From positions 156 to 64,155 of the forward strand of contig JACZWZ010000001.1 of NCBI GenBank assembly GCA_022571885.1: a DNA stretch of 64,000 nt, written 5' to 3'. Source of the DNA: Acidobacteriota bacterium (lineage in GTDB: Bacteria > Actinomycetota > Acidimicrobiia > Spongiisociales > UBA11373). Positions 1 through 64,000 of the stretch are shown here, one piece after another. How positions within the stretch are numbered: position 1 is the stretch's first letter; every line of letters begins with the position of its first letter. Below the pieces are notes generated by a model. It saw only the letters and a list, made by a program, of their open reading frames with translations, searched no databases and was not told the origin of the DNA. The translations under genes were made by a program, and so were the position numbers.

Positions 1-922
1 TGTCCACCACTTCGGCTCCGCGGATCTCGCCGACGATCACCCGATCGGGGTTCTGGCGGAGGGTGGCCTTGACACAGTCGGCCAGGGTGGCCTCCCCCCG
101 GCCTTCGATGTTGGCGCCGCGACGCTCCCACATGACCTGATCGGGATGCAGGTCGAAGAACCGGTCCAGGCCGATCTCCAGGTTGTCCTCCACCGTCACC
201 ACCCGCTCTTGGGGTGGGATCTCGTTGAGGAGACAGCGCAGCATGGTGGTCTTGCCGGTGTTGGTGCCCCCGGCGACGATCAGGTTCAGCTTCGCCTTCA
301 CTGCCGCCTCCAAGAACGCAGAAAGCCCTCCGTCGATCACACCCAGGTCGACCAAATGCTTGAGCCGGTGAATCGAGAAGTCGTGGCGGCGGATCGTGAC
401 CGCCGGCCGTCCCGTCAACCCCATCACCGCGTGGAGACGTTCGCCGCCGGGAAGCTGAAGATTCAGTTCCCAGGAGACCTGGTCCCAACGCTTCTCCGAC
501 CGGCCCAGACGGCGCGCAGCAGCGGAGATCACCTCCACCAGCTCCCGATCCGAGTCCGCTACCGGTTCGCCGGCGACCTTGGTGCCGTCGCGGTAGACCA
601 GCCACACGTTGTCGAAGCCGTTGACGTGGATGTTGGCCAGTTCCGGGTCGTCGATGTAGGGCTGGAGTCGGCCCAGGCCGTGCAACCGGTCGAACACCGC
701 CTCAGCCAACTCGGCCTCCATCTGCGCGTCGGGGGGGTTATGTCCCTCCCGATACGCCTCCTCCGCCATCCGCTCCAGTTCTTCGGCGATCAGCGATCTG
801 GTCAGGGCCCGTTCGTCCCCAGAGCCCAGACCTCCGTTGCCGTCGACGGCTCGGAGACGCTCGGTGAGCCGCTCGGCCACCGCCTGGTGCAACCTGGCGG
901 TCACAGCACCGTCGACACTCAT
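1..922 (-). CDS. tadA: TadA/CpaF-family secretion ATPase (Tad/Flp pilus), partial: C-terminus runs off the window start
   Basis: Own minus-strand translation from ATG at 922: MSVDGAVTARL...NLIVAGGTNTGKTTMLRCL (Walker A)...LRQNPDRVIVGEIRGAEVVD (CpaF/VirB11-type motif). ATG overlaps TGA of the upstream ORF (ATGA). Absent from ORF track because there is no in-window stop; the + strand ORF 146..1234 is its antisense shadow. Confidence 0.8.
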   Translation of the reverse strand, partial: MSVDGAVTARLHQAVAERLTERLRAVDGNGGLGSGDERALTRSLIAEELERMAEEAYREGHNPPDAQMEAELAEAVFDRLHGLGRLQPYIDDPELANIHVNGFDNVWLVYRDGTKVAGEPVADSDRELVEVISAAARRLGRSEKRWDQVSWELNLQLPGGERLHAVMGLTGRPAVTIRRHDFSIHRLKHLVDLGVIDGGLSAFLEAAVKAKLNLIVAGGTNTGKTTMLRCLLNEIPPQERVVTVEDNLEIGLDRFFDLHPDQVMWERRGANIEGRGEATLADCVKATLRQNPDRVIVGEIRGAEVVD

Positions 923-1701
923 GGGCGTCCCTCCCCACCCACCTCGAATGCCGAGGGCGCCGGTGCGGCGCCGCTCCCATCGGCCACCACAGCGGGTAGT
1001 TCGACAGCCAGCCGCTGGGCCAGCGAAGCCGCCGACCGGACCAATGGTGAGCGGCGTAGATCCTTGCCACCAACCGCGCCGCACAGCGCCCCGGCTGTGC
1101 GGGGATCCCATGCCATCACCCCGGCCACCTCCACCGAGAGGCCCGAGGCCACCTCCGCGGCGTCATACGGAGAATCCCCGACCAGCAGCAGCCTCGCCCC
1201 CAGCCCCGAGACACCGAGCGTGGTGAGCCGGTAGGTGGCGGGGCGTAGCTGATCTGGGGTTGGACGCGTCAACAACAACACACCGTCGGCTTGTTGTAGG
1301 GCAACATCTGTGGATGACCCTGGGGTGAGGCGGCCGCAGTCGGCGATCACATCCACCTCCGTCGAGCCGGCACACCAGTCGGCCAGCGCCGAAGCGAGGT
1401 CCCGTAGCACGGCGTGGGCCTGGTCAGCCGACGGCGGTCCCACCAGCACCGTGACTCCTCCCGGAAGCTGCTGGGCGTGGCGCCACACCATGTCTCCATC
1501 GAGACCATTGCGCGACACCGCCGCCAAAGAGGCCAGGCCCGGCGTGTCTCGCAACCCGAAACGGGCCGCCAGCACCCCTCCGAACGGATCCGCCTCCACC
1601 AGCAGACACCGCCGACCCTCCGGCCACGCCCCGGCCAGGGCCAACGCCGTGGTGGTCACCCCCGGGGAGCCATGCACCGAACACAGACAGACCAGGCTCA
1701 T
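919..1701 (-). CDS. ParA/MinD-like ATPase with degenerate Walker A (Ssd/TadZ-like, like the protein encoded upstream of tadA in M. tuberculosis (Rv3660c))
   Basis: N-terminus LVCLCSVHGSPGVTTTALALAGAW resembles a deviant Walker A lacking the canonical K; sits immediately upstream of and translationally coupled to the TadA-like gene. Confidence 0.6.
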   Translation of the reverse strand: MSLVCLCSVHGSPGVTTTALALAGAWPEGRRCLLVEADPFGGVLAARFGLRDTPGLASLAAVSRNGLDGDMVWRHAQQLPGGVTVLVGPPSADQAHAVLRDLASALADWCAGSTEVDVIADCGRLTPGSSTDVALQQADGVLLLTRPTPDQLRPATYRLTTLGVSGLGARLLLVGDSPYDAAEVASGLSVEVAGVMAWDPRTAGALCGAVGGKDLRRSPLVRSAASLAQRLAVELPAVVADGSGAAPAPSAFEVGGEGRP

Positions 1702-2399
1702 CGTTGGTCCCCTGCCACCAGCACCAGCCGGATATCACCCGCGGCTGCTGCCCGGGCCACCGCTGCGGCGGCGTCGGCGGGTATCCGTAGCGACACGAAC
1801 CGCTGCCCCTGGGTGCCTAGTTCGGCCAGGTCGAACACCTCCGCCGCCGTCACCAACACCACCCCGCCATCGCCCGACGTCACCCCCGCGGGCTCCGCGG
1901 CGGTGCTGATCACGTCCACCAGATCGCCGGCAGTCAGACGCAGCGTCGGATACTCCCCGGCCGACAGCGCCAATCCCACCACCCCCTCGCCGACTTCGAG
2001 CAGGTTGCGGGCCACGAAATGGGCCCGAGTCACGATGGTGCCCGCTTCCAGATCGGCCACTGCGATCAGACCCGTCAACGTCCCCAGCTCGTCGACCGAC
2101 ATCGTGGCCACCGGGTCATCCGTCCCCACGTACACCACCTGGAAGTCACCGGCGTTGACCACCTGGCCACGCTGCACCTCATCGGCCAGCGCCAGTACCG
2201 GATCACGAGAAGCCGCCCCCGAGAACAACACCACCGCCGCCAACGCGCTCAACGCCACCAGCGTCACCGCCACCAGCAGCTGAGGAACCTGCACCCGACG
2301 GTGCGGCGGCTCCAGACGGAACGGGCTCAGGGTGCGCTCCCCATCACCCGACCCGCCGACGTGGCTAGTCGATGCCGGCTTTGCTGATCCTCGGTCCAT
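1698..2399 (-). CDS. CpaB/RcpC-like SAF-domain membrane protein (Flp pilus assembly)
   Basis: Single N-terminal TM (LLVAVTLVALSALAAVVLF) followed by a SAF/CpaB-like beta-rich domain; stop overlaps start of the ParA-like gene (ATGA). Start chosen at MDRG (2399), 1 nt after the upstream stop. Confidence 0.5.
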   Translation of the reverse strand: MDRGSAKPASTSHVGGSGDGERTLSPFRLEPPHRRVQVPQLLVAVTLVALSALAAVVLFSGAASRDPVLALADEVQRGQVVNAGDFQVVYVGTDDPVATMSVDELGTLTGLIAVADLEAGTIVTRAHFVARNLLEVGEGVVGLALSAGEYPTLRLTAGDLVDVISTAAEPAGVTSGDGGVVLVTAAEVFDLAELGTQGQRFVSLRIPADAAAAVARAAAAGDIRLVLVAGDQR

Positions 2400-2400
2400 G

Positions 2401-3297
2401 TCAGCCTCCCGTCTCCACCGCCTGGATCTCGCCCACCGCCACCACAAACGGGGTCGACAGATCCAGGGTGCCGAACACCCCCTGATAGGTGTCGTTGATC
2501 CACCACTCGAACTCCCAGCTCACCGTCACCCGGGCCGAGAAGCGGCCCCCCGGGTGGTCGTAGGAGCTGTGTAGGTAGGTGTAGGAGCAGTCGGTGCCGT
2601 TCTCCCCCAACCCTGACACCCACTCCACCCCCGGTCCCAAACAGGTGACCCCGCCACCGTCGCCCATCACCCACCGGGCATGCGTCGGTGTTGCCCACAC
2701 CGTGACTGTCGTCAACCCCCGGGTCTCCGACGCCTCCAGCAGCCCCCAGTCGGCCGGATCCAGCCACAGCCACGTCGGCACCCGCACAAACGCCTGCCGG
2801 GCCAGCGGCGGGCTCGTCTCAGGCACCGGCAGAGGAGGCTCCAACCGGGCCGACGCCACATCGCGGATCACCTCGAGCGGAACCGGCGGTGTCACCTCCA
2901 CCGCGAACTCATACGAATACGCAACCCAACCGTCCCGCCAACAGTTCGCACCCCACCACCAGTACTCGCCGGTCGGATCGAAACCGACATACGCGATGTC
3001 CCCCTCGGTCAAAGGATCCGACGGATACAGCTCCACCTCATCACCGTCCAGAAACTCCCCCACCACTCGGGCGCAGTGGATCTCCCACAATCGATCCACC
3101 GACCCGCTTCCCGGCTGACCCGGCGTCCGCCCGTGGCATTCCCCAAATACGTCGCCGCCCCTCTGATCAATGCGGCCCTCCCCCGAACAGTGGTTAGCGA
3201 GAGCCGGCGCGGCGGCCAGCGTCACCGCTGGCACAACCATGGCCAGGGCGACAGTCAGACCGAGGGCAACCCCCGCTCCGTTGGTGCGAACTCGCAT
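2401..3297 (-). CDS. secreted hypothetical protein (signal peptide, Trp-rich)
   Basis: N-terminal MRVRTNGAGVALGLTVALAMVVPAVTLAAAPALA signal-like sequence; no recognisable family. Confidence 0.45.
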   Translation of the reverse strand: MRVRTNGAGVALGLTVALAMVVPAVTLAAAPALANHCSGEGRIDQRGGDVFGECHGRTPGQPGSGSVDRLWEIHCARVVGEFLDGDEVELYPSDPLTEGDIAYVGFDPTGEYWWWGANCWRDGWVAYSYEFAVEVTPPVPLEVIRDVASARLEPPLPVPETSPPLARQAFVRVPTWLWLDPADWGLLEASETRGLTTVTVWATPTHARWVMGDGGGVTCLGPGVEWVSGLGENGTDCSYTYLHSSYDHPGGRFSARVTVSWEFEWWINDTYQGVFGTLDLSTPFVVAVGEIQAVETGG

Positions 3298-4294
3298 GCG
3301 AAATCCACCTGTCCTTGCAGATCAGCAACCTTCCACAGCCCACCTTCGAACACCATCACCGCTGATTCCAGATCACGCTGCCCCTCACGTACCGATGGTT
3401 CGTCTGTCAATCGTTCCCCCGTGTCGAGGTCGTACAGGCCATAGTCCGGATCGGCTTCCATGCAGCTGAAAACAACTAGTTCGGTCGGACTGCGGACCTC
3501 TATCACCTCAGCGTGTGTCTCGGGCCGACCTCGCAGCGCCACCCGGCGAGCCTCGTGCTCTTCGAGGAGGCCAACAATGAATCCCTGCTGGGGCTCAGAC
3601 AGCACAGCGTCGACAAGCGGATGATCCGGATCAGGCGGGTCCCAGAAGGTTTCCCGAGCGTCGTAGTAGGCGTCGTAACCAGCGATGGCCGCCTCGGCCA
3701 TCTGCTCTGGCACGCAACCACCACCACTCGGGATGAACAGAGAGACCACCACCCAACCCTGCGCGCCGTTCGCCAGGTCCGCCTGGTACCAGACCCCGAC
3801 GGTGTCCGTGAACGAAAGCGACAGGAGGACGCAATCCTCGATGGTGGCCTTATCCGACCCAAGGTCTGTCACCCTGGCCGAAGTCACCACGTCGGTCTCC
3901 ACAGGTCCCAGCCCCGACTCACGTTGCCGCTCGAACAGCGCAACCACGCCTTCAACCACGTCGGGATCCGCCACTCGCTGCAACGGGGCGGGATCAAGAT
4001 CCTTTGAGGCCCGCACCGCGGACCACGCCGCCCAGAAGGCATTCCAAGCGGCGAGCAGATCCTCCTCCAACGGATCAGGTGCCGTGGTGGTAGCGGTGGC
4101 AGTAGCAGTAGTCGACGAGGTTGGTGAAGTAGATGTCGATGGCGGTGCGGCAGAAGTTGACGTCGCAAGCGAATCAGAGGTTGTGGTCGGAGCGGCAGCC
4201 GGCGAGGCATTGCTGCAGGCCGCAAACACCAGAAACGAGGCCAGGACAGGCGCAAGGAGACTACGTGAAGAAGTCGGGGCTCCGAGCTCCGGCA
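3255..4294 (-). CDS. hypothetical lipoprotein with Ser/Thr/Ala-rich linker; start uncertain (ORF extends to 4445)
   Basis: ...SRSLLAPVLASFLVFAAC lipobox-like signal followed by an S/T/A low-complexity tract and a globular C-terminal domain. GTG at 4294 gives a plausible signal peptide; the first ATG is at 4445. Confidence 0.45.
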
Positions 4295-4452
4295 CCGCTT
4301 GCTGAGGTGCGGTCACGGGCAAGCCCCAACATCCTGTAGCCGAACCAACCCTGAGTATCGAATCACCTGCGGAGGGCGTGGCAACACGCGCGTCACGCCC
4401 CCACGAGTCATCGTCAATACCAGGGAGCGTGTCATCGCTCAACACGCCACAA

Positions 4453-4724
4453 CCCTTTCAGCATGGTGTCTCAGCAAAGTCTCAGCAATCCTTTCAAGCA
4501 CCGGCAGCGACCGCTCACCTCTAGCTACCCAGGGCCTCGACGATGCAGCCATAGGCGCACGATGAACTGCCACCCTTTCAACAGAGTCTCAGCAACCCTT
4601 TCAAACACCCTTGCAGCGGGCCAGCTCAGTCCGGAACAAACACCAGACCCAGCGCCGCATTAGTCAACAATCTCAGAACTCCTGCGTCGGCGCCGGCAAC
4701 AGGATGAGATCGTGTTGAAAGGGT
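4453..4724. promoter_or_regulatory. cluster of short direct and inverted repeats (CCTTTCARMCA and GTCTCAGCAA motifs) upstream of xis; candidate Int/Xis arm-type sites or xis promoter
   Basis: Read directly: ccctttcagca (4453), gtctcagcaa x2, cctttcaagca (4490), ccctttcaaca (4572), gtctcagcaa, ccctttcaaaca (4596), inverted tgttgaaaggg (4713) about 20 nt before the xis ATG. Confidence 0.4.
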
Positions 4725-4743
4725 CAGGACGCACGATCAGCAC

Positions 4744-4971
4744 ATGGATCAGCTCGACCACCTCCTGACCGCCCAGGACCTCGCGGCCTACCTCGACGTG
4801 CCCCTGACAACGCTGTACGCGTGGCGATACCGTGGAGAGGGTCCGGCTGGCTTTCGCGTCGGCAAGCACCTCCGGTATAGACGGAGTGACGTGGAACAGT
4901 GGATCCGAGAACGCGTCGGAGAGTCACAGCCCAATCGCCGACGACCGCCTTCTGCGCTGGACCATCCTTGA
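4744..4971 (+). CDS. xis: excisionase / HTH_17-family DNA-binding protein
   Basis: 75 aa; LTAQDLAAYLDVPLTTLYAWRYRGEGPAGFRVGKHLRYRRSDVEQWI matches excisionase-type winged HTH; sits directly upstream of the integrase. Confidence 0.75.
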   Translation: MDQLDHLLTAQDLAAYLDVPLTTLYAWRYRGEGPAGFRVGKHLRYRRSDVEQWIRERVGESQPNRRRPPSALDHP

Positions 4972-5038
4972 GAGCCACCGGTAGAGTCGCCGCCAAGGTG
5001 CCGACGTTACGGCAACCCATCACGCGGGGGGAAGCGCT

Positions 5039-6205
5039 ATGGCCAGCATTCAGAAACGACACACCGCGAGCAGTGAGATTCGTTGGGATGTCCGCTACCG
5101 GGACCCCGATCAGCGCCACAGGACGAGGACCTTTCATCGCAAGGTCGATGCACAGAAGTTCGCCAACCTTGTGGAGGCCGATCTCGCCCGAGGCGAATGG
5201 CTCGACCCTGGACTCGGCAAGGAAACCTTCGGAGAGTGGGCACGTCGCTGGCAGTCAACCATCGCGGGCCTCGCGCCCAAGACTCGGGAAAGCTACGAGT
5301 CGATCCTCCGCCGCCACCTGTTGCCCAGGTTTGAGAACACGCCGGTGTCGCGCATCGATCATCCGATGGTCCTGGCACTGATGGCTGAGCTCACCTCCAC
5401 CGGGTCCGGCGCAGGCACAGTACGAAACGTACGAGACGTGCTTCGCCTCATCCTCGAGCTGACGCGACGTTCAGGTGCTATTCGGACCAATCCCGTCGAA
5501 GGAGCGAAGGTCCCGAAGAAACCGCCCGCCCAAATGGTGTTCTTGAACGCCGATCAGATCATGACCCTCGCGCAGGAAGTAACCAACCCTCCGATCAGGA
5601 GGGGCGCCGGCGAACACCGACGCGCTGCTTATCCGGAGCGAGGACTCCTCGTGCGCTTTGCCGGCTTCACTGGTCTCCGCTCGGGCGAGATCGTGGCCCT
5701 GCGAGCCGAGGCCATCGATTTGATGCGAGGCCGCGTCCAGGTCCTGGCTTCAGCCAGCGAGGCCTACGGCAAACTCCAATTCGGGCCCCCGAAGACGTAC
5801 CAACGCCGGTCGGTGCCCCTCCCGAAGACTCTTCTCGACGAGTTGACGACCCACCTTGCAAGCAAGGACTCCTCGGACTTCGTGTTCGTGTCGGCGAGGG
5901 GTGGCCCGCTCCGGCACTCAAACTTCTACGCGCGGCACTTCAAACCGGCGGCGATCCGATTGGGCCTGCCACAGACAACCCGCTTTCACGACCTCCGACA
6001 CAGCTACGCGGCGATGCTCATCGCGGAAAACGCCCATCCCAGAGCCATCATGGAACGCCTCGGCCACAGCACGATCCAGGTCACCCTCGGTACGTACGGG
6101 CATCTGTTCCCAAGCCTCGAGGCTTCGCTGACCGAGGCCCTCGACGACGTGTACCGAGGAGCCAAGCCGACGCCGCCAGCCAAGGTGCGAGAAATCAAAG
6201 GCTAA
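5039..6205 (+). CDS. int: tyrosine-type site-specific recombinase/integrase (phage/ICE type with N-terminal arm-binding domain)
   Basis: N-terminus SIQKRHTASSEIRWDVRYRDPDQRHRTRTFHRKVDAQKFANLVEADLARGEWLDP is typical of actinobacterial element integrases; C-terminal catalytic R...HDLRHSYAAMLIAENAHPRAIMERLGHSTIQVTLGTYGHLF (His-x-x-Arg and Tyr). Confidence 0.9.
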   Translation: MASIQKRHTASSEIRWDVRYRDPDQRHRTRTFHRKVDAQKFANLVEADLARGEWLDPGLGKETFGEWARRWQSTIAGLAPKTRESYESILRRHLLPRFENTPVSRIDHPMVLALMAELTSTGSGAGTVRNVRDVLRLILELTRRSGAIRTNPVEGAKVPKKPPAQMVFLNADQIMTLAQEVTNPPIRRGAGEHRRAAYPERGLLVRFAGFTGLRSGEIVALRAEAIDLMRGRVQVLASASEAYGKLQFGPPKTYQRRSVPLPKTLLDELTTHLASKDSSDFVFVSARGGPLRHSNFYARHFKPAAIRLGLPQTTRFHDLRHSYAAMLIAENAHPRAIMERLGHSTIQVTLGTYGHLFPSLEASLTEALDDVYRGAKPTPPAKVREIKG

Positions 6206-6612
6206 TCAGTCACCCACTCATGGTCGGTAGGTGATCGATGCATTCGATGCAGGGTGCGAAAAGACCCGCTGCGTAGCATGTCGATAGCCGATCAGGAGCA
6301 ACCAGGATGGCCGAATCCCCCCGGACCCTGGTTGAGGACCTAGCCGGAAGTTTCAACCAGACCGTCCTCGACCATGACACCCTCACGAGCCACAGTGTCC
6401 TCGATGCCCTTGCGGGTCCCCCATCTCTCTGGTAGGGGATCCGGTCTCAGACAGCACACATACGTATCACGAATAACTTCAAGAAAGACCGGAACAGCGA
6501 CCAAAACCTGGCGAGGCATGACTCATCAGCGCAACGGCGGGTCAGTCGGCCCGCGCCATGGACGCGCGATGGAGCCTCTTCGCAGCTCGGAGCAGGACAA
6601 CCCAGAACTCCG

Positions 6613-6640
6613 AAAACCCTTGCGGTACAAGGGTTTTCGT
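6613..6640. terminator. hairpin between int and tRNA-Met (cgaaaacccttg cggt acaagggttttcg), possible bidirectional terminator
   Basis: Perfect 12-bp inverted repeat read directly, immediately 3' of the tRNA (minus strand) and downstream of int. Confidence 0.5.
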
Positions 6641-6643
6641 TCG

Positions 6644-6717
<74 letters not shown>

Positions 6718-6868
6718 TCGTTGGACCCGGAGCATACGGACCCCTCCACTCCTGTGCAAGGTCACGTAGCCTTTCGGCCCTGAACCCGATGTCCGCAGTC
6801 ACACAGGGACGTCGTGCGCCAGCTTCACCCGACCCGCGACTGAAGATCGACCCCTCTGACGCCGATGA

Positions 6869-7546
6869 GTGTTTATGGCCGTCGCACTACTGGAGGATGT
6901 CGGCAGCTCGCGGCGTAGCGATCTTCGCCGTGAGCTGATTGTGGTAGATCCGCGCCCTCTGTTTGCTGATGCCATCTCGGCCGGCTTCGACTCCGGCGAA
7001 TGGCTGGTCCACATCCTCGCCCCGGAGGTGGTGTCCGACATCCCGATTCGAACCGGCATCGGTGTGGTGGCGCTGGCCCGACCCGACCCGGCGGAAGTGG
7101 TGGCAATCCTCGCCGCTCGAGACAGACGGGTGATCGTGTACGGAAGTGACCAAGGGGCGATGTTTTTCGAGGCCGTCGAGGCGGGTGCAGTCGGATTCGT
7201 CTCCGATCGGGCCGAGGCCGGCGAGTTCGGACGGGCGGCGACGGCACTACGCAATGGGGCCCCGTCGGTGTTCCCGGAACACACCCGGCGCCGAATGTCG
7301 AGCCCCGGGTGGCCGGCTGCCGACAGCGGCGTTGTCGAACTGGAACGCCTGACCCGACGGGAACGAGAAGTGCTCAATGGGCTGGTCGCCGGGCTGAGTC
7401 CCGCCGCAATCGCCGAACGGGATTTCGTCTCGGTGATCACCGTGCGCAACCAGGTGCAAGCCATCCTCACCAAGCTGAACGTTCACTCGCAGCTCGAGGC
7501 GGTCGCCACCGTGCACCGCTACGGCTGGATGCTTCACACCGCGTAA
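6869..7546 (+). CDS. LuxR-family transcriptional regulator with atypical N-terminal receiver-like domain
   Basis: C-terminal LTRREREVLNGLVAGLSPAAIAERDFVSVITVRNQVQAILTKLNV is a LuxR/GerE-type HTH; N-terminal part resembles a degenerate REC. Same strand as flp and directly upstream. Confidence 0.6.
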   Translation: MFMAVALLEDVGSSRRSDLRRELIVVDPRPLFADAISAGFDSGEWLVHILAPEVVSDIPIRTGIGVVALARPDPAEVVAILAARDRRVIVYGSDQGAMFFEAVEAGAVGFVSDRAEAGEFGRAATALRNGAPSVFPEHTRRRMSSPGWPAADSGVVELERLTRREREVLNGLVAGLSPAAIAERDFVSVITVRNQVQAILTKLNVHSQLEAVATVHRYGWMLHTA

Positions 7547-7703
7547 GACCGCGCATCCTCCAAAACCTCCGCAAACGGTCACTCCCTTTGATGTATCTGC
7601 ATCATGACACGACCACAGAGATTGGTCAGGGTGAGGCAACGTACTAAGTCGCTGGGCACGAAATGACTAGTACGTCGAACGACAGATAGAGGAGGTAGCG
7701 CCC

Positions 7704-7874
7704 ATGTTGAAGCGTCTGTACATCGCCCTGCAAAGCAGGGACGACGGCGCAACGATGGTGGAGTACGGCCTGATGGTCGCGCTCATCGCCGTGGTTGCCC
7801 TGGTAGCCGTCACCGCCCTCGGGGGCAGTGTCAGCGGCATCTTCCAGAACGTCGCCAACACGCTGACGCCATGA
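7704..7874 (+). CDS. flp: Flp-family type IVb prepilin (56 aa), absent from ORF track because under 60 aa
   Basis: Own translation: MLKRLYIALQSRDDGATMVEYGLMVALIAVVALVAVTALGGSVSGIFQNVANTLTP. G/ATMVEYGL is the Flp processing motif followed by a hydrophobic helix; GAGGAGG RBS at 7689-7695; stop TGA at 7872-7874. Confidence 0.8.
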   Translation: MLKRLYIALQSRDDGATMVEYGLMVALIAVVALVAVTALGGSVSGIFQNVANTLTP

Positions 7875-7886
7875 AAACACCGTCTG

Positions 7887-7916
7887 GGTCTCGGGGGGTT
7901 CGAACCGCCCGAGACC
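7887..7916 (+). terminator. stem-loop just after flp (ggtctcggggggttcgaaccgcccgagacc); candidate partial terminator/attenuator
   Basis: 9-10 bp GC-rich stem read directly, 13 nt after the flp stop and 16 nt before tadE. Confidence 0.4.
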
Positions 7917-7931
7917 AGGACGGAGTCTCTT

Positions 7932-8294
7932 ATGAAACGCGACGACGGAGCAGCCCTCGTAGAATTTTCCCTGGTACTCACCCTGCTGGTGATGATCACC
8001 TTTGGGATCATCGGCTTCGGGCGGGCCTACAACGCTCAGGTGACACTCACCCACGCCACCCGTGAGGGTGTGAGGGTGCTGGCGATCACCGGCGATGCCG
8101 ACGCCGCCGCCGCCGCCACCAAGAACGCAGCCACCACTCTCGATCCGGCACTGCTCACGATCACCACCAGCGCCTGCTCTCCCGGATACCCCACCGAACT
8201 GACCGCCTCCTACCCCTTCGAGCTCGATATTCCGTTCTGGGGAACCCAGAACCTCGACCTCAACGCCACGGCGGTGATGAGATGCAGCGGCTGA
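7932..8294 (+). CDS. tadE: TadE-like pseudopilin
   Basis: N-terminus DDGAALVEFSLVLTLLVMITFGIIGFGRAY matches the TadE-like domain. Confidence 0.75.
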   Translation: MKRDDGAALVEFSLVLTLLVMITFGIIGFGRAYNAQVTLTHATREGVRVLAITGDADAAAAATKNAATTLDPALLTITTSACSPGYPTELTASYPFELDIPFWGTQNLDLNATAVMRCSG

Positions 8295-9244
8295 ACGGCG
8301 AACGCGGCGTCGTCGGGGTGTTCGTCGCCCTCTCGATGACCATTCTGATTGGCATGCTCGGCTTTGCCGTCGATATCGGGGCTCTCTACAACGAGCGACG
8401 CCAGCTGAGCAATGGAGCGGACGCCGCGGTGCTCGCCATCGCAGAAGACTGTGCTCTGGGTGTCGGGTCTTGCGACCCGGCCACCGCCACCGTGACCGCC
8501 CGGAACTTCGCCAACGCCAACGCCAACGACGGCTTCGCCTTCATCGAAGACGTTTCCCTCGACCTGAACGCCCGGACGGTGCGGGTCGAGGTGGGCACGC
8601 TCGAAACCGACGGGGGCCGGGTGCTCACTCCCTTCTTTGCCCAGGTGGTCGGGTGGGACGGATCCACCGTCCACGCCTCTGCCTCGGCACTCTGGGGGTA
8701 TCCCAGCTCGATGCGCGGCGTGCTGCCGTTGATCATCTCCGAATGCGAATTCCCGCTCGGCACTGCGGTTCCCACCGCCAACTTGATCCTCACATTCCAC
8801 GAGGGAAACAACACCGAAGAGTGCAACGCGGTCGCCGGCCAGGACATGGACGGCGACGGCAAGCTGGCGGGAGGGTTCGGCTGGCTCGCCACCAACGGGA
8901 ATTGCGGGTCCGACCTGTCCACCGGCAGCTGGATCTTCGCCGACACCGGCTCCTCGCCATCCAATGGATGCTCCCTGCCGGACCTCAGCGGGCTTATCGG
9001 CATTCCGACTCCGCTACCGATCTTCGACGACATCGCCGGTGTCGGAGCCAACGGGCAATACCACATCTCGGGCTTCGGGCTCTTCGTCATCACCGGTTAC
9101 AACTTCGGCGGTCAGTACAAGGTCAACCCGCCGTGCTCGGGGTCCACCCGCTGCGTGTCGGGCTACTTCACCCCGGGCACCGTCCACGACGGCGAGCCGG
9201 GCGGACCGAATCGTGGAATCGTCATCGTCAAGTTGACCGGATAG
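8282..9244 (+). CDS. tadG: TadG-like pilus assembly protein
   Basis: N-terminus GVVGVFVALSMTILIGMLGFAVDIGALYNERRQLSNGADAAVLAIA is the TadE/G-like membrane anchor; large Cys- and Gly-rich extracellular domain. Confidence 0.7.
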   Translation: MQRLNGERGVVGVFVALSMTILIGMLGFAVDIGALYNERRQLSNGADAAVLAIAEDCALGVGSCDPATATVTARNFANANANDGFAFIEDVSLDLNARTVRVEVGTLETDGGRVLTPFFAQVVGWDGSTVHASASALWGYPSSMRGVLPLIISECEFPLGTAVPTANLILTFHEGNNTEECNAVAGQDMDGDGKLAGGFGWLATNGNCGSDLSTGSWIFADTGSSPSNGCSLPDLSGLIGIPTPLPIFDDIAGVGANGQYHISGFGLFVITGYNFGGQYKVNPPCSGSTRCVSGYFTPGTVHDGEPGGPNRGIVIVKLTG

Positions 9245-9253
9245 GAGACGGAA

Positions 9254-10087
9254 ATGCGCAGAGCCATCGGAATCATCGGGGCCGTCGCCGTAGCCGCCCT
9301 CGGCACACTGCTGTTGGTCGGCTACGTACGCGGTGCCGAGGACCGCGCTCTGGCCGGCGAGGAACTCGCCGACGTGCTGGTGGTCGATTTACCGATCGCC
9401 CAGGGGACCCCGGCCAGCAATCTGACCCCATTCGTCCGCCTGGAGCAAGTCCCGATGAAGATCAGGGCCGAGGGCGGTATCGCCGACCTGGCCACCCTGT
9501 TCGACCTGGTGGCCGCCACCGACCTCCTCCCCGGAGAACAGCTGGTGGCAGCGCGCTTTGTGACCGCCGAGTCGCTCGAGAAACACGCCCGAATAGAAGT
9601 ACCCGCGGACGCCCTCGAGGTGACGATCTCGATTTCACCGGAGCGAGCGCTCGGCGGCCAGCTGGTTCCGGGTGACGTGGTGGCCGTGATCGCATCGTTC
9701 GACCCCTTCGACCTGAACACGTTCGAACCATCCGACCTGGGCCCGGGCGAGATCATCGACCCCAATGAGATCTTCCTGGGAGCATCCGACAACGATCCCG
9801 GTTCCTCTGTGCGATCACCCACCTCCACCGGTCTCATCCTGCACAGAGTGCTCGTAACTGCCGTGCAGTTGGAGCAGCTGCCCCGATTGGCCGGCGATGA
9901 CCTCCCCGAGGACACGCCGGAGCTGGCACCGACCGGCAACCTTCTGATAACGCTGGCAGCAGAGGTGGACGACGTCGAGCGAATAGTGTTTGCCGCCGAA
10001 CACGGATTCATCTGGCTGGCATCCGAAGGCACGGACGTCGTCGACTCGCCGACGCCGATCCAAACCCGGGAGACGGTCTACCGATGA
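9254..10087 (+). CDS. cpaB: CpaB/RcpC Flp pilus assembly protein (SAF + RcpC)
   Basis: N-terminal TM then SAF-like region (ADVLVVDLPIAQGTPASNLTPFVRLEQVP...GEQLVAARF) and C-terminal RcpC-like region. Confidence 0.75.
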   Translation: MRRAIGIIGAVAVAALGTLLLVGYVRGAEDRALAGEELADVLVVDLPIAQGTPASNLTPFVRLEQVPMKIRAEGGIADLATLFDLVAATDLLPGEQLVAARFVTAESLEKHARIEVPADALEVTISISPERALGGQLVPGDVVAVIASFDPFDLNTFEPSDLGPGEIIDPNEIFLGASDNDPGSSVRSPTSTGLILHRVLVTAVQLEQLPRLAGDDLPEDTPELAPTGNLLITLAAEVDDVERIVFAAEHGFIWLASEGTDVVDSPTPIQTRETVYR

Positions 10088-11265
10088 GACCGATAATCCT
10101 CGCCGGCTCGACCGACCCCTTCGCCCGCAAGGTGTACGAAGCGATCGGCGACGACCTGCGGGATCGGGTTCGTCTGTGGACCCAGCACCTCGCCGACCCG
10201 GGCGGGCTGGAGGCGCTGCTCGACACGCAACCGGCGGTGGTGGTCCTCGGCCCGGGACTGGTCGACGAGGTCTCACTCCGCTTCGCCCAACAGATCGATG
10301 CCGAGCGTGCCGAGGTCGGAGTAGTCGTCGTCCAGAACGCCGGGACCAACGTCGAGGCCGCGCTGGCCGCCGGGGTCCGCGGGATCCTCAGCCAGGACTC
10401 CGATGCCGATTCGATCAGGGCCGCCATCGAAGGGGCAGCCGCATCCGTCGATCGCTACGAAGAGAGAGCGCAGACTCAGCTACGCAAGCCGTCGGTCGGC
10501 CGGGCCAAGGTCACAACGGTGTTGTCTCCCAAGGGCGGAGCCGGCAAGACGGTCCTCAGCACCAACCTGGCGGTGGGGCTCGCCTCGGTGGCGCCGCGCG
10601 GCGTGGTGATCGTCGATCTCGATCTCCAATTCGGTGACGTGGCCTATGCCCTCGGTCTCAAGCCGCGCCACACCATGTACGACGTCGTATCGACCGCCGG
10701 GCCGCTCGACATCACGACCCTCAAGGTGTTCCTCACCCACCACTCCTCCGACCTCTACGTGATGTGCGCCCCCGATGAGCCGGCTCGAGGCGAAATGATC
10801 GGAGTGGAGGCCGTGCAGCAGATCATCAGTCTTCTCGCCGCCGACTTCGATCATGTTGTGGTGGATACCCCGGCGGGGCTCAGCGAACACACCCTGGCGA
10901 CGCTCGACCTGTCGACCGACGTGATCTTCCTGGCAGACATGGACGTTCCCAGCGTTCGCCATCTCACCAAGGTCATCAAGGCCTTCGATCGCCTGGGGAT
11001 GCGGAGCGCCGAGCGCCACTTCGTCTTGAACCGCGCCGATGCCCGGGTCGGCCTCACCATGATGAAGGTGGCCAACCAGGCGGGCCTGGCGATCGACATC
11101 AAGATCCCGTTGTCGAAGCAGGTCCCGATAGCTCTCAACGCGGGTTCCCCGATCATTCTCTCCCATCCGAAGAATCCGGTAAGCCGCAAGATCTGGGAGA
11201 TCGTGGAACGACTCGCCGGCCCACAGATGCGGGAGACCAGGCAACCGTTGAAATGGAGTGCGTAA
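10084..11265 (+). CDS. cpaE: CpaE/TadZ (receiver-like N-domain + ParA/MinD ATPase)
   Basis: VLSPKGGAGKTVLSTNLAVGLA Walker A (KGGxGKT) plus N-terminal pseudo-receiver; start overlaps cpaB stop. Confidence 0.85.
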   Translation: MRPIILAGSTDPFARKVYEAIGDDLRDRVRLWTQHLADPGGLEALLDTQPAVVVLGPGLVDEVSLRFAQQIDAERAEVGVVVVQNAGTNVEAALAAGVRGILSQDSDADSIRAAIEGAAASVDRYEERAQTQLRKPSVGRAKVTTVLSPKGGAGKTVLSTNLAVGLASVAPRGVVIVDLDLQFGDVAYALGLKPRHTMYDVVSTAGPLDITTLKVFLTHHSSDLYVMCAPDEPARGEMIGVEAVQQIISLLAADFDHVVVDTPAGLSEHTLATLDLSTDVIFLADMDVPSVRHLTKVIKAFDRLGMRSAERHFVLNRADARVGLTMMKVANQAGLAIDIKIPLSKQVPIALNAGSPIILSHPKNPVSRKIWEIVERLAGPQMRETRQPLKWSA

Positions 11266-12642
11266 ATGAAGTTGAGTGACCGGCTCCAGGCCATCGAACC
11301 CGACCAAACACCATCGTCGCCGGGTAACGGACAGGTCGGAGAGACGATTCCATCCAGTGATCCACTCGCCGAATTCAAGGGCATGGCCAAGCAGGCCCTG
11401 TACGGCAAGCTGGAATCCCAAGCATTTGGCAGCGCTCTGGGAGAGGGAGAACTCAAGGCCACGGTGATCAAGGAATTGGAGAGGTTGATCGCCGACACCG
11501 ACATCCCGCTCAGCGCCGCCGAACGGGAGCGCATCGCCGAGGAAATCAGTGAGGACATACTGGGGTACGGGCCGATCCAGCGCTTCCTCGATGACCGCGA
11601 GGTCACCGAGATAATGGTCAACTCCACCAACCCGATCTTTGTGGAGCGCGCCGGAAAGATCAGTCGCACCACATCCCGCTTCTCCAGCGAAGAACATCTG
11701 CGCCAGGTGATCGAACGGATCGTTGCCAGCGTCGGGCGCCGCGTCGACGAAGCGTCACCGATGGTCGACGCCAGGCTCCCGGACGGCTCACGGGTGAATG
11801 CGATCATTCCCCCCCTGGCAGTCGATGGACCGGCCCTGACCATCCGCAAGTTCGCCGCCGACCCGTATGGGGTCGACGATCTCATCCACTTCAAGACGAT
11901 GACCCGTCCGATGGCAACGCTGCTGGCGGCTTGTGTGGAGGGAAAGCTCAACATCCTCATCTCCGGTGGCACCGGTTCGGGGAAGACCACGCTGTTGAAC
12001 GTCATGTCGTCCTTCGTCCCTGCCAACGAGCGGATCGTGACCATCGAGGACTCGGTCGAATTGCAGCTTCTTCAGGAGCACGTGGTGCGGCTGGAAAGCC
12101 GACCCGCCAACATCGAGGGGAAAGGACTGGTGACCATCCGCGACCTGGTGCGAAACTCGCTGCGGATGCGCCCCGACCGGATCGTCGTCGGCGAGGTACG
12201 CGGAGCCGAGGCGTTGGACATGTTGCAGGCGATGAACACCGGCCATGAGGGCTCGATGTCCACGCTGCACGCCAACAGTCCGCGCGACGCGCTGAGCCGC
12301 CTCGAGACAATGGTGCTGATGGCGGGACTGGACATCCCGGTGTCTGCAGTGCGCGAGTACATCTCCTCGGCGCTGAGCGTGATAATCCAACTCTCCCGAA
12401 TGAGCGACGGCACCCGCCGCATCACCCAGGTGTCCGAGATCGTCGGCATGGAGGGCGAGGTGATCACGATGCAAGACGTGTTCCGCTTCCACCAGACCGG
12501 TGTGGACGACGAGGGCAAGGTCATCGGCGGCATTATCCCCACCGGCATCCGACCCCAGTTCGCCGAACAGCTCTCCAGAGCAGGCCTGAAGCTTCCGGCC
12601 GGGTTGTTCGGTGGTCCGACCGCCAAGGAGAAGGCTGCGTGA
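11266..12642 (+). CDS. cpaF: CpaF/TadA secretion ATPase
   Basis: [16 protein letters not shown] Walker [49 protein letters not shown]. Confidence 0.9.
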
Positions 12643-14543
12643 GACCGCTCGGCGCCATCGCAGTCGTCTTCGTAGCACTGGCGATATCGATCCCGGCATT
12701 GGCCGAAGAAGGCCTGGTGATCGAGTCCGTCGACATCACCAACGCGCCCGAAATGTCGCTGGTCATCTCGATCCCTGCTGAGGTGGTGGCGACAGATCCG
12801 GTGGCGTCGGACTTTGCGGTCCTGGTAGAAGGCATCCGGGTCTCGGCCGACGTGTTTGCCCTGGTGCGGGACCCGATGGAAGTGGTGATCGTGATCGATA
12901 CCTCCGGGAGCATGGCGGGTGAGCCGATGCAGGCGGCGACTTCTGCCGCCCTCGGGTTCATCGATTTGCTCCCCGAATCAGCCCTGGTGTCATTGGTCAC
13001 CTTCGGCGACGACGCGGTGGTCCGTAACGCCATGGGGGCGACTCGATCCGAGGTCGCCGAGTCTCTCTCAACCCTGATTGCCGAAGGGGAAACCGCTCTC
13101 TACGACGCCACGGTCACCGGCGCGTTGCAATTCACCGATGCCGACGCCAGACACGTCTTGGTGGTCCTCTCTGATGGAGCAGACACGGTGAGCACCGCCG
13201 GCCTCGACCAGGCGATCGCGGCTGCCGCAGAAGCAGACGCCGAGGTGCGGGCAGTCGCCCTGCAGACTTCTGAGAGCGCCCACGACGCTCTGTCGGCCCT
13301 GACCTCCACCGGCTCGATCACCACCGCGGTCGATGCCGCCGACCTGGCGGCCGCGTACCAGATCGTGGCACTCGAACTGACGGGCCGATATCGACTCACC
13401 TTCCAGGCGGCGTCGACCGGCTCGGTCCAGATCGATGTCTTCGTCAACGGACCGACGCGGGTGTTGTCATCCTCCCAGGTGGTCGATCTCGCCAGCGGAG
13501 TCGTCAGTCGAGGAGGTTCACCACAGCCGATTCCGGCGGGTTTCGGCCAAAACCCGGCGGCAGCGGTCCCGGTCGTCAAGGCCGAGCCGACCGGCCTCAG
13601 CTCGAGCTGGACCCTGCCGGCCGGGGTCGCCCTGGTGTTCGTCGGTGCGTTGACCATGCTGTGGCTGACGTCAAAGGATGACGAAAACCCACTGGCGTTC
13701 GAGGCTCCGGTCGAAGTCGATCAATCGATCGAGCGAGCCGGTTTCATCCCGGCCGTCGGAAGAAGGGCGAGGGCGATCGGGGAGCGAATCGCCGGGCGTA
13801 ACGATGCCGGGGCCATGGACCGCGCCCTGGATCGCGCCGGAGTCGCCCTGCGTCCCGGAGAATTCGTCATTGTCTCGGCAACCGGGGTGGTCGTCGGCGT
13901 GACCGCCGGACTCGTCATGGGCGGCACCATCGGCGCGGTATTCCTGGGAGCAGCAGCCGCGGCAGCGCCCCGAACCATTCTGCGCACACTGGCCAATCGG
14001 CGTCGGCGCGCCTTCGCCAACCAACTCGAAGGCAGTTTGCAGACGATCGCCGGGAGCCTGCGTGCCGGCTACGGGTTGGTGCAAGCGATGTCGACCGTCG
14101 CCGAAGAGTCGCCGTCGCCGACCTCAGACGAGTTCAACCGGGTTGTGGTCGAGTCACGCCTGGGGCGATCGATCGAAGATTCGCTGGCCGCGATGGCCGA
14201 GCGCCTCGAAAACGAGGATCTCGGCTGGGTGGTCGAAGCCATCGAGATCCAGCACGAGGTGGGCGGCAACCTGGCCGAGGTTCTCGACACCGTGACCAAC
14301 ACCATCCGCGAGCGCAACCAGCTCCGGCGCCAGGTGCAGGCACTCAGCGCCGAAGGCAAGATCTCCGCCATCATCCTGGTGTCGCTGCCGCTGGTGATCG
14401 CCTTCTTCATCGCGATAATCAGCCCCGACTATCTCGCCGAACTGACCGATACCGGCGTGGGCCGGATCATGATTGGAGTGGCGGCAATACTCATGCTCGC
14501 CGGCGCCGCCTGGATCAAAAAGATCATCAGGGTGGAATTCTGA
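12639..14543 (+). CDS. tadB: fusion: signal peptide + secreted von Willebrand factor A (VWA) domain + C-terminal TadB (T2SS-F family) membrane domain
   Basis: [22 protein letters not shown] signal; [13 protein letters not shown] (DxSxS MIDAS) ...[11 protein letters not shown] features in residues about 80-250; TM; then [16 protein letters not shown]... typical TadB/GspF-like region with C-terminal TMs. Confidence 0.75.
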
Positions 14544-15451
14544 TGCTGGGCGTACCTGTCTACGTCGTGGCGGCGGCCGGGATGGTGGTGGCAAGCTTGC
14601 CGCTGCTGGCGTGGTCGGTCGGCGGAAACCGGAGCAAGGTTGCTCCGACAGGTTTCGTCGATGGGCCGATCGATGAGCGGCAGGTGTACTTGCGGGTGGG
14701 GCCGCTCGATCGGGTCATCGTTCCGGTGGCCCGTTATCTGGGCCGTAAGGTCCGCCGAATCACCCCCGTGGGTTGGATCGATTCGCTGGAGCGGCGGATT
14801 CGACTCGCCGGATCTCCCGACGCCTGGCCGGTGGAGCGGGCACTGGCACTCAAGATGGTTCTCGGGATCGTGGGCGCCCTGGGGACTTGGGCCGCGAGAG
14901 GCAACGCTTTTGGCCTCTCCGACCTCGGGCTGAGCGCTCTCGGAGGTCTGGTTGGATACTTGCTGATCGATCTGATCCTCTACTCCCGCGGCAAGGAGCG
15001 TCAGAAGAAGATCCTCAAATCGCTTCCCGACACACTCGATCAACTCACCATCAGCGTGGAAGCGGGACTCGGATTCGACGCCGCCCTGATGAGAGTCACC
15101 TCCACCGGGACCGGCCCTCTCGCCGAGGAGCTGACCCGAGTGCTGGCCGAGATCAAGGTCGGCGTCCAACGGACCGACGCCCTGAAACACCTGATCGAAC
15201 GCACCGACGTCTACGAGCTGCGCCACTTCATCCTGGCGTTGAACCAGGCGGAGCAGTACGGGCTTCCGGTGGCCCGAGTGCTGCGTATCCAGTCCGGAGA
15301 CCTTCGGATCAAGCGGCGTCAGCGGGCCGAAGAAGAGGCCATGAAGATCCCGGTCAAGATCGTGTTCCCCCTCGTTTTCTGCATCTTCCCGGCGCTATTC
15401 GTGGTCCTGCTGGGACCGGCCATGATCCGGGTCTCGCGGGCTCTGCTCTAG
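14543..15451 (+). CDS. tadC: TadC (T2SS-F family) inner-membrane platform protein
   Basis: Three TM segments with cytoplasmic LPDTLDQLTISVEAGLGFDAALMRV...QAEQYGLPVARVL GspF-like domain. Confidence 0.8.
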   Translation: MLGVPVYVVAAAGMVVASLPLLAWSVGGNRSKVAPTGFVDGPIDERQVYLRVGPLDRVIVPVARYLGRKVRRITPVGWIDSLERRIRLAGSPDAWPVERALALKMVLGIVGALGTWAARGNAFGLSDLGLSALGGLVGYLLIDLILYSRGKERQKKILKSLPDTLDQLTISVEAGLGFDAALMRVTSTGTGPLAEELTRVLAEIKVGVQRTDALKHLIERTDVYELRHFILALNQAEQYGLPVARVLRIQSGDLRIKRRQRAEEEAMKIPVKIVFPLVFCIFPALFVVLLGPAMIRVSRALL

Positions 15452-15456
15452 CTAGA

Positions 15457-15830
15457 GGAAGTCACCAGTCTCCAGTCTCCAGTCTCCAGTCTCCAGTCAG
15501 AATTCAGATTCGGAGGGAGGCCATCCTGCTGAGTGGCTGACCAAAGAACTCCAGTCCCCACTTGAGAAGTCCCCGGTTTCCGGTCCCCAGTCGCTAGTCA
15601 GAATTCAGATTCGGAGAGAGGCCCCTCCTGATGACTGGCGGCTTAGAGGCCGCGCGGATAGGCGGGATGCGACCGCCGGTGCCTCGTGAGCCCTTGTGGA
15701 ATATCGCCCTGCGTGTGAAACATCCGTCCATGTTTCACCCAACCGCTGAGTCTCTTAGTACTGAAGTCTTGCTGGAGACTGGAGACTGACGACTGACGAC
15801 TGACGACTGACGACTGACGACTCCTCTACG
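15457..15830. repeat. heptamer tandem arrays as inverted arms ((CAGTCTC)x4 ... (GGAGACT)x2(GACGACT)x5) bounding about 270 nt with two 28-nt direct repeats (gtcagaattcagattcggagRgaggcc) and a 9-bp perfect hairpin (gtgaaacat ccgtcc atgtttcac)
   Basis: Read directly in the convergent tadC / UPF0182 intergenic region. Confidence 0.7.
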
Positions 15831-18789
15831 CGTTTTCTCCCGCCAGGGCTCCCTCGATCAACTCCCGGGCCTGGTCGATCAGCCGTTGTGCCTCAGCGAC
15901 CTGAGACTGATAGGTGGCGAGGTCGGCGTCGCGTAGTGCGGCATCTGCTCGGGTAAAGGCTGCATCCGCCCGGGCCAGCAGCTGTGACACCGCAGCAGTT
16001 ACATCCTCCGGCAATGGCTCCGTGGTCCCGTCGTCGGTGCCGTCATCGTCGACGATCGGACCCGCATCGCCGAACACTGCCTGGAGCGACTCGTCGAGGG
16101 TCGGTCGCATCACGATGCGATCGCCGAACACCACGATGACGAACTTCACCTCCGGTAGAGCTGCGATATCCGAAGCCGCCGCACTTCCCGCCGGGTCGGC
16201 AGACACATAGATCGGCTGCACGTACATGATCGACTCTGCGATCGGCACCACCAGCATGTTGCCCTGGATCACCTCGGACCCACCCTGGCTCAGCAGGCTG
16301 AACTCACGTGAGATATCGGGCTCCTGGTTGATCCGGGCACCGATCTGGCCGGGACCGTCTACAAAGGACTCGCGCGGCAACTCGAACGTGATCAGCCGTC
16401 CGTACTCATCCGGATCCGACTTCGCCACGATGAAGGCAACCATGTTTGGTCGAGTGGCGGCCGTAAACGGCTGCAGCAGCAAGTAGGAGAGATCGGTCTC
16501 ACCCGGAAGCTCCATCAGCAGGTAGTAGGGCACCATCGGTCGGTTTTCGGCCGGGAAGGACACTCGCTGTGCCTCGGAGCTGGTGGTCGACGGATCGCGG
16601 GCTATCTCCCAAGGGGCACCGTTGTTGAAGAACACCCGGGGGTCGGTGACGTGGTACTTGGTGTACACGTCGGACTGGACCCGGAACAGGTCTTCGGGAT
16701 AGCGGAGGTGGTTGAGGAGCTCCGGTGGCATCTCGTCGGCGTCGGAGAACAGCGACGGGAAAATACTCCGATAGGCCCGCACGATCGGATCGGTATCGTC
16801 GAAGAGGTAGAAAATGATCGTTCCATCGAAAGCATCGACGGTGGCCTTCACCGAATTCCGGATGTAGTTGAAGTCGCTGGGGAGCCCGGAGGCGACATTG
16901 AGCCGACCGGCAGCCGGGACACCACCGGCGGTGGACTGGGTGCTGTCGGCCGGCGTCGAATACGGGTACCGATCGGTCACCGTGTACATGTCCTGGACCC
17001 AGACAAGCTTCCCCTCGCTGCTGATCACCAGATACGGGTCGGTGTCGGCGGCCAGGAATGGTGCCGCCTTCTCGAGGCGGTCACGCAGGTTGCGCACCAT
17101 GAGCACCCTGCTGTCGCTGGTGATCTGACCCGAGATGAGGGTATTGATGTCGGCGAACCGGAGGGCGAACGCCGCCCTACGGAAGAACGAACCTATCTCC
17201 ACACCACCTTTACCGTCGTATGAGGTAAAGGCGAGCAACTCGCTCCCGTTGCCCTCGTCGGAGCTGGTCTCGATCGGGAAGTCGACCTCCTGCTCCTTGG
17301 TACCGACGACCACGAAGTCTGACGAAGCCACCGTTTCACCGAAGTAGATCCGTCCCTGGCTCACCTCGACGGTTGCCGGCACGCCCTCGTCAGGATTGAT
17401 GTCCTTCAGAATGAAGTCCGGCTGGCCCTGGGTCGTCACCGTGTTGGCCGGACTCAGCACGGCGCCGAACCCGTGGGTGTAGACCAGATGCTCGTTTACC
17501 CAGCCACCCCCGGGGATACCGGCGGTGTCGAGTTCGCGAGCGGCCAGCATCACCTGGGTCAGCTCACCATCCAGCATGTAGCGATCTACATCGACGTCAT
17601 CGAACTGATAGAACGGCTGCAGCTCCTGGAGCTGCCGATAGGTGGTGAGCAGCACCGACGGATCCCACAGCCGAATGTTGTCGATCGTCGGTGAATTGTT
17701 GGCGATATCTTCCGCATCGAGCGCATCGGAAGCTGCAAAGCCTTTGACTTCGACCGAATCGAGACCATATGCCGCGCGGGTGAATTCGATATTCCGGGTG
17801 ACAAACGGAAGCTCCTTGTTGATCTCGTCCGGCTGGACCGAAAAGCGCTGAACGGCAGCCGGCCAGATGCCGCCGAGCGCCACCGAAGTGACGAGCCACA
17901 GGCCGAAGGCCACTGCCGGCAGAGTCCACCCCCTGATCCGCGTATTCACCAGGAGCAAGATTGCCGCCACCACCGAAATCCCAATGAGCAGGTTGAGCGC
18001 AGGTAATTGGGCGTTGACATCGGTATGGGTCGCTCCGAATACGGCACCACGGGACGAATACAGCAGATCGAATCGGTCCAGCCAGTAGCCGGCGGCCTTG
18101 AAGAGAGCGATGATCGCCAGCAACACCGAGAGGTGAACCTTCACCCCGGCGGATACGCGCTGCACTCGCGGTTGTATCTGTACGCCGCCGTTGAGGTAAT
18201 GGATCGCGGCAATCACCAGGAAGGTGATCAGGAAGAACTGGAAGCCCCAACTAAAGAGGTCCCGATAGAACGGCACCGTGAAAACGTAGAAACCGACATC
18301 GTTGTTGAAGACCGGATCGACAATGCCAAACTTCTCGCTGTTCTGGAAGAGAAGCCAGTCCTCCCACCACGCCCCGGCACCGAGTCCGATGAGCAGACCA
18401 ATGAAACCGCTCACGGCGAGGCGGAACCGGAGACGCCGGGTCCGCACCCACTCCTGGAAACGCTCCACGATCTCCTCATCCGGGCTTCCGGCAACCAGGG
18501 ACTGGGGCGGCGAAAGCCGGTCGGCCACGACGAGGTTCAAGAACAGGAGCGAGAACGCCAGCAAGGTGGCGATGATGACGAGAATAATCCGAGTGAAGAT
18601 CAGCGTTCGCCAGACCGACCCGAACCCCAGCGAATCGAACCAGAGAAAATCGGTCCAGAAGTTCGCTATCCCGCGCAGCGACAGCAGCAGGATGAACAGA
18701 ACAACACCGGCCCCGATGAGCAGCCGCCGGCCGCGCGAGAAGGAACGGATCGGGATGGGAGTGGGTTCACGCTCAATCATTGAGGACAC
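15826..18789 (-). CDS. UPF0182-family large membrane protein (like M. tuberculosis Rv3193c)
   Basis: 987 aa; N-terminus RRLLIGAGVVLFILLLSLRGIANFWTDFLWFDSLGFGSVWRTLIFTRIIL matches UPF0182; multiple N-terminal TMs and a large extracytoplasmic domain. Confidence 0.75.
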   Translation of the reverse strand: MSSMIEREPTPIPIRSFSRGRRLLIGAGVVLFILLLSLRGIANFWTDFLWFDSLGFGSVWRTLIFTRIILVIIATLLAFSLLFLNLVVADRLSPPQSLVAGSPDEEIVERFQEWVRTRRLRFRLAVSGFIGLLIGLGAGAWWEDWLLFQNSEKFGIVDPVFNNDVGFYVFTVPFYRDLFSWGFQFFLITFLVIAAIHYLNGGVQIQPRVQRVSAGVKVHLSVLLAIIALFKAAGYWLDRFDLLYSSRGAVFGATHTDVNAQLPALNLLIGISVVAAILLLVNTRIRGWTLPAVAFGLWLVTSVALGGIWPAAVQRFSVQPDEINKELPFVTRNIEFTRAAYGLDSVEVKGFAASDALDAEDIANNSPTIDNIRLWDPSVLLTTYRQLQELQPFYQFDDVDVDRYMLDGELTQVMLAARELDTAGIPGGGWVNEHLVYTHGFGAVLSPANTVTTQGQPDFILKDINPDEGVPATVEVSQGRIYFGETVASSDFVVVGTKEQEVDFPIETSSDEGNGSELLAFTSYDGKGGVEIGSFFRRAAFALRFADINTLISGQITSDSRVLMVRNLRDRLEKAAPFLAADTDPYLVISSEGKLVWVQDMYTVTDRYPYSTPADSTQSTAGGVPAAGRLNVASGLPSDFNYIRNSVKATVDAFDGTIIFYLFDDTDPIVRAYRSIFPSLFSDADEMPPELLNHLRYPEDLFRVQSDVYTKYHVTDPRVFFNNGAPWEIARDPSTTSSEAQRVSFPAENRPMVPYYLLMELPGETDLSYLLLQPFTAATRPNMVAFIVAKSDPDEYGRLITFELPRESFVDGPGQIGARINQEPDISREFSLLSQGGSEVIQGNMLVVPIAESIMYVQPIYVSADPAGSAAASDIAALPEVKFVIVVFGDRIVMRPTLDESLQAVFGDAGPIVDDDGTDDGTTEPLPEDVTAAVSQLLARADAAFTRADAALRDADLATYQSQVAEAQRLIDQARELIEGALAGENA

Positions 18790-18954
18790 ATACTACGGGG
18801 CGTGCGCACCTTTCCCGACGGGCCAGCACCCGGCCTGATGCCGAGTGAGGTGGAGGGCGTATTTTCGAGGGTCGCGCCGAGTCGGCGTCGAGTATCCGGT
18901 ACCAGGCGTCGGACGTCTACAGGGGTCGACGCGCTTCGCAACCCTCGGTCGTCG

Positions 18955-19040
18955 TGCCGTCGAGTATCCAGTTCAGACTGGTTACTGGCTACTGGCTACT
19001 GGTTACTGGCTACTGGCTACTGGTTACTGGTTACTCTGCC
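18955..19040. repeat. (TACTGGY)x8 heptamer tandem array, preceded by two copies of gtcgagtatccRgt
   Basis: ggttactggctactggctactggttactggctactggctactggttactggttact read directly between the DivIVA-like stop and UPF0182 start. Confidence 0.8.
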
Positions 19041-20641
19041 GGGGTGATCGTGCAGGTACATGCCAGGCTGGCCGGCGGCACCGCCATCCCGTCCGGGGGC
19101 TCCCGCCCGGGTCGCCAGGAAAGGCCATCCGGTCCGGCACATTTCTCGCACAACGCGACATTCGACAGTGCCGTCACCTTGTCTATCCCACCGGAACGAA
19201 GGGCGGCCAGCAGACTGTCGTGGTAGGCCGCAGTGGCGATCGACCGCACCCACCGCTCTGCAGTGTCGTTGCGCCACGAGCGAAACACCCGCCCAATGGC
19301 TTCGGTCGCCAGCTCGGGACCACCAACATCTTCCAGCGACGCCGCCAACTGGCCGGCCAACGCCGCCGACATGGAGATCACCAGCCGACCGCCACGATTT
19401 CCGGGCTCAGACAGCGATCCGAACAGGCCGGCCAGCGGGCCGGCGGCGGTAGCACCGGCCGACCCTGCCTTGTGGATCAACGATTCGAGGACGAGCCCCA
19501 GCTCCCGGCCAATGTCGGGAGGGTGCGGTTCCCAACCCGAACTCCGTAGGCCGTCGAGCGCGACATTCTGCATCTCGACGATGAGCCGCTTCGTCTCACG
19601 TACTCCCGCGTTGATGATGGGCAGCAAGAGTTTGTCTTTCAGCTCAAAAGGGTCGGTTGGAAGCTGCTCCCCCACAGCAATCGTCTCGACTTCTCCGGTG
19701 GTGCGAAGCGCTTCGAACAGGGTGCCGACGTCATCCTCGGTCCCGAACACTTGAGCCGGGGGATCGACCCGAATCCGGATCGTCTCCGGATCCGACCTCA
19801 TTTCCTGTACCTCGGCCGCCAGCACATCGCTCAGATCTATGCCATCGGGTTCGAAGCCTTCGTCGGCCGGCTCGACATGGGCGGGCTTGGCCTGGGGCTC
19901 GTTGCCGAAGACCTTCACCGATTCGATCGAGCGCTGCAACCGGAGCCGCTCAATCTCCTCGAGCAGTTCCTCTCGACGAGCATCGGCGAGATCGGGAGGA
20001 ATCGACTCGCCGGAGGCCTCGAGGTGCTCGGGGCCGATGGCGCGATCGATTATCTGCTGTGCTATTTCGCGAGCCTGGTTGAGCCGACGATCGGCCTCGT
20101 ATCGGGCCTGTCGGATCAAGTCGCTTGCTTCGCGCTCGGAGCCGGAGATGTGGCGATGCGAATCCTTCTCCGCCTGAGCGCGAATCAGAAGGGCATCGTC
20201 CTTGCCGGCGCTGACGACCCGTTCCGCTTCGACCAATGCCGCGTCGAGCACATCCATGCCGGTCTCCCAGGCATCGCGGCGAAGATCGAAGGCCTGGCCC
20301 TCGGCCTCGGCGACCGCACCGGTAGCGGCCGCGGTCGATTCGACATCGATACGTTTGGCCTCTTCCTGAGACCTGGTGCGCATACCCTCGGCGGCCTGCT
20401 GGGCAGAAGACAGAATCTCGCCTACTTCGAGACCGACCGCACCCAATTCACGACCAAGGAATTCGAGTCCGCCGGATGCTTCGACGGTCGCTCTCAATTC
20501 CTCGTATCTATCTAGAAGGATCTGCCAGCGGTCCCGCGCCTCGGAGTGCAAGGCATCGATGACCCGTTTGTCGTAACCCCGCCGGGAAGAAGGTACGCCA
20601 CGCGCCGTCAGGTAATCGGGACCGATATCGTCGTCGGCCAT
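19031..20641 (-). CDS. DivIVA-domain coiled-coil protein
   Basis: MADDDIGPDYLTARGVPSSRRGYDKRVIDALHSEARDRW matches the DivIVA N-terminal domain; long charged coiled-coil region. Start taken at internal ATG (20641) rather than 20680. Confidence 0.55.
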   Translation of the reverse strand: MADDDIGPDYLTARGVPSSRRGYDKRVIDALHSEARDRWQILLDRYEELRATVEASGGLEFLGRELGAVGLEVGEILSSAQQAAEGMRTRSQEEAKRIDVESTAAATGAVAEAEGQAFDLRRDAWETGMDVLDAALVEAERVVSAGKDDALLIRAQAEKDSHRHISGSEREASDLIRQARYEADRRLNQAREIAQQIIDRAIGPEHLEASGESIPPDLADARREELLEEIERLRLQRSIESVKVFGNEPQAKPAHVEPADEGFEPDGIDLSDVLAAEVQEMRSDPETIRIRVDPPAQVFGTEDDVGTLFEALRTTGEVETIAVGEQLPTDPFELKDKLLLPIINAGVRETKRLIVEMQNVALDGLRSSGWEPHPPDIGRELGLVLESLIHKAGSAGATAAGPLAGLFGSLSEPGNRGGRLVISMSAALAGQLAASLEDVGGPELATEAIGRVFRSWRNDTAERWVRSIATAAYHDSLLAALRSGGIDKVTALSNVALCEKCAGPDGLSWRPGREPPDGMAVPPASLACTCTITPAE

Positions 20642-20682
20642 GGACCGAGAGTACCCGCCAGGCAGGTCTGAACGGTGCAATC

Positions 20683-21753
20683 TCAGCCCGAGGCAGCCAC
20701 CAGCGATGCCGGTTGGAGAGCGGCGAGGAAATCGAGCGCATCCTGCAGGGTGGCTACCGGGACGATCTCGATGCCGTCTCCGGCCGCGGTGAGCGCATCC
20801 TCGTAATTCGCCGTGGGCACGAACACCACGTCGGCCCCGATGCCACGGGCCGCAAACACCTTCTGGCGAACACCTCCCACGGCCCCCACCGTCTCGTCGA
20901 ATCTGATGGTCCCGGTACCTGCGATCACATGTCCCTTGGTGAGGTCATCCGGCGTGAGCAGGTTGATCACGCTCAGGGTGTAGGTCATCCCGGCCGAAGG
21001 TCCGCCGATGTTCCGCGAGTCCACATTGACAACCACCGGCAGGTCAAGGCTGAGGTTCACGGTGTCGAACACGACACCCACCATCGGCGCCCCCTCGATG
21101 TCGGGGTGCGGGCCCAAGGTGATCTCCACCTCGAACGGCTCCCCGGCTCGAATGCCGTTCAAGGTGATGGTGTCGCCGATCCCAAAGGAACGGATCACCT
21201 CGGCCGCCTGATCCGAGGTCTGGATCTCGACTCCAGCAATGATCGTATAGCGATCTCCCACCTCGAGCATTCCGTCGGCCGGGGCCCCTTCGACCACCTG
21301 GATGACTTCGACACCTTCACCGGCGAAGCCGACGTCATAGCCGAGTCGGCCCAACGCGACAAAGATCGCGGTGTCGATCGATTCGTCCATTGCCGCCAGA
21401 TTTGAGCGGGTCACATCCTCCTGGCTCACACCGGAAGGCCGGATCACTTCGCGGGCCACCAGATCGACCCGATCATCGAGGAACTGGGCCTCGAACCACT
21501 CGAAGGCATTGACTTCTCGCAGGCTCACCGTGAGCAGGAAAAATTCGCCATCCGATTCGAACGTCTCTACGTCGGAAGCGGTGACCAGGTCGGTGACGGC
21601 TTCGACGGGTCCGGGTGACATGGCGAAGTAGGGGAGCTTGACCGGCCAAAGCAGAAGTACCAGCAGCCCGATGGCCAGGAATCCGATCGCGAGACCATAC
21701 GGCCACCGTGCTCCGCGTTCCCTGGTCGCCTCGATCGTGGGTGTTTCGTTCAT
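20683..21753 (-). CDS. PDZ + Lon-protease C-terminal domain secreted protein (like M. tuberculosis Rv3194c)
   Basis: From MNETPTIE...: signal/TM, PDZ-like region (VIQVVEGAPADGMLEVGDRYTIIAGVEI) and Lon_C-like (VDSRNIGGPSAGMTYTLSVINLL...GHVIAGTGTI). Upstream 77-aa extension in the ORF track is not supported. Confidence 0.7.
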   Translation of the reverse strand: MNETPTIEATRERGARWPYGLAIGFLAIGLLVLLLWPVKLPYFAMSPGPVEAVTDLVTASDVETFESDGEFFLLTVSLREVNAFEWFEAQFLDDRVDLVAREVIRPSGVSQEDVTRSNLAAMDESIDTAIFVALGRLGYDVGFAGEGVEVIQVVEGAPADGMLEVGDRYTIIAGVEIQTSDQAAEVIRSFGIGDTITLNGIRAGEPFEVEITLGPHPDIEGAPMVGVVFDTVNLSLDLPVVVNVDSRNIGGPSAGMTYTLSVINLLTPDDLTKGHVIAGTGTIRFDETVGAVGGVRQKVFAARGIGADVVFVPTANYEDALTAAGDGIEIVPVATLQDALDFLAALQPASLVAASG

Positions 21754-21992
21754 GAGCCTCGTAGATGAAGGATCTGCTTGCTGAGTGATGCCGCTGCTCG
21801 ACGGCTTGCAGGATCGTAACCCCGGTGCACCGACCCGCAATCTAAGGGCTCGGGCGAACAAAGAGCCGGTCATGGCCTGTTGGTCCGACGCCGGGCCTTG
21901 CAGGGCAACGGCTTCGACCTCCACATACGACCTATCAGCTCGGCCTTCGAGCCAAACTCCGTCTGCCGTCCCGACCCCGTACACTGCTGCTC

Positions 21993-22859
21993 ATGAGCCG
22001 TATAAGCCGCACACTCGAACTCGCCGGATCATCCTGGCGAGTCCTCAAAGCCGACAAGGAACTGGTGCTCCTTCCTCTTCTGTCACTGATCGCAACGGTT
22101 GCCGTGGCCGTTTCGTTCCTGTGGCCGATCGTCAGCAGCTGCACCGAAACCATCGGATCAAAGAACGCCTGTGAGCTCGGTGGCGTCGACTACGTGATCC
22201 TCGCAGTCGCCTATCTCACTCTCGCCTTCATCACGATCTTCTTCAATGCAGCCCTCGTCCACGCCGCCAATGAGCGAATGGATGGCGGAGATCCCACGGT
22301 CGGCAGCGCCATCAGGGGAGCGTTGGGCAAGATCCACCGAATCCTGCCGTGGGCGATCGTCTCGGCGACGGTTTCGGTGATCCTCCGCAGCCTCGAGCAG
22401 AGGGCCGGCCTGGTGGGACGTATCGTGATCGGGTTCATCGGGTTGGCCTGGTCGCTGGTCACCTTCCTCATCGTCCCGGTGCTGGTCATCGAAGACATCG
22501 GAGTATTCGACGCCGTAAAACGCTCGGGAGCGTTGTTCAAGCGCACCTGGGGAGAGAACATGGCAGCACAGGTCGGCTTCGGACTCCTCGGAATCCTGGC
22601 TGCATTGCCGGGAATCGCAATCATCGTTCTCGGCTTCAACGCAGGCGGACCGGCCGCCGTGACCGCGATCGCCATCGGAATGGCGTGGATTCTGGCGTCA
22701 CTTTTGGTGCTATCCGCTCTCAATGGGATCTTCCAAACGGCTCTCTACCGGCATGCCACCGGTGTGGGAACCGGGGCGTTCGATGGGAATTTGACGACGG
22801 CGTTTGCGACGAAGACGCGGCGCGGATTCGGATCGACCCCCCGAGGGTTCGGAGGATAG
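21993..22859 (+). CDS. hypothetical polytopic membrane protein
   Basis: Six or more hydrophobic segments; no catalytic motif recognised. Confidence 0.5.
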   Translation: MSRISRTLELAGSSWRVLKADKELVLLPLLSLIATVAVAVSFLWPIVSSCTETIGSKNACELGGVDYVILAVAYLTLAFITIFFNAALVHAANERMDGGDPTVGSAIRGALGKIHRILPWAIVSATVSVILRSLEQRAGLVGRIVIGFIGLAWSLVTFLIVPVLVIEDIGVFDAVKRSGALFKRTWGENMAAQVGFGLLGILAALPGIAIIVLGFNAGGPAAVTAIAIGMAWILASLLVLSALNGIFQTALYRHATGVGTGAFDGNLTTAFATKTRRGFGSTPRGFGG

Positions 22860-22860
22860 G

Positions 22861-22925
22861 GGTTAGGTGTTAGGGATTAGGCGTTAGGAAGAATTTCTAA
22901 GACCTAATACCCAATACCTAACGCC
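22861..22925. repeat. TTAGG-heptamer inverted-arm palindrome (ggttaggtgttagggattaggcgttagg aagaatttct aagacctaatacccaatacctaacgcc)
   Basis: Read directly between convergent genes (membrane protein + / bioY -). Confidence 0.8.
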
Positions 22926-23493
22926 TGCCTACCGCCTTCCAGGCGGTAGGCAATGCCACCCCGGCCAGAGCTACCTTGACCAGATCGCCGATGATGAACG
23001 GCACCATGCCGAGTTCCATCGCCTCGGTGGTCCCGACTCCCACGCTGTGCGCCAGCCAGGTCACTCCGAACAGATAGATCACCGCGGTCCCGGCCAGGAA
23101 CGCAGGTATGGCGGTGGCGATGCTGCGGTCCTGCTCCCGCTCGGCCAGGTAGCCGATCAAGGCGGCGGCGGCGATGAACCCCACCAGATAGCCGCCGGTG
23201 GCGCCGGTGACCACCTCCCAGCCGCCGTTGGCTCCCGAATAGAACGGCAGACCTATGGCACCGAGCCCGACGTAGAGAGCCTGGGAGGCGAAGCCGGCAC
23301 GCCAACCCAACGCGGCACCGGTGAGAAGTACCGCAAAGGTCTGGCCGGTGATCGGCACCGGCGTAAACCAGAGCGGGAACTCGATCTGGGCCATGAGGGC
23401 GGTGAAGAGCGCAAAACCTACAACAAGGACCGCAGTGACGTTGCGGGTCTGGGGCAGAACGCGGGAGCTGAGTACGGCGGGGGCGGTGGTCAT
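22918..23493 (-). CDS. bioY: biotin transporter BioY (ECF S-component)
   Basis: 191 aa, 5-6 TM, ...VPITGQTFAVLLTGAALGWRAG...GYLVGFIAAA typical BioY. Confidence 0.8.
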   Translation of the reverse strand: MTTAPAVLSSRVLPQTRNVTAVLVVGFALFTALMAQIEFPLWFTPVPITGQTFAVLLTGAALGWRAGFASQALYVGLGAIGLPFYSGANGGWEVVTGATGGYLVGFIAAAALIGYLAEREQDRSIATAIPAFLAGTAVIYLFGVTWLAHSVGVGTTEAMELGMVPFIIGDLVKVALAGVALPTAWKAVGRR

Positions 23494-23651
23494 GGGTGAG
23501 AAACCTAGCCGGGTCGTGTCGTGGAGGGTTAGGAGTCAGGATGCAATTAGCGATTCGCAATACGCTCAGAGTCGCGCAGCAGCCCAGCGTCGCGTTCTTG
23601 CGAATTGCAGGGAGGCGGCGCCAAACGACGACCACTTGCGAATTGCGAACC

Positions 23652-23684
23652 AGAAGCGGGGCGGCCATCGGCCGCCCCGCTTCT
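23652..23684. terminator. perfect 15-bp GC hairpin (agaagcggggcggcc atc ggccgccccgcttct)
   Basis: Read directly about 20 nt downstream of the minus-strand ABC substrate-binding gene stop; nearby repeats gcaattagcgattcgcaat / cttgcgaattgc x2. Confidence 0.55.
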
Positions 23685-23706
23685 GCTAGTCAGATTGGCG
23701 TAACCG

Positions 23707-25122
23707 TTACCCGACGAAGCAAGGTGCTACCAGATTGAAGTCGGCAGCAATCTCGCTCACGAACGCGTCCGTGACCGGGGTGAGACCGTCCGAGGCCTCG
23801 GCCGATGCTTGGGCGATGATCGTGGAGCGTTCCACAATCTCGTTCGGCGTCCCGTTGTAGGAACCGGTCGGCAGGATGCCCTGGAAGTCGATGCCATCGA
23901 GATCGAGTGCCAGCGACGCCAGATTGGCGCGTGTCAGGTCACCCGAAGCAATCGCCTCGGTCAGCAACGTCAGCCACGGGTACTGCCACGTCCAGCCGGC
24001 GATGTAGGCGTTGTGCGGACCTTGACCGCCTGCCTCAGCCGCGGCACGCATTGCGGCATGGCCTGCGCTGTCGGTGTCCCAGCCACCCCATGATTGCGTG
24101 GTGAAGTACACAGCCTCCAGCAGCGGCATCAGGTCGGCGTTGCCCTTGAGCGCAACGTTCCACGACGGACCGGCACCGAGGACCTGGAAGGTCTGATGGC
24201 CGGTTCCGAACAGGCCGGCTGTGATCTGAGCCATCTCGGTCGGCCCGGTCACCATGAGGACCACGTCCGGCGTGAGTGCGGCCAGCGCTCCGACCGTCTC
24301 GGCGACGTCGCCACCGAAGGACACCGGGATCTGGAAGAGCTCAGCAACCGGAGCCGGCATACCGAGCAGAGCCGCGCCGATCTTGGCACCGGCAAGATAG
24401 TCGCCGCCGTAGTCGCCGGGGAAGTACACGATCGCCCACGAGAAGTCGGTGCCGCGCGTCTGTGCGAGGAACGACATTCCGTTCATGGCTTCCATGCAGT
24501 AGGAGGCACCGACCTCCATTACGAGTCCGTTGTCGATGTCGTCGAACGCCCACCCGGAGAACCAGGAAGCCGGTGACACCACCATGTCGTTCTCGATAAA
24601 GGTGGGAAGCGCCGCCTGGGTCTGCGGGGTTCCGAGCGACTGTGCCAGGCCCACCACACGATTGGCGAGCGACACTGCGCCCTCGACATGCTGAGCACCG
24701 TCGTAGTGCGCATCGAAGGTGTTGTCCGCCGTGATGATCACGTCGAATCCGCCCAGGCCACCATCAGCGTTGACGACTCCCCAGAAGTCCTCCTGAGCTT
24801 GGGTCAGCGGCACCCCGAGCGGTGCAAACGGACCATCGGTCAGGTCCGAGATAATGCCCAGATAGATGCAACCATTGCCCTCGTTCACGGCGTCGCTACA
24901 CGGCGCAGGCGTCACACCTACGTCGAAAGCGATGTCAGAACCCTCATCGGGTGCTGCCGTGGTAGCGGGGGCTGCAGTGGTCGCTGGAGCCGCGGTCGAC
25001 GCCGTCGTTGCCGCCGTGGGCGCTGCCGTAGTGGTGTCGGACGTATCGTCGTCGCCACAGGCTGCGATCACGAGGGAAAACGCGGCGAGAAGGGTCACAA
25101 GACCGAGCCACCGTTTCTTCAT
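23707..25122 (-). CDS. ABC transporter substrate-binding lipoprotein (branched-chain amino acid/Liv-type family)
   Basis: MKKRWLGLVTLLAAFSLVIAAC lipobox, T/A-rich linker, type I periplasmic binding fold; heads an operon with LivHMGF-like genes. Start at internal ATG 25122 with RBS. Confidence 0.65.
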   Translation of the reverse strand: MKKRWLGLVTLLAAFSLVIAACGDDDTSDTTTAAPTAATTASTAAPATTAAPATTAAPDEGSDIAFDVGVTPAPCSDAVNEGNGCIYLGIISDLTDGPFAPLGVPLTQAQEDFWGVVNADGGLGGFDVIITADNTFDAHYDGAQHVEGAVSLANRVVGLAQSLGTPQTQAALPTFIENDMVVSPASWFSGWAFDDIDNGLVMEVGASYCMEAMNGMSFLAQTRGTDFSWAIVYFPGDYGGDYLAGAKIGAALLGMPAPVAELFQIPVSFGGDVAETVGALAALTPDVVLMVTGPTEMAQITAGLFGTGHQTFQVLGAGPSWNVALKGNADLMPLLEAVYFTTQSWGGWDTDSAGHAAMRAAAEAGGQGPHNAYIAGWTWQYPWLTLLTEAIASGDLTRANLASLALDLDGIDFQGILPTGSYNGTPNEIVERSTIIAQASAEASDGLTPVTDAFVSEIAADFNLVAPCFVG

Positions 25123-25196
25123 TGGGTTCCTCCCTGTATTTCGTTCTGGTGTAGGGGTTTCGCCGGGCGAAACATCCGACACACTAATCCGACCAT

Positions 25197-26399
25197 TCAA
25201 TAGCTGAACGGCCAAGCCTTCCAATAGTTTCGCACACGAATCCAGATCCCGTAGAAGCCGAGCGGCTCGAGAATCAGGAACATGATGATCAACCCGCCAA
25301 AAAGAATCTGTTCCATCTGAGCCAGATTCACAAATCCACCGGTCGGTGAATCAGAAATAAACCCGAACATCCAAAAGCCTGCCAGCCACTTGACGATCCG
25401 GGGCAGGAACGTGATGAAGAATGCCCCCATGATCGAACCGGAGACGGTGGCAACGCCTCCGATGAGAATCATTGCGATGTATTCGATCGACAACAGGAGA
25501 TTGAACGACAGCGGTTCCACCCGACCGATCACGGCAAACAGCAAGCCGCCAGCGACCCCGGCGTAGAACGAGGAGACGACAAAGGCGATCATCTTGTATC
25601 GAGCCAGCGGGATCCCCATCATCTCGGCGGCGATGTCCCGGTCCCGGACCGCAGCCAATGCTCTCCCCACCTTCGACCTCGCCATGTTCTTGGCGGCTAT
25701 TCCAAGGACGATCAGCAGCCCCAGCCCGAGGAAGAAGAGCTTCTGGTTCTTGGCGAGGAAGACGCCGAACACCTCTCCCGGCTCATCAAAACGGAAGCCA
25801 AACAACGATGGCACGCCCGAAGCACGCCCCACACCGACACCGCCGGTGACCACCTTTGCCTCCCGGAACACGTGCTCGCCGAGGAACACCAGGCCCAGGG
25901 TGACGAATGCCAGATAGAGGCCTCGCAATCGGAAGGCCAGCGGAGCGACGATCAAGCCCATCAGCGCCGCCACAAGCCCCGCCGCCGGAAGCCAGATGAT
26001 CAGATCGAGACCGAATCCGTACACCAGCGTCTTCTCGACGAATTGGCCGGTGTCGAGATCCACCACCTGGCGGGTCACCTCGACACCCCCCACCAGCGCC
26101 CCGGTGAAGGCGCCGATCCCCAGGAAGAAGGCATGGCCCAAGGACACCTGCCCGGCGTAGCCGGTGACGATGTTGAGGCCGATCGCTCCGATCGAGGCGA
26201 ACATCGCGGTGGTGCCGATCAGCAGCAGATCGGTTTGCAACGAAAAGTCGACCAACCCCGGGATGAGCGGGATGGTTCCGCCGAGACCTAGCACCACAAC
26301 CGCCACCAGCAACACCGAGAACCAGAACCGCTGGACGTTGGATTTGAAGATCGCGGCATCCGACTGGTAGTCGGCGACGAGGCCGGGGCGGTACCTCAT
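25197..26399 (-). CDS. ABC permease (LivM-like)
   Basis: Polytopic; AGQVSLGHAFFLGIGAF LivM-type motif; start at MRYRPG (26399). Confidence 0.75.
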   Translation of the reverse strand: MRYRPGLVADYQSDAAIFKSNVQRFWFSVLLVAVVVLGLGGTIPLIPGLVDFSLQTDLLLIGTTAMFASIGAIGLNIVTGYAGQVSLGHAFFLGIGAFTGALVGGVEVTRQVVDLDTGQFVEKTLVYGFGLDLIIWLPAAGLVAALMGLIVAPLAFRLRGLYLAFVTLGLVFLGEHVFREAKVVTGGVGVGRASGVPSLFGFRFDEPGEVFGVFLAKNQKLFFLGLGLLIVLGIAAKNMARSKVGRALAAVRDRDIAAEMMGIPLARYKMIAFVVSSFYAGVAGGLLFAVIGRVEPLSFNLLLSIEYIAMILIGGVATVSGSIMGAFFITFLPRIVKWLAGFWMFGFISDSPTGGFVNLAQMEQILFGGLIIMFLILEPLGFYGIWIRVRNYWKAWPFSY

Positions 26400-27295
26400 A
26401 CCCGCTCCACCTCCTTGGTACCAAATAGTCCGTAGGGGCGGAACAGGAGCACGATGAACATCACCAGATACGGCACCACCGACGAGAATCCCTGGCCGAG
26501 CCAACTGAGCCAGGCAAACTGGGATTGATAGGTGGCGGTGAGCATCTCGGCCTGAGCGACGATCACGGCCCCGACCAGGGCACCGGTGATCGAATCGAGA
26601 CCACCGACGATGACCACCGGGAGCGCCTTGAGTGCCGACACCGCAGCCGACCGCTCAAAGCCGATGCCCGAGCCGAGAAAGATCCCCCCGAACAGCGCCA
26701 ACACCGCGGCTATCGCCCATGAGATGGCAAACACCGAACGCACCGACACCCCCTGGGTCAGCGCCACCTCCTGGTCGAACGCGGCCGCCCGCATCGCCAG
26801 CCCCATTCGGGAATACTTGAAGAAGGCAAGCAGCAGACTCACCAACACGATCACCGTCACGATTGCCGCGATCTGGCGATGGGCAATGGTGACCCCGCCG
26901 ATCAGAACGGTCTTCAGCCCCCACGGGTCCCCCATCTGGCGGATTTCGACCCCCATCAGATCGAGGGCGATGATCGTTATGACGGTATTGAGTCCGATGG
27001 TGACGATTGCCACCGCAAAGACCGGCTTTCCCACCATCGGCCTCAGAGTCGTCCGCTCGATGATGATCCCGGTGACCGCGGCAAACACCGCCCCGGCGAG
27101 GATGGCGAATTCGAATGGCCAGCCCCAAACGGTGCCGAAGTAGAGGACCCAGTACCCGCCCAGCAGCAGCAGGGCCGGCTGGGCGAAATTGAACACCTGG
27201 GTGGACTTGTAGATGATCACGAACCCGAGCGCGATGAGGGCGTAGATCGCCGCCAGCGAGAACCCGTTCGTGATCGCCTGCAAGAACTGGTTCAT
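26396..27295 (-). CDS. ABC permease (LivH-like)
   Basis: MNQFLQAITNGFSLAAIYALIALGFVIIYKSTQVFNFAQ typical LivH N-terminus; start 27295. Confidence 0.8.
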   Translation of the reverse strand: MNQFLQAITNGFSLAAIYALIALGFVIIYKSTQVFNFAQPALLLLGGYWVLYFGTVWGWPFEFAILAGAVFAAVTGIIIERTTLRPMVGKPVFAVAIVTIGLNTVITIIALDLMGVEIRQMGDPWGLKTVLIGGVTIAHRQIAAIVTVIVLVSLLLAFFKYSRMGLAMRAAAFDQEVALTQGVSVRSVFAISWAIAAVLALFGGIFLGSGIGFERSAAVSALKALPVVIVGGLDSITGALVGAVIVAQAEMLTATYQSQFAWLSWLGQGFSSVVPYLVMFIVLLFRPYGLFGTKEVERV

Positions 27296-29139
27296 GTATA
27301 CATCGACTCGATGAGATCCTCGAAGCGCTCGCCGATGGTGGAGCGCTTCACCTTCTGGGTGGCGGTCAGTTCGCCGTCCTCGTGATCGAGTTCCTTGGTG
27401 AGCATTTGGAACTTCTTGATCTGCTCCACTCGGGAGAACTTCTCGTTGGTCTCGTCGACCGCCCGCTGCACCAGCTTGCGAACCTCCGGTTTCTCGGAGA
27501 GATCGCGATAAGTGGTGTGGGGAAGGCGCTTGCGCTGCGCCCACTCGCTGGTCACCTCGAAGTCGATCCCGATGAGACACGTCAGGTATTTGCGCCGGTC
27601 CCCAATGACGATTACTTCCTTGATGAAGGGCGAAGCCTTGAGGCTGTTCTCGATCTCAGAGGGTGAGACGTTCTTGCCCCCTGCGGTGATGATGATGTCC
27701 TTGATCCGATCGATGATCTTGATGTGGGTACCGTCGACCCACTCCCCCACATCGCCGGTATGCAACCACCCCTCGGCATCGATAGTGTCGGCCGTCGCCT
27801 GGGGCATGTTCCAATACCCGACGAACACCGCCGGATGCCGGATGAGTATCTCTCCGGTCTGTTCGTCGAGCCTTATCTCGCAGCCCGGATAGACCTCCCC
27901 GACGGTACCCACCTTGACCGCCCCCGGTCTGTTGGCGGTAGCCACACCGGAGTTCTCCGTCATCCCGTAGGCCTCGTACAGCGGCACTCCGATCGACATG
28001 AAGAACTCAAGAATCTCGGGAGCGATGGGCGCAGCCGCCGTCACCCCGAACCGGAGGCGCCGCAGGCCCATCCGATCTTTGAGCGACCGATACAGGAAGA
28101 CGTTGCCGAGAACGGCCAGAACACGGCTCACCGGGGTGTGATTGCCGTCACGCCTGACCAGAGTACGCCCGATATGGCCGGCCGCCTTCATCCAGATAGC
28201 AGTGTTGATCCGCTTGAGGCGAGAAGCCGAAGCCATCCGCACCAACGCTCCGGCGTGAATCCGTTCCCAGATCCGCGGCACGCCCTGCAGGATGGTCGGC
28301 TGGACGTCACGGAGGTCGGCGACGAGCGTGTCGAGCGATTCGCCGAAGTGGACCACCGTGCCGCGGGTCACACTGAACAGCACCGAGAAGAGCTTCTCGT
28401 AGATGTGACACAGCGGCAGATACGACACCAGAAGGTCGTCGGGTCCGGCTCCCGGTTGGACTATTCCGTTGTCGCCGGTGATCTCCTCACCCGCAAAATG
28501 CAGGTTGGCCAGGCTGAGCATCGCACCTTTCGGCGGACCGGTCGTGCCCGAGGTGTACACCAGATATGCGAGATCCTCGGGTGCGGCCGATGCCATCCGG
28601 TCGGCCACTGCATTGGGATGTGCCTGGCGGTGATCTCGGCCCGCTTGCATGAATGCATCCCAGGATTCGAGCCTCGGATCGTCGTAGGCGTCGACTCCCC
28701 GATGCTCCAAGTAGATGATCTTGGCAAGATCGGGAAGGTCTACCGGAGGGATTCCCAATACCTTGTCGGCCTGTTCTTGATCTTCGACTATGAGTATCCG
28801 GGAGCCGGAATTGGTGAGTAGGTACCCCACTTCGGACATCGGGTTGGTGGGATAGAGGCCTATGCAGATCGCGCCGGCCGCAATCGAGCCGATGTCGGTG
28901 AACAACCACTCGGGTCGGTTTTCGGAGTGGATGGCAACCCGCTCGCCCTTCTCGACACCATGCGCCAGCAGCGCGTGAGCAAACGTCTCCGCTCCGTCCC
29001 AGTACTGGCGCCACGAGATCTCGCGCCAAACGCCGCGGTTCTTCTCCCGAAGAGCGATCACATCGCCCATCGACGCGGCACGGTCCCGCACCAGACTGGC
29101 CGGGCTGGCAAAGCCGGTGATCTCAGTGGTAACGGTCAT
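27292..29139 (-). CDS. AMP-dependent acyl-CoA synthetase/ligase (long-chain fatty acid-CoA ligase-like)
   Basis: YTSGTTGPPKGAMLS AMP-binding motif; 615 aa; embedded in the ABC operon. Confidence 0.8.
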   Translation of the reverse strand: MTVTTEITGFASPASLVRDRAASMGDVIALREKNRGVWREISWRQYWDGAETFAHALLAHGVEKGERVAIHSENRPEWLFTDIGSIAAGAICIGLYPTNPMSEVGYLLTNSGSRILIVEDQEQADKVLGIPPVDLPDLAKIIYLEHRGVDAYDDPRLESWDAFMQAGRDHRQAHPNAVADRMASAAPEDLAYLVYTSGTTGPPKGAMLSLANLHFAGEEITGDNGIVQPGAGPDDLLVSYLPLCHIYEKLFSVLFSVTRGTVVHFGESLDTLVADLRDVQPTILQGVPRIWERIHAGALVRMASASRLKRINTAIWMKAAGHIGRTLVRRDGNHTPVSRVLAVLGNVFLYRSLKDRMGLRRLRFGVTAAAPIAPEILEFFMSIGVPLYEAYGMTENSGVATANRPGAVKVGTVGEVYPGCEIRLDEQTGEILIRHPAVFVGYWNMPQATADTIDAEGWLHTGDVGEWVDGTHIKIIDRIKDIIITAGGKNVSPSEIENSLKASPFIKEVIVIGDRRKYLTCLIGIDFEVTSEWAQRKRLPHTTYRDLSEKPEVRKLVQRAVDETNEKFSRVEQIKKFQMLTKELDHEDGELTATQKVKRSTIGERFEDLIESMYT

Positions 29140-29987
29140 TGGTCGTCTCCCTGGTCGGCGATGGCGTGCTCCTGTCCGAGATAGGCGCGGATCACATCCG
29201 GATTCCGCTGGACCTCCTCTGGGACACCGATTGTGATCGACTTCCCGAAATCGATCACCAGAACCCGGTCGGCGAGATCCATTACCAGACGCATGTCGTG
29301 ATCCACCAGGATGATCCCGATCTTCAACTCGCGTCGAATGTCGGTGATGAAGCGGGCCATATCCTCGGTCTCTTCCAGATTCATCCCGGCTGTCGGTTCG
29401 TCCAGGAGCAGCAACGTGGGCTCCATGGCGAGAGCTCGGCCCAGCTCGATACGCTTCTGGATTCCGTACGGGAGCATCGCAACGAACGACCTGCGGAACT
29501 GTGCGATGTCGAGGAACTCGATGATTCCCTCGACGATCTCCCGATTGCGGGCCTCCTCACGGGAGGCCTTGCCGATACGCAGCATCGCCGCCGGGGTCCC
29601 GTACCGGATGTGCTGGTGCCTTCCCAGCATGAGATTGTCCAGCACCGTCAGCTGAGGGAAGAGTTCGATGTTCTGGAAGGTACGAGCAACACCGAGATCG
29701 GCGATCTTGTTCGGCTTCAAGCCGAGAAGTGTCTGACCCTCGAACTCGATCGATCCCGCCTCGGGATGGTAGGCGCCGGAGATGCAGTTGAAGATCGAGG
29801 TCTTGCCGGCGCCGTTGGGTCCGATTATCGCAAACAGCTCCCCGGCCTTCACCGAAAATGAAACCCCGTCGATGGCCTTGATACCGGCGAACGAGAGGTG
29901 GACCTCATCGAACTCGAGGATGGCAGGTCCGTCCCGGTCGCCCGGCGGAAGGAACTCATTGAGCATCCGCGCTCTCATGACAACCAC
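29136..29987 (-). CDS. ABC ATP-binding protein (LivG-like)
   Basis: GPNGAGKTS Walker A, LLLDEPTAGMN. Confidence 0.85.
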   Translation of the reverse strand: MVVMRARMLNEFLPPGDRDGPAILEFDEVHLSFAGIKAIDGVSFSVKAGELFAIIGPNGAGKTSIFNCISGAYHPEAGSIEFEGQTLLGLKPNKIADLGVARTFQNIELFPQLTVLDNLMLGRHQHIRYGTPAAMLRIGKASREEARNREIVEGIIEFLDIAQFRRSFVAMLPYGIQKRIELGRALAMEPTLLLLDEPTAGMNLEETEDMARFITDIRRELKIGIILVDHDMRLVMDLADRVLVIDFGKSITIGVPEEVQRNPDVIRAYLGQEHAIADQGDDQ

Positions 29988-30760
29988 CGCTTCTTCCGGC
30001 GGTAGTGCTTGGCGTCGGCAAACGACTTGATCTCGCCCTCACCGCCGAGTCCGAGATAGAACTCTCGCACATCGTCATCGGCAAGGAGGGCTGCTGCCGC
30101 CTTGTCCATCACGACCTTGCCGGTCTCCAAGACGTAGCCGTGTGAGGCGATCGACAGCGCCATCGTCGCGTTCTGTTCGACCAGCAAGACTCCGGTGCCT
30201 TGCCGATTGATCTCAACCACGATGTCGCGAATCTGGTCCACCAGCAGAGGAGCAAGGCCGAGGCTGGGCTCATCGAGCAGCAGGTAGCGAGGCGCCGACA
30301 TCAGAGCCCGACCGATCGCCAACATCTGTTGTTCACCCCCGCTGAGGTATCCGGCGGTGAACTTGGGACGATCCCGCAGCGGGGGAAACAGGCTGTAGAC
30401 CCGCTCGAGGCTCTCGTCCATCTGCTTGCGAGCGGTGTGGGCGCCGAGTTTGAGGTTTTCCTCAACGGTCATCTCGGCGAGGATGCGACGGCCCTCCATC
30501 ACCTGCGAGATTCCGAGCTTGACGATCTTGGCGGCGGAGGCGGCATGAATCGGGTCGCCGTCGAGGAGGATCTCACCCTTGGTGAGATCCCCGTTGTGGA
30601 TATCCATCAGTCCTGATATAGCTCTCAGCACCGTGGTTTTACCCGCACCGTTGGCACCGAGCAGCGCCACAATCTCTCCATCCGGAACCTGGAGAGAGAT
30701 GCCGCGCAATACGAGGATCACGTCGCTGTAAACGACCTCGACGTTCTTCAGCACCAACAC
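29975..30760 (-). CDS. ABC ATP-binding protein (LivF-like)
   Basis: GANGAGKTT, LSGGEQQMLAIGRALM, LLLDEPSLGLAP. Confidence 0.85.
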   Translation of the reverse strand: MLVLKNVEVVYSDVILVLRGISLQVPDGEIVALLGANGAGKTTVLRAISGLMDIHNGDLTKGEILLDGDPIHAASAAKIVKLGISQVMEGRRILAEMTVEENLKLGAHTARKQMDESLERVYSLFPPLRDRPKFTAGYLSGGEQQMLAIGRALMSAPRYLLLDEPSLGLAPLLVDQIRDIVVEINRQGTGVLLVEQNATMALSIASHGYVLETGKVVMDKAAAALLADDDVREFYLGLGGEGEIKSFADAKHYRRKKRWLS

Positions 30761-30962
30761 CCGGCCGCGCCCTCCCTGATCTGGCGCGGGAGGCTACCAA
30801 GTGCTTCGCCCACCTGTCGGGCGGGCGAAGCACTGTCTCCAGTTCCAGATGTTGTCGCGCTCGAGCCATCGAACGCTTCTACCGGTCTTTCCCCAACACG
30901 CCGTCGAGTCCCCAGTCTCCAGCCAGCACGCGTGCAAACTCCGACTGGTGATTGGTGACTTC

Positions 30963-31412
30963 CTAGTGGGTGTCTTCTCGCACCCACTCGGCACCGCCCG
31001 GCCAGTGCTCCTTCTTCCAGATCGGCGCCCGTCGTTTCAACTGGTCGATCAGGTATTGACCGGCCGGAAAGGCGTCGGTCCGGTGTGGTGAGGAAACTGC
31101 AACGGCGACAGAAATTGCACCTACGTCGAGCGAACCGGTGCGATGGACCACCGCCACCCGAATCACTTCCGGCCAGTTGGAACGAACTTCGGCCACAATC
31201 TCACCGATCTTCGTCTCGACCACTCCGCCGTAGGCCTCGTATTCGAGGTGAGTGACCCCCGCACGACCCTGAGAGTGATCACGGACCGTGCCCAGGAACA
31301 GAACCACCGCTCCTGCCGTTGGCACCGACACCGACGAGATGAGGCGTCCAGGGTCTATTGCCCGTTCGGAGACCTCGATGAGATCATCAGTCGTCAACGC
31401 CCTACCACCCAT
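30963..31412 (-). CDS. moaE: molybdopterin synthase catalytic subunit MoaE
   Basis: From MGGRALTTDD...: THLEYEAYGG...VHRTGSLDVGAISVAVAVSSPHRTDAF...APIWKKE. The 216-aa upstream extension in the ORF track is antisense to htrA and rejected. Confidence 0.8.
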   Translation of the reverse strand: MGGRALTTDDLIEVSERAIDPGRLISSVSVPTAGAVVLFLGTVRDHSQGRAGVTHLEYEAYGGVVETKIGEIVAEVRSNWPEVIRVAVVHRTGSLDVGAISVAVAVSSPHRTDAFPAGQYLIDQLKRRAPIWKKEHWPGGAEWVREDTH

Positions 31413-31431
31413 CCGTCCATAGAATCGACCC

Positions 31432-32673
31432 GTGCCCGAGACTACCTCTCCACCCGGCGACCCACTCCCCGATCCGGCATCCCAACGGCGGGAGACCGCA
31501 CCACACCGCCTCCCAGAGCGACCTCCCACTTCGGAGTTCGAGGTGGAAGACCCTTGGTCTCGCCGCGCCCCCCGACGCCGCCAACCCGCGCCGAGGTTCT
31601 TCTGGCGGTCGGTGGGAGTCGTCGTTGCCTCCGCCCTGGTCGGAGCGGCGTCCGCTTCTGCGGTCTTCCTGCTGCGGGGCGACACTGCACCGTTGCCGAG
31701 TGCCGTCGTCGAACTGGTCGAAACGCAGATCATCACCACTGAGTTTTCGGCAGCACCGGCGGCGGCGGTGGCGCTGAAGGTGCTCCCCTCGATCGTCACG
31801 GTTGAGATCGGAATCATCGACGGAGCCGACTTCATCGTCACCGGCTCGGGTTCGGGTGTGGTCATCGACATCGACGGAACCCTGGTCACCAATGAACACG
31901 TGGTCGGTGGGGCGGCTGCCGTCCGGGTCGTCTTCGCCGATGGGCGTTCATACGATGCCGAAGTCGTCGGAACCGATTCGCTCACCGATCTGGCGGTCAT
32001 CACCATCGATGCCCTCGGGCTCACCGCCATCGAACTCGGAACCAGCGTCGACATGGCCATCGGCGACCCCGCAATCGCGATCGGTAGCCCGCTCGGACTC
32101 GCCGGCGGACCCTCCGTGACCGTGGGCGTACTCTCGGCATTTGATCGAAGGGTTCAGGTCGCTGGCGATGTCGAACTCTTCGGCATGCTGCAAACCGATG
32201 CCCCCATCACTCGCGGTTCGTCGGGCGGCGCCCTGGTCGACTCGAAGGGCCGACTCATCGGTATCACGTCGGCGATCGGCGTCAGCGACGTGGGGGCCGA
32301 GGGGCTCGGCTTCGCCATCCCGGTCGAGATGATGACGCGCATCACCCAGGACATACTCGAATTTGGGGGAGCCCGACACGCCTTCCTCGGCATTACCGGC
32401 TCGACTCACTTCGAAATCGAGATAGATGGAGCGGTTGCCCCCGCCGGCGTCGCAGTGGCATCTGTGATCGAAGACACCGCCGCCGACGCCGCCGGCCTGC
32501 TGGTCGGTGACATCATCGAATCCGTTGATGGACAGCAGGTGACGACAATGGACGGTCTCGTCGTGCGACTGCGGTTCTATCGCGTCGGCGACGTCGCAAA
32601 ACTCCAGATCTTGCGCAATGGAGAAATCGTGCTCCTCGACATGGAGCTCCTGGAACGTCCGGAGGGAGTGTGA
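31432..32673 (+). CDS. htrA: HtrA/DegP-family serine protease with PDZ domain
   Basis: TNEHVV (His), DLAVI (Asp), GSSGGALV (Ser) triad context; C-terminal PDZ; N-terminal Pro-rich region plus TM. Confidence 0.85.
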   Translation: MPETTSPPGDPLPDPASQRRETAPHRLPERPPTSEFEVEDPWSRRAPRRRQPAPRFFWRSVGVVVASALVGAASASAVFLLRGDTAPLPSAVVELVETQIITTEFSAAPAAAVALKVLPSIVTVEIGIIDGADFIVTGSGSGVVIDIDGTLVTNEHVVGGAAAVRVVFADGRSYDAEVVGTDSLTDLAVITIDALGLTAIELGTSVDMAIGDPAIAIGSPLGLAGGPSVTVGVLSAFDRRVQVAGDVELFGMLQTDAPITRGSSGGALVDSKGRLIGITSAIGVSDVGAEGLGFAIPVEMMTRITQDILEFGGARHAFLGITGSTHFEIEIDGAVAPAGVAVASVIEDTAADAAGLLVGDIIESVDGQQVTTMDGLVVRLRFYRVGDVAKLQILRNGEIVLLDMELLERPEGV

Positions 32674-33749
32674 TGGAGAGCGACAACCTGTTCGACCGTC
32701 TCGCCGATCTCTTTCGCTCCAATGGGTCGGTCAATTGGCGGCTCGCCCGCGAGATCGCCGAGAGCGTCGCAGGGGAATCGGAACCGGTCGATCCGTGGCT
32801 TGCCGAGGAATACCGCGAGCTGGCAGCCACGGCAGGAATGCGGATAGCAGCGACATCACCACTGGATCCGACCGGGAAGACCATCGATGTGCTGGCAGTC
32901 GATCGCCGTACCTGGGCCGGGAACAACGTCGAGGCGTTCTCCTATTTGGCCGAACCGGTGGCCGAGAAGATGGCCGGTGGCGAGGGGTTCGGATCCCCGC
33001 TCCAGCCACTCGGGCCTGCACTGATCGGCATGCAGATGGGGTCGGTAGTCGGCTTTATGAGCCACCGTATCCTCGGTCAATTCGACGTGGGAATCCCCGC
33101 CGGCACCGAGACGCCGATCTCGTTCGTTGTCCCCAACATCGAGGCCTTTGCAGTAGATCACGACCTGGATCTCCGTCAGACGCGGCTCTGGGTAGCGCTA
33201 CACGAAGTCACCCACCATGCAGAGTTCGCAGTCCCCTGGGTCAAAGAGCACTTCCTGATGCTCATGCACGCCTTCGTCGAAGGGCTCGAGATCGACCCGG
33301 ATGAGATCTCCCGCCGGATGGAGACCCTCCAGGACCCGGAGTCGCTGCAGCGCATGCTCGACGATCCATCTGGCTTCTCCGGTCTACTCGCCAGCGAGGC
33401 CCAGCAGGGCCCCCTCGAAGACGTCCGGGCATTCATGGCGGTGATGGAGGGATATGGTGAGTACCTGATCGAACGGGCCGCACCGGGTCTCATCCCCGAA
33501 GCACCGCGGATACGCCAGGCGATCGATGACAGGCGTGAGGAGCCATCACAGGGCGAGCAAATCCTGCAGCAGGTTCTGGGCCTCGACCTCAAACACCAGC
33601 AGTACCGGCTGGGAGCCGAATTCTGCGAAGAGGTGGACGGCCGCTGGGGCGATGACACCCTGGCCAAGATGTGGGACGGCCCCCAGATGCTGCCGACCCT
33701 GGGCGAACTGGAAGATGTGGTCGGGTGGGCAGCGCGGGTTCTTCTCTAG
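32670..33749 (+). CDS. zinc-dependent metalloprotease (HExxH), actinobacterial DUF2342-like
   Basis: LHEVTHHAEF HExxH motif; overlaps htrA stop (operon). Confidence 0.6.
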   Translation: MMESDNLFDRLADLFRSNGSVNWRLAREIAESVAGESEPVDPWLAEEYRELAATAGMRIAATSPLDPTGKTIDVLAVDRRTWAGNNVEAFSYLAEPVAEKMAGGEGFGSPLQPLGPALIGMQMGSVVGFMSHRILGQFDVGIPAGTETPISFVVPNIEAFAVDHDLDLRQTRLWVALHEVTHHAEFAVPWVKEHFLMLMHAFVEGLEIDPDEISRRMETLQDPESLQRMLDDPSGFSGLLASEAQQGPLEDVRAFMAVMEGYGEYLIERAAPGLIPEAPRIRQAIDDRREEPSQGEQILQQVLGLDLKHQQYRLGAEFCEEVDGRWGDDTLAKMWDGPQMLPTLGELEDVVGWAARVLL

Positions 33750-33934
33750 GAAGCACCCGATCTAAACGTGGCCTCGCGGAATCCCATCAACGCGCCTGCC
33801 GGACTCGCCTCCGAGTTCCGTCGAGCTGCCCGTTCCACACGTAGCGGCCTCCGACATCAGAAACGCGTCTGCAGCGCTCGTGATTGCGACCCTGTCGAGA
33901 TACCCGATCAGAGCGCGCCTGACCTGTCTCTGCG

Positions 33935-34020
33935 TTCTGACTGGAGACTGGTGACTGGTGACTGAGGACTGGCGACCGGACTCCTTCGGGAGTCGGGCAT
34001 CGGGCATCGGGGTTACGCTG
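33935..34020. repeat. heptamer tandem repeats (GACTGGT/GGAGACT-type, then GGGCATC x2)
   Basis: ctgactggagactggtgactggtgactgaggactggcgacc...gggcatcgggcatcggg read directly. Confidence 0.7.
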
Positions 34021-34046
34021 AAGACCCCCGACCACAGGATCTACTC

Positions 34047-34505
34047 ATGCCCATCGACATCGGACAGCCCGCTCCCGACTTCGAACTGCGCAACGTCGAT
34101 GGGGAAACCGTGTCCCTCACCGACCTCGCCGGTCGTAAGAGCCTGATCGTCTTCATCCCGTTCCCGTTCACCGGAACCTGCGAAGGCGAACTGTGCACCA
34201 TCCGCGATCGGATGGAAGAACTCAACGAGATCGACGCCAACGTGGTGGCGATCACCACCGACACCCTGTTCTCCAACAAGGTCTGGGCGGAGCAGAACGG
34301 ATTCAAATTCCCGGTGCTCAGCGATTTCTGGCCGCACGGGTCCGTCACCGATGCCTACGGAACCTTTGATCCGAAGGTGGGAGCGGCCAACCGGAGCAGC
34401 TTCGTCCTCGACAAAGAAGGTGTCGTACGCGCCGTCATCGCCACCGAAAGCCGCGGGGTCGCCCGGGACTACGACGACTACCTGGCTGCACTCAACGCCA
34501 TCTAG
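34047..34505 (+). CDS. 1-Cys/2-Cys peroxiredoxin (AhpE/Bcp-like)
   Basis: FIPFPFTGTCEGELC peroxidatic Cys motif; 152 aa. Confidence 0.8.
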   Translation: MPIDIGQPAPDFELRNVDGETVSLTDLAGRKSLIVFIPFPFTGTCEGELCTIRDRMEELNEIDANVVAITTDTLFSNKVWAEQNGFKFPVLSDFWPHGSVTDAYGTFDPKVGAANRSSFVLDKEGVVRAVIATESRGVARDYDDYLAALNAI

Positions 34506-34555
34506 CCATTTAGGTATTAGGTATTAGGCGTTAGGTATTAGGTATCTGGGCTTGG
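34505..34555. repeat. (TTAGGTA)x5 tandem array followed by a dispersed 30-nt motif (acccacggctcttcg...ctcatc) at 34577-34612
   Basis: ccatttaggtattaggtattaggcgttaggtattaggtatctggg read directly. Confidence 0.8.
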
Positions 34556-34734
34556 ACCACCTTTGACACGCCCTCTGTACCCACGGCTCTTCGCCATACA
34601 GCTCATCGCGGCGTGACCGGAGCCCCAACCCCAGGCCACCGAGTCCACGCCTATGAGGCACGAACTCTCAGCCGCCGACAGCACCCAGAACGCGAAAATC
34701 GCAGATGAGGACTGCGTCCCTATAGTGCGATGAC

Positions 34735-35964
34735 GTGGACATGATCACCGTGATCGCCCTTGCGGTCGCCGTCGTCTCGACCGGGCTCGCCCTTCTCTTC
34801 TTCAACAGGGCAAGAGGGCTGAGTCACGCTGTGGATGCCGCCCGACGACGCATCGGCGGCAACCCACCCAAGCGATCGTGGCACCGCGAGGCGGCTCTGG
34901 AGGAAGCGCTGCAGACGCTCGAACGCTCGACCTCCCATGCCCAAAGGGAGCGAGCGCAGCTGGCAGGAGCGCTACAAGCGGCTCGGCTCGGAATCATCAT
35001 CACCGACGACCACGGAATGGTGACCTTCGCCAATCAGCCCGCCGATCAGTACCTGGGGGCACAACAAGGCGAGGCCATCGCAGAAGCAAGGCTCAGGGAG
35101 GCCATCGAACAGGCGATTCTCAACCGAACCACGATCTCGACCGAGGTCGAATCAGGCGCGCCGATTGGACGCTCTGTCGAAATAGTGGTCGTGCCTCTCG
35201 ACTTCGGGGTGGAGAGCGTCGGTGCCGTCACCTACTTGGAGGACATCACCGAACGGCGTCGAATGAGTGAGACACGGCGCGATTTCATCGCCAACGTGGG
35301 TCACCAACTCACCACGCCGCTGTCTGCTCTGGCGGCGCTGTGCGAGACGGTTGCCGACAGTCTTGACGACGCTGAAGTGGCACGACGGCTGGCGTCCCGC
35401 CTCGGACAGGAATCAACTCGCCTGGGTGCAATGGTGGACAGCATCCTCCAGTTGAGCCAGGCCGAAGCCCAGAAGGCACGAACCCAAGCTGTTCAGGCCT
35501 CAGAGCTGACAGAATCTGCAGCCGACGAGATGGGCCGAGCCGTCACCGAACGCGGGGCTGAACTCATCGTGGAAGCGGCACCGCCCGGCGTCTGCATCGC
35601 CGGGGATGAACGACAGCTTCGCTCATTGCTTGTCGGTCTCATCGACAACGCCGCCAAGTTCTCGAACTTGCCAGAGGGAAGTCCGCCGTCCCGTATCTGG
35701 CTTCGGACCTCGGTCCAGGGCGAGTCGGTGGTCTTCACCGTGCAAGATGAGGGAATCGGAATAGCCAAGGATCAAACCGATCGCATCTTCGAGCGGTTCT
35801 ATCGGGTCGATCGTTCCGAGCCCGGCACCGGACTCGGCCTCAGCATCGCGCGCCACATAGCCCGCGACCACGGCGGTGACGTAACCGTGATCAGCAAGCC
35901 GCAGGAGGGATCGATCTTTACCGTGACACTGCCGCTGTGGCGGGAGGAAGGGGTTAGGCGTTAG
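34735..35964 (+). CDS. sensor histidine kinase (TM - PAS-like - HisKA - HATPase), no adjacent response regulator
   Basis: FIANVGHQLTTPLSAL H-box; NLPEGSPPSRIWL...QDEGIGI...GTGLGLSIARHIARDHGGDV N/G boxes. Confidence 0.8.
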   Translation: MDMITVIALAVAVVSTGLALLFFNRARGLSHAVDAARRRIGGNPPKRSWHREAALEEALQTLERSTSHAQRERAQLAGALQAARLGIIITDDHGMVTFANQPADQYLGAQQGEAIAEARLREAIEQAILNRTTISTEVESGAPIGRSVEIVVVPLDFGVESVGAVTYLEDITERRRMSETRRDFIANVGHQLTTPLSALAALCETVADSLDDAEVARRLASRLGQESTRLGAMVDSILQLSQAEAQKARTQAVQASELTESAADEMGRAVTERGAELIVEAAPPGVCIAGDERQLRSLLVGLIDNAAKFSNLPEGSPPSRIWLRTSVQGESVVFTVQDEGIGIAKDQTDRIFERFYRVDRSEPGTGLGLSIARHIARDHGGDVTVISKPQEGSIFTVTLPLWREEGVRR

Positions 35965-36020
35965 GCGTTAGGAAGACTCTGCCTAGTACCTAATCCCTAA
36001 TGCCTAATTCCTTCCTACCT
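35945..36020. repeat. TTAGG inverted-arm palindrome (gggttaggcgttaggcgttagg aagactctg cctagtacctaatccctaatgcctaattcc)
   Basis: Read directly between convergent genes; overlaps the last codons of the kinase. Confidence 0.8.
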
Positions 36021-36952
36021 CACCCAAACAGTCGGAACAAGAGCCTCATGATCACGCCACGAAACCCCGGCTTCGGCAAGCGTCTGAGAACTTCTTCGAT
36101 GTGGTCCGGCGGAAGATCCCCGACCAGTACATAGGAACGGTCAGGCGTGCTCCAGGCCACCCACACATTGCTGGGGGTGACTATCCGGCTGTAGGCGACC
36201 CCGTCGACTTCGAACCGGGTTGCGGAATCGAACTCCGCAGGCCTGGTGCCCAGTCCCGCCTCGAACACGGAAAACGAGAACAGACCATCGGTGTAGAAGG
36301 CCTGAGTACCGGTATCCCCCATGGCATAAGTGTCGGTTCGGGAGTAGCCGAAGGCCGCGCCGGGAAGCCTCGGTGAGGGCACATCCGACATCAGCATCTC
36401 ATGTTCCATGAACCCTTCAGGCATCTCCAACTCGGTCACCGGAGCCGCTATGAACTCCACCAATGCGGCGAACCGGAAGACGTCTCCGTTGCCGTCGAAT
36501 ACCTCGGTCAAAAGCGGAACCGTGCTCTCGTCGTCGATCACGAGGCGAGCTCGCTTTCGCTCGCCTTCCATCACGATCACTTCCGTGGCGGGCCTGCCGA
36601 GACGGGTAGTCGCCACGCGGTCACCAAGCGAGTACCGCTCCGACAGATTCCAAGCCGACCATTCGCCGACTTCGAGCGCATACCAATCGGCCCCGGACTG
36701 CGTGGCGATGAGCGAGCCCGAGAGGATGAAGTCGCCGGCGGGTCCACTCACCATCGACATACCGTCTGAACGGGTGACCTCGTAGGTGGTCGCCGCCGAG
36801 TCCTGACCCCACCTGCACATGACCACACCCGAACCGTGGAAATCGGCGTCCATCGCCGACTCCAGGACATCGGCGAGGCCCTCATCGGCGTACGTCGCTG
36901 TCGGCAGCAAGATCAACCCGGCCAGCGCGAGTGGTATCGAATATCGAATCAC
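36020..36952 (-). CDS. secreted hypothetical protein co-transcribed after the anti-sigma factor (GTG start overlapping its stop)
   Basis: From GTG at 36952: (M)IRYSIPLALAGLILLPTATYADEG signal peptide; GTGA overlap with the anti-sigma stop. The ATG-based ORF (to 37237) overlaps the anti-sigma gene in another frame and is rejected. Confidence 0.55.
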   Translation of the reverse strand: MIRYSIPLALAGLILLPTATYADEGLADVLESAMDADFHGSGVVMCRWGQDSAATTYEVTRSDGMSMVSGPAGDFILSGSLIATQSGADWYALEVGEWSAWNLSERYSLGDRVATTRLGRPATEVIVMEGERKRARLVIDDESTVPLLTEVFDGNGDVFRFAALVEFIAAPVTELEMPEGFMEHEMLMSDVPSPRLPGAAFGYSRTDTYAMGDTGTQAFYTDGLFSFSVFEAGLGTRPAEFDSATRFEVDGVAYSRIVTPSNVWVAWSTPDRSYVLVGDLPPDHIEEVLRRLPKPGFRGVIMRLLFRLFG

Positions 36953-37326
36953 GGTCCACCCACTGGGCCTCTGATCGAAGAAATACCGGGAGCAACCACC
37001 ACTCGCGCCGTGTGCTGACCAGCAAGCGTGTCCAGGTCGAACACCTCTGGCCGAGCCGGCGAAACCACCAGGCCGATGGCTAGAACCGCAGCAGCAGCCG
37101 AGGCGGCAGCCCAGATCCAACGGGGCGGCCGACGTAGAGCAGGGACCAGCGGAACCGGCGGTTCCTGCTCCGGCAGCGCCCGGACCCAGCTCCTCACTCG
37201 GGCAAGGCCGGCGAGGTCCGCAGAACATGCGGCACAACCTTCGAGATGGGAGGTGACCGTGGAATGTTCCTCCGGCGACAACTCGTCGTCGAGCAAGGCC
37301 GAGAGGATGTCGATCGGATGGGTCAT
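36949..37326 (-). CDS. zinc-finger anti-sigma factor (RseA-like) with C-terminal TM
   Basis: HLEGCAACSADL (HxxxCxxC ZAS motif), TM AAASAAAAVLAIGLVV; directly follows the ECF sigma with overlapping stop/start. Confidence 0.7.
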   Translation of the reverse strand: MTHPIDILSALLDDELSPEEHSTVTSHLEGCAACSADLAGLARVRSWVRALPEQEPPVPLVPALRRPPRWIWAAASAAAAVLAIGLVVSPARPEVFDLDTLAGQHTARVVVAPGISSIRGPVGGP

Positions 37327-37823
37327 TCGAGCATACCCCTCAACATTTTGCGGCCGCGGTGAATCCGGCTGCGAACCGTGCCCACCGGAATCGCAGTCGC
37401 CTCGGCGATCTCGTCATAGGTGAGCCCGACGACATCACACATCACGACCGCCTCGCGGAAATCGAATGGGAGGGCAAGAAGGGCCTGCTGGAGGTGTTCC
37501 GGGAGCCGAGTCTCGGCCAGAACATCCTCGGGTTCGGACACCGAACCGAAAGCAGTTCGGTCGTCCTCGGGAAGCGCCACCGTCGGCCGGCGCTTCCTGC
37601 GCCGAACATCATCGAGGAAGGCATTTCGGGTGATCCGCCACAGCCAGCCTTCGAATGAGCCAGGCGTGTAGCCGGCGAGCCCGCGTCGGACCCGCAGGAG
37701 CACCTCCTGCATGAGATCGCTGGCGTCATCGGGGTTCCCGGTGAGCCGATATGCGAAGTTGTAGATCCGACGTCCATGGTCGCGAGCCACCTCTTCCCAA
37801 GTGGGTATGGCGTGGTCAGGCAT
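37323..37823 (-). CDS. sigE: ECF RNA polymerase sigma factor (SigE-like)
   Basis: Region 2 (YNFAYRLTGNPDDASDLMQEVLLRV) and region 4 (LTYDEIAEATAIPVGTVRSRIHRGR). Confidence 0.8.
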   Translation of the reverse strand: MPDHAIPTWEEVARDHGRRIYNFAYRLTGNPDDASDLMQEVLLRVRRGLAGYTPGSFEGWLWRITRNAFLDDVRRRKRRPTVALPEDDRTAFGSVSEPEDVLAETRLPEHLQQALLALPFDFREAVVMCDVVGLTYDEIAEATAIPVGTVRSRIHRGRKMLRGMLE

Positions 37824-37879
37824 CCGCCATTGTCACTAACGCCTCCAGGTGAGACAGCGTTCCTTCAATGAGCCCGGAC

Positions 37880-38818
37880 TCACTCCACGGCAAGCGCGTC
37901 GATGAACCCCTGCACCCGCTCCCGGGTGATGAACCGCATCCGGGGCTCGCGGCGTTCCCGATCGTAGATTTCGAACGGAGAAAACTTCTCTGTGATGAGC
38001 AAGCCGCGATCGGCACCCGAGGAGATGAAATCGACCACGAAGCGACCGACCTGACTCTCCGGCAACTCCGGATGATCGAGGCCGACCTGACACACGGTTC
38101 GCAAGAAGATTCGCTGCCCGAACCGGACCGCATCCATGGTATCGGCCGAACGCTCGGTGATGGCGTACCCCGAAAGACGCATCACTCCGAGTACCAGGAC
38201 GCAGGCATCGACCGAATCGGGATCCAATCCTTGGGCACGAATACCGGCCTCGACGGCCTGCGACAGCTTGATCGTCGGAACCAGGGGACTCAGCGTCTCG
38301 GCCGTAGCCGTGTTGGCCAGTCCCGGCGGACTCTGCGGTAGGTCGGAGATTCTGTCAAATGGATCAAAACCGGGACGCGATGCGTGAGGAAGCAACTCGG
38401 GGACCATCGGAGGAGGGAGAGTCCCGGGGGTGTCGAGCTCGACTCTGCCGATCTCGATCCAATCTCCATCGCGCCTACCGAATGCGATGACCCGGTTGAC
38501 CTCATCCAGCGGGAGGGTGCGCCGCTTCTCTCGAACAACCTCCACCGCCTCTGCGATGAGGAGATCCGCCAGCACCGAATCGACCTTGCCGGCGGCAATC
38601 GGAACCTCGAAATAGACCAGGGCCGAACCTTCCGAGACGTGGAAGTCCGCAACCTGAGGGCCCGACGGTTTGGTCTCGACGGACACCGATCCGGTGTCGG
38701 CGCCACCGGAAGAATGGCTTCGGCGAGCGAAGAAGAGCGCGGCGACACCGACGAGCACGGCCACAGCCACAACGATCACGACTACCAAGGCAACCACTCC
38801 ATTCGGCGACTGGTCCAT
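37880..38818 (-). CDS. hypothetical membrane-anchored protein (N-terminal TM)
   Basis: VVALVVVIVVAVAVLVGVAALFF TM then soluble domain; no family recognised. Confidence 0.5.
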   Translation of the reverse strand: MDQSPNGVVALVVVIVVAVAVLVGVAALFFARRSHSSGGADTGSVSVETKPSGPQVADFHVSEGSALVYFEVPIAAGKVDSVLADLLIAEAVEVVREKRRTLPLDEVNRVIAFGRRDGDWIEIGRVELDTPGTLPPPMVPELLPHASRPGFDPFDRISDLPQSPPGLANTATAETLSPLVPTIKLSQAVEAGIRAQGLDPDSVDACVLVLGVMRLSGYAITERSADTMDAVRFGQRIFLRTVCQVGLDHPELPESQVGRFVVDFISSGADRGLLITEKFSPFEIYDRERREPRMRFITRERVQGFIDALAVE

Positions 38819-38856
38819 TGTACGAGAGAGCGATTCGGTGGGTTACTGGCCGTGGG

Positions 38857-38886
38857 CAATTCACAATTCGCAATTCGCAATTCGAC
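38857..38886. repeat. (CAATTCG/CAATTCA)x4 heptamer array
   Basis: caattcacaattcgcaattcgcaattcgac read directly. Confidence 0.8.
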
Positions 38887-38915
38887 TCGACGATGGGCGC
38901 TTGGCCATCCGTGCC

Positions 38916-39108
38916 CCGGCGCCGAGCCCTACGAAACCCTCCGCGCAGCAGCAATCTGACGCTCCTTACGCACCCGGCGCTGCACCCACGGCTCTTCGGC
39001 TAACACCTCATCACAATGTCGGCCGGGTCCCTACCCAGCCGACCGGCGCCGAGCCCTACGAAACCTTCCGCGCAGCAGCAATCTGACGCTCCTTACGCAC
39101 CCGGCGCC
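38916..39108. repeat. 65-nt direct duplication of the whiB 3' terminus (38916-38980 and 39043-39108, 1 mismatch), 62 nt apart
   Basis: ccggcgccgagccctacgaaaccYtccgcgcagcagcaatctgacgctccttacgcacccggcgc occurs twice; the upstream copy overlaps the real whiB C-terminus and stop. The spacer contains the dispersed motif acccacggctcttcggctaacacctcatcac also seen at 34577. Confidence 0.75.
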
Positions 39109-39337
39109 TTTCGCGTTCGGACATCCCGCCCCAGATGCCGAACTTCTCGCCGGTCGTGATTGCGAATTCCAGGCATTCCACCCGAACCTGACACTCGCGA
39201 CAGATCCCCTTGGCCGTCCTCGTCGAGGCGCCGCGCTCGGGGAAAAAGAGATTGGCATTGGCCCCCGTGCAGTTCGCCTTGTCCTGCCACTCGAGGTCGT
39301 AGCCGGTGGCTAAAGCTTGCTTGAGTTGCTCGAGCAT
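39056..39337 (-). CDS. whiB: WhiB-family transcriptional regulator (WhiB1-like)
   Basis: 93 aa; CTGANANLFFPERG...CRECQVRVECLEFA...GIWGG four-Cys WhiB signature and C-terminal basic tail. Confidence 0.85.
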   Translation of the reverse strand: MLEQLKQALATGYDLEWQDKANCTGANANLFFPERGASTRTAKGICRECQVRVECLEFAITTGEKFGIWGGMSERERRRVRKERQIAAARKVS

Positions 39338-39375
39338 TGCAGTTCCTTACACAGCTGTAATTACGGCAGTGACAT

Positions 39376-39600
39376 TATGCGCGCGGAGCGCGCGTGCGTC
39401 AAATGCTTTTCGCATAACAGCTCACTACCGCGCGCGGCCTTATGAGTGGCAGGAGGGAACCTTGACAGTGCGCGCGGAGCGCGCGCACTGTTAGTCCTTA
39501 GCCTTTAGTCGTTAGTCCTTAGGAAAGAAAAGACGAAGACAGGAGACAGCCGACAGCCCCGCCTCTGACCTAATGACTAAGGACTAATGACTAACGCCTC
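39376..39600. promoter_or_regulatory. whiB upstream region with GC-rich palindromes (gcgcgcg gag cgcgcg at 39379; perfect cagtgcgcgcg gag cgcgcgcactg at 39466-39490) and TTAGTCC inverted-arm repeats (39491-39600)
   Basis: Read directly; between the whiB start and sdhB stop. Confidence 0.45.
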
Positions 39601-39615
39601 CGAGCGAAGCGAGGC

Positions 39616-40377
39616 TCAGCGCTGCGCGGCGAGTCTCCCGTTGCGCCACTTGGCCTTGATGTAGTCACGGTTGAGGAGTGCGATGAAGTCGATCGAGATA
39701 TTCTTCGGACACGCTTCCTCACACTCTGCGTGATTGGTGCACGACCCGAAGAAAGACTCCATGGTGTCGACCATGGCTTCGGCTCGGATGTACCGCTCCG
39801 CTTGGCCTTGGGGCAGGAGATTCAGGTGGGCCAACTTGGCGGCAGTAAACAATTGGGCAGCACTGTTCGGACAGGCAGCCACACAGGCGCCGCAGCCAAT
39901 ACACACGGCGGCATCCATCGATGCCTCGGCGGCCTCCTGCGCTATTGGGACAAGATTGGCGTCCGGTGCGCTCCCGGTGTCGACGGTGATGTAACCACCA
40001 GCCTCAACGATCCGATCGAAGGCGCTCCGATCCACCACTAGATCCTTGAGAACCGGAAATCCGGCGGCCCGCCACGGTTCGATGATGATCACCGCCCCAT
40101 CGCGGAACTTTCGCATGTGCAGCTGGCAGGTAGCAGTCCCCTGCTGCGGGCCGTGGGCCTGCCCGTTGATCATCATCCCACAGGCACCGCAGATTCCCTC
40201 TCGGCAGTCGTGCTCGAAGGCGATCGGCTCCCGGTTGTCGAGCGTGAGGCGATCGTTGACGATATCGAGCATCTCGAGGAACGAAGCGTGCGAACTGATG
40301 CCGGGAGCGAAGTACTCCTCGAAAGCTCCCGGACGGTTCGGCCCGTCTTGACGCCAGACGCGAAGTGTTACATCCAC
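39616..40377 (-). CDS. sdhB: succinate dehydrogenase/fumarate reductase iron-sulfur subunit
   Basis: [15 protein letters not shown] 2Fe-2S and [12 protein letters not shown] / CxxxxxCP 4Fe-4S/3Fe-4S cysteine clusters. Confidence 0.85.
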
Positions 40378-42317
40378 TACTTATAGCTCCTCGTCGTCAG
40401 CTCCACATTCTCGAATTCGAGTATCTCCTTGGTGAGGCTTGGCTCGGCACCATCACCCTCGAAGCTCCACGCCGACACGAATGTGAACTCGTCGTCGTTG
40501 CGCTTTGCTTCGCCGTCATCGGTGACGTGTTCCACCCTGAAATGGCCACCGCAGGATTCCTCGCGATGCAGGGCATCTCGGCACATGAGTTCGGCGAGCT
40601 CGAAGTAGTCGGCGACCCGACCGGCCTTCTCCAGCGTCTGGTTCAGAGAATCGCCTTCGCCCATGATCTTGACATCGGCGAAGAACTCCTCCTTGAGCGC
40701 AGGAATCTCACTGATCGCCTTAGTGAGACCTTCGGCACTGCGAGCCATCCCGCAGTGCTCCCAGACGATCTTGCCGAGCTCGCGGTGGAACCAGTCGACG
40801 GTGCGGGAACCGTTGGCGTCCAACAGCCGGTCCATGCGTTTGATGACATCCGTCTCCACCTGCTTGAAAGCAGGCTCGGCGGTAGACATCGGATCGACGC
40901 CGAGCGACTCCGACAGGTACGCCGCGATCGTGTTGGGAAGGATGAAGTAACCGTCGGCGAGAGCCTGCATCAGCGCACTGGCTCCGAGTCGGTTCGCACC
41001 ATGATCCGAGAAGTTGGCCTCACCAATCGAGTACAGGCCGGGGACCGTTGTCATGAGGTTGTAGTCCACCCAGAGGCCACCCATCGTGTAGTGGGGAGCC
41101 GGGTAGATCCGCATCGGCACCTGGTACGGATCTTCATCCGTGATCCGCTGGTACATCTCGAACAAGTTCCCGTACCTTGCCTCTACCGTGTCACGACCCA
41201 GCCGACCGATCGCCTCGGCAAAGTCGAGGTATACCCCGTTTTTCATCGGACCGGCGCCCTTGCCCGAGTCGACTTCCTTCTTGGCAGCACGGGAGGCCAC
41301 ATCGCGCGGAACCAGATTGCCGAAAGCCGGGTACCGCCGTTCCAGGAAGTAGTCGCGCTGATCCTCCGGCACGTCGGCAGCCGGCCGAGCCTCATCGACC
41401 TCGGCCGGGACCCAAATGCGTCCGTCGTTGCGCAGCGACTCCGACATCAAGGTCAACTTCGATTGGAACTCGTCCGCCGCCGGAATGCAGGTCGGGTGGA
41501 TCTGGGTAAAGCAGGGATTGGCGAACAATCCTCCTTTGCGATGGGCTCGCCAGATCGCGGTGCCGTTGCACGCCTTGGCATTGGTCGACAAAAAGTAGGC
41601 GTTCGAATAGCCGCCGGTGGCCAATACCACGGCGTGGGCACTGTGAGAACTGATCTCGCCGGTGAGCATGTCACGTACGACGACACCGACCGCCCGGCCG
41701 TCGGCCACCACAATGTCGAGCATCTCGCATCGGGTGTAGGCGTTCACCGTGCCGGCCTTTATTTGACGCGCCAGCGCTTGATACGCCCCCAGCAACAACT
41801 GCTGACCCGTCTGACCCCTGGCGTAGAAGGTGCGCGATACCTGCGCCCCTCCAAACGAGCGGTTGGCAAGTAGACCGCCGTACTCCCTCCCGAATGGGAC
41901 TCCTTGAGCGGTCGCCTGGTCGATGATCTCGCCACTGACCTGGGCCAGGCGATACACATTGGCCTCCCGGGACCGGTAGTCCCCACCCTTGATGGTGTCG
42001 TAGAACAACCGGTAGTCACTGTCACCGTCGTTCCGGTAGTTCTTGGAAGCATTGATGCCCCCCTGCGCCGCGATGCTGTGAGCGCGTCGATTGCTGTCGT
42101 GATAGGTGAAAGTCCTGACCCGATATCCGAGTTCTCCCATCGTGGCAGCAGCAGCGGCACCGGCCAGGCCCGTGCCGATGACGATCACCTCGAACTTGCG
42201 GCGGTTGGACGGCGCAACCAGTGGGGTCGAGAACCGGTGGGAATCCCACTTCTCGGAGAGAGCGCCCTCAGGGATCTTTGCATCGAGTTGCACTGGTGCC
42301 TCCGACTCAGATCTCAA
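40377..42317 (-). CDS. sdhA: succinate dehydrogenase/fumarate reductase flavoprotein subunit
   Basis: [17 protein letters not shown]-binding; HYTMGG; ...[11 protein letters not shown] active-site region. Confidence 0.85.
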
Positions 42318-43059
42318 GGATTCCGACTTGCACCGCGATCGGGAACGACAGGTTGACGAGCACGATTGCTGCGGTCAGTCCGGCGGCCAAGCCCTTGCGC
42401 CACCTGTTGAACCGGGGATGGCTGTAGCCGAGGCTCTGAAAGAGGCTCCAGGTGCCGTGATAGATGTGTACACCCAACGCCAGGTTGGCGACGATGTACA
42501 GGATCGCCACGGGAAGGCGCTCGAAGCTGGCGACGAGATTCGCATATACGTCGCCCCGGAAGAACTCGTCCGGCGCCACCGGTGCGGTTCCCCAAGTGAG
42601 GTCTGCCAGATGGAAGACGATGAAGAACAACACCACGGTCCCGGTGAAGCGCATCGAGCGGCTGGCATAGGTCACGGCGACGTAGTCCCGTTGGCGGTAT
42701 CGGCCGCCCCGAGCTTTCCAGTTGGTGTAGGTGAGGCTGTAAGCCGCATGGACGTGCAGCAACGCCGCGCCCAACAGCCCGATCCGCAAAGCCCACAACA
42801 GAGAGGTGCGCGGCACCAGGTCACCACCGAGGTCGCGTAGCGCCTCGCCATAATGATTGAAATCCTCCGGGCCGAAGTAGACCTTGAGGTTGCCGATCAT
42901 GTGCGCCACCACGAATCCGAGCAGTGCGATGCCCGTCAGCGCCATCACCCATTTCTTCCCCACTGCCGATCGGTAGAACTCGATCGGCCATGGATATCGG
43001 CGCCGCGTCGGCGCTTCCTCAGTGGTCGCCACGGACCATCTCCTTGTAAGCCGTCCCAA
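42307..43059 (-). CDS. sdhC: succinate dehydrogenase cytochrome b membrane anchor (single-anchor, 5 TM type)
   Basis: 250 aa, 5 TM, conserved His residues; no separate sdhD, so a three-subunit sdhCAB operon. Confidence 0.7.
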
Positions 43060-43286
43060 TCAGCATTCTCGCGCGTTGCAGAGCACAGAGCGAAGGCCGT
43101 AAGACCCATGAATTCGTTTCCCGTTCCTGACCTGATTTCGTCACACCTGATGCGACGCGCCGGCCGCCATCCGGACGAGCCTTCGTCGAGTCCCCCGATT
43201 CCCGAATGCATCCCGACCATCCGCAGAATTCGGGAAAGGGGAAACGGGAAACGAATTCAGCCCAATCAGCGAATACTCTTCCCCAG

Positions 43287-44165
43287 ATGCGTTCCCTCCC
43301 CCCTGTCATGCCGGCTCTGATCACTCCGTTCACCCGTACCGGTGAACTCGACCTCGAGGCACACCGCCACAACGTCGCACGAATGTGGGATCTCGGGTTG
43401 CGAGGACACCTCATCGCAGGCAGCACCGGGGAAGGCCCCTACCTCGAATCCGGAGAGCGGCGCATCCTCATCGCCGCGGCTCGCGAGGTCTCTCCGCGGT
43501 CCTTCCTCCTGTGCGGGATTCACGCTGAAACGGTTCGCTCTGCGATCGCGGCGATGCACGAGGCCGGTGAAGGCGGCGCCGATGCGGCCCTTGTGGTGAC
43601 CCCGACGACGCTCGTTCGCCACCGGCCCGACCTGATCGAGGCATTCTTCGTCGAGGTCACCGAGGCGGCACAGTTGCCGGTGCTCCTCTACTCGGTGCCG
43701 AAGGTGACTGGTGTCGAACTCGCCGAGTCGAGCGTCGCCTCACTCTCGTCGCATCCACGCATCGTGGGGATGAAGGATTCGGGAGGTGATCCGATCCGTT
43801 CATCCCGCCTGGTGAGAGCAATACCAGACCGTTTCAAATTGTACGTAGGTGCCACCCCCGCCATCAGTCTGTCGATCGCCGGCGGAGCTCACGGCGCCAT
43901 AACCGCCAGCACCAACTACGCCCCGCGGCTGGTTGGCGACACAGTGATCGCAGCGCGTCGATCGTTGCGCGCGGCCGAAACTCTCCAATCCAGGCTTTCG
44001 GTACTGTCGATCGCAATCGAGGGTCACGGCATCCCGGGCGTCAAGTACGCCGCCGGTCGTGCCGGCTTGGCGGCGGGCCACAGCCGCGCTCCCCTCGACT
44101 CACCTTCGCCTGAAGTGAAGCGCTTCGTCCGTCGTGTCATGGCGACGGCGGAGTTGGGGGATTAG
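43287..44165 (+). CDS. dihydrodipicolinate synthase/N-acetylneuraminate lyase family protein (DapA-like)
   Basis: LITPFTRTGELDLEAHRHNV...GSTGEGPYLESGER...GMKDSGGD (Schiff-base Lys region). Start at 43287 or 43308 preferred over 43206. Confidence 0.65.
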   Translation: MRSLPPVMPALITPFTRTGELDLEAHRHNVARMWDLGLRGHLIAGSTGEGPYLESGERRILIAAAREVSPRSFLLCGIHAETVRSAIAAMHEAGEGGADAALVVTPTTLVRHRPDLIEAFFVEVTEAAQLPVLLYSVPKVTGVELAESSVASLSSHPRIVGMKDSGGDPIRSSRLVRAIPDRFKLYVGATPAISLSIAGGAHGAITASTNYAPRLVGDTVIAARRSLRAAETLQSRLSVLSIAIEGHGIPGVKYAAGRAGLAAGHSRAPLDSPSPEVKRFVRRVMATAELGD

Positions 44166-44650
44166 GGATTAGCAATACGCCAGTGCGTAGGCAGGTCCCG
44201 GAGTCGGAGGACCCCCCTCCAACGACCTACGGTCGTTGACTCCCCCTCAAGGGTGTCGGGTTGCGCGATAGGGCCGACGGTTCTGTTCTGAATACTCTCC
44301 CCTTTGGGGGGAGTCAGCGAGCGAAGCGAGCTGGTGGGGGGTACCTGGTCTTCGTCTCCGTCAGGCCAACACGTCTTGTATGTCGTAGTGGCCTTTCACC
44401 GGGTGGTTGCGCCAGGTTGGGTAGCCACTCGATCATGCGTCTTGTGGGTCAGTTCGCCGAGTCGGTGTGTGGTCAGATAGGCAGCGGGATTGCCGCGACT
44501 TGGTGAGTCCCCCCACCAATCGGCCTGCGGCCGATTGACTCCCCCCAGAGGGGAGAGTGATCCAACCAACCGTCGGGCACTAACCGCGACAGATCACCCT
44601 CAAGGGGGGAGTGGTTCCCTATTGCTAATCGCTAATTGCTAATTGCGGGA
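44155..44650. mobile_element. copy A of a repeated structured element of about 500 bp (MITE-like): outer GATTAG/GCAAT arms, 14-bp TIR-like ends (ccccctcaagggtg ... caccctcaaggggg, core 44242-44608), internal GC hairpins
   Basis: Aligns by eye at roughly 90-95% identity with 56745-57290; no conserved ORF between the copies. Confidence 0.7.
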
Positions 44651-44695
44651 GGCGGCGCAGCCGCCGACCTCTTGCGAACAAAGAGGTAGTCTCGG

Positions 44696-45106
44696 ATGAG
44701 AGACGAGAAAGGAAAGGTCTTGGCCCAGTTCCTCACCCAGGATTGGCTGTCGGCGCTCACCGAGGCGGTGAACGCCCACGACGGCTTCAAGAACGCGATC
44801 GCCGAAATCGACCTCACCCTCCAGTTCGAGGTCACAGATGCACCGGAGGCGTCGGAGACCCGCTATTACGTCGCCATAAGCGATGGCTCAGCCGAGGCGG
44901 GAGCCGGTGACGCCGAAGATCCGGATGCCTCGATCACCAACGACTACGAGACGGCCACCGCCATCAGCAAGGGCGACCTCAACACGCAGATGGCGTTCAT
45001 GACCGGCAAGCTCAAGGTCACCGGCAACATGGCAAAGCTCATGATGAATCAGGCGGTGCTCACACAGTTCGCCGAGGCAGCCTCCAGCATCGACGTCGAA
45101 TACTGA
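44696..45106 (+). CDS. SCP2 sterol-carrier-like domain protein
   Basis: 136 aa; LTQDWLSAL...GDLNTQMAFMTGKLKVTGNMAKLMMNQAVL is the SCP2 C-terminal signature. Confidence 0.6.
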   Translation: MRDEKGKVLAQFLTQDWLSALTEAVNAHDGFKNAIAEIDLTLQFEVTDAPEASETRYYVAISDGSAEAGAGDAEDPDASITNDYETATAISKGDLNTQMAFMTGKLKVTGNMAKLMMNQAVLTQFAEAASSIDVEY

Positions 45107-45128
45107 TCGACCGGCTGTCGAGAATTGA

Positions 45129-45156
45129 CAACGGGCGCCCGAATGGGCGCCCGTTG
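45129..45156. terminator. perfect hairpin caacgggcgccc gaat gggcgcccgttg between convergent genes (bidirectional terminator candidate)
   Basis: 12-bp GC stem read directly between the SCP2 gene (+) and hup (-). Confidence 0.6.
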
Positions 45157-45176
45157 TTCGCGTTCGAGAGATCCGG

Positions 45177-45449
45177 CTAGTTGACGGCTTCCTTGAGTGC
45201 CTTGCTGGACTTGAAGGCCGGCGCGTTGCTTGCCTTGATCTGGACCGGCTCACCGGTACGAGGGTTACGCCCCATACGAGCCTCGCGGTGACGGACTTCG
45301 AATGATCCGAAACCGGTGACCTGAATCTTCTCGCCATTGGCAAGGGCTTCAGTGAGTGCCCCGAATACGGCATCGAGCGCGGCGGCGCCCATCGTCTTGT
45401 TGCCGCCGAATGAGGTTCCTACCGCCTCGGCGAGCTCGCTCTTGTTCAT
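45177..45449 (-). CDS. hup: DNA-binding protein HU
   Basis: From internal ATG 45449: MNKSELAEAVG...KIQVTGFGSFEVRHREARMGRNPRTGEPVQIKASNAPAFKSSKALKEAVN canonical HU; upstream 37 codons of the ORF-track call rejected. Confidence 0.85.
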   Translation of the reverse strand: MNKSELAEAVGTSFGGNKTMGAAALDAVFGALTEALANGEKIQVTGFGSFEVRHREARMGRNPRTGEPVQIKASNAPAFKSSKALKEAVN

Positions 45450-45657
45450 ACTTCCACTCCTCCTCGGGGAATAACATCGGTGTAACTCTAACAACACCAG
45501 TTGACGAAATACTAGACATTCGCCAGAAAAACCCTTGAATTTCAACAAGTCGCCGACCAATCGGTTCGATCGACCCCAGATCAGTCACCATCCGGTTCGG
45601 CTCCGGGACCACCCATCGACTCGTGTGTAGAGTGACGCCGCATCGACTCCTGGAGCA

Positions 45658-46536
45658 ATGGTGAGGAAGTTCCTGAAGAACCGGCCGTTGTCGTTGACCG
45701 TCATCGGCATGGCCATCATGGCCCAGTCGATCGCGTGGGAGTACGTTCGAGTCAAACCCACTTTCCGCTTTCTCATCGAGCCCTGGTCGTTTCGCGGCTA
45801 TGAGGTGACTCAGGGAGCCGTGATCGCTGCTACCGCGCTCGTCATTGCCGTTCTCGCCGTCCTGCTCTCGTACGGCATCCTCAAGGAGACCTTGGCACAC
45901 TCGATCATCGCGGTCGCGGTGCTCGTCGGGTTCGGCGTCGCGGTAGCCATCATCACCGATACCAACGATGTGAAGACCCCTTTCATCATCCACGTCTTCC
46001 TTTCGATCGTGGGCGGGATCGTGGTCAGGTCTCTGCTCGAAGATTCCATCCCCGAGTCGTGGAACAGGCGGCGCAGGGCGACTCGGATCGGAATCTGGCT
46101 GGCCGGATTCCTGGTGACCCTGTTCGCGATCACAGGTCCTCTCCTCAAGAACGAGCAGCCGCTCTGGGTGTTGGTCGCGGTAGCCGGGTCGATCATCGGC
46201 GCGCTCGCCCTCTCCCGGCCTCCGCGGGCACTCGCTGGTTGGCGCATGGTGATCAACGGAATAGTGGCCATATGGGTGATATCGATGACCATGTCTGCGG
46301 CGTTGCGGGTGACGCTCGATCAAGCCCAACTCGACCGCACCGGCCTGGCAGCAGAAATCAAGAACCTCCAGATCACCTCCGGGGTGATGTGGGCATGGTT
46401 CGGCGGGCTGGTCGCATTCGTCGGGGCCGTCGGCCTGTGGGCACAACGTCGCGACGAGATCATCGCCGTCGAACGTGCCCGCAAACAACAGGAAGCCGCT
46501 CGCCAATCCGAGTCTCAGCTATCGGTCACCGGCTGA
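45658..46536 (+). CDS. hypothetical polytopic membrane protein
   Basis: Seven or more hydrophobic segments; no motif recognised. Confidence 0.5.
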   Translation: MVRKFLKNRPLSLTVIGMAIMAQSIAWEYVRVKPTFRFLIEPWSFRGYEVTQGAVIAATALVIAVLAVLLSYGILKETLAHSIIAVAVLVGFGVAVAIITDTNDVKTPFIIHVFLSIVGGIVVRSLLEDSIPESWNRRRRATRIGIWLAGFLVTLFAITGPLLKNEQPLWVLVAVAGSIIGALALSRPPRALAGWRMVINGIVAIWVISMTMSAALRVTLDQAQLDRTGLAAEIKNLQITSGVMWAWFGGLVAFVGAVGLWAQRRDEIIAVERARKQQEAARQSESQLSVTG

Positions 46537-46658
46537 CCCGGCCGGCATCTCGGCCTAATCCAAGGGAATTCCACCGGGCGACTGAGGGCCTGGCGCCAAC
46601 CATCTCGGGAAGAACGCTGCGGGCGGATCGGCCCGCACGCCACCGATTGCAGGCTCCC

Positions 46659-47594
46659 TCAAACATCTAGAGAGTGGAGTTCCTCCACCTTCTCCTGCAC
46701 CGCGGCCGCGGCCGCACGCAGCTCCATCAGCTCGTCGTCGGTGAGATCCAACTCGGTTATCGCGGTAACACCTCCGGCTCCGACCTTCGCCGGAACCCCC
46801 AGATAGACGTCGCTGATGCCGTACTCGCCGCCGGTCCAAGCGCACACCGGCATCTGCTCATTGGAGTCCTTCAGCACCGCTCGCACCATCTTTGCTGCAG
46901 CAGCTGAAGGTGCGTAGTAGGCGCTTCCGGTCTTGAGCAGGCTCACGATCTCCGCCCCACCGTTGCGCGTCCGTTCGACGAGTTCCTCTATCTCTTGGGC
47001 GTCGAGGACTTCGGTAAGAGGCTTGCCTGCGACCCAGCACTGGGACGGGATGGGCACCATCGTTGCCCCGTGGCTGCCGAGCGTGAGTGCCTCCACTTCG
47101 AGGATGTCGGCACCGGTCCTCTCTGCAATGAAGTGGGTGAAACGAGCGGTGTCGAGGTTGCCTGCCTGCCCCATGACCCGCGCCTTGGCAAAGCCCGACA
47201 CCTCGGCGGCAAGCGTCGTCATGTGATCGAGCGGATTGGTGACTATGACGAGGACAGCATCCGGCGATGCGGTGGCGATCTGCTCGGTCACGTCCTTGAC
47301 GATCTTGGCATTGACCTCGAGCAGGTCCATCCGGCTCATCCCCGGTTTGCGGGGCAACCCGGCGGTGATCACGACGACGTCGCTGCCGGCTGTGTCGACA
47401 TAGTCGTTGGTGCCGATCACCTTGGTCCGGTAGCGCTCGACCGAACGTGACTGGTTCATGTCGAGTGCCAAACCTTGCGGAAGACCCTCAACGATGTCGA
47501 TCATCACGACCTCGTCTGCGAGATCGGCGCCGGCCAGTCGCTGAACGGTGGTCGACCCGTATTTGCCGGCGCCGACAACGGTGATCTTGCTCAC
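46659..47594 (-). CDS. mdh: malate dehydrogenase (LDH-like MDH family)
   Basis: From GTG 47594 with RBS: (M)SKITVVGAGKYGSTT Rossmann; ...ITAGLPRKPGMSRMDLL; catalytic His/Arg context. Confidence 0.8.
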   Translation of the reverse strand: MSKITVVGAGKYGSTTVQRLAGADLADEVVMIDIVEGLPQGLALDMNQSRSVERYRTKVIGTNDYVDTAGSDVVVITAGLPRKPGMSRMDLLEVNAKIVKDVTEQIATASPDAVLVIVTNPLDHMTTLAAEVSGFAKARVMGQAGNLDTARFTHFIAERTGADILEVEALTLGSHGATMVPIPSQCWVAGKPLTEVLDAQEIEELVERTRNGGAEIVSLLKTGSAYYAPSAAAAKMVRAVLKDSNEQMPVCAWTGGEYGISDVYLGVPAKVGAGGVTAITELDLTDDELMELRAAAAAVQEKVEELHSLDV

Positions 47595-47659
47595 TTGACC
47601 TCCAGTGGTGTGTTGATCTGACGTTAGTGAGGCATTGCAATGAGAAATCAGGGGCGAAA

Positions 47660-47725
47660 GCACCCAGTACCCAGTACCTCGGAGGCTCCTTCTACTGGTT
47701 ACTGGCTACTGGCTACTGGCTACCC
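47660..47725. repeat. (CCAGTAC)x2 ... (TACTGGY)x5 heptamer array, same family as 18955-19040
   Basis: cagtacccagtacc...ctactggttactggctactggctactggctaccc read directly between the mdh start and icd stop. Confidence 0.8.
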
Positions 47726-47733
47726 TTACCGGT

Positions 47734-48936
47734 TCAGAGCCGCTCAATGACCGCGTCGGCGAATTCGCTGGTCTTGACCTCGGTTGCATCGTCCATGAGT
47801 CGGGCAAAGTCGTAGGTGACTATCCGGTCTCCGATGGCAGCCTCTATCGCGGCCTCGATGCGGTCCGCCGCCTCGATCCATCCCATGTAGCGCAGCATCA
47901 ACATCCCGCTCAGCGTCAATGAACCCGGATTCACCTTGTCCTGACCCGTGTATTTGGGTGCGGTGCCATGGGTAGCTTCGAACACGGCGTGACCAGTCTC
48001 GTAGTTGATGTTTCCTCCGGGAGCTATACCGATACCGCCGACCTGAGCCGCCAGAGCGTCGCTGATGTAATCCCCGTTGAGGTTCATCGTTGCGATGACG
48101 TCGTAGTTTTCGGCTCGGGTGAGGATCTGCTGCAAGAAGGCATCGGCGATTACATCCTGGATCAACATCCTGTCGCCCGGGTCCCCACCGCTCTCCTCCC
48201 ACGACACGGTCCGATCCCCAAATTCATCCTTGGCCAATTCGTAACCCCACTCCCGAAAAGCACCTTCGGTGAACTTCATGATGTTCCCCTTGTGCACCAG
48301 CGTGACGTTGTTGCGGCCGTTGTCCAGAGCAAACTTGATCGCCGCTCGGATGAGCCGCTTCGAACCTGTCTCAGAAATCGGCTTGATCCCGATTCCGCTG
48401 TCCGACCGGATCTCCCAGCCGTACTCGGATTTGAGGAATTCGAGCAGCTTTCTCGCCTCGGCGCTGCCGGCGCGCAACTCCTTGCCCGCATAGACATCCT
48501 CGGTGTTCTCGCGATAGATGACCATGTCGATCCTCTCGGGGTGCTTGACCGGAGAAGGGACCCCCTGATACCAGCGAATCGGTCGCACGCAGGCATAGAG
48601 GTCCATGATCTGGCGGATGGCGACGTTGAGGCTTCGAATTCCGCCACCGACCGGCGTGGTGAGCGGACCCTTGATCCCAACGATGTGCGACTCGAGACTC
48701 TCGATGGTGTCGGTGGGAAGCCACTCACCCGTCTCGTCGAACGCCTTCTGGCCGGCCAGCACTTCCGTCCAAGTGATAGTTCGGGTGCCTCCGTACGCCG
48801 CGTCGACGGCGGCATCGAAAATGCGGTGGGACGCAGACCAGATATCGGGTCCTATCCCATCGCCTTCGATGAAGGGAATGATCGGCTCATCCGGAACCTG
48901 GAGCCCATCGGGACCCATCGTGATCTTGTCGGCCAT
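47734..48936 (-). CDS. icd: NADP-dependent isocitrate dehydrogenase (dimeric type)
   Basis: From [33 protein letters not shown]...; [10 protein letters not shown]. Start at 48936. Confidence 0.9.
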
Positions 48937-49035
48937 CTTCGCTCCTAGGAGTGGTGTGCGGAGGTGATTATCGCGGAATGGGACTGCCGGATAGCAATTG
49001 GCGACTGTTGCTGACCCGGAAACTGGAGTCCCCAC

Positions 49036-49683
49036 CTACCGGCCTCGCAGCACCTCGCGTATCGCCGAAATCACCGTGCCGACCGCCCCCAGGTTGTATC
49101 CCTCCGGTATCACGATGTCGGCGTACCGCTTCGACGGCTCCACGAACTGAAGGTGCATCGGTCTCACCGTCGTCAGGTACTGATCCCGCACCGAGTCGAA
49201 GGTACGACCGCGGTCCTTCATGTCGCGCTCCCACCGCCGAACAAGCCGCAGATCGGCATCGGTATCAACGTAGACCTTGAGATCCATCAGATCCCGCAAC
49301 GCCGACTCGTACAGGACGAGGATTCCCTCGATGATGATCGCCGGCCTCGGCTCGACCCGGATGGTCTTTTCGGCACGATTGTGGATGGTGAAGTCGTAGA
49401 CCGGGCGATCTATGGCACTCCCGGCCACCAGGCTACGAATGTGCTCCACCAGCAGATCACTCTCCATCGAATCCGGATGGTCGTAGTTGATCTTGGCGCG
49501 CTCTTCGAGCGGAAGGTGCTTCAGATCGCGGTAGTAGGCGTCGTGCTGGATGAGAGCGACGTCGTCATGACCGATCGCCTCCACGATCGACTGCGCGATG
49601 GTGGTCTTACCGGAGCCTGATCCGCCGGCAATGCCGATGACCAGGGGACCGGCTGTGGGCCACGAGGCGCCGTTCGGTGACAT
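49036..49683 (-). CDS. udk: uridine kinase
   Basis: VIGIAGGSGSGKTT P-loop; YDFTIHNR; 215 aa. Confidence 0.85.
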   Translation of the reverse strand: MSPNGASWPTAGPLVIGIAGGSGSGKTTIAQSIVEAIGHDDVALIQHDAYYRDLKHLPLEERAKINYDHPDSMESDLLVEHIRSLVAGSAIDRPVYDFTIHNRAEKTIRVEPRPAIIIEGILVLYESALRDLMDLKVYVDTDADLRLVRRWERDMKDRGRTFDSVRDQYLTTVRPMHLQFVEPSKRYADIVIPEGYNLGAVGTVISAIREVLRGR

Positions 49684-49742
49684 ATCTCGACGGTAGCGGG
49701 CAATCGGAGTCTGCCCGGTGCCTCCCGGCGTCCCAGGCGTCG

Positions 49743-50615
49743 TCAGAGCAGCGCTGCAACTGCTTCCCCGATCGAGGTAGGGTCGTCCACCACCGTCACT
49801 CCGACTGCGCGCAACGCACTCTGCTTTGCTTGAGCCGTCCCACTCGAACCCGAGATGATCGCCCCGGCATGACCCATCTTCTTGCCGGGCGGCGCGGTTA
49901 CTCCCGCCACGTATCCGACAACGGGCTTGGTGAGATGCTGCTCGATGAACCGAGCGGCTTGCTCCTCGGCATCCCCTCCGATCTCACCGATCATCACGAT
50001 CGCCTCGGTGTCGTCATCGGCCTGGAAGCGCTCCAGAACGTCAATGAAAGAAATGCCCGGCACCGGGTCGCCTCCGATTCCGACACAAGTGGTTTGCCCG
50101 ATGCCGCGCGACGTGAGTTCGTGGATCGCCTGATAGGTGAGCGTGCCCGATCGCGAAACGACGCCGACCGAGCCCTCGAGTGCAATCTCCGGAGGTGTGA
50201 TACCGACGTTCGCCTTTCCGGGGGACAAGACACCGGGGCAATTCGGGCCGATGAGGACCGAACTCGACGTCTGCTTCACGTAGTTGTAGACACGAGCCTC
50301 GTCCTGGGCAGGAATTCCCTCGGTGATCGCAACGATGATCTCGATCCCATCGGCGGCCGCAGCTTCGAGGATGCCGTCGGCGGCGAAGGCCGGCGGCACG
50401 AACACCATCGAAGTGTTGGCACCCGTCGCGGCGACCGCCTCGGCAACCGAGTCGAAGATGGGCACGCCGTCGAGATCGGTTCCGCCCTTGCCTGGTGTCA
50501 CTCCGGCAACGAGGTTGGTCCCGTAAGCCTTGTTGCGAAACCCATGGAATCGTCCCTGGGATCCGGTGAGGCCCTGAACGACCAGGCGGGTGTTGTGATC
50601 GATGTAGATCGCCAT
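49743..50615 (-). CDS. sucD: succinate--CoA ligase subunit alpha
   Basis: [13 protein letters not shown]..., GEIGG, catalytic-His region. Confidence 0.9.
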
Positions 50616-50616
50616 A

Positions 50617-51762
50617 TCAGCCCTTCCCCGCCAGCTCGACGGCCTTCTCGGCTGCTTCTCTCATGGTCTCGACCGGTATCACTGCGTCGGACACGACACC
50701 CCGGAGAATCTCGCGTCCCTCGACGGCGTTGGTCCCATCGAGGCGCACCACGATCGGCCACTGCAGCTCCAGGCCCTCGAGAGCCTCCACTATCCCCTGG
50801 GCGACGAGATCGCAACGAGTGATGCCGCCGAAAATGTTGATCAGCACGCTCTTGACCGTCGGATCATTGGTGAGCACCTCCAGAGCATTGGTGATCGTGT
50901 CCGCTCCGGCACCACCGCCGACGTCGAGGAAATTCGACGCGGCTCCTCCCACCAGCGCCACAACATCGATGGTCGACATCACCAGGCCGGCACCGTTGCC
51001 GATGATTCCCACCGAACCATCCAGCTTGATGAAGTTGAGACCTCGCTGACGGGCCATCTTTTCCATCGGGTCCTCGGTGAAGGCCGACCGGAAGTCCTCG
51101 AAATCGGGGTGACGGAAGAAGGCGTTCGAGTCGAGAGTCACTTTGGAGTCGAGCGCGACGATTTCCCCGTCGTCGGTGAGTATCAGCGGGTTCACCTCGA
51201 CCAGGTCGCAGTCCAGTGAGACGAACGCCTCATAGAGTTTGCGGAGTGCCGCCGCCGATTTTCTGGCGGTTGCTCGGTCCAACTTCGCTCGATACACCAG
51301 CTCGGACGCTTGCCAATTGGTGAGTCCGACGACCGGGTCGATGTGCATCTTGACGACGGCCTCCGGCGTATCTGCAGCAACGGCCTCAATATCCATCCCA
51401 CCTTGAGCCGAAACGATGGCGAGATGCTTCTTGACGCTGCGATCCAACGTGAATGACACGTAGTACTCGGCGGCAATATTCGAGGCTTGCTCCAACCACA
51501 CGATGTCGACGGTGTGACCCTTGATGTCCATGCCGAGAATGTCTGTGGCATGGGCGAAGGCCTGGTCCGGACCATCGGCGAGTTTGATGCCTCCAGCCTT
51601 GCCGCGACCGCCCACTTGTACCTGAGCCTTGACAACAACCTTGCCGCCGATCTCCTCGGCAGCGGTCCTGGCCTCTTCGGGGGTGCGGGCCACTCGACCT
51701 TCGGGAACCGGCACGCCCAGACGGGCGAACAGGGACTTCCCCTGATATTCGAACAGATCCAC
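50617..51762 (-). CDS. sucC: succinate--CoA ligase subunit beta
   Basis: [23 protein letters not shown]-grasp N-terminus; stop/start adjacent to sucD. Confidence 0.9.
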
Positions 51763-51772
51763 CGGACTCCTT

Positions 51773-52165
51773 TCAACGCTCCGAGATGTGGTCGTTGACC
51801 CAGGTCACCACATCAGCGAGCGGAGTCCCAGGCGTGAAGATCTCTGCCAGCCCCACCTTCTTCAGCGCCTCTATGTCGACGGCCGGGATAATGCCGCCAC
51901 CGAACACGACGATGTCGGTCGCCTCCCTCTCGACAAGCAACTCAACGACCTTCGGGAACAGAGTCATGTGGGCACCGCTCAAAACGGAGAGTCCGATACC
52001 GGCGACGTCCTCCTGTAGCGCGGTCTCGACGATCTGTTCTGGAGTCTGATGCAGGCCGCTGTAAATCACCTCGCAGCCGGCGTCACGAAGTGCTCTGGCG
52101 ATGACCTTGGCACCTCGGTCGTGACCATCGAGGCCGGGCTTGGCGATGAGGATGCGACGCGGCAT
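51773..52165 (-). CDS. cobalamin (B12)-binding domain protein, methylmalonyl-CoA mutase C-terminal-like
   Basis: [23 protein letters not shown] (DxHxxG B12-binding motif). Confidence 0.8.
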
Positions 52166-52204
52166 GAGAACGCGAGGTTAGTGAGTCGGGAGATAGTGAG
52201 GTCC

Positions 52205-52310
52205 AGGGGTCAAGAGATCGTTTCCCGTTCCCAGTTCCCCGTTTCCCGAATCTCGGCGCGACCTGATTCGGGAAACGGGACACGGGAAGCGGGAAACGAT
52301 CAGTTGGCCG
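52205..52310. repeat. GTTTCCC/GGGAAAC heptamer inverted-arm palindrome with spacer
   Basis: tttcccgttcccagttccccgtttcccgaatctcggcgcgacctgattcgggaaacgggacacgggaagcgggaaac read directly; related GGGAAAC repeats at 43228-43260. Confidence 0.75.
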
Positions 52311-52338
52311 GATGCGGTCTCGACTCTCGACCCCTCAG

Positions 52339-54534
52339 TCACGCTCTCTCCAGCGGAGCCCAGGCGAGGAGCAGCCGCTTCTCACCCTGTCCCTCGAAAG
52401 AGACGGTCGCCTCGGCCCGATCTCCGCTGCCGATGACCGCCACCACCACACCGAGACCCCAATGCTGGTGTCGAACCCTGTCGCCAACAGCCACGCTCGA
52501 TCCGTCGAGGGTGGGACGCGGTTTGACCGCCTCGCGCTCGGGCACCCGTTGGCGTTTTTCTGCTTCCTTCAGCAGGCCGTCCGGGATCTCACCGAGGAAG
52601 CGGCTCGGCGAGTTGTAGTTGGTCGCCCCAAACAGATTCCGGGTGGTGGCATGGGTGAGATACAGCTGTTGCTGCGCTCGCGTGATCCCCACATACGCCA
52701 GTCGACGCTCCTCTTCGAGTTGCTCGGGGTCGCCCAACGACCTCATGTGAGGAAAGACGCCTTCCTCCATCCCGGCGATGAAGATCACCGGATACTCGAG
52801 GCCCTTGGCGTTGTGAAGCGTCATCAGCGTCACCGCACCGGTTTCCTCCATCCCATCGACGTCCGAGACCAGCGATGTCGCCTCGAGGAAGAGCTCGAGG
52901 CGGCGACTCCCGCTGAGTTCCTCCCACCTCTCGTCGCCGAGATCTGTCATCGGTCCGTTCTCTTCGAATTCGGCTGCGACCGACAGCAGCTCCTTGAGGT
53001 TCTCGGCCCGGCTGAGGGCCTCCAAACCACCGTCGGCCTCGAACTCGGCAAGGTATCCGGTGTCATCGAGCACCGACTGAAGCGCGGCGCGGGGTCCGGC
53101 AGCAGCCGCAACCCGCAGCACACCCAGCAACGCCACGAATTCAGCGATCTGCTTCGCCGCCCGGGCGGAGAGGCGAGTGTTTTCGCCGGCCCGTTCCAGA
53201 GCCTCGAAGTAGGTGATGCCCTTCGCCTCGGCGAACCGATCGACATGACCGATGCTGGTGGCTCCGATTCCGCGCTTCGGCACATTGACTATCCGCTTCA
53301 TCGCTACCTCATCCGACGGGTTGACCAACGCCCGCAAATACGCCATGACGTCCTTGACCTCGCGCCGGTCGTAGAACTTGGGACCGCCGATCACCTGATA
53401 CGGGATGGCGTATCTGACGAGAACCTCTTCGAGAACCCGGCTCTGAGCATGGGTGCGGTAGAAGACGGCGGCATCGGACAGGCGCCGGCCGACATCCTCG
53501 AGAGCTCCGAGACGTTCGGCGATGAAGGCGGCCTCGTCATGTTCGTCCTCGGCCTGATACACGGTGACCGGTTCACCGGTGCCGAGGTCGGTCCAGAGAT
53601 GCTTCGGGGTCCGCCCCCGGTTGTTTGCAATCACGGCATTGGCAGCGTCCAGGATCGTCTGAGTCGATCGGTAGTTACGGTCGAGCACGACCACTCGGGC
53701 ATCTCGATAGTCCTTTTCGAACTCGAGGATGTTGCGCACATCGGCGCCACGGAACGAATAGATGCTCTGGTCGGAATCGCCGACGACGCACAGGTTGCGA
53801 TGTTTGGCCGCCAATAGTTGCACCAACCGATATTGGGCATGGTTGGTGTCCTGGTATTCGTCCACCAGTACATACCGGAATCGGTCCTGATACTCATCGA
53901 GGACTGGGGGGAACGCTCCCAGCAACTCAACGGTCACCATCAACAGATCGTCGAAATCCATGGCCGACGCCTCCAGCAGCCGCTGCTGGTAGAGCCGATA
54001 GACATCGGCAACCTTCTCGTGATAGAACCCACTCCCCTGTTGGGCGAACGACTCGTAGTCGATCAGCTCGTTCTTGGCGTTACTGATTGCCGCTCGTATC
54101 CCCTTGGGGGGGAACCGCTTCGGATCGAGGTCGAGATCCCGAACGCAGTATTGGACGAGACGACGGGCGTCGATGTCGTCGTATATGGAAAACGCGTTGC
54201 GATAACCAAGCATCGAAGCGTGCCGACGGAGAATCCGCACGCAAGCGCTGTGGAATGTCGAGACCCACATCCCGCGGGAAACCGCGCCCACTAGTAGGCC
54301 GACGCGCTCTTTCATCTCGTTGGCGGCCTTGTTGGTGAAAGTGATGGCCAGGATGCTGTACGGAGAGACTCCCAGCTCGCGAATGAGGTAGGCGATCCGA
54401 TAGGTGAGCACCCTGGTCTTGCCTGAACCTGCCCCGGCCACGACGAGCAACGGGCCTTCCGTCGCCGCAACCGCCTCGCGTTGCGAGGGGTTGAGTTCGT
54501 CGAATAGAGGGGATTCGGTCACCAGACGATCCAT
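52339..54534 (-). CDS. pcrA: ATP-dependent DNA helicase PcrA/UvrD
   Basis: LNPSQREAV...LLVVAGAGSGKTRVLTYRIAYLI (motifs I/Ia), TFHS, VDEYQDTN, C-terminal Tudor-like tail. Confidence 0.9.
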   Translation of the reverse strand: MDRLVTESPLFDELNPSQREAVAATEGPLLVVAGAGSGKTRVLTYRIAYLIRELGVSPYSILAITFTNKAANEMKERVGLLVGAVSRGMWVSTFHSACVRILRRHASMLGYRNAFSIYDDIDARRLVQYCVRDLDLDPKRFPPKGIRAAISNAKNELIDYESFAQQGSGFYHEKVADVYRLYQQRLLEASAMDFDDLLMVTVELLGAFPPVLDEYQDRFRYVLVDEYQDTNHAQYRLVQLLAAKHRNLCVVGDSDQSIYSFRGADVRNILEFEKDYRDARVVVLDRNYRSTQTILDAANAVIANNRGRTPKHLWTDLGTGEPVTVYQAEDEHDEAAFIAERLGALEDVGRRLSDAAVFYRTHAQSRVLEEVLVRYAIPYQVIGGPKFYDRREVKDVMAYLRALVNPSDEVAMKRIVNVPKRGIGATSIGHVDRFAEAKGITYFEALERAGENTRLSARAAKQIAEFVALLGVLRVAAAAGPRAALQSVLDDTGYLAEFEADGGLEALSRAENLKELLSVAAEFEENGPMTDLGDERWEELSGSRRLELFLEATSLVSDVDGMEETGAVTLMTLHNAKGLEYPVIFIAGMEEGVFPHMRSLGDPEQLEEERRLAYVGITRAQQQLYLTHATTRNLFGATNYNSPSRFLGEIPDGLLKEAEKRQRVPEREAVKPRPTLDGSSVAVGDRVRHQHWGLGVVVAVIGSGDRAEATVSFEGQGEKRLLLAWAPLERA

Positions 54535-54589
54535 GGCGGGAAGTATACGGAGGGGTCCACCGGTGAATCTCAGTGGTGTTATTTTGAAA

Positions 54590-54665
54590 GGGAGTTAGGG
54601 CTAGGAGTTAGGAACCAGGAAGAGACCGTCTACCTAATACCTAATGCCTAATACCTAACTCCTAC
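54590..54665. repeat. TTAGG inverted-arm palindrome (gggagttagggctaggagttagg ... cctaatacctaatgcctaatacctaactcc)
   Basis: Read directly between the pcrA start and the cheA-like stop. Confidence 0.8.
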
Positions 54666-56713
54666 TCGATCAGCTCTCGGAGTAGCGTCGCGAGTGCACC
54701 TTCGCGGACATCGTCCTTGTCGAGGTATGCGTTGGCTCCTGCTGCCAGGGCCTTCTCCTGATCCTCGACGGTGGCGGCCCCGGACAGGACCACGATCGGA
54801 GCAGTGATCCCGAGATCACGGACTCGAGCGACAAGGGTCGCGCCGTCCATAGTCGGGAGGACGTAGTCGACGACGATCGCATCGAATTCCTGCTCGGCCA
54901 GCACCGACAGCGCCTCGGTCGGACTGCCTGCCAGGTCGACCTCGAAGCCTGCCGAACCAAGAGCACCCCCGACCACCTGTCGGGCTCCGCGTGAGTCGTC
55001 CACAATGAACACTCGTCGACGCGGGGCGTCGGGATCAGGCACCTTCCGAGTCCGCTCGGCAAGCTTGGCCGCATCCACCAGCACGACGATGTCCCCTCCA
55101 CCCAGCAGCGCGGCTCCTGTGAGGTGAGGCACTCCGTCGAGCACAGGTCCGAGTTCACGGGCTGCGACCTGCCTCCGGCCGAGATCTTCCTCCACCGAGA
55201 ACCCGACCGGTCCCACCGGGCTGGACACGACCAGAACGCTTGTTGGCTGGCCGAGGGCACGCAAACCGACGGTCTCGGCGAACGACGTCACCGGTATTGT
55301 GGTCCCGTTCCAGAACATCTCGGTACGGCTCGGAGTCTCGACGAATTCGGCACCGTCGATCGGTACCCGATCGATCACCGCGATCTCAGGGATCCCCCAC
55401 ATCTGCCCGGCGGCGCGGATGATTACCGCGTCCTGGAGAGCGTGGCTGGTGGGCACCGTGATCGTTAGACGGGTTCCGGACCCGGACTCGCTCTTGAGCA
55501 CCAACGTCCCATGAAGTGCTTCCACAGCCTCGGCGACTGTGGCGAGGCCCGTACCGTCGCCGACCAGCTCACCCGGCTGCGCGGTCGAGAAATGGGGTGA
55601 GAACAGCACCCCCCGCAACGCATCCAGGTCCCCCGAATCAGGCTCATCGAGCAGTCCTTGCTGCGTCGCCATCTCTCGCACAGCCCCCCAATCGATCCCA
55701 GAGCCATCGTCTTCGACAGATATGGTCAGTCGATGGTCCACCACGTCGAAGCCGACCGCCAGTGTTGCCGTCGGCGGCTTCCCGAGCGCCTCGCGTTCTG
55801 CCGGCAGTTCGACTCCGTGATTGATGGCGTTGACGAGTAGATGCCGCAGCGGATCGCTGAGCCGTTCGATTACCTGGCGATCGACCCGATGATGATCCCC
55901 GATAATCTCGAACCGAACGTCCTTGCCGGCCTTTCGTGCCAAGTACCTGACGAATTGGGGGTAGGTGCTGGTGATGTCGCTCAACGGAGCGGCAGCTAGG
56001 TCGACGGCCCGATCCTGCACATCGACCACGGCCTTCTCAGCCGTGGCGATGAGGTCGGTGAGAGTGGTCATCGACACCGCCAACTCCGCCCTATCGTCAA
56101 TCGAATCCTCCACCTGTTCAACCGCGCCGTAAAGCGCTTCGGCGTCGACTCGAAGCGAGCAAATCTCGTTGATGAGCCTGAAGAGAGCAGCAGCGTTCAC
56201 CCGGATGGTCTCGCCGAAACCTTCGGAGTCGAGTGTTCCGAGCAGACCGCCGAGATCGCTCGGCTCGGATACTGTTTTGGTCGGCGGTTGGTCAAGCGGA
56301 ATCGCATCGCCTCGCATCGCCTGACGTACCGCCCTCATACCTTCAGCCAGCGCGGGAGTGCCGGTAGCCGGATCGGCAGCTAGGGCAGGCAGTAGTTCAA
56401 GACTGAGCGCTTCGAGTGCATCGGCGAGCGCCTGATCCGGATTCTGCTCTCCGTCGCGCAACTCCCTCCAGGCGTCTTCGAGCAGCTTGCCGGCATCGGA
56501 TACGGCCGAGAAGCCCATCATTCGAGCGGTGCCCTTGATGGTGTGCCCTTCGCGGCACATGTCCTGAAGCAGTCCATCTGCGAAGTCGCCGGTAGCAAGA
56601 GCGCGGGCTCCGTTGGCAAGCAGGCCCGACCGCTCTTCCACTTCACCGCCGAACAGGCGCTCCAGCTCAAGATCTCCAGAAAGCTTCAAAGGCAACCCCT
56701 CGTAACCAGACAC
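54662..56713 (-). CDS. CheA-like hybrid histidine kinase (HPt - dimerisation - HATPase - CheW-like - C-terminal receiver), orphan
   Basis: HTIKGTARMMGF HPt; HATPase G-boxes (DDGSGID, GSGTRL); CheW-like block; C-terminal REC (FIVDDS...DAIVVDYVLPTMDG...K). No MCP/cheW/cheB/cheR in the window. Confidence 0.75.
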   Translation of the reverse strand: MSGYEGLPLKLSGDLELERLFGGEVEERSGLLANGARALATGDFADGLLQDMCREGHTIKGTARMMGFSAVSDAGKLLEDAWRELRDGEQNPDQALADALEALSLELLPALAADPATGTPALAEGMRAVRQAMRGDAIPLDQPPTKTVSEPSDLGGLLGTLDSEGFGETIRVNAAALFRLINEICSLRVDAEALYGAVEQVEDSIDDRAELAVSMTTLTDLIATAEKAVVDVQDRAVDLAAAPLSDITSTYPQFVRYLARKAGKDVRFEIIGDHHRVDRQVIERLSDPLRHLLVNAINHGVELPAEREALGKPPTATLAVGFDVVDHRLTISVEDDGSGIDWGAVREMATQQGLLDEPDSGDLDALRGVLFSPHFSTAQPGELVGDGTGLATVAEAVEALHGTLVLKSESGSGTRLTITVPTSHALQDAVIIRAAGQMWGIPEIAVIDRVPIDGAEFVETPSRTEMFWNGTTIPVTSFAETVGLRALGQPTSVLVVSSPVGPVGFSVEEDLGRRQVAARELGPVLDGVPHLTGAALLGGGDIVVLVDAAKLAERTRKVPDPDAPRRRVFIVDDSRGARQVVGGALGSAGFEVDLAGSPTEALSVLAEQEFDAIVVDYVLPTMDGATLVARVRDLGITAPIVVLSGAATVEDQEKALAAGANAYLDKDDVREGALATLLRELIE

Positions 56714-56744
56714 ATCAGAGGTATCGACGGAAGAGCGATCGGTC

Positions 56745-57290
56745 GTTAGCGATAAGTGGTAGCAATACGCAATGCGCCCAGCAGGCCACTTGCAGGCAAC
56801 GACCGCGTTGGAGTTCTCGGAGTCGGAGGGGCCCCTCCAATCGAGCTCCGCTCGATTGACTCCCCCTCGAGGGTGTCGGGTTGCGCGATAGGGCCGACGG
56901 TTCTGTTCTGAACACTCTCCCCTTTGGGGGGAGTCAGCGAGCGAAGCGAGCTGGTGGGGGGTACCCGGTCTTCGTCTCCGTCAGGCCAACACGTCGTGTA
57001 TGTCGTAATGGCCTTTCACCGGGTGGTCGCGCCAGGTTTGTGTAGCCACTCGAACATCCGTCTTGTGGGTCAGCTCGCCGAGCCGGTGTGCGTCCAATAG
57101 GCAGCGGGATTGCCGCGACTTGGTGAGTCCCCCCACCAATCGGCCTGCGGCCGATTGACTCCCCCCAGAGGGGAGAGTGATCCAACCAACCGTCGGGCAC
57201 CAACCGCGACAGATCACCCTCGAGGGGGGAGTGGTTCCTTATTGCTACTCGCTAATCGCCAATCGCGGAAGGCGCCGACGCATCTCTGAC
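56745..57290. mobile_element. copy B of the repeated structured element of about 500 bp (perfect 14-bp TIRs ccccctcgagggtg 56862-56875 / caccctcgaggggg 57215-57228), followed by (GGACTAA)x4 heptamers
   Basis: Same order of blocks as copy A; stem-loops differ by compensatory changes (A: aacgacc tac ggtcgtt; B: aatcgagc tcc gctcgatt). Confidence 0.7.
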
Positions 57291-57336
57291 CTGAGGACTA
57301 AGGACTAACGACTAAGGACTAACAACTGGCGAAGCC

Positions 57337-58881
57337 TCACTCCCACTCGATGGTGGCGGGCGGCTTCGAAGAGATGTCGTAGGCGACCCGGTTGATCCCT
57401 TCGACCTCGTTGATTATCCGTGACGAGATTCTCTCCAACAGATCGTGGGGCAACCGAGCCCAATCGGCCGTCATCGCGTCTTCGCTGGTGACGGCACGCA
57501 CGATGAGCGGGTAGGCGTAGGTGCGAATATCGCCCTGGACCCCGACCGTCTTGATTGCCGGCAGCACTCCGAATGCCTGCCAGATCTCCCGGTACAACCC
57601 GGCCCGCCGGATCTCTTCGAGGATGATGGTATCGGCGCGCCGTAGAATCTCGAGTCGCTCCCGAGTCACCTCTCCGATGATCCTCACAGCCAGACCGGGA
57701 CCTGGGAAGGGCTGCCGCCACACGATGTCGGGAGGCAGGCCGAGCTCCTCACCTATCGCACGTACCTCGTCCTTGAACAGATCGCGCAGCGGCTCCACCA
57801 GCTCGAAATCCATATCGTCGGGCAGTCCGCCGACGTTGTGATGACTCTTGATCTTGGCTGCATCCTTGGTCCCGGACTCGATGATGTCGGGATAGAGCGT
57901 CCCCTGCACCAAGTACTTGGCATCGTCGACATCGGCCGCGACATCCTCGAACACTCTGATAAAGGTTTCGCCGATGATCTTGCGCTTCTCCTCGGGGTCG
58001 GTCACACCCGTCAACGCGCTGAGAAACCGATCGGCGGCGCGGACGTGGATCAGGTCGATATCGAGCGTGGCACGAAAGGCCGCTTCCACCTGGTCTGCCT
58101 CACCCTGGCGCAGCAGGCCATGATCCACGAACACGCAGGTGAGCCTGTCTCCGATCGCTCGGTGAACCAGTGCCGCGGCAACGGCGGAATCGACGCCACC
58201 CGAGAGACCACAAATCACCCGACCCGCCGGGGCTGCCTCACGGATCCAACTCACCGCCTGCTCGATTATCCCGACGTGGGTCCACGTCGGTTTGGCCCCG
58301 CACACTTCATAGAGGAACCGTTGCAGCACCTCCTGGCCTCGCGGGGTGTGAGCCACCTCCGGGTGGAACTGCACGCCGCACATTTTGCGCTCGAGATCCT
58401 CCATCGCTGCCACCGGTGAAACCGCAGTCGATGCCGTCACCGTGAAACCCGGCGGAGCCTTCACGACCGCGTCGCGGTGGCTCATCCAGACCTCTTGATG
58501 ACCGGGCAGCTCGGCGAACAACACCGACTCGGGCGCGATCTCCAACTCGGTCCTTCCATACTCGGCTACCTCGACCCGCGCCACGTCACCGCCGAGGGCG
58601 CTCGCCAACACCTGATGGCCGTAACAGATGCCGAGAATCGGAACCCCCAAATCCAGGATCGCCGGATCGATCTCATAGGCGTCTTCGGCATACACCGATG
58701 CCGGGCCACCAGACAGGATGATCCCGACCGGCGACGCCGATCTCACCTGATCGGCCGTGACATCACGGGGCACGATCACCGAGTACACATGCGCCTGACG
58801 AACCCTGCGAGCGATCAGTTGGGCGTATTGCGCCCCGAAGTCGACGACGAGAACCCTGTCGAAGCCCTCGTCCATCGGCAT
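57337..58881 (-). CDS. guaA: GMP synthase (glutamine-hydrolysing)
   Basis: GATase (ILGICYGHQ), ATP-PPase SGGVDS motif, C-terminal dimerisation domain; 514 aa. Confidence 0.9.
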
Positions 58882-60038
58882 TAGCCCATGCCGATATGCT
58901 GGCTAATCTGGAGCGCTTTGCCTTCGGTCTTCAGCGCGGGCGCAACCATGACTTCGGCCTTCTGGAACGCCTTCAGATCGGCGTATCCGGTGGTCGCCAG
59001 CGAGACCGTCAACCCGCCGAACAGATTGCGCCGGCCGTCATTCTCATGCGCCGGGCCCCGAAGAATCTCTTCGAGCGATCCCAACTCCCCCACCTCCACC
59101 CGAGCGCCCCGCGGCAGGGTCGGATGGAAGGTGGCCATGCCCCAATGATGACCCCTACCCGGTGCCTCAGTGGCCGCCGCAATCGGAGACCCGAGCATGA
59201 CGGCGTCGGCTCCGCAGGCGATGGCCTTGGCGATGTCACCGCCGGTGCGCATTCCGCCGTCGGCGATCACATGCACGTAGCGTCCGCTCTCGTCGAGGTA
59301 CTGGATCCGGGCGCCGGCGGCGTCGGCGATGGCGGTGGCCTGTGGCACTCCGACCCCGAGGACACCGCGGGTGGTGCAGGCCGCCCCAGGACCCACGCCG
59401 ACAAGCACACCGACCGCACCGGTGCGCATCAAATGCAACGCTGTGGAATAGGAGGCACAGCCACCCACGATCACCGGTAGGTGGAACCCGGAGATGAATC
59501 TCTTGAGATCGAGAGGTTCGACTCGCGTCGACACGTGTTCGGCCGACACCACCGTCCCCTGGATCACCAGCATGTCGAGGCCCGCTTCGGCGGTGAGATC
59601 TGAGTACTTGGCGACGTGCTGGGGCGTGAGGCTGGCGGCAGTGGTGATTGCTGCCGACTTCATCTCCTCGATGCGAAGGCCGATCAGCTCCGGTTTGATC
59701 GGCTCGAGGTAGATCTCTTGCATCCGCCGCGTCGCCTTCTCCGCAGGCAGCGAGGCGATCTCCTCGAAATATGGGGTCGGATCCTGGTAGCGGGTCCACA
59801 GCCCTTCGAGGTTCAGGACGCCGATCCCACCAAGACGTCCGATCTCGATGGCAGTGGCAGGACTCACCGCCGAATCCATCGCAGAAGCGAGCAACGGGAG
59901 TTCCAGGTGATAGGCGTCGATCTCCCACGAGATGTCGACATCGTCGGGATCACGGGTACGCCGGCTGGGAACGATGGCGATGTCGTCGAGACCCCAGGCC
60001 CGGCGCCCGGTCTTACCGATCCCGATTTCGATGTCCAT
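58881..60038 (-). CDS. IMP dehydrogenase-family protein (GuaB3-like, no CBS pair)
   Basis: IMPDH TIM-barrel blocks (GIGVLNLEG..., [61 protein letters not shown]); 385 aa. Confidence 0.7.
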
Positions 60039-60100
60039 TTTTGTCCCGTGTGTGTGGTCGTGGGGAGAGTAGCCAGGCGAAGGATGGTGGTCGGGGAACA

Positions 60101-60551
60101 GGAGTTAGGTATTAGGAATTAGGCGTTAGGTGCCGGACCGCCAATGCTTGATCAGTGAACGCAACATCCTCTTGACCTCACCGATGTAACCAAGTGTGAC
60201 GTCGATCGGATCCTTGGTGTGACCCAGTCGGGCGGCAAGATCCAGCTGATATTCCAACTCGCTCGCCGATCCAGCCGCGATCGAAAGCAGCCGAGCAGCA
60301 TCCGGATCCGTGCTGCGTCCGGCCGCTTCTGCGATATTCGAAGCTACAGACACGGCAGCTCTCCTCATTTGAGCGACCAGCCCGAACCGTTCGTCAACGG
60401 GAAACTCGCCGGTGATCCGATAGATATCTAGGACCACCTCATCGGCCCGCTGCCACACCGTCAGTGACCGATAGTCGCGCATGACTCAACCGGTACACCG
60501 AAAGTCCAAGCGAAACAAGCCCCCTGCTAGTCCTACCTAATCCCTAATCCC
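60101..60551. mobile_element. TTAGG inverted-repeat cassette (left ggagttaggtattaggaattaggcgttagg; right ctagtcctacctaatccctaatccct) enclosing the four-helix-bundle gene
   Basis: Read directly; the cargo gene's TAA stop (60126-60128, minus strand) lies inside the left TTAGG unit; the right arm abuts the trpS stop. Confidence 0.6.
60126..60482 (-). CDS. four-helix-bundle protein (TIGR02436 / 23S rRNA intervening-sequence protein family, Avd-like fold)
   Basis: MRDYRSLTVWQRADEVVLDIYRITGEFPVDERFGLVAQMRRAAVSVASNIAEAAGR...ASELEYQLDLAARLGH matches the family consensus (KVWQKA...LxxQLRRAAxSIxxNIAEG...GSxxElEyhL). Confidence 0.85.
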   Translation of the reverse strand: MRDYRSLTVWQRADEVVLDIYRITGEFPVDERFGLVAQMRRAAVSVASNIAEAAGRSTDPDAARLLSIAAGSASELEYQLDLAARLGHTKDPIDVTLGYIGEVKRMLRSLIKHWRSGT

Positions 60552-60557
60552 TGAAGC

Positions 60558-61547
60558 TCAGCCTGCCAGCCCGACCCTCTTTCTGACCGCCTGCTGAAAC
60601 CCCTCTGCCCGCGTCCGGGCATCGAGAGCGCCTCGCTGCATCAGCCGGGCTACCTCGGCATCGTCCAGCTCCTTGTAGTTGCTCCGAAGCGGCGCCAATC
60701 CGGCGATCACAGCCTCGGCTACCGCTTCCTTGAAATTTCCGTATCCTCCACCGCCGAATTCGGCTTCGATCGACTCGACCGAAGCCCCGGTGAACAACGA
60801 CATGATCTCGATCAGATTCGATACGCCCGGCTTCTCCGCGCGGTCGTAGCGGACCTCGGTTTCCGAGTCGGTGACGGCGCCCTTGAGCCGCTGCCTGATG
60901 GTGTCGGGATCGTCGAGGATCAGGATTCGGCTGCTCTCGTCCGGCTCGAATTTCGACATCTTGGCGGTCGGGTCCTGCAGCGACATCACCCGGGCGCCCT
61001 TGTCGGGGATGATCGGTTCCGGCATCGGAAACTCATCGCCGAAGCGATGATTGAATCGCTCAACCAGGTCTCTGGTGAGTTCCAGATGCTGCTTCTGGTC
61101 CTCACCGACGGGAACCGCGTCGGCCCTGAACAGGAGAATGTCGGCGGCCATCAGCACCGGATACGAATACAGACCGAGGTTCGATCCCGCCCTATCCGCC
61201 TTGTCTTTGAACTGAGTCATGCGATTCAACTGCCCGGTACTGGTGATCGTCCCGAGGATCCATGCCAATTCGGTGTGTTGCGGTACCTGGCTCTGGTAGT
61301 AGAAGAGTGACCGCTCCGGATCGACACCGGCGGCGATGAGAACCTTGGCCGCCTCGAGACGATCTGTGTTGAATTCGACCGGGTCGAGCGGAACGGTGAT
61401 CGCGTGAAGGTCGACGACGCAGTAGATGCAGTCGTACTCCTCCTGGAGCTTCACCCAGTTCCGCAGGGCGCCCAGGTAATTGCCGATATGAAGGTTGCCC
61501 GAGGGCTGCAGCCCCGAGAAGACGGTCTTGCGTGTCATGGGAGCCAC
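60558..61547 (-). CDS. trpS: tryptophan--tRNA ligase
   Basis: FSGLQPSGNLHIGNYLGAL (HIGH), KMSKFEPDESS (KMSKS). Confidence 0.9.
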   Translation of the reverse strand: MAPMTRKTVFSGLQPSGNLHIGNYLGALRNWVKLQEEYDCIYCVVDLHAITVPLDPVEFNTDRLEAAKVLIAAGVDPERSLFYYQSQVPQHTELAWILGTITSTGQLNRMTQFKDKADRAGSNLGLYSYPVLMAADILLFRADAVPVGEDQKQHLELTRDLVERFNHRFGDEFPMPEPIIPDKGARVMSLQDPTAKMSKFEPDESSRILILDDPDTIRQRLKGAVTDSETEVRYDRAEKPGVSNLIEIMSLFTGASVESIEAEFGGGGYGNFKEAVAEAVIAGLAPLRSNYKELDDAEVARLMQRGALDARTRAEGFQQAVRKRVGLAG

Positions 61548-61549
61548 AA

Positions 61550-61665
61550 GTTAGTCACCAATCAACCAGTCACCAGTCAGACAGCAGATAGCAGACAACA
61601 GACAAGAGACAACAGACAGGTTCTCCAATCTGCAATCTGCAATCTGCACCCAGCACCCAGCACGC
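61550..61665. repeat. mixed heptamer tandem arrays ((CCAGTCA)x2, (CAGACAA)-like x5, (CAATCTG)x3, (CCCAGCA)x2)
   Basis: gtcaccagtcaccagtcagacagcagatagcagacaacagacaagagacaacagacagg...caatctgcaatctgcaatctgcacccagcacccagcac read directly. Confidence 0.8.
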
Positions 61666-61679
61666 TTACGCTCACGGCC

Positions 61680-62765
61680 ATGGACGAGACCCGCGCTGCT
61701 ATCCACGATCTGGGGCTCATCGGAATGGCATCGCAACATCTGACGAGCGAAATCGCCATGCACCTTCCCTTCGAGGAACTGGCGCCGTTCAAGGATGCCC
61801 TCAAAGTGTTCTTCTCTCATGCCAAGTGGACACCGGCCGACGAAGCCCGGCTATCCAAGCTCGTCACCGCCCACGTCTCAGAAGGAATGTGGGAGCACGA
61901 CCTGGGTGAGGGAATCACCCTCACCCACGGCATCGTCGACGGCACCTATCTCCTGCGGGTCGAAGGAGGGGCCAAGCCGGTCGAGTCCATCTTCGATCGC
62001 ATCTTCGAAGGACCGGTGACACCCGAATCGACCCCTCATCCGAGGAAAGTGAAGTTCCAGACCGGAGGCGAGCCCGCTCCCGGTGTGTGGCATCGACGCG
62101 GGGAGACGATAGATGACGAACGAGTCGCCTCGCTGTTCACCGATGAGGACATCACAGACGTGATGGTCGCCGGCGACTTCGTGACCGTCGGACTTGCCTC
62201 CCGCTCAACCTGGGAGGAGCGGCTCGACGCCGTGCTGGAGCAAGTCACCGAGCTGTTCTGGGACGGGCAGGGGTCACACCGCCCGGTGCGTACCCGAGAC
62301 GAACTGCTGGAAGAGGCAGGAAGGCTGAGCGTCAAGGAGGTGCGCGCCGAAGACCTTCATCTGATGGATCCCGACCGACCGGAACATCGGGCCCTCCTCA
62401 TCGCCGCGCTCGGAGCCGACGACCCTCGCCATCGGCGTGCCGCGGTAGCGACGCTGGCACTTGCAGGCGACGCCGAGGTGGCGATGGCAGCGGTGATAAC
62501 CGGCTATCGCGAAGAGTCACGGATCGTCAGACGGACGGCCATCGATGCCGCCGGCGACCTCGAGAGCGAGGCATACCGCCCACTGTTCGAGGAGGCAATC
62601 TTCGACGGTGATGCCTGGATCCGGTGGCGAGCCGTACGAGCAATCTCCGATATCGGCATCGGTCCCAGCGAGGAACAAGTCGTGCTGGCGACTGCCGACG
62701 AGGACTTTCAGGTGCGATTCGAAGCCAACGCCGTATGGCAGCGCCACGAGGCAAAAGACACCTGA
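61680..62765 (+). CDS. Nfu/NifU N-terminal-like scaffold domain + C-terminal HEAT (PBS-lyase type) repeats protein
   Basis: From MDETRAAIHDL: central KFQTGGEP...DITDVMVAGDFVTVGL resembles Nfu_N; C-terminus has repeated DPRHRRAAVATLALAGD / DAWIRWRAVRAISDIG HEAT-like units. The 92-aa upstream extension runs antisense over the trpS 5' end and the repeat array and is rejected. Confidence 0.5.
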   Translation: MDETRAAIHDLGLIGMASQHLTSEIAMHLPFEELAPFKDALKVFFSHAKWTPADEARLSKLVTAHVSEGMWEHDLGEGITLTHGIVDGTYLLRVEGGAKPVESIFDRIFEGPVTPESTPHPRKVKFQTGGEPAPGVWHRRGETIDDERVASLFTDEDITDVMVAGDFVTVGLASRSTWEERLDAVLEQVTELFWDGQGSHRPVRTRDELLEEAGRLSVKEVRAEDLHLMDPDRPEHRALLIAALGADDPRHRRAAVATLALAGDAEVAMAAVITGYREESRIVRRTAIDAAGDLESEAYRPLFEEAIFDGDAWIRWRAVRAISDIGIGPSEEQVVLATADEDFQVRFEANAVWQRHEAKDT

Positions 62766-62989
62766 GAGCAGGGTGCTCCCAACGACGTTTACGCTCGGCT
62801 GACTGCCGACACCACTCCGAGCCAATCAACCCCGCACCGACAAGAGCGGCTCCGACTCCAAGCCGAGCCCTGGTGGTTTGTGAGCCACGCCATCTCCACC
62901 CCAACCTCGATCCGCTGCCGGCCACGCCTTTCGATTCCTAATCGGCCTCGACAGCCTCCTGATGATGGACGACCCCTACGGGGTGGACT

Positions 62990-63697
62990 GTGTTCCGCGT
63001 ACCATCCCCTGCCATGCCGGTCGGAGTCATCGCCAACATCGCAACTGTGCTCGTGGGGACGACGATCGGCGCTGTTTCCGGTACCCGGTTTCCGGAGCGG
63101 ATCAGGGAAACGGTCATGGGCTCGCTCGGTCTCCTGACCGCCGCGGTGGGAGTCCGCCAGATCCTGCCCAGCAGCGAGTTCCCGCTGGTGCTCGGTGCGG
63201 TCCTGATCGGAGCCGTGATCGGAGAGCTACTTCGAATCGAAGGCGGACTCAAAGCCCTCGGCGAGCGTCTGCAGCGTCGCTTTGCGGGCGAGGGCGGCGA
63301 CTCCCGCTTCGGTGAGGGTTTCATCGTTGCCTCACTCGTCTTTTGCATCGGTCCGCTCACCATCATCGGGTCGATCGAAGACGGGCTGGGAGATCCCGAA
63401 TTGTTGCTGGTGAAATCGGGACTCGACGGTTTCGCCTCGATCGCCTTCGCCGCCGTCTACGGATGGGGCGTCGGCCTGTCGATCATCGCCATCGCAGTGA
63501 TTCAAGGTGGGTTGGCTTTAGCCGCCGGGACCCTCGATGGAGTGCTGACCGATCCGATGCTCGACGCTCTCGGCGCGGCAGGCGGCGTCCTGCTGCTCGG
63601 GATCTCACTGCGACTGCTCGACCTCAAGCAGATCCGGGTAGCCAATCTGCTGCCGGCGGTGGTGCTCGCCCCTCTATTCGTGTGGTGGTGGGGCTGA
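62990..63697 (+). CDS. DUF554-family membrane protein (YqgA-like)
   Basis: Polytopic, Gly-rich TM helices (GVIANIATVLVGTTIGA..., GIGPLTIIGSIEDGL...); start may be the internal ATG at 63014. Confidence 0.55.
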   Translation: MFRVPSPAMPVGVIANIATVLVGTTIGAVSGTRFPERIRETVMGSLGLLTAAVGVRQILPSSEFPLVLGAVLIGAVIGELLRIEGGLKALGERLQRRFAGEGGDSRFGEGFIVASLVFCIGPLTIIGSIEDGLGDPELLLVKSGLDGFASIAFAAVYGWGVGLSIIAIAVIQGGLALAAGTLDGVLTDPMLDALGAAGGVLLLGISLRLLDLKQIRVANLLPAVVLAPLFVWWWG

Positions 63698-64000
63698 GGC
63701 TCCGCCCATCACCCGTGACCCACTCCGGCGCCTCCTCGAAGGTCTCTCGCGCCCGCTTCGACGGCGTAGGCGATCGACGTCACCATGAGTGCGGTGGGCG
63801 ACGGGCGCCGCCAGGACCGTGAACCGAGTACGCATGGGTGTGGCTCCATTGCCTGATGTGGAACCACACCAGGGAGTCGGTGGCTCGATCCCGCAACGGA
63901 GCCGTTTCGGCTGCCAGATCGAATCCAACCCGATCACCCGGCGAAAAAGGCGGGCAGCACCGCGTCGTTGCCGAGGGCGAACAACGCTCCGACGATCAGA

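Follow-up and report, generated by a model that had tools for sequence, protein, structure and literature searches.

Palindromic intergenic repeats of uncultured marine Acidimicrobiia and their association with a DUF559 nuclease gene

Two non-coding elements in the window, the 64,000-nt stretch of DNA analysed here, belong to a REP/BIME-like family of hairpin-forming repeats that occupies intergenic DNA at high copy in one lineage of uncultured marine actinobacteria (Acidimicrobiia MAGs). On balance, the two copies are probably non-autonomous, gene-deleted derivatives of a cassette in which doublets of a repeat unit of about 52 nt bracket a gene for a DUF559 (Vsr-like PD-(D/E)XK) nuclease, and we infer that this nuclease mobilises them. 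The family has many copies in related genomes, is present or absent at individual sites, shows covariation of a DNA type, retains a remnant of the gene, and is physically linked to intact DUF559 genes.

Copy A spans 44170-44660 and copy B 56760-57280; both are intergenic, and their identity is 92%. A blastn alignment of A 44185-44654 with B 56805-57274 gives 92.4% identity over 473 nt, with which MAFFT agrees; the sequence-only reading had located both copies correctly and put their identity at 90-95%. Similarity extends over a segment that opens with TAGCAATACG (A 44170, B 56760) and closes near 44660 in A and 57280 in B. Within it, the cores bounded by 14-mers are each 367 bp long (44242-44608 and 56862-57228), just as that reading had stated. 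The sequence GACTCCCCC occurs six times in the window, every time within the two copies, against an expectation of 1.3, and copy A folds better than shuffled sequence (z = -9.5; 0 of 100 shuffles equally good). The outer GCAAT/ATTAG arms described earlier are also real, spanning 17 nt in copy A at 94% complementarity; they form part of period-7 tandem arrays that fill most of the window's intergenic regions. Similarity between A and B runs beyond the family core into these heptamer arrays, a pattern that fits recombinational copying and leaves no clean transposition footprint.

Each copy is a nested palindrome built from a two-hairpin unit, which consists of a C-tract, a variable perfect palindrome and a GACTCCCCCC/GGGGAGAG hairpin. 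The composite reads unit(+)-spacer-unit(-), a 165-nt centre, and unit(+)-spacer-half unit(-). Its parts are as follows, with unit scores from the covariance model R1.

Copy A
44158-44179, no strand: left outer arm, heptamer array GGGATTA x2 and then TAGCAATACG; A/B similarity from 44170 (TRF, alignment)
44161-44177 against 44620-44636: inverted repeat I3 of the outer arms, 94% complementary
44212-44263, plus: unit 1, variant with a split second hairpin, GACTCCCCC-TCAA-GGGTG; 55.7 bits, E = 3e-11
44221-44237: variable palindrome of unit 1, aacgacc tac ggtcgtt, perfectly paired
44242-44255: left 14-mer, inside unit 1
44256-44289, no strand: spacer b-c between units 1 and 2, imperfect complement of 44563-44594 (inverted repeat, I1 of copy B; consensus fold)
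44290-44341, minus: unit 2, b-type, 61.3 bits; constant AGCGAGCGAAGCGAGCT hairpin with GCGAAGC, 98-100% conserved among copies
44342-44439, no strand: centre, left part; non-coding, about 88% conserved, partly absent from a deletion variant
44440-44508, plus: centre, right part; what is left of the 3' end of a DUF559 endonuclease gene, now decayed; reads ...DRQRDCRDLVS and shares the frame of unit 3
44509-44562, plus: unit 3, a-type, 70.6 bits, E = 1e-14
44563-44612, no strand: spacer c'-b' and right end, the latter being the 3' half of a unit hairpin, CACCC-TCAA-GGGGGGAGT; right 14-mer at 44595-44608
44620-44660, no strand: right outer arm, heptamer array ATTGCTA x3.7, where A/B similarity stops (TRF)

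Copy B
56760-56829, no strand: left outer part, TAGCAATACG and a stretch that exceeds its counterpart in A by about 29 nt; inverted repeats I4 and I7
56830-56883, plus: unit 1, 33 bits, E = 6e-6; left 14-mer at 56862-56875
56839-56857: variable palindrome of unit 1, aatcgagc tcc gctcgatt, perfectly paired
56910-56961, minus: unit 2, b-type, 63.9 bits
56962-57060, no strand: centre, left part (alignment with A)
57061-57128, plus: DUF559 gene 3' remnant; ORF 57063-57158 reads ...NRQRDCRDLVSPPTNRPAAD
57129-57182, plus: unit 3, a-type, 70.6 bits
57183-57232, no strand: spacer c'-b' and right end; right 14-mer at 57215-57228
57244-57280, no strand: right outer heptamer array GCTAATC x3.3, where A/B similarity stops (TRF)
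57294-57327: separate array AGGACTA outside copy B (TRF)

The unit consensus is CCCCCCACC-[palindrome]-TGACTCCCCCC-NNN-GGGGAGAGTG, with neither a GTAG nor a CGTC tag adjoining the stem. Six of the seven pairs of the variable stem covary, with both sides changed, in 126 cells (117 distinct units). Altogether 94% of the stem's cells are paired, a value that none of 500 shuffles reaches, and slid controls collapse. G-U combinations occupy 2 of about 800 cells, and TNC loops, which read GNA on the opposite strand, close 78 of 100 perfect stems. Because the stem pairs covary, G-U is almost absent and the loops are GNA on one strand, the pairing points to DNA palindromes rather than RNA. In the A/B hairpin, where covariation was first noticed, both stems are perfectly paired; the difference between the two copies is an allele swap of a variable module rather than stepwise compensation. 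The copy B stem, AATCGAGC/GCTCGATT, is found again in other units of three MAGs, and the remaining A/B sequence is 92-100% identical. The composite alternates units of a-type(+) and b-type(-), as do the OFTM344 and L085 arrays. Structure prediction shows that doublets can fold; 68 of 94 neighbouring unit pairs are inverted, and 42 singlets stand beside 59 clusters of two to six units.

Searches of related genomes show how widely the family is dispersed. A 23-nt unit pattern occurs at more than 76 loci in four MAGs, among the matches listed, and related Acidimicrobiia MAGs contain at least 13 near-full composite copies (86-93% identity) as well as deletion variants; the composite is also present on five metagenome contigs. 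R1 identifies 202 units in 497 kb of related loci, which were chosen for carrying units, and six in the window, all within A and B. The core search and the Rfam scan proposed in the sequence-only reading thus return many copies in relatives and on metagenome contigs, which sets the pair apart from a private segmental duplication, and no element hit at the gathering score. In gathering mode, Rfam finds only a tRNA in the window; in E-value mode, the elements and unit-rich loci give sub-threshold miRNA-hairpin and Whalefall-1 matches only, and membership of an Rfam family was rejected since all element matches fall below threshold. The unit pattern has no match in viral contigs. Metagenome assemblies of this lineage are broken by the repeats, with contigs ending at copy B, and the repeats also generate spurious ORF calls.

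Occupancy differs from site to site. Three related loci (L067, L081 and L064) are occupied at positions where the window has no element, the site of copy A is filled in L034 and empty in L063, and that of copy B is empty in L067. L015 has a solo unit at the site of a composite in L079, and L005 and L080 share flanks that are 99% identical around centres that are only about 65% identical. Units lie in 47 convergent, 58 tandem and 12 divergent positions (background intergenic regions: 59, 125 and 50), and their orientation relative to genes is unbiased (25 same, 33 opposite). Eight of 195 fall within crudely called genes, probably through 5' over-calls. Consensus scans around both copies found neither promoter nor terminator.

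The centre of the composite ties the family to a protein-coding gene. By blastn it matches L085 1721-1840 at 83.5% over 121 nt (E = 4e-27), and its right part aligns locally with the 3' end of the DUF559 gene there (z = 17; 0 of 500 shuffles). The copy A ORF at 44467-44538, MWSDRQRDCRDLVSPPTNRPAAD, matches the C-terminus encoded in L085, LDRQRDCRDLVSPPTNRPVAD, and the junction of the centre with unit 3 is identical to that in the intact gene. In that gene the unit itself encodes the C-terminus, PPTNRPxAD, and its TGACTCC provides the stop codon. Judged from these alignments, the right 66 nt of the 165-nt centre, and only that part of it, are demonstrably derived from the 3' end of a DUF559 gene. 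The left 100 nt or so show no significant match with the leader or 5' coding sequence of DUF559 cassettes (z = -0.2 for the consensus, 1.9 for copy A), although a MAFFT alignment hinted at one. A profile of five cassettes, run with nhmmer against the composite cores, gives weak 3'-end matches only (E = 0.004-0.5), and the pairwise L085 match is the informative one. The DUF559 cassette is a coding relative of the composite and has units, junction and 3' gene sequence in common with it.

An earlier claim that no ORF is conserved stands in part: A and B share no long ORF, because indels shift the frame, but the tail of the nuclease gene lies inside as a genuine coding remnant. Apart from this 3' remnant, a reading of the centre as protein-coding was rejected: the 81-aa ORF of copy A matched one 87-aa cluster and no longer protein, and indels among copies are not multiples of three. 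The 64-kb window contains no DUF559 gene.

Intact DUF559 genes lie next to units. A Pfam scan covered about 95 unit-adjacent ORFs of up to 340 aa, joined by GS linkers, with spurious 'Serglycin' matches disregarded. Its sole nuclease or mobile-element match is DUF559 in L050 (E = 1.4e-32), an ORF that scores 112 bits against PF04480 (cut-off 20.6) and has unit doublets on both flanks. Homologues carry PF04480 and PF18741. On the close homologue contigs L084-L089, units abut the gene on both sides, except in L084, while the neighbouring genes differ; these contigs hold 34 matches in 15 kb. In the unbiased 12-kb locus L091, four of five units bracket the gene in two doublets with 97-98% identity to each other. 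A unit also forms the 3' end of the gene, an arrangement that may resemble the insertion of a homing endonuclease gene within its own recognition site. No methyltransferase adjoins the six cassettes; a DNA methylase ORF is present in L043, unlinked to them.

The association extends beyond this lineage. Chitinibacter, Reyranella and two other genomes have homologues, 50-57% identical, with hairpin repeats of their own, of CTCCCC/GGGGAG type, on both sides, and three of these four loci hold extra repeat copies elsewhere. In E. coli, the 3' end of ycjD overlaps a hairpin of the same type, and the repeat that follows the gene has a median of 17 places per genome. Of the homologue loci examined, 11 of 11 have hairpin repeats of this kind beside the DUF559 gene, ycjD at its 3' end alone; this constant association makes the nuclease a testable candidate for the enzyme that spreads the repeats. 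The E. coli repeat is found in all 5426 genomes and the ycjD 3' end in only 3378 of them, so repeats persist without the gene. Residues D53, E64, D66, Q69 and H70 of the motif VDF...ExDG.QH are invariant in 10 sequences including YcjD, and the nearest solved structure is PDB 3HRL (E = 1.7e-22); the nuclease is probably active. Its characterised relatives act on T:G mismatches (Vsr nucleases) or are homing nucleases of introns (PMC3424549, PMC12907096). A literature search that combined DUF559 or ycjD with REP or BoxC returned nothing relevant; subscription journals were thinly covered, so the novelty of the link is unproven.

Several other explanations compete with this reading. The element had been interpreted as MITE-like or as a structured ncRNA; it is indeed a multi-copy, non-coding, hairpin-rich dispersed element of MITE/REP type, but the RNA alternative is disfavoured and the ends of the element are probably not terminal repeats of the transposase type. 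In copy B, the 14-nt ends form the perfect inverted repeat reported earlier because TCGA is palindromic, and this can be extended to 41 nt at 71% complementarity. In copy A, TCAAGGG stands at both ends on the same strand, so the supposed concerted change is a direct repeat, the ends are 12/14 complementary, and pairing is not preserved. The 14-mers are halves of a hairpin from another unit and the least conserved part of the element, with 61-65% pairwise identity against 98-100% for inner units; spacers reach 85-94% and the left centre about 88%. A classical MITE, with the 367-bp core as an internally deleted IS that has a DDE transposase, TIRs of 14-45 bp and a 10-bp target-site duplication (CCCTCAAGGG), is accordingly hard to reconcile with these ends and very unlikely. 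It would explain the equal core lengths, the inverted ends, and a 10-bp direct repeat (CCCTCAAGGG or CCCTCGAGGG) at the ends of A, B, L064, L069 and L038, whose shared loop sequence in direct orientation is what duplication inside a GACTCCCCC-TCAA-GGGGGGAGT hairpin would leave; intact hairpins of that kind occur at L060 2586, L022 494 and L091 11839. Such direct repeats are missing from the ends in L074, L013, L012, L046 and L005, however, and orthologous sites without an insert have diverged so far that junctions cannot be placed. The loci hold no multi-copy transposase ORF: clustering of their ORFs yields ABC-transporter paralogues and syntenic orthologues only, with no IS, and the ORFs between distant unit pairs are ordinary genes. 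Moreover, A/B similarity passes beyond these 'TIRs', which are themselves parts of the dispersed unit. That the unit or composite is transcribed and acts as an RNA, possibly one related to Whalefall-1, is highly improbable. In its favour are the strong covariation of the variable stem and a match of the unit 3 minus strand to Whalefall-1 (RF01762) over the full model, with a CUCC/GGAG hairpin, short linker, variable-stem hairpin and G-rich GGUG(A/G)GG tail; the authors of Whalefall-1 rate it as likely RNA (PMC2864571). The match reaches only 17.0 bits against a gathering score of 37, though, and recurs in one of eight units of L032 at 14.5 bits and nowhere in a 61-kb search. Also against an RNA, G-U pairs are nearly absent, a promoter consensus is lacking, units take both orientations relative to genes and lie inside palindromic composites, and hundreds of copies show presence/absence polymorphism; DNA-level pairing is favoured here.

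Two further alternatives separate the repeats from the nuclease. The host might maintain them as structural repeats, for 3'-end formation, mRNA protection, or nucleoid or topoisomerase binding, with slow spread by recombination or slippage and with DUF559 genes landing or staying in repeat-rich DNA. We regard this as unlikely. In its favour, units are over-represented downstream of genes and under-represented between divergent ones, the composite keeps its inner units 98-100% conserved around a drifting centre, tandem arrays suggest slippage, and the E. coli BoxC-like repeat is universal where ycjD is not. This account leaves unexplained, however, the bracketing of the DUF559 gene by lineage-specific repeats in all phyla examined, the use of a unit for the C-terminus and stop codon of the gene, and the spread of a gene remnant along with the composite to 20 sites or more; a terminator-type T-run and a promoter are also missing. 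Alternatively, the units could be REPs and the doublets REPINs, moved as single-stranded DNA hairpins by an HUH tyrosine transposase (RAYT or IS200-like) whose single-copy gene lies elsewhere in the genome, with the DUF559 link incidental. The units form hairpins, are intergenic, occur mostly as inverted doublets or clusters and are vertically common to related genomes, behaviours that define REPINs (PMC3116915, PMC5581495), and their perfect DNA-type palindromes have GNA triloops, which stabilise DNA hairpins. The search covered only about 0.5 Mb of several MAGs, so the gene may have been missed. Even so, we consider this quite unlikely: none of the roughly 95 unit-adjacent ORFs matches Y1_Tnp (PF01797-type), and 541 kb contain no HUH...Y motif and no tblastn match, the E. 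coli RayT query being approximate. The one weak match in that search, made with regular expressions and tblastn, was folP and was discarded. REPINs 'almost always' flank a RAYT gene (PMC5581495), whereas the flanked gene here is DUF559 at 11 of 11 loci; RAYT-associated REPs have a GTAG tag that is missing from the units, and a hypervariable stem is unusual for sequence-specific recognition by RAYT.

Under the favoured reading of gene-deleted cassettes, the nuclease would be supplied in trans from a low-copy intact gene. It may recognise the hairpin or cruciform form of the units and nick there, after which host repair or recombination would copy units, doublets and composites to new intergenic sites, or convert between sites. 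Such a process would resemble homing-like copying, not cut-and-paste. Palindromy of the variable stem might be kept because only foldable copies propagate, or through template switching within quasi-palindromes. More tentatively, and with less confidence than we place in the local reading, the DUF559 (YcjD-like, Vsr-fold) clade could be the cognate enzyme of two-hairpin REP-like repeats from Actinobacteria to Proteobacteria. These would combine a CTCCCC/GGGGAG hairpin with a G/C-tract, include the E. coli BoxC type, and act independently of RAYT; they would bracket the gene and multiply as gene-less derivatives, among them the element in the window.

Several known systems offer comparisons. 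BIMEs are mosaics of two REP types in alternating orientation, joined by short conserved linkers, and they bind IHF, gyrase and Pol I. The a+ b- ... a+ b- alternation with conserved spacers b/c and c'/b' is like that of enterobacterial BIMEs (PMC2817692); the sequences are unrelated, and here a 165-nt centre with a gene remnant is enclosed. REPIN/RAYT systems (PMC3116915, Bertels & Rainey 2011; PMC5581495) likewise have short palindromic intergenic units, mostly in inverted doublets foldable into long hairpins, with tens to hundreds of copies, vertical persistence and one low-copy protein gene bracketed. Unlike them, the present family brackets a DUF559/Vsr-like PD-(D/E)XK nuclease gene rather than one for an HUH tyrosine transposase, has two hairpins per unit, one with a hypervariable stem and no GTAG tag, and resides in an actinobacterial host rather than in Proteobacteria, with no RAYT found in 541 kb.

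The E. coli repeat 3' of ycjD, which we take to be BoxC, has a CCCTCTCCC...GGGAGAGGG hairpin followed by a GGGTGAGGGG tail and resembles the G-strand of the unit, CTCTCCCC-TTT-GGGGGGAG ... GGTGGGGGG, a likeness of architecture without statistics. It too is dispersed in intergenic DNA (median 17 places per genome), with one copy overlapping the ycjD 3' end and a duplicated ycjD 3' fragment beside another. It differs in having no variable second hairpin as read here, and in lying only 3' of ycjD. MITEs are similar in being about 370-500 bp long, non-coding and multi-copy with inverted ends, and in deriving from a protein-coding parent by internal deletion, with a 3' gene remnant kept in this case. 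In contrast to MITEs, the parent here codes for a nuclease and for no recognised transposase, conservation is lowest at the ends, the evidence for a target-site duplication is mixed, and the building blocks are also found singly, in doublets and in tandem arrays. Vsr-like (EDxHD) homing endonuclease genes such as that of I-Bth0305I are listed with DUF559 (PMC3424549). They are small nuclease genes of the same fold class that behave selfishly and spread through break- or nick-induced copying into cognate sites, as the DUF559 gene may do; they are housed by group I introns or inteins in phage genes, whereas the DUF559 gene here is free-standing and repeat-bracketed, with many gene-less copies.

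Bacterial genomes commonly contain dispersed palindromic repeats such as REP, BIME and BoxC. To our knowledge, a mobilising enzyme has been identified only for RAYT-linked repeat families, and we know of no partner enzyme for BoxC. CGTC-tagged REPs likewise have no known partner (PMC3733652). The DUF559 gene is accompanied by lineage-specific repeats at every locus examined, E. coli included, and its 3' end is left inside gene-less copies. The family also illustrates that perfect-palindrome covariation can mimic RNA covariation. If the link is functional, it would represent a second repeat-enzyme partnership with a different mechanism, would supply a role for a very large family now labelled a 'domain of unknown function', and would be directly testable in E. 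coli through ycjD and BoxC.

The two intergenic repeat copies noticed in the sequence-only reading lie where it placed them, near 44170-44660 (copy A) and 56760-57280 (copy B), and the 14-mers it named delimit a 367-bp core in each (A 44242-44608, B 56862-57228). The copies are 92.4% identical over 473 nt by blastn, rising to 94-97% in gap-free blocks of 183-186 nt. Six occurrences of GACTCCCCC were counted in the 64-kb window, all of them within A or B, against 1.3 expected, and copy A folded as single-stranded DNA has z = -9.5 relative to shuffled sequence. Each copy sits between two ordinary chromosomal genes of one strand, 3' of the first and 5' of the second: for copy A these are a DHDPS-family gene and SCP2, for copy B guaA and a CheA-like gene. 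Two contigs from other assemblies (L082 and L083), which encode an identical GuaA, stop at the guaA stop or at most 145 nt from it; this is exactly where copy B starts in the window, and is the assembly breakage to be expected of a multi-copy repeat.

The outer GCAAT/ATTAG arms described earlier are present but belong to period-7 tandem arrays, which occupy nearly all intergenic regions of the window and also occur in the related loci. These arrays hold 3-8 heptamer copies (e.g. AGTCTCC, ACTGGCT, GACTGAC, CGGGAAA), are rich in stop codons, often form inverted pairs around a short centre, and resemble cyanobacterial STRR heptamer repeats. Examples in the window are:

15460-15498, 15772-15822, 18977-19035, 22845-22921, 33939-33980, 34510-34545: period-7 arrays
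39491-39594, 47662-47723, 52219-52298, 54631-54664, 57294-57327, 61553-61663: period-7 arrays

One intergenic region also carries the GC-rich palindrome TGCGCGCGGAGCGCGCGCA twice (~39375-39400 and 39478-39500), near a 65-nt direct repeat of 98% identity (38916-38980 / 39043-39107). The palindrome is kept in the orthologous region of a related locus (L064) and thus may be an operator.

Structurally, the composite element represented by A and B is a nested palindrome assembled from a ~52-nt unit. One strand of the unit gives CCCCCCACC, followed by a palindrome of 6-8 bp around a 3-nt loop and finally TGACTCCCCCC-NNN-GGGGAGAGTG. Copy A is laid out as follows:

44212-44263, plus strand: unit 1
between units 1 and 2: spacer
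44290-44341, minus strand: unit 2
between units 2 and 3: centre, 167 nt
44509-44562, plus strand: unit 3
right end: spacer after unit 3, then the 3' half of a fourth hairpin

Trained on 32 units, a covariance model finds exactly six hits in the window, three in each copy and none elsewhere. Among composites, the inner units are 98-100% conserved and the centre 88%, while the 14-mers taken for terminal inverted repeats reach only 61-65%. The proposed concerted change at the ends of copy A leaves both reading TCAAGGG on the same strand, as a direct and not an inverted repeat, and the ends are 12/14 complementary. The self-complementary loop TCGA masks this distinction in copy B. An intact GACTCCCCC-TCGA-GGGGGGAGT hairpin followed by GGTTCCCTTGCC...CTAATTGCTAA, the right-hand context also seen in A and B, occurs at 11807-11880 of a contig carrying a DUF559 nuclease gene (L091) and may be what the composite's outer hairpin, split in A and B, looks like when uninterrupted. 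Two composite copies and one DUF559 cassette (L046 ~470-555, L039 ~7004-7138, L087 ~1311-1396) share an insertion of ~85 nt, placed at the same point within the GCGAAGC hairpin of their b-type units. The insertion includes a GCCGCC...GGCGGC hairpin as well as a GGACTCGAAC motif, and looks like a second small element, nested in the first.

The model identifies 202 units in 497 kb of related loci, which were chosen for carrying units. In their variable stem, six of the seven pairs show changes on both sides across 126 cells (117 distinct units), and 94% of cells are paired, values matched by none of 500 shuffles. Sliding the partners by 1-3 columns lowers pairing to 33-54%, and the covariation is reproduced in a 32-sequence ungapped set. 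The differing stem-loops of A (44221-44237) and B (56839-56857) are each perfect hairpins, as first read; their difference, then attributed to compensatory substitution, is instead a single instance of this family-wide variable module. The copy B stem AATCGAGC/GCTCGATT reappears in units of three MAGs and the A and B stems are unequal in length, so allele swapping fits better than stepwise compensation. Only two cells hold G-U. Many wobble intermediates are to be expected in an RNA family, but not where a DNA palindrome is under selection or correction, so this near-absence points to a DNA palindrome and not an RNA. Loops read TNC in 78 of 100 perfect stems, hence GNA on the opposite strand, and the constant b-type unit includes GCGAAGC. 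Both GNA triloops and d(GCGAAGC) form DNA mini-hairpins of unusual stability.

Units are extragenic, with 47 in convergent, 58 in tandem and 12 in divergent regions, compared with 59, 125 and 50 for background intergenic regions, all by a crude GC3-based gene caller. The same crude calls give no bias in unit orientation relative to genes (25 same, 33 opposite). Neighbouring pairs are inverted in 68 of 94 cases. Extragenic placement and inverted pairing are shared with REP/BIME/REPIN elements (PMC3116915, PMC2817692).

A 23-nt unit pattern occurs at more than 76 loci among the matches listed, from three Acidimicrobiia MAGs and one labelled 'Kiloniellaceae', and is absent from viral contigs. The latter MAG (CAXMOL01 loci within L002-L075) is syntenic with window 20562-63698 at 73-81% nucleotide identity, and one Acidimicrobiia MAG is syntenic at 86%, which places all four in a single lineage. 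The doubtful 'uncultured Kiloniellaceae' label, the name of an alphaproteobacterial family, looks wrong. Near-full copies of the composite core number at least 13, with identities of 86-93%; there are recurrent deletion variants as well, one of them delimited by a CGTCTTGT direct repeat, and the core also appears on five metagenome contigs. A private segmental duplication is excluded.

Orthologous sites reveal a family of DNA palindromes turning over between positions. Three loci (L067, L081, L064) carry a composite where the window has heptamer arrays only. The copy A site is occupied in L034 and vacant in L063, the copy B site is vacant in L067, and a composite in L079 faces a solo unit in L015. 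Between flanks 99% identical, L005 2180-2700 and L080 2875-3384 have near-identical composite arms but centres only ~65% alike, indicating that the centre was replaced by, or exchanged with, another family member.

A Pfam scan of ~95 unit-adjacent ORFs, each up to 340 aa, yielded a single nuclease-like protein, a 122-aa DUF559 protein (Vsr-like PD-(D/E)XK) whose gene in L050 has unit doublets on either side. Exact-protein look-up supplied contigs of close homologues (66-81% identity). Units abut the gene in all of them, on both sides except in L084 (3' end), with 34 model hits in 15 kb and varying gene neighbours. On L091, a 12.3-kb unbiased control, four of five units flank the gene in two doublets 97-98% identical, and the roughly eleven remaining intergenic regions share one unit in total. 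Distant homologues (50-57% identity; Chitinibacter, Reyranella and two other large genomes) have lineage-specific repeats on either side, each holding a CTCCCC...GGGGAG-type hairpin, with copies away from the gene in three of four loci. In E. coli K-12 (NC_000913.3 1351039-1351830), the 3' end of ycjD, a DUF559 gene, overlaps a CCCTCTCCC...GAGGGGG hairpin, and the 368-nt spacer towards fabI holds a duplicated ycjD 3' fragment and then a full repeat. E. coli genomes have a median of 17 places with this repeat, which we take to be BoxC; of 5426 complete genomes, 3378 contain the ycjD 3' end. The nuclease gene is thus tightly and repeatedly linked to the repeat family, at 11 DUF559 loci. Catalytic-type residues are invariant in all ten DUF559 proteins compared, and the nearest solved structure is 3HRL, a Neisseria endonuclease-like protein. 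DUF559 proteins are known or proposed T:G mismatch nucleases, with intron homing nucleases among their same-fold relatives (PMC3424549, PMC12907096). In the literature, which was covered incompletely, we found no published link between DUF559 proteins and REP-like repeats.

The composite itself retains part of this gene. Together, unit 3 and the rightmost 66 nt of the centre match the 3' end of the DUF559 gene in L085 (83.5% over 121 nt); for the centre part alone, local alignment gives z = 17, equalled by 0 of 500 shuffles. In intact genes, an a-type unit encodes the final residues PPTNRPxAD and the stop codon, CCCCCCACCAATCGGCC...GATTGA, and A and B retain the reading ...DRQRDCRDLVSPPTNRPAAD* over the same gene/unit junction. 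The composite is therefore laid out like the cassette (doublet, gene, doublet) but lacks the greater part of the gene. Comparison of the left 100 nt of the centre with DUF559 cassettes gave no demonstrable origin. Gene-less derivatives outnumber the gene.

From these sequence patterns, we infer that the nuclease would work in trans on units in hairpin or cruciform form, and that units would be copied through nick-induced repair or recombination. Such copying would explain the swapping of modules and centres, the poorly conserved ends, the A/B similarity running into flanking heptamers and the absence of a consistent target duplication. Two routes could keep the palindromes perfect: selection for the ability to fold, or template switching within quasi-palindromes, a known mechanism.

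Among four rivals to nuclease-driven copying, the foremost is that these are structural repeats maintained by the host, the neighbouring nuclease being incidental. Next comes mobilization by an undetected RAYT: the REP-like arrangement is shared, and motif search, tblastn (with an approximate E. coli RayT query), paralogue clustering and Pfam found no RAYT, IS200 or other transposase in the related loci. The same searches count against a DDE-type MITE, ranked third, as do the ends, which are the least conserved part of the composite. A family of ncRNAs ranks last. Stem pairing is maintained, but wobble pairs are nearly absent, no promoter or terminator consensus surrounds the copies, and no Rfam family reaches threshold. 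The sole suggestive Rfam match is Whalefall-1 (window 44507-44560, minus strand, 17 bits; L032 3313-3362, minus strand, 14.5 bits; gathering score 37). Its weak matches in units are full-length with hairpins in the same order, and Whalefall-1 may in turn belong to this general class of repeats.

The repeats are a previously undescribed family within a familiar class. Their unusual feature is the consistent partnership with a DUF559 nuclease instead of a tyrosine transposase.

Follow-up and report, generated by a model that had tools for sequence, protein, structure and literature searches.

The 64-kb stretch of DNA analysed here (termed the window) carries a strongly folding sequence between guaA and a cheA-like gene, and this sequence occurs a second time in the window. 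The question raised by this locus is whether the repeated sequence is an RNA element that acts on its neighbors or a mobile segment of DNA, and how far it extends. As shown below, the element found in both copies (termed A and B) is very probably a non-coding miniature transposon (MITE), which has the ends of an IS481-type insertion sequence (IS) and is inserted in a repeated palindromic hairpin.

The two copies and the limits of the element

A BLAST search of the window with nucleotide positions 56701–57340 yielded a single additional copy, at positions 44185–44657 (copy A). Copy A and copy B (56805–57277) are on the same strand and display 92% identity over 476 nt (BLAST and alignment). The initial annotation placed copy A in sense orientation between two plus strand genes, and copy B, with the same absolute orientation, antisense between two minus strand genes. 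The coordinates of the flanking genes are in agreement with this (Table 1). The same annotation gave the limits of the element as 56745–57290. The similarity of A and B in this region is real, but the mobile unit is narrower (56874–57216), as the remainder consists of a target unit, present before the insertion, and of heptamer arrays.

Short-read contigs that reach copy A or B all end within the copy, as expected of a dispersed repeat. Look-ups of the DHDPS and SCP2-domain proteins yielded solely contigs that end within copy A, with no empty site for this copy, and an exact look-up of the CheA-like protein gave no record. The window is assigned to an uncultured Acidimicrobiia bacterium: contigs that match it exactly or nearly so are present in several marine metagenome assemblies, and a WhiB gene is situated nearby.

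Table 1. Positions of copies A and B, their parts and their surroundings in the window.
Feature	Position	Strand	Remarks
DHDPS gene	43206–44165	+	Upstream neighbor of copy A
MITE copy A	44254–44596	+	343 bp; 95.3% identity to copy B; duplication CCCTCAAGGG at 44244–44253 and 44597–44606
SCP2-domain protein gene	44696–45106	+	Downstream neighbor of copy A
CheA-like hybrid histidine kinase gene	54662–56713	-	Pfam Hpt, HATPase_c, CheW, Response_reg; gene start 160 nt from MITE
REP-like unit U1, left half of split target	56818–56873	+	Uninterrupted at L035/L036 empty site
Left target-site duplication, copy B (CCCTCGAGGG)	56864–56873		Identical to 57217–57226
MITE copy B	56874–57216	+	343 bp, 5'-TG...CA-3', non-coding; limits from IRL/IRR common to full-length IS and from flanking 10-bp duplication
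IRL, left terminal repeat (TGTCGGGTTGCGCGATAGGGCCGACGGTT)	56874–56902	+	29/29 with 1.14-kb IS of L013, also L010, L014, L016, L030, L031
Inner REP-like unit U2, inverted	56910–56961	-	Inverted repeat with 57126–57182
Central spacer of MITE, ~165 nt	56962–57125		No recognisable function
Inner REP-like unit U3	57126–57182	+	U3-type unit also single and uninterrupted in L019, L034
IRR, right terminal repeat (AACCGTCGGGCACCAACCGCGACAGATCA)	57188–57216	+	27/29 with IRR of IS copies in L013, L030
Right target-site duplication, copy B (CCCTCGAGGG)	57217–57226		Identical to 56864–56873
Right half of split target hairpin (GGGAGTGGTTCC)	57227–57238	+	Joined to left half at empty site
GCTAATC-type heptamer array	57240–57268		Reads GATTAGC on guaA sense strand; TRF 57244–57266; flanks target unit
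(GGACTAA)n array	57294–57327	-	TTAGTCC on guaA sense strand; starts ~10 nt past guaA stop codon
guaA (GMP synthase)	57337–58881	-	Pfam GATase, GMP_synt_C; stop codon 120 nt from MITE

The interior of the MITE consists of the REP-like units U2 and U3, which are inverted with respect to each other around the 165-nt spacer; 98-bp versions of the element have a single hairpin in this place. U2 shows a hairpin, CACTCTCCCC-TTTG-GGGGGAGT, followed by a second small hairpin and by GGTGGGGGG. The central spacer is 82–90% identical to copy B in five copies at other loci. Between the terminal repeats the MITE displays no similarity to the IS. Thus the ends match the IS (29/29 and 27/29 positions) while the interior does not, which identifies the elements in the window as MITEs.

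Coding capacity is absent. The longest open reading frames differ in strand and position between the two copies (56934–57203 on the minus strand in B and 44261–44506 on the plus strand in A), and there are 1-nt, frame-breaking indels between MITE copies. A tblastn search of the 64-kb window with IS481-type and IS110 transposases gave no match, which ruled out a decayed transposase gene as the origin of the element, and no transposase gene is present within the window. A scan of positions 56600–57450 for promoters and terminators found none. The strongly pairing sequence in the guaA-cheA spacer amounts to 353 bp. The A/B element shows the four features that define a MITE, i.e. a short non-coding sequence, ends shared with an IS, a target duplication and an empty site, and it would be mobilised in trans.

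The parent insertion sequence and short elements with its ends

When species-representative genomes were scanned for a 23-mer taken from the left arm, two contigs were found, both in the same Acidimicrobiia MAG. In both of these contigs the 23-mer sequence is the left end of an IS. A metagenome scan with a 21-mer of the left end, in which an exact core match was required, gave 21 additional loci (loci are designated here by L numbers). Past the 29-bp left end there are two continuations: the sequence of the IS (TTCATGGGG...), or that of a short non-coding element with the IS right end at its far side. The IS, with a length of 1.13–1.14 kb, is found in related marine Acidimicrobiia, and the MITE core is present in Acidimicrobiia MAGs as well.

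The IS at locus L013 has a length of 1143 bp and consists of TGTCGGGTTGCGCGATAGGGCCGACGGTT, an open reading frame of 341 aa on the opposite strand, and AACCGTCGGGCACAAACCGCGAGAGATCA. Complete copies are also found at L014, L029 and L030 (1126–1144 bp). The copies at L010 and L016 are truncated, with IRL and part of the transposase open reading frame, and L031 has a similar partial copy, the open reading frame of which was not scanned. The left-end core is identical in all IS copies retrieved, partly because the scans demanded an exact core match; the four complete copies are overall just 70–86% identical to one another.

The L013 open reading frame displays the Pfam domains HTH_32, HTH_28, LZ_Tnp_IS481, rve and rve_3, and a DD(35)E triad is legible in the translation (FDCF ... 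STDRGNEF ... 35 residues ... NGKVEQ). Members of the IS481 family are ~1–1.3 kb in length, have TGT ends and generate duplications of 4–15 bp; IS481 duplicates NCTAGN. The copies found here have a length of 1126–1144 bp, the ends TGTCGG...GATCA, and duplications of ~4–10 bp. The top NCBIfam model for the transposase is that of IS481 (NF033577; 176 bits, E = 1e-51), and the second is IS3 (77 bits). The curated cut-off of NF033577 is 224 bits, a value that the transposase (176 bits) does not reach. Because architecture, length, ends and duplications fit the family but the curated threshold is missed, the parent is, on its sequence, termed IS481-type or IS481-like and is not a certified family member.

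Elements with the ends of this IS are present in several sizes: 73 bp (L019), 98–99 bp (L015, L017), 135 bp (L021), ~340 bp (window A and B, L020, L025) and 495 bp (L032). L011 has a near-complete long copy, for which no length is given because the degenerate right end escaped detection. The MITE is also inserted in hairpin copies inside other MITEs, resulting in nested arrays (L012, L022, L028). One of the copies at L025 has an IRR-like sequence at both ends.

The shared ends suggest how the MITE may move. The DD(35)E transposase of the IS481-type IS would act in trans, binding both ends of the MITE and inserting the element. Insertion would be preferred just 3' of the loop in a C-run/loop/G-run hairpin of a REP-like intergenic unit, and ~4–10 bp of the target would be duplicated. 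By analogy with IS3/IS481-type DDE enzymes, transposition would probably be of the copy-out, paste-in type. Copies A and B would then stem from two insertion events, each into a different member of the REP-like family. The landing site consists of the heptamer arrays together with the outer palindrome and does not move with the element.

The landing site and other explanations of the locus

Both copies are flanked by 10-bp duplications. The copy A duplication (CCCTCAAGGG) is present on both sides and is not palindromic; thus it is a true direct duplication of the target rather than an arm of an inverted repeat. Shorter or imperfect duplications are found at L014, L017, L020, L029 and L032. They are absent or imperfect at L013, L015, L025a and L030, and later recombination or mutation is needed to explain these cases.

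A search for GuaA homologues yielded L035 and L036, contigs from one related organism in which GuaA is 92% identical and the gene order guaA-cheA-uvrD is as in the window. The guaA-cheA spacer has 219 nt in these contigs as opposed to 623 nt in the window. An alignment shows an intact hairpin, CACTCCCTC-CTTGA-GGGGGAGTC, exactly at the insertion point of copy B. The wider sequence at this empty site is ...GATTAGCGATTAGCGATTAGCAAGAGAGAATCACTCCCTC-CTTGA-GGGGGAGTCAATCG..., and in the window the MITE is situated between the two halves of the hairpin. Three GATTAGC units are present at the empty site; thus the GATTAGC array is older than the insertion. Two further loci (L037 and L038, GuaA 84–87% identical) are uninformative for the copy B site: at L038 a different gene follows guaA, and at L037 there is no called gene between guaA and the contig end, ~0.5 kb away. 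The GuaA homologues that bear a name are annotated as Acidimicrobiia.

The target is a REP-like unit, i.e. one of a group of short, GC-rich imperfect palindromes that are repeated in intergenic DNA. The general form is CCCC(A/T)CC, a small hairpin, and then GACTCCCCC-loop-GGGGGGAGTGGTTCC. In U1 the layout is CGGAGTCGGAGGGG, CCCCTCC, the hairpin AATCGAGC-TCC-GCTCGATT, and GACTCCCCC-TCGA-GGG. The U1 sequences of A and B are merely 72–81% identical, and the stems of the small hairpin differ with pairing kept. More than 25 instances of REP-like units were found in the fetched loci, some of them single and uninterrupted (e.g. at L019 and L034). A run of at least four C residues, a loop and a G are found at 22 of 27 independent left junctions, compared with 0.9% of random positions. 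Hairpins of the same kind also carry insertions of IS110-family elements (L026, L028) and of a third IS (L016).

The C-run and G-run flanks were at first read, on account of L013, as an extended terminal repeat of the IS. This was ruled out, as the loop differs with each insertion, the copy A duplication is non-palindromic and the empty site has an intact hairpin. As the target is palindromic, an extended terminal repeat might still account for a part of it; the copy A duplication speaks against this, and so does the empty site.

The least probable of the explanations considered would make the element a non-coding RNA with a defined structure, or a cis-regulatory leader, with the strong fold reflecting function. 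The predicted folding energy is very low relative to shuffled sequences (-303 kcal/mol, z = -10.7, on the plus strand; -277 kcal/mol, z = -7.7, on the minus strand), the plus strand fold is better by 26 kcal/mol, and the central 165 nt are well conserved in the five copies at other loci. The fold is, however, accounted for by the nested terminal and REP-like inverted repeats. At the gathering threshold the only Rfam match in the whole window is a tRNA elsewhere, and at E <= 10 the best match in the region has 27.7 bits relative to a threshold of 268, the matches being spurious miRNA models of generic long hairpins. RNAalifold, applied to the interior of eight copies (whose identity of ~88% limits its power), showed a compensatory change in 1 of 91 pairs, many broken pairs, and an unfavorable covariation term (+2.83). 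The initial annotation had inferred mobile DNA rather than a leader RNA from orientation, and had stated that a leader would be suggested if the copies lay consistently in sense to one class of downstream gene. Of the non-autonomous copies whose left end lies no more than 500 nt from a gene, 11 share the strand of this gene and 5 are opposite to it (two-sided binomial p ~0.2), and a consistent sense orientation was not seen. The neighbors are unrelated: DUF4446, nuclease, 6-phosphogluconolactonase, aldehyde dehydrogenase, ROK kinase, ketoacyl synthase, BioY, SpoU methylase, glycerol-3-phosphate dehydrogenase and a chorismate mutase fusion. The sense position of copy A and the antisense position of copy B are accidents of insertion. 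The inference of mobile DNA is upheld, and the evidence for it is much stronger than orientation alone, since termini shared with an IS, target duplications and the element-free spacer of a relative are added to mixed orientation and to the lack of Rfam matches and covariation.

The remaining explanations accept mobile or rearranging DNA and differ in what moves and by which enzyme. It is very unlikely that the whole block of 470–545 nt, including the outer palindromic unit and the heptamer arrays, is mobile or was duplicated as one piece. The similarity of A and B does extend past the TG...CA element, to 56805–57277, the outer unit also flanks the MITE at L025 (both copies), L027 and L033, and the window has no free copy of this unit. 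But the unit and the GATTAGC array are uninterrupted and free of the MITE at the orthologous empty site, such units are solitary at L019 and L034, and the outer ~50 nt on each side are only 72–86% identical between A and B as compared with 95.3% for the MITE body. The MITE is also found in the outer unit in both orientations (the window and L025 versus L003, L024 and L026). These observations show the outer unit to be a target and not cargo; in addition, full-length IS copies occupy hairpins with quite different surroundings. Even less credible is an invertible DNA switch, in which the segment would flip between the hairpin halves and its orientation would be a regulated state. The two hairpin arms do bracket the element with inverted sequence, and IRL faces guaA in L003 whereas IRR faces guaA in the window and in L001 (L003 is a k=141 assembly from a different sample/strain, with a guaA region 98.5% identical to that of the window). 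However, the junction loop is AGAG in L003 and TCGA in the window, which a simple flip would not yield; there is no recombinase gene among the neighbors and no promoter-like site in the element. As the hairpin is an insertion hot spot, the simplest reading of the L003 MITE is an independent insertion, in opposite orientation, into the same hairpin. A further explanation, which is improbable, is that the element or its interior is of the REPIN type and was moved by a REP-associated tyrosine transposase rather than an IS481-type enzyme. Two inverted REP-like palindromes around a spacer have the layout of a REPIN (PMC3116915), units of the interior type also occur singly elsewhere, and the L025 copy with two IRR-like ends may be viewed in the same way. 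On the other hand, in both window copies the IS481-type ends mark the outer limits and the position of the duplications, and no RAYT gene was noticed at any locus, an incidental and unsystematic observation. Tyrosine (HUH) transposases (IS200/IS605, RAYTs) are not known to produce a target duplication. The MITE with IS481-type ends is thus the preferred explanation.

Heptamer arrays at gene ends and related systems

The heptamer array noted earlier beside copy B is present at positions 57294–57322 with a period of 7 and 4.1 copies (GGACTAA GGACTAA CGACTAA GGACTAA). The initial annotation had taken these repeats to link the element to a heptamer-repeat family, and this does not hold. Period-7 arrays are found within 60 nt downstream of the stop codon in 13 of 55 genes of the window (upstream regions, 4 of 55; coding windows, 0.1%), and the gene-end arrays are mostly without any MITE. 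The (GGACTAA)n array is missing in L035/L036 and is shorter in L003. It is a feature of the guaA 3' end which the MITE adjoins by chance, and the link to the heptamer family is positional only. In the sense direction of the gene that precedes them, the arrays read TTAGGNN, TTAGTCN, CCAGTAN, CCAGTCT or TCAGTCG. As the motif is specific for the sense strand, convergent genes display inverted pairs of arrays.

It is conceivable, although rather unlikely, that gene ends of these marine Acidimicrobiia carry orientation-specific heptamer arrays (YYAGK NN, mRNA strand) which enclose REP-like hairpins and serve as shared, safe landing pads. Arrays and hairpins would then represent an undescribed system of 3'-end punctuation, with a role in termination, mRNA stability or protein binding, and would steer mobile DNA off genes. 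The landing pads of such a system may serve three or more transposases of unrelated kinds: IS481-type, RNA-guided IS110-type and that of the third IS.

The element shares many properties with bacterial MITEs derived from DDE elements (e.g. MITEAba12, PMC6382973; review PMC3184786): these are short and non-coding, have inverted ends in common with an IS, show target duplications and presence/absence polymorphism, and occur in many intergenic copies either way round. It differs in that the parent is IS481-type and from uncultured marine Acidimicrobiia, the interior is built of REP-like palindromes, and there is a strong bias to one kind of hairpin. No paper that mentions both MITEs and Acidimicrobiia came up in a full-text literature search.

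The parent is similar to the IS481 family in its size of ~1.1 kb, its single open reading frame with HTH, leucine zipper and DD(35)E core, its TGT termini, its short and variable duplications and its preference for palindromic targets. Differences from the family are the score relative to the cut-off (176 vs. 224 bits), left and right ends that are only partly complementary, and a longer hairpin as target.

Insertion in the hairpins of extragenic palindromes, giving intergenic copies with similar flanks, is also known for IS1397 and ISKpn1 (IS3 family) and for IS621 and ISPpu9 (IS110 family) (PMC1525189; PMC12288879). The REP-targeting families in the survey of Tobes and Pareja (2006; PMC1525189) are IS3, IS110, IS4, IS256 and IS5, and IS481 is not listed. 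Unlike the case of these IS, the hairpin-targeting element here is mostly a MITE, and such hairpins also hold the IS110-family elements of L026 and L028.

The outer and inner units resemble REP, BIME and REPIN sequences (PMC3116915, PMC3333891), as they are GC-rich, imperfect intergenic palindromes that often form inverted pairs and retain pairing where the stems have changed. The units described here are longer, with two hairpins plus C and G runs.

With respect to the heptamer arrays, the nearest published phenomenon found is that of the TAACTGA repeats of Beggiatoaceae, Cyanobacteria and Bacteroidetes (MacGregor 2015, PMC4679880). These are also intergenic tandem heptamers with few copies per array and ACTGA/ACTAA-like cores. 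The TAACTGA repeats consist of one heptamer and are situated before start codons (PMC4679880), whereas in the actinobacterial host analysed here the heptamer varies by array and the arrays are found just after stop codons, often as inverted pairs.

With the identity of the structured element settled, the sequence need not be pursued as a riboswitch-like RNA, and the MITE explains why short-read assemblies break at such spots in this lineage. The findings add a documented pair of MITE and parent IS for uncultured marine Acidimicrobiia. They also show targeting of REP-like hairpins by an IS481-type element, a family missing from the published REP-targeting list. The landing site itself, i.e. gene-end heptamer arrays together with REP-like hairpins that draw several IS families, is a more interesting lead than the MITE.

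Heptamer arrays at gene 3′ ends

In the window, 13 of 55 genes have a tandem heptamer array within 60 nt 3′ of the stop codon, whereas 4 of 55 upstream regions carry one and, among coding windows, 0.1% do. The repeated unit varies between arrays, with a common reading of YYAGKNN on the sense strand of the upstream gene (forms are TTAGGNN, TTAGTCN, CCAGTAN and TCAGTCG). Many of the units contain a stop codon, which the period of 7 shifts across all three frames. Where gene ends converge, the arrays make up long inverted pairs. The closest published parallel found is the TAACTGA repeats (PMC4679880); these however precede start codons, whereas the window arrays follow stop codons.

Features of the window and of retrieved contigs (L-numbers)
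Feature	Location	Strand
Heptamer arrays, first half	15460-15499, 15783-15823, 18977-19035, 22845-22937, 34510-34545, 35949-36012
Heptamer arrays, second half	39491-39594, 47693-47724, 54631-54664, 57294-57327, 60100-60130, 60536-60552
GCAATTC heptamer array	38856-38884
65-nt direct repeat	38916-38980, 39043-39107
WhiB-like gene	39056-39337	-
Convergent-gene spacer	15452-15825
56-nt direct repeat	15467-15522, 15568-15623
Heptamer hairpin	52208-52309
uvrD-like gene	52339-54534	-
Small hairpins, REP-like unit	56832-56859, 44212-44238
guaA hairpin with MITE	57216-57260, L003:2740-2805
Stacked MITE ends	L022:1695-2391, L028:2171-2254, L012:2030-2100
Reversed second copy	L025:4290-4700
IS110-family transposase gene	L026:557-1588	-
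IS110-family transposase gene	L028:871-1902	+
Third IS	L016, about 1340-1390

Other repeats are present in the window. A 65-nt direct repeat (98% identity, spacing 127 nt) has one copy in the spacer downstream of the WhiB-like gene and the other overlapping the 3′ end of that gene, and the GCAATTC array adjoins it. The 373-nt spacer between two convergent genes has inverted 40-nt heptamer arrays at its edges and a 56-nt direct repeat (86% identity) inside; it may represent a further small repeat element. Directly downstream of the uvrD-like gene is a near-perfect hairpin with 45-nt arms, built from CGTTCCC/CGGGAAA heptamers.

Nested and reversed MITE copies

Three contigs display two or three stacked left and right ends of the MITE, about 50–55 nt apart. 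Each stacked end is preceded by half of the MITE's own internal hairpin; thus these stacks are MITE-in-MITE insertions. On L025, a second copy of the whole unit is found reversed on the same contig as the first, and both its termini are right-end-like, unlike normal copies, in which a left end is paired with a right end.

On L003, a contig of a closely related strain from a separate sample (guaA region 98.5% identical to the window), the hairpin that follows guaA likewise holds a MITE, but in reversed orientation. The junction loop is AGAG in L003 versus TCGA in the window. The reversed MITE may have inserted there independently, or the segment may have inverted.

The target hairpin and its REP-like unit

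In the outer REP-like unit, the stem of the small hairpin reads TCGAGC/GCTCGA at 56832-56859 and CGACC/GGTCG at 44212-44238; despite the unlike stem sequences, pairing is retained in both. In this REP-like family, shape seems to be conserved more than sequence.

Two genes for IS110-family (RNA-guided) transposases and a third IS, which starts with TGTACGGACC, lie inside C-run/loop/G-run hairpins of the same kind as the target of the IS481-type MITE. Thus this hairpin is a landing site common to unrelated transposases.

Follow-up and report, generated by a model that had tools for sequence, protein, structure and literature searches.

A four-helix-bundle gene between inverted heptad-repeat arms: a candidate IVS-type hairpin cassette outside rRNA in the trpS-guaB3 spacer of an Acidimicrobiia genome

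The spacer between trpS and guaB3 in an Acidimicrobiia genome carries a unit that we interpret, with moderate confidence, as an ORF-bearing hairpin cassette of the intervening-sequence (IVS) type, lodged outside rRNA. The unit consists of a four-helix-bundle gene and two inverted arms of tandem heptamers, and the same combination of gene and arms was found around homologues in unrelated organisms. In this study, we determined the structure of the cassette, compared it with related loci, and weighed other explanations for its occurrence. The window is the whole 64-kb stretch of DNA that was analysed, and the features discussed are listed in Table 1.

Table 1. Features of the cassette, its neighbouring genes, and the related heptad hairpins of the window
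Feature	Position	Strand	Basis or remark
Whole cassette block: arms, spacer and gene	60073..60557	-	Bounded by comparison with the close relative L198/L199
5' arm; on the gene's strand AGGGATT AGGGATT AGGTAGG ACTAG	60526..60552	-	Sequence, period-7 run, RNA-fold pairing
Spacer from the 5' arm to the ATG, ~45 nt	60483..60525	-	Sequence; candidate promoter or leader
Four-helix-bundle gene ('S23p' family), 118 aa, ATG start	60126..60482	-	PF05635 and TIGR02436 profile matches
3' arm; on the gene's strand CCTAACG CCTAATT CCTAATA CCTAACT CC	60101..60130	-	Sequence, RNA-fold pairing
Conserved GCTACTCTCC motif, host side of the junction, upstream of guaB3	60063..60074	-	Alignment of the window, L198, L090 and L172
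trpS	60558..61547	-	TIGR00233, 338 bits
GuaB3	58881..60038	-	TIGR01304, 558 bits
Empty TTAGG/CCTAA heptad hairpin in the CheA-UvrD gap	54595..54658	.	Sequence; 66-nt indel relative to L198/L199
Empty TTAGG/CCTAA heptad hairpin between convergent genes; arms overlap both stop codons	22857..22921	.	Sequence, period-7 arrays
Empty TTAGG/CCTAA heptad hairpin between convergent genes; TAG stop of the upstream gene in a TTAGG unit	35949..36012	.	Sequence, period-7 arrays
Lone TTAGGNN array of 5 units, without a partner arm nearby	34510..34545	+	Sequence, period-7 arrays

The gene order on the minus strand is trpS, the 118-aa ORF, GuaB3, and guaA. Profile scores and sequence agree that a TTAGG-bracketed TIGR02436 gene lies between trpS and GuaB3, as the first-pass annotation had described. 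The ORF matched PF05635 (23S_rRNA_IVP) over residues 6-108 of 118 with an E value of 8.9e-31 and 106.7 bits (cutoff 33.8), and TIGR02436 with 108.2 bits (cutoff 24). The nearest solved structure was 2gsc (XCC0516; E 1.6e-24, 5 chains), a four-helix-bundle homopentamer, and the second structure match was 2rld (E 2e-4). XCC0516, the protein of 2gsc, takes its name from a locus of Xanthomonas campestris. A pentameric toroid has been described for the S23p family (PMC4990558). Identical copies of the 118-aa gene were present on metagenome scaffolds. Within the 64-kb window, tblastn and profile searches in six frames found neither a second four-helix-bundle gene nor a remnant of one, and PADLOC gave no defence-system match. 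Between the window and the related locus L090, the four-helix-bundle gene showed 28 synonymous and 2 non-synonymous codon differences, and trpS showed 71 and 17. The codon pattern indicates that the four-helix-bundle protein is under purifying selection.

The 5' arm begins 5 nt past the trpS stop codon. Viewed on the plus strand, the arm on the guaB3 side contains four TTAGGNN units at 60105-60130, and the arm on the trpS side (60526-60552) contains two CCTAANN units together with degenerate CCTAC/CTAGT. The TAA stop of the gene (60126-60128, read as the reverse complement) falls within the innermost TTAGG unit (60126-60130); the stop is indeed supplied by the repeat, as had been noted from the letters. 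The sequence TTAGGNNTTAGG occurred 18 times in the window, vs 0.00 expected from 100 dinucleotide shuffles. In a predicted RNA fold of 476 nt (dG -195.9 kcal/mol, z -3.0), the MFE and centroid structures alike had the 5' arm paired with the 3' arm over a span of ~400 nt, which agrees with the earlier description of a hairpin-bounded unit. Rfam detected no rRNA in the window and nothing in the cassette region or in the 470-nt repeat element.

The GCTACTCTCC motif on the host side of the junction, which was also found in L084 and L173, resembles a TANNNT -10 box. Its position outside the cassette suggests that guaB3 may keep a promoter of its own. Consensus scans identified no sigma-70 promoters and no intrinsic terminators around the cassette. 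Since orthologues of the cassette occur in inverted orientation, these would have to be transcribed from within the cassette.

We then compared the flanks of homologous genes from a metagenome scan (80 loci, 41-57% identity), plasmids, and viral contigs, ~100 loci in all. An array was defined as a tandem repeat of period 7 or 8 with a score of at least 10, and 76 metagenome genes with both flanks available were compared with 109 other genes on the same contigs. Among the 76 four-helix-bundle homologues, 42 had an array upstream, 54 had one downstream, and 36 had arrays on both sides; the corresponding numbers for the 109 control genes were 8, 13, and 1 (Fisher p 6e-16). Repeats with periods of 4-6 and 9-12 were essentially absent beside the homologues. 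The upstream and downstream arms of one element are reverse complements of each other, and at 52 of 77 loci their complementarity was above the 99th percentile of the values for mismatched locus pairs. Whichever strand is read, its 5' arm is rich in G (G 36%, C 13%). The heptads themselves vary by element (for example AGGGACT, GTGAGTG, AGCTGTC, and CGAATCT), and 8-mers such as GTGCCTGA also occur. A few elements, L180 and L116, have direct rather than inverted arrays.

The association extended to the other sources of homologues. Heptad arrays were found on both sides of the gene at 8 of 8 plasmid loci (cyanobacterial or proteobacterial), inverted in most of them and direct in L180; some of these genes separate cas6 from cas4 or cas10 from cmr3. 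Of the 10 loci on viral contigs, most were flanked by heptad arrays as well. One of the plasmid loci, L184, is an unannotated ORF in helix 45 of the 23S rRNA gene of Azospirillum lipoferum, with GAGGACR heptad arms, and is a true 23S rRNA IVS. Across the elements compared, the sequences indicate that the defining feature is the inverted pair of 7-8-nt tandem arrays and not TTAGG. The first-pass annotation had treated TTAGG as the signature of the cassette and had proposed looking for TTAGG arms beside each homologue. Flanking arrays were recovered, on both sides in 36 of 76 cases, and their sequences differ by element; TTAGG fails as a signature at the orthologous site as well, where the arms are TTAGG, TCAGG, GGCAG, CTAGG, or TCAGA depending on the lineage.

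ORF-containing IVSs of the 23S rRNA occur in Coxiella burnetii, Leptospira, and Brucella, where they carry an S23p ORF and are excised by RNase III. The Coxiella IVS consists of an S23p ORF and a 28-bp terminal stem with 3-4 tandem GACAGAT repeats, the number of which varies between strains, and RNase III cleaves within the terminal-repeat stem, where the first repeat begins (PMC4990558). The window cassette resembles these elements in its PF05635-family ORF of ~120 aa within terminal inverted repeats, its long stem, and a sporadic distribution that suggests horizontal transfer. Tandem heptamers in the terminal region, which are not a formal IVS criterion, are a further likeness (GACAGAT in Coxiella, GAGGACR in Azospirillum L184). 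The window cassette differs from rRNA IVSs in lying between trpS and guaB3 and not in helix 9, 25, or 45 of 23S rRNA, and in encoding a protein on which purifying selection is clear; the ORF of the Coxiella IVS has been described as undergoing decay. Since the protein family and the heptad-stem design are common to both, the architecture of the window element is that of an ORF-bearing IVS, placed in an operon spacer.

The arms also resemble known intergenic heptamer repeats. In Xanthomonas, 186 arrays of GGGAATC have been described, of which 70 cases are convergent inverted pairs near the upstream gene, and GGGGAYT heptamer repeats occur between genes in Nostoc (PMC4692102, Rehm et al. 2015). 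TAACTGA heptamer repeats have been reported as well (MacGregor 2015, PMC4679880). Like the window arrays, the Xanthomonas, Nostoc, cyanobacterial STRR, and TAACTGA repeats are 7-nt intergenic arrays near gene ends, with many convergent pairs and the G-rich arm first, and their length varies between relatives; the empty hairpins and the many arrays of the window fit this description. The difference is that the arrays of the window cassette and its homologues are the arms of a gene-bearing unit. Nostocales carry PF05635 genes. No report that links S23p or four-helix-bundle genes with heptamer repeats outside rRNA was found in the literature searched, nor one that connects these repeats with IVSs or a cassette; such a report may exist.

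REP/BIME elements and MITEs share with the cassette short palindromic elements at gene ends, presence or absence between strains, and the reading of empty copies as cargo-less relatives. Window-type arms differ from these in being element-specific tandem heptads with no conserved consensus, and the window cassette has no RAYT, transposase, or visible target-site duplication. With respect to a transposon or MITE, we found no transposase, arms that are not conserved between elements, and one four-helix-bundle gene in the window.

The history of the guaB3-adjacent site was reconstructed from the relatives. All close homologues that could be placed (64-98% identity) lie immediately upstream of guaB3. 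The cassette gene is co-oriented with guaB3 in the window, L090, L091, L172, and L179, and is inverted in L084-L089 and L173-L178. The arms at this site are TTAGG in the window, L090, and L084, TCAGG in L091, GGCAG in L172 and L173, and CTAGG in L179, and a change of arm sequence is always mirrored in both arms. The number of units varies among contigs with identical proteins (CCCTAAT three or four times, GGCAGAT five to seven times), and the arms thus behave like microsatellites. Identities across the clade are 71-95% for TrpS, 84-89% for GuaB3, and 58-75% for the cassette protein; a genome-contig search with TrpS yielded only relatives of ~50% identity, and the orthologous loci compared here were identified by exact protein matches. 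The first-pass annotation described the gene as inserted between trpS and guaB3. The insertion at this site is not a recent one, because the site is occupied across the Acidimicrobiia clade with TrpS identity down to 71%.

The hosts of L198/L199 are close relatives of the window organism (TrpS 93.3%, GuaB3 95.8%, and GuaA 92.6% identical). Blastn homology with the window covered 60558-62750 and 57277-60072: it ends at the trpS stop and restarts ~34 nt before the guaB3 start. Window positions 60073-60557 have no counterpart in L198/L199, which carry 550 nt with a different cassette instead. The protein of that cassette is 54.5% identical to that of the window, its orientation is opposite, and its arms are TCAGAYN/GTCTGAT. 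The breakpoints in homology coincide with the outer limits of the arms, to within 5 nt towards trpS and ~30 nt towards guaB3. In L090, vs the window, TrpS is 94.8% and the cassette protein 98.3% identical, and the block is colinear with 89% nucleotide identity. Vertical inheritance with fast protein evolution, as a possible source of the 54-70% identities, was considered for the window and L198 and was rejected, because the L090 protein is still 98% identical although its host has diverged to a similar degree. Nor can fast drift account for the difference from L198, since selection conserves the protein, as the codon comparison with L090 showed.

The cassette proteins of L198 and L204 are 79.5% identical and have the arm type and the inverted orientation in common; the L198 protein also groups with that on the P0162 contig. 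The cassette gene is absent in L200/L201 and L202/L203, which we count as loss of the cassette. From these comparisons, two deep cassette classes, A and B, circulate at one hotspot without following the host tree. The alignments show that close relatives exchange the gene, its arms, and its orientation at the guaB3 hotspot as a single block. The proposal of a small mobile cassette is therefore upheld in one part, the joint replacement of gene, arms, and orientation relative to L198/L199, and not in the other, since no transposition to a new site and no mobility enzyme were seen. The presence/absence comparison suggested for the trpS-guaB3 gap gave a similarly divided answer, with the gap occupied in the clade, filled by a different cassette in L198/L199, and lacking the gene in L200-L203.

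These exchanges could also be understood without any mobility of the cassette's own. The locus would then be hypervariable, with a resident host gene of at least two deep allelic classes (compare immunity or self-recognition loci) that is shuffled by homologous recombination via trpS and guaB3, and with arms that are local regulatory or processing hairpins. We regard this as possible, on balance unlikely. As close homologues of both classes are all beside guaB3, the swaps could be ordinary homologous recombination through the flanking genes, and both the coexistence of the two deep classes, A and B, among hosts of 93-96% identity and the strong purifying selection on the protein are in keeping with it. 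We saw neither a transposase nor an integrase in the cassette or next to it and no target-site duplication at its junctions, and no copies of the cassette lineage at other loci were present among the close homologues examined (64-98% identical). However, the homology with L198 breaks at the arm edges themselves, and arms-only hairpins come and go. The family is also scattered through other phyla, in cas operons, an EutN operon, toxin-secretion genes, viral contigs, and helix 45 of 23S rRNA, and its presence in such unrelated contexts points to movement on longer timescales. An IVS-type hairpin cassette is the reading that we prefer.

Heptad arrays are abundant in the window beyond the cassette. 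We counted 31 period-7 tandem arrays, vs 1-8 for each of periods 5, 6, and 8-11. About 14 of 33 intergenic gaps hold such arrays, mostly at the downstream ends of genes, and many of the arrays form hairpins of their own heptad (AGTCTCC/GGAGACT, ACCCAGT/ACTGGYT, CGTTTCC/CGGGAAA, TTAGTCC/GGACTAA). The density of arrays was 25 per 64 kb in the window, 20 per 78 kb in related Acidimicrobiia contigs, and 15 per 891 kb in 80 unrelated genome loci, ~23 times lower in the last than in the window. The G+C content of the window is 62.7%, and GuaB3 proteins with 96% identity to that of the window carry the label Acidimicrobiia in NCBI MAGs, which places the window in this class. The arms often supply the stop codon of the cargo or of a neighbouring gene. 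We considered whether the heptads serve to place stops in three frames: ~40% of arrays close all three frames, vs 18-38% with permuted units, a weak effect that is at most secondary.

Three empty TTAGG palindromes, placed by the first-pass annotation at 22861, 35945, and 54590, are real and have the boundaries given in Table 1. The hairpin in the CheA-UvrD gap is a clean 66-nt indel relative to L198/L199, between GAGTAGGA, which holds the CheA stop, and CTCC; at this position L198/L199 have AAGA only. In one case, then, an arms-only hairpin has been gained or lost as a discrete unit. In the more distant L087, the same gap contains an intact four-helix-bundle gene with GATGAGT/ACTCARA arms. The gap thus exists in three states (absent, arms only, and filled), which supports kinship of the empty hairpins with the cassette. 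As the arm sequences differ (TTAGG vs GATGAGT), descent of the TTAGG empty hairpin and the filled L087 cassette from one another is not established. L138 is an unrelated metagenome contig on which neighbouring spacers of an EutN operon hold a cassette and two empty hairpins, and one of the empty hairpins has a TTAGGAG-type heptad, the same as the arms of the cassette. Decayed four-helix-bundle remnants were not detected in the empty hairpins or in the rest of the window below E = 1. The idea that the empty palindromes are cargo-less relatives is supported in part, by the clean indel and the filled gap in L087, and is weakened by the difference in arm sequence.

With 14 of 33 gaps occupied, arrays beside any one gene are not unusual in this genome. 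The gene might merely lie between two of many heptad hairpins, acting as terminators or mRNA-stability elements, or might have been inserted in the loop of one. The 31 arrays, their position mostly downstream of genes, and their density relative to unrelated loci agree with such a coincidence, as do the hundreds of repeats with many convergent pairs in Xanthomonas and Nostoc (PMC4692102). We nevertheless consider it improbable, because arrays flank the homologues on both sides in 36 of 76 cases vs 1 of 109 for neighbouring genes, and do so across unrelated organisms. In addition, each arm specifically matches its own partner, replacement affects arms, gene, and orientation at once, and arms accompany the ORF into rRNA in L184.

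It is very improbable that the gene encodes an orphan Avd from a diversity-generating retroelement (DGR) whose RT and TR/VR are elsewhere or lost: for it speak a related four-helix-bundle fold and weak matches to PF22296 (24.2 bits), NF033474 (23.9 bits), and PHROG 3206 (E 4.7e-10), and against it that both curated Avd models stay below cutoff (40 and 80, respectively), so that the link to DGRs drawn earlier is not borne out, whereas PF05635 and TIGR02436 score far above theirs, that no RT or TR/VR is nearby, and that the flanking architecture is a different one, conserved across the clade without an RT. The earlier observation that no RT accompanies the gene was confirmed among the called genes within ~8 kb, which are housekeeping genes; the Pfam-called neighbours in L001, L087, and L198 over this distance were NicO, DUF554, HEAT, TrpS, IMPDH, GMP synthase, CheA, and UvrD, with no RT among them.

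By analogy with rRNA IVSs, the IVS-type cassette in the trpS-guaB3 spacer is probably cut out of transcripts by RNase III. In a transcript that crosses the cassette, the arms would fold into a long double-stranded stem. Host RNase III would cleave this stem, as it does in rRNA IVSs, which would free the cassette RNA without damage to the RNAs on either side. If the flanking RNAs stay usable, this would explain why both rRNA helices and operon spacers tolerate such cassettes. The arms may be kept matched by selection for pairing, by template switching between the arms, or by both. Mismatches between arms showed no strand-specific G:U excess (GT+TG 84 vs AC+CA 89); they thus give no sign of selection on the RNA of one strand, and homogenisation at the DNA level could explain the matching arms. 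Recombination in the arms may flip the cargo, and recombination in the arms or the flanks may swap cassettes. The arms-only hairpins would be derivatives or relatives that have no cargo, comparable to those rRNA IVSs that lack an ORF.

A wider conjecture, which we put forward as speculative and rather doubtful, is that S23p genes with inverted heptad arms form a very widespread and hitherto unrecognised class of selfish cassettes excisable by RNase III. The rRNA IVSs would be a special case of these, and the intergenic heptamer repeats (STRR, GGGAATC, TAACTGA) would be arms-only derivatives. The pentamer might recognise the periodic hairpin and promote the spread, maintenance, or homogenisation of the arms.

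The PF05635 family, rRNA IVSs, and intergenic heptamer repeats were all known before this study; what is new, relative to the literature searched, is a proposed IVS-type cassette outside rRNA and its recognition as a general gene-plus-heptad-arm unit. To our knowledge, PF05635/TIGR02436 is a very large family to which no function has been assigned, and the origin of rRNA IVSs has been an open question since about 1990. Intergenic heptamer repeats have been described repeatedly in Xanthomonas, cyanobacteria, Beggiatoaceae, and others, and we know of no mechanism proposed for them. A single-sequence search for the PF05635/TIGR02436 family returned 18,497 clusters at 50% identity, and with a family of this size the link between gene and arms could be broadly useful. 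For annotation, it matters that cassettes lie inside operons, cas operons included, and may fragment polycistronic transcripts there. If the gene-plus-heptad-arm unit is general, the protein family, the origin of IVSs, and the heptamer repeats would become one testable problem.

Heptad arrays, that is, tandem repeats of period 7, were abundant throughout the window. A period scan of its full length detected 31 of them, against 1-8 for every other period, and their density was approximately 23-fold that of 80 unrelated genome loci. Such arrays were found in about 14 of the 33 intergenic gaps of the window, chiefly at gene 3' ends. Many of them pair into hairpins built from their own heptad. Between trpS and the divergently oriented HEAT-repeat gene, the spacer carried runs of CCAGTCA, CAGACAN, CAATCTG, and CACCCAG heptads, back to back.

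Positions of period-7 arrays and associated features in the window
Feature	Position
Period-7 array, example (AGTCTCC arm pair)	15460-15822
Period-7 array, example	18977-19035
Period-7 array, example	33939-34011
Period-7 array, example	38857-38884
Period-7 array, example	39491-39594
Period-7 array, further	43232-43253
Period-7 array, further	47662-47723
Period-7 array, further	52219-52295
Period-7 array, further	57244-57322
Period-7 array, further	61565-61663
trpS/HEAT-repeat gene spacer	61550-61670
Stop codon at empty-hairpin arm	22857-22859
Stop codon at empty-hairpin arm	22904-22906
Stop codon at empty-hairpin arm	35962-35964
Region compared for the empty hairpin replacing AAGA	54580-54659
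GCTACTCTCC motif	60063-60074
~470-nt element, first copy	44185-44657
~470-nt element, second copy	56805-57277

Inverted arm pairs without a gene (empty hairpins) shared a property with the four-helix-bundle cassette. Their arms overlapped or supplied the stop codons of convergent neighbour genes; in the cassette, likewise, the four-helix-bundle gene takes its stop codon from an arm. In a single case, an empty hairpin stood in place of the four bases AAGA, which in L198 (region 8895-8910), from a close relative, are flanked by GGA and CTCC and would make up the loop of a very small hairpin. This one replacement resembles that of tetraloops by rRNA intervening sequences (IVSs). On the unrelated metagenome contig L138 (3940-5170), a cassette with GAGTTAGGA-type arms was accompanied by two empty heptad hairpins in adjacent EutN/CcmL operon spacers, one of TTAGGAG units and the other of TCCGAAA/TTCGGAT.

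Four-helix-bundle genes with heptads were also found on plasmids. In Azospirillum lipoferum 4B plasmid AZO_p2 (NC_016586.1, ~14401-14745), the ORF lies within a 23S rRNA helix-45 IVS whose inverted arms consist of GAGGACR heptads; the ORF is unannotated, and the PLSDB gene table holds no feature at this position. Cassettes with heptad arrays were located within CRISPR-cas operons of Pseudanabaena (L180), Anabaena sp. 90, and Picosynechococcus, at cas6/cas4 (type I-D) and cas10/cmr3 (type III-B). The arrays of L180 were direct (AAAGCTA/AAAGCCA), not inverted.

Directly outside the window cassette, at a distance of 35-45 nt ahead of the start of guaB3, we found a conserved GCTACTCTCC motif, which was common to the window, L198, and four other loci with a cassette next to guaB3 (L090, L172, L084, and L173). 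This motif may represent a -10 box of the form TANNNT or, alternatively, a guaB3 leader element.

The AGTCTCC arm pair consisted of an (AGTCTCC)x5 arm and a (GGAGACT/GACGACT)x7 arm separated by 273 nt. The C-rich arm came first, a polarity reversed relative to that of the four-helix-bundle cassettes. Two copies of a ~45-nt motif (GTCAGAATTCAGATTCGGAGRGAGGCC...) lay between the arms, and no convincing ORF was found there.

A repeat element of ~470 nt was present in two copies with 92% identity. It contained inverted repeats of ~75 nt, and its ends were heptad-like (GATTAGCAATA ... TATTGCTAATCGCTAAT). Frameshifting indels between the two copies argue against a coding function, and no Rfam match was obtained for the element. 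In L199, from the same close relative as L198, the orthologous guaA-CheA gap lacked the second copy. The ~470-nt element may be a MITE, or else a second type of cargo carried between heptad ends.
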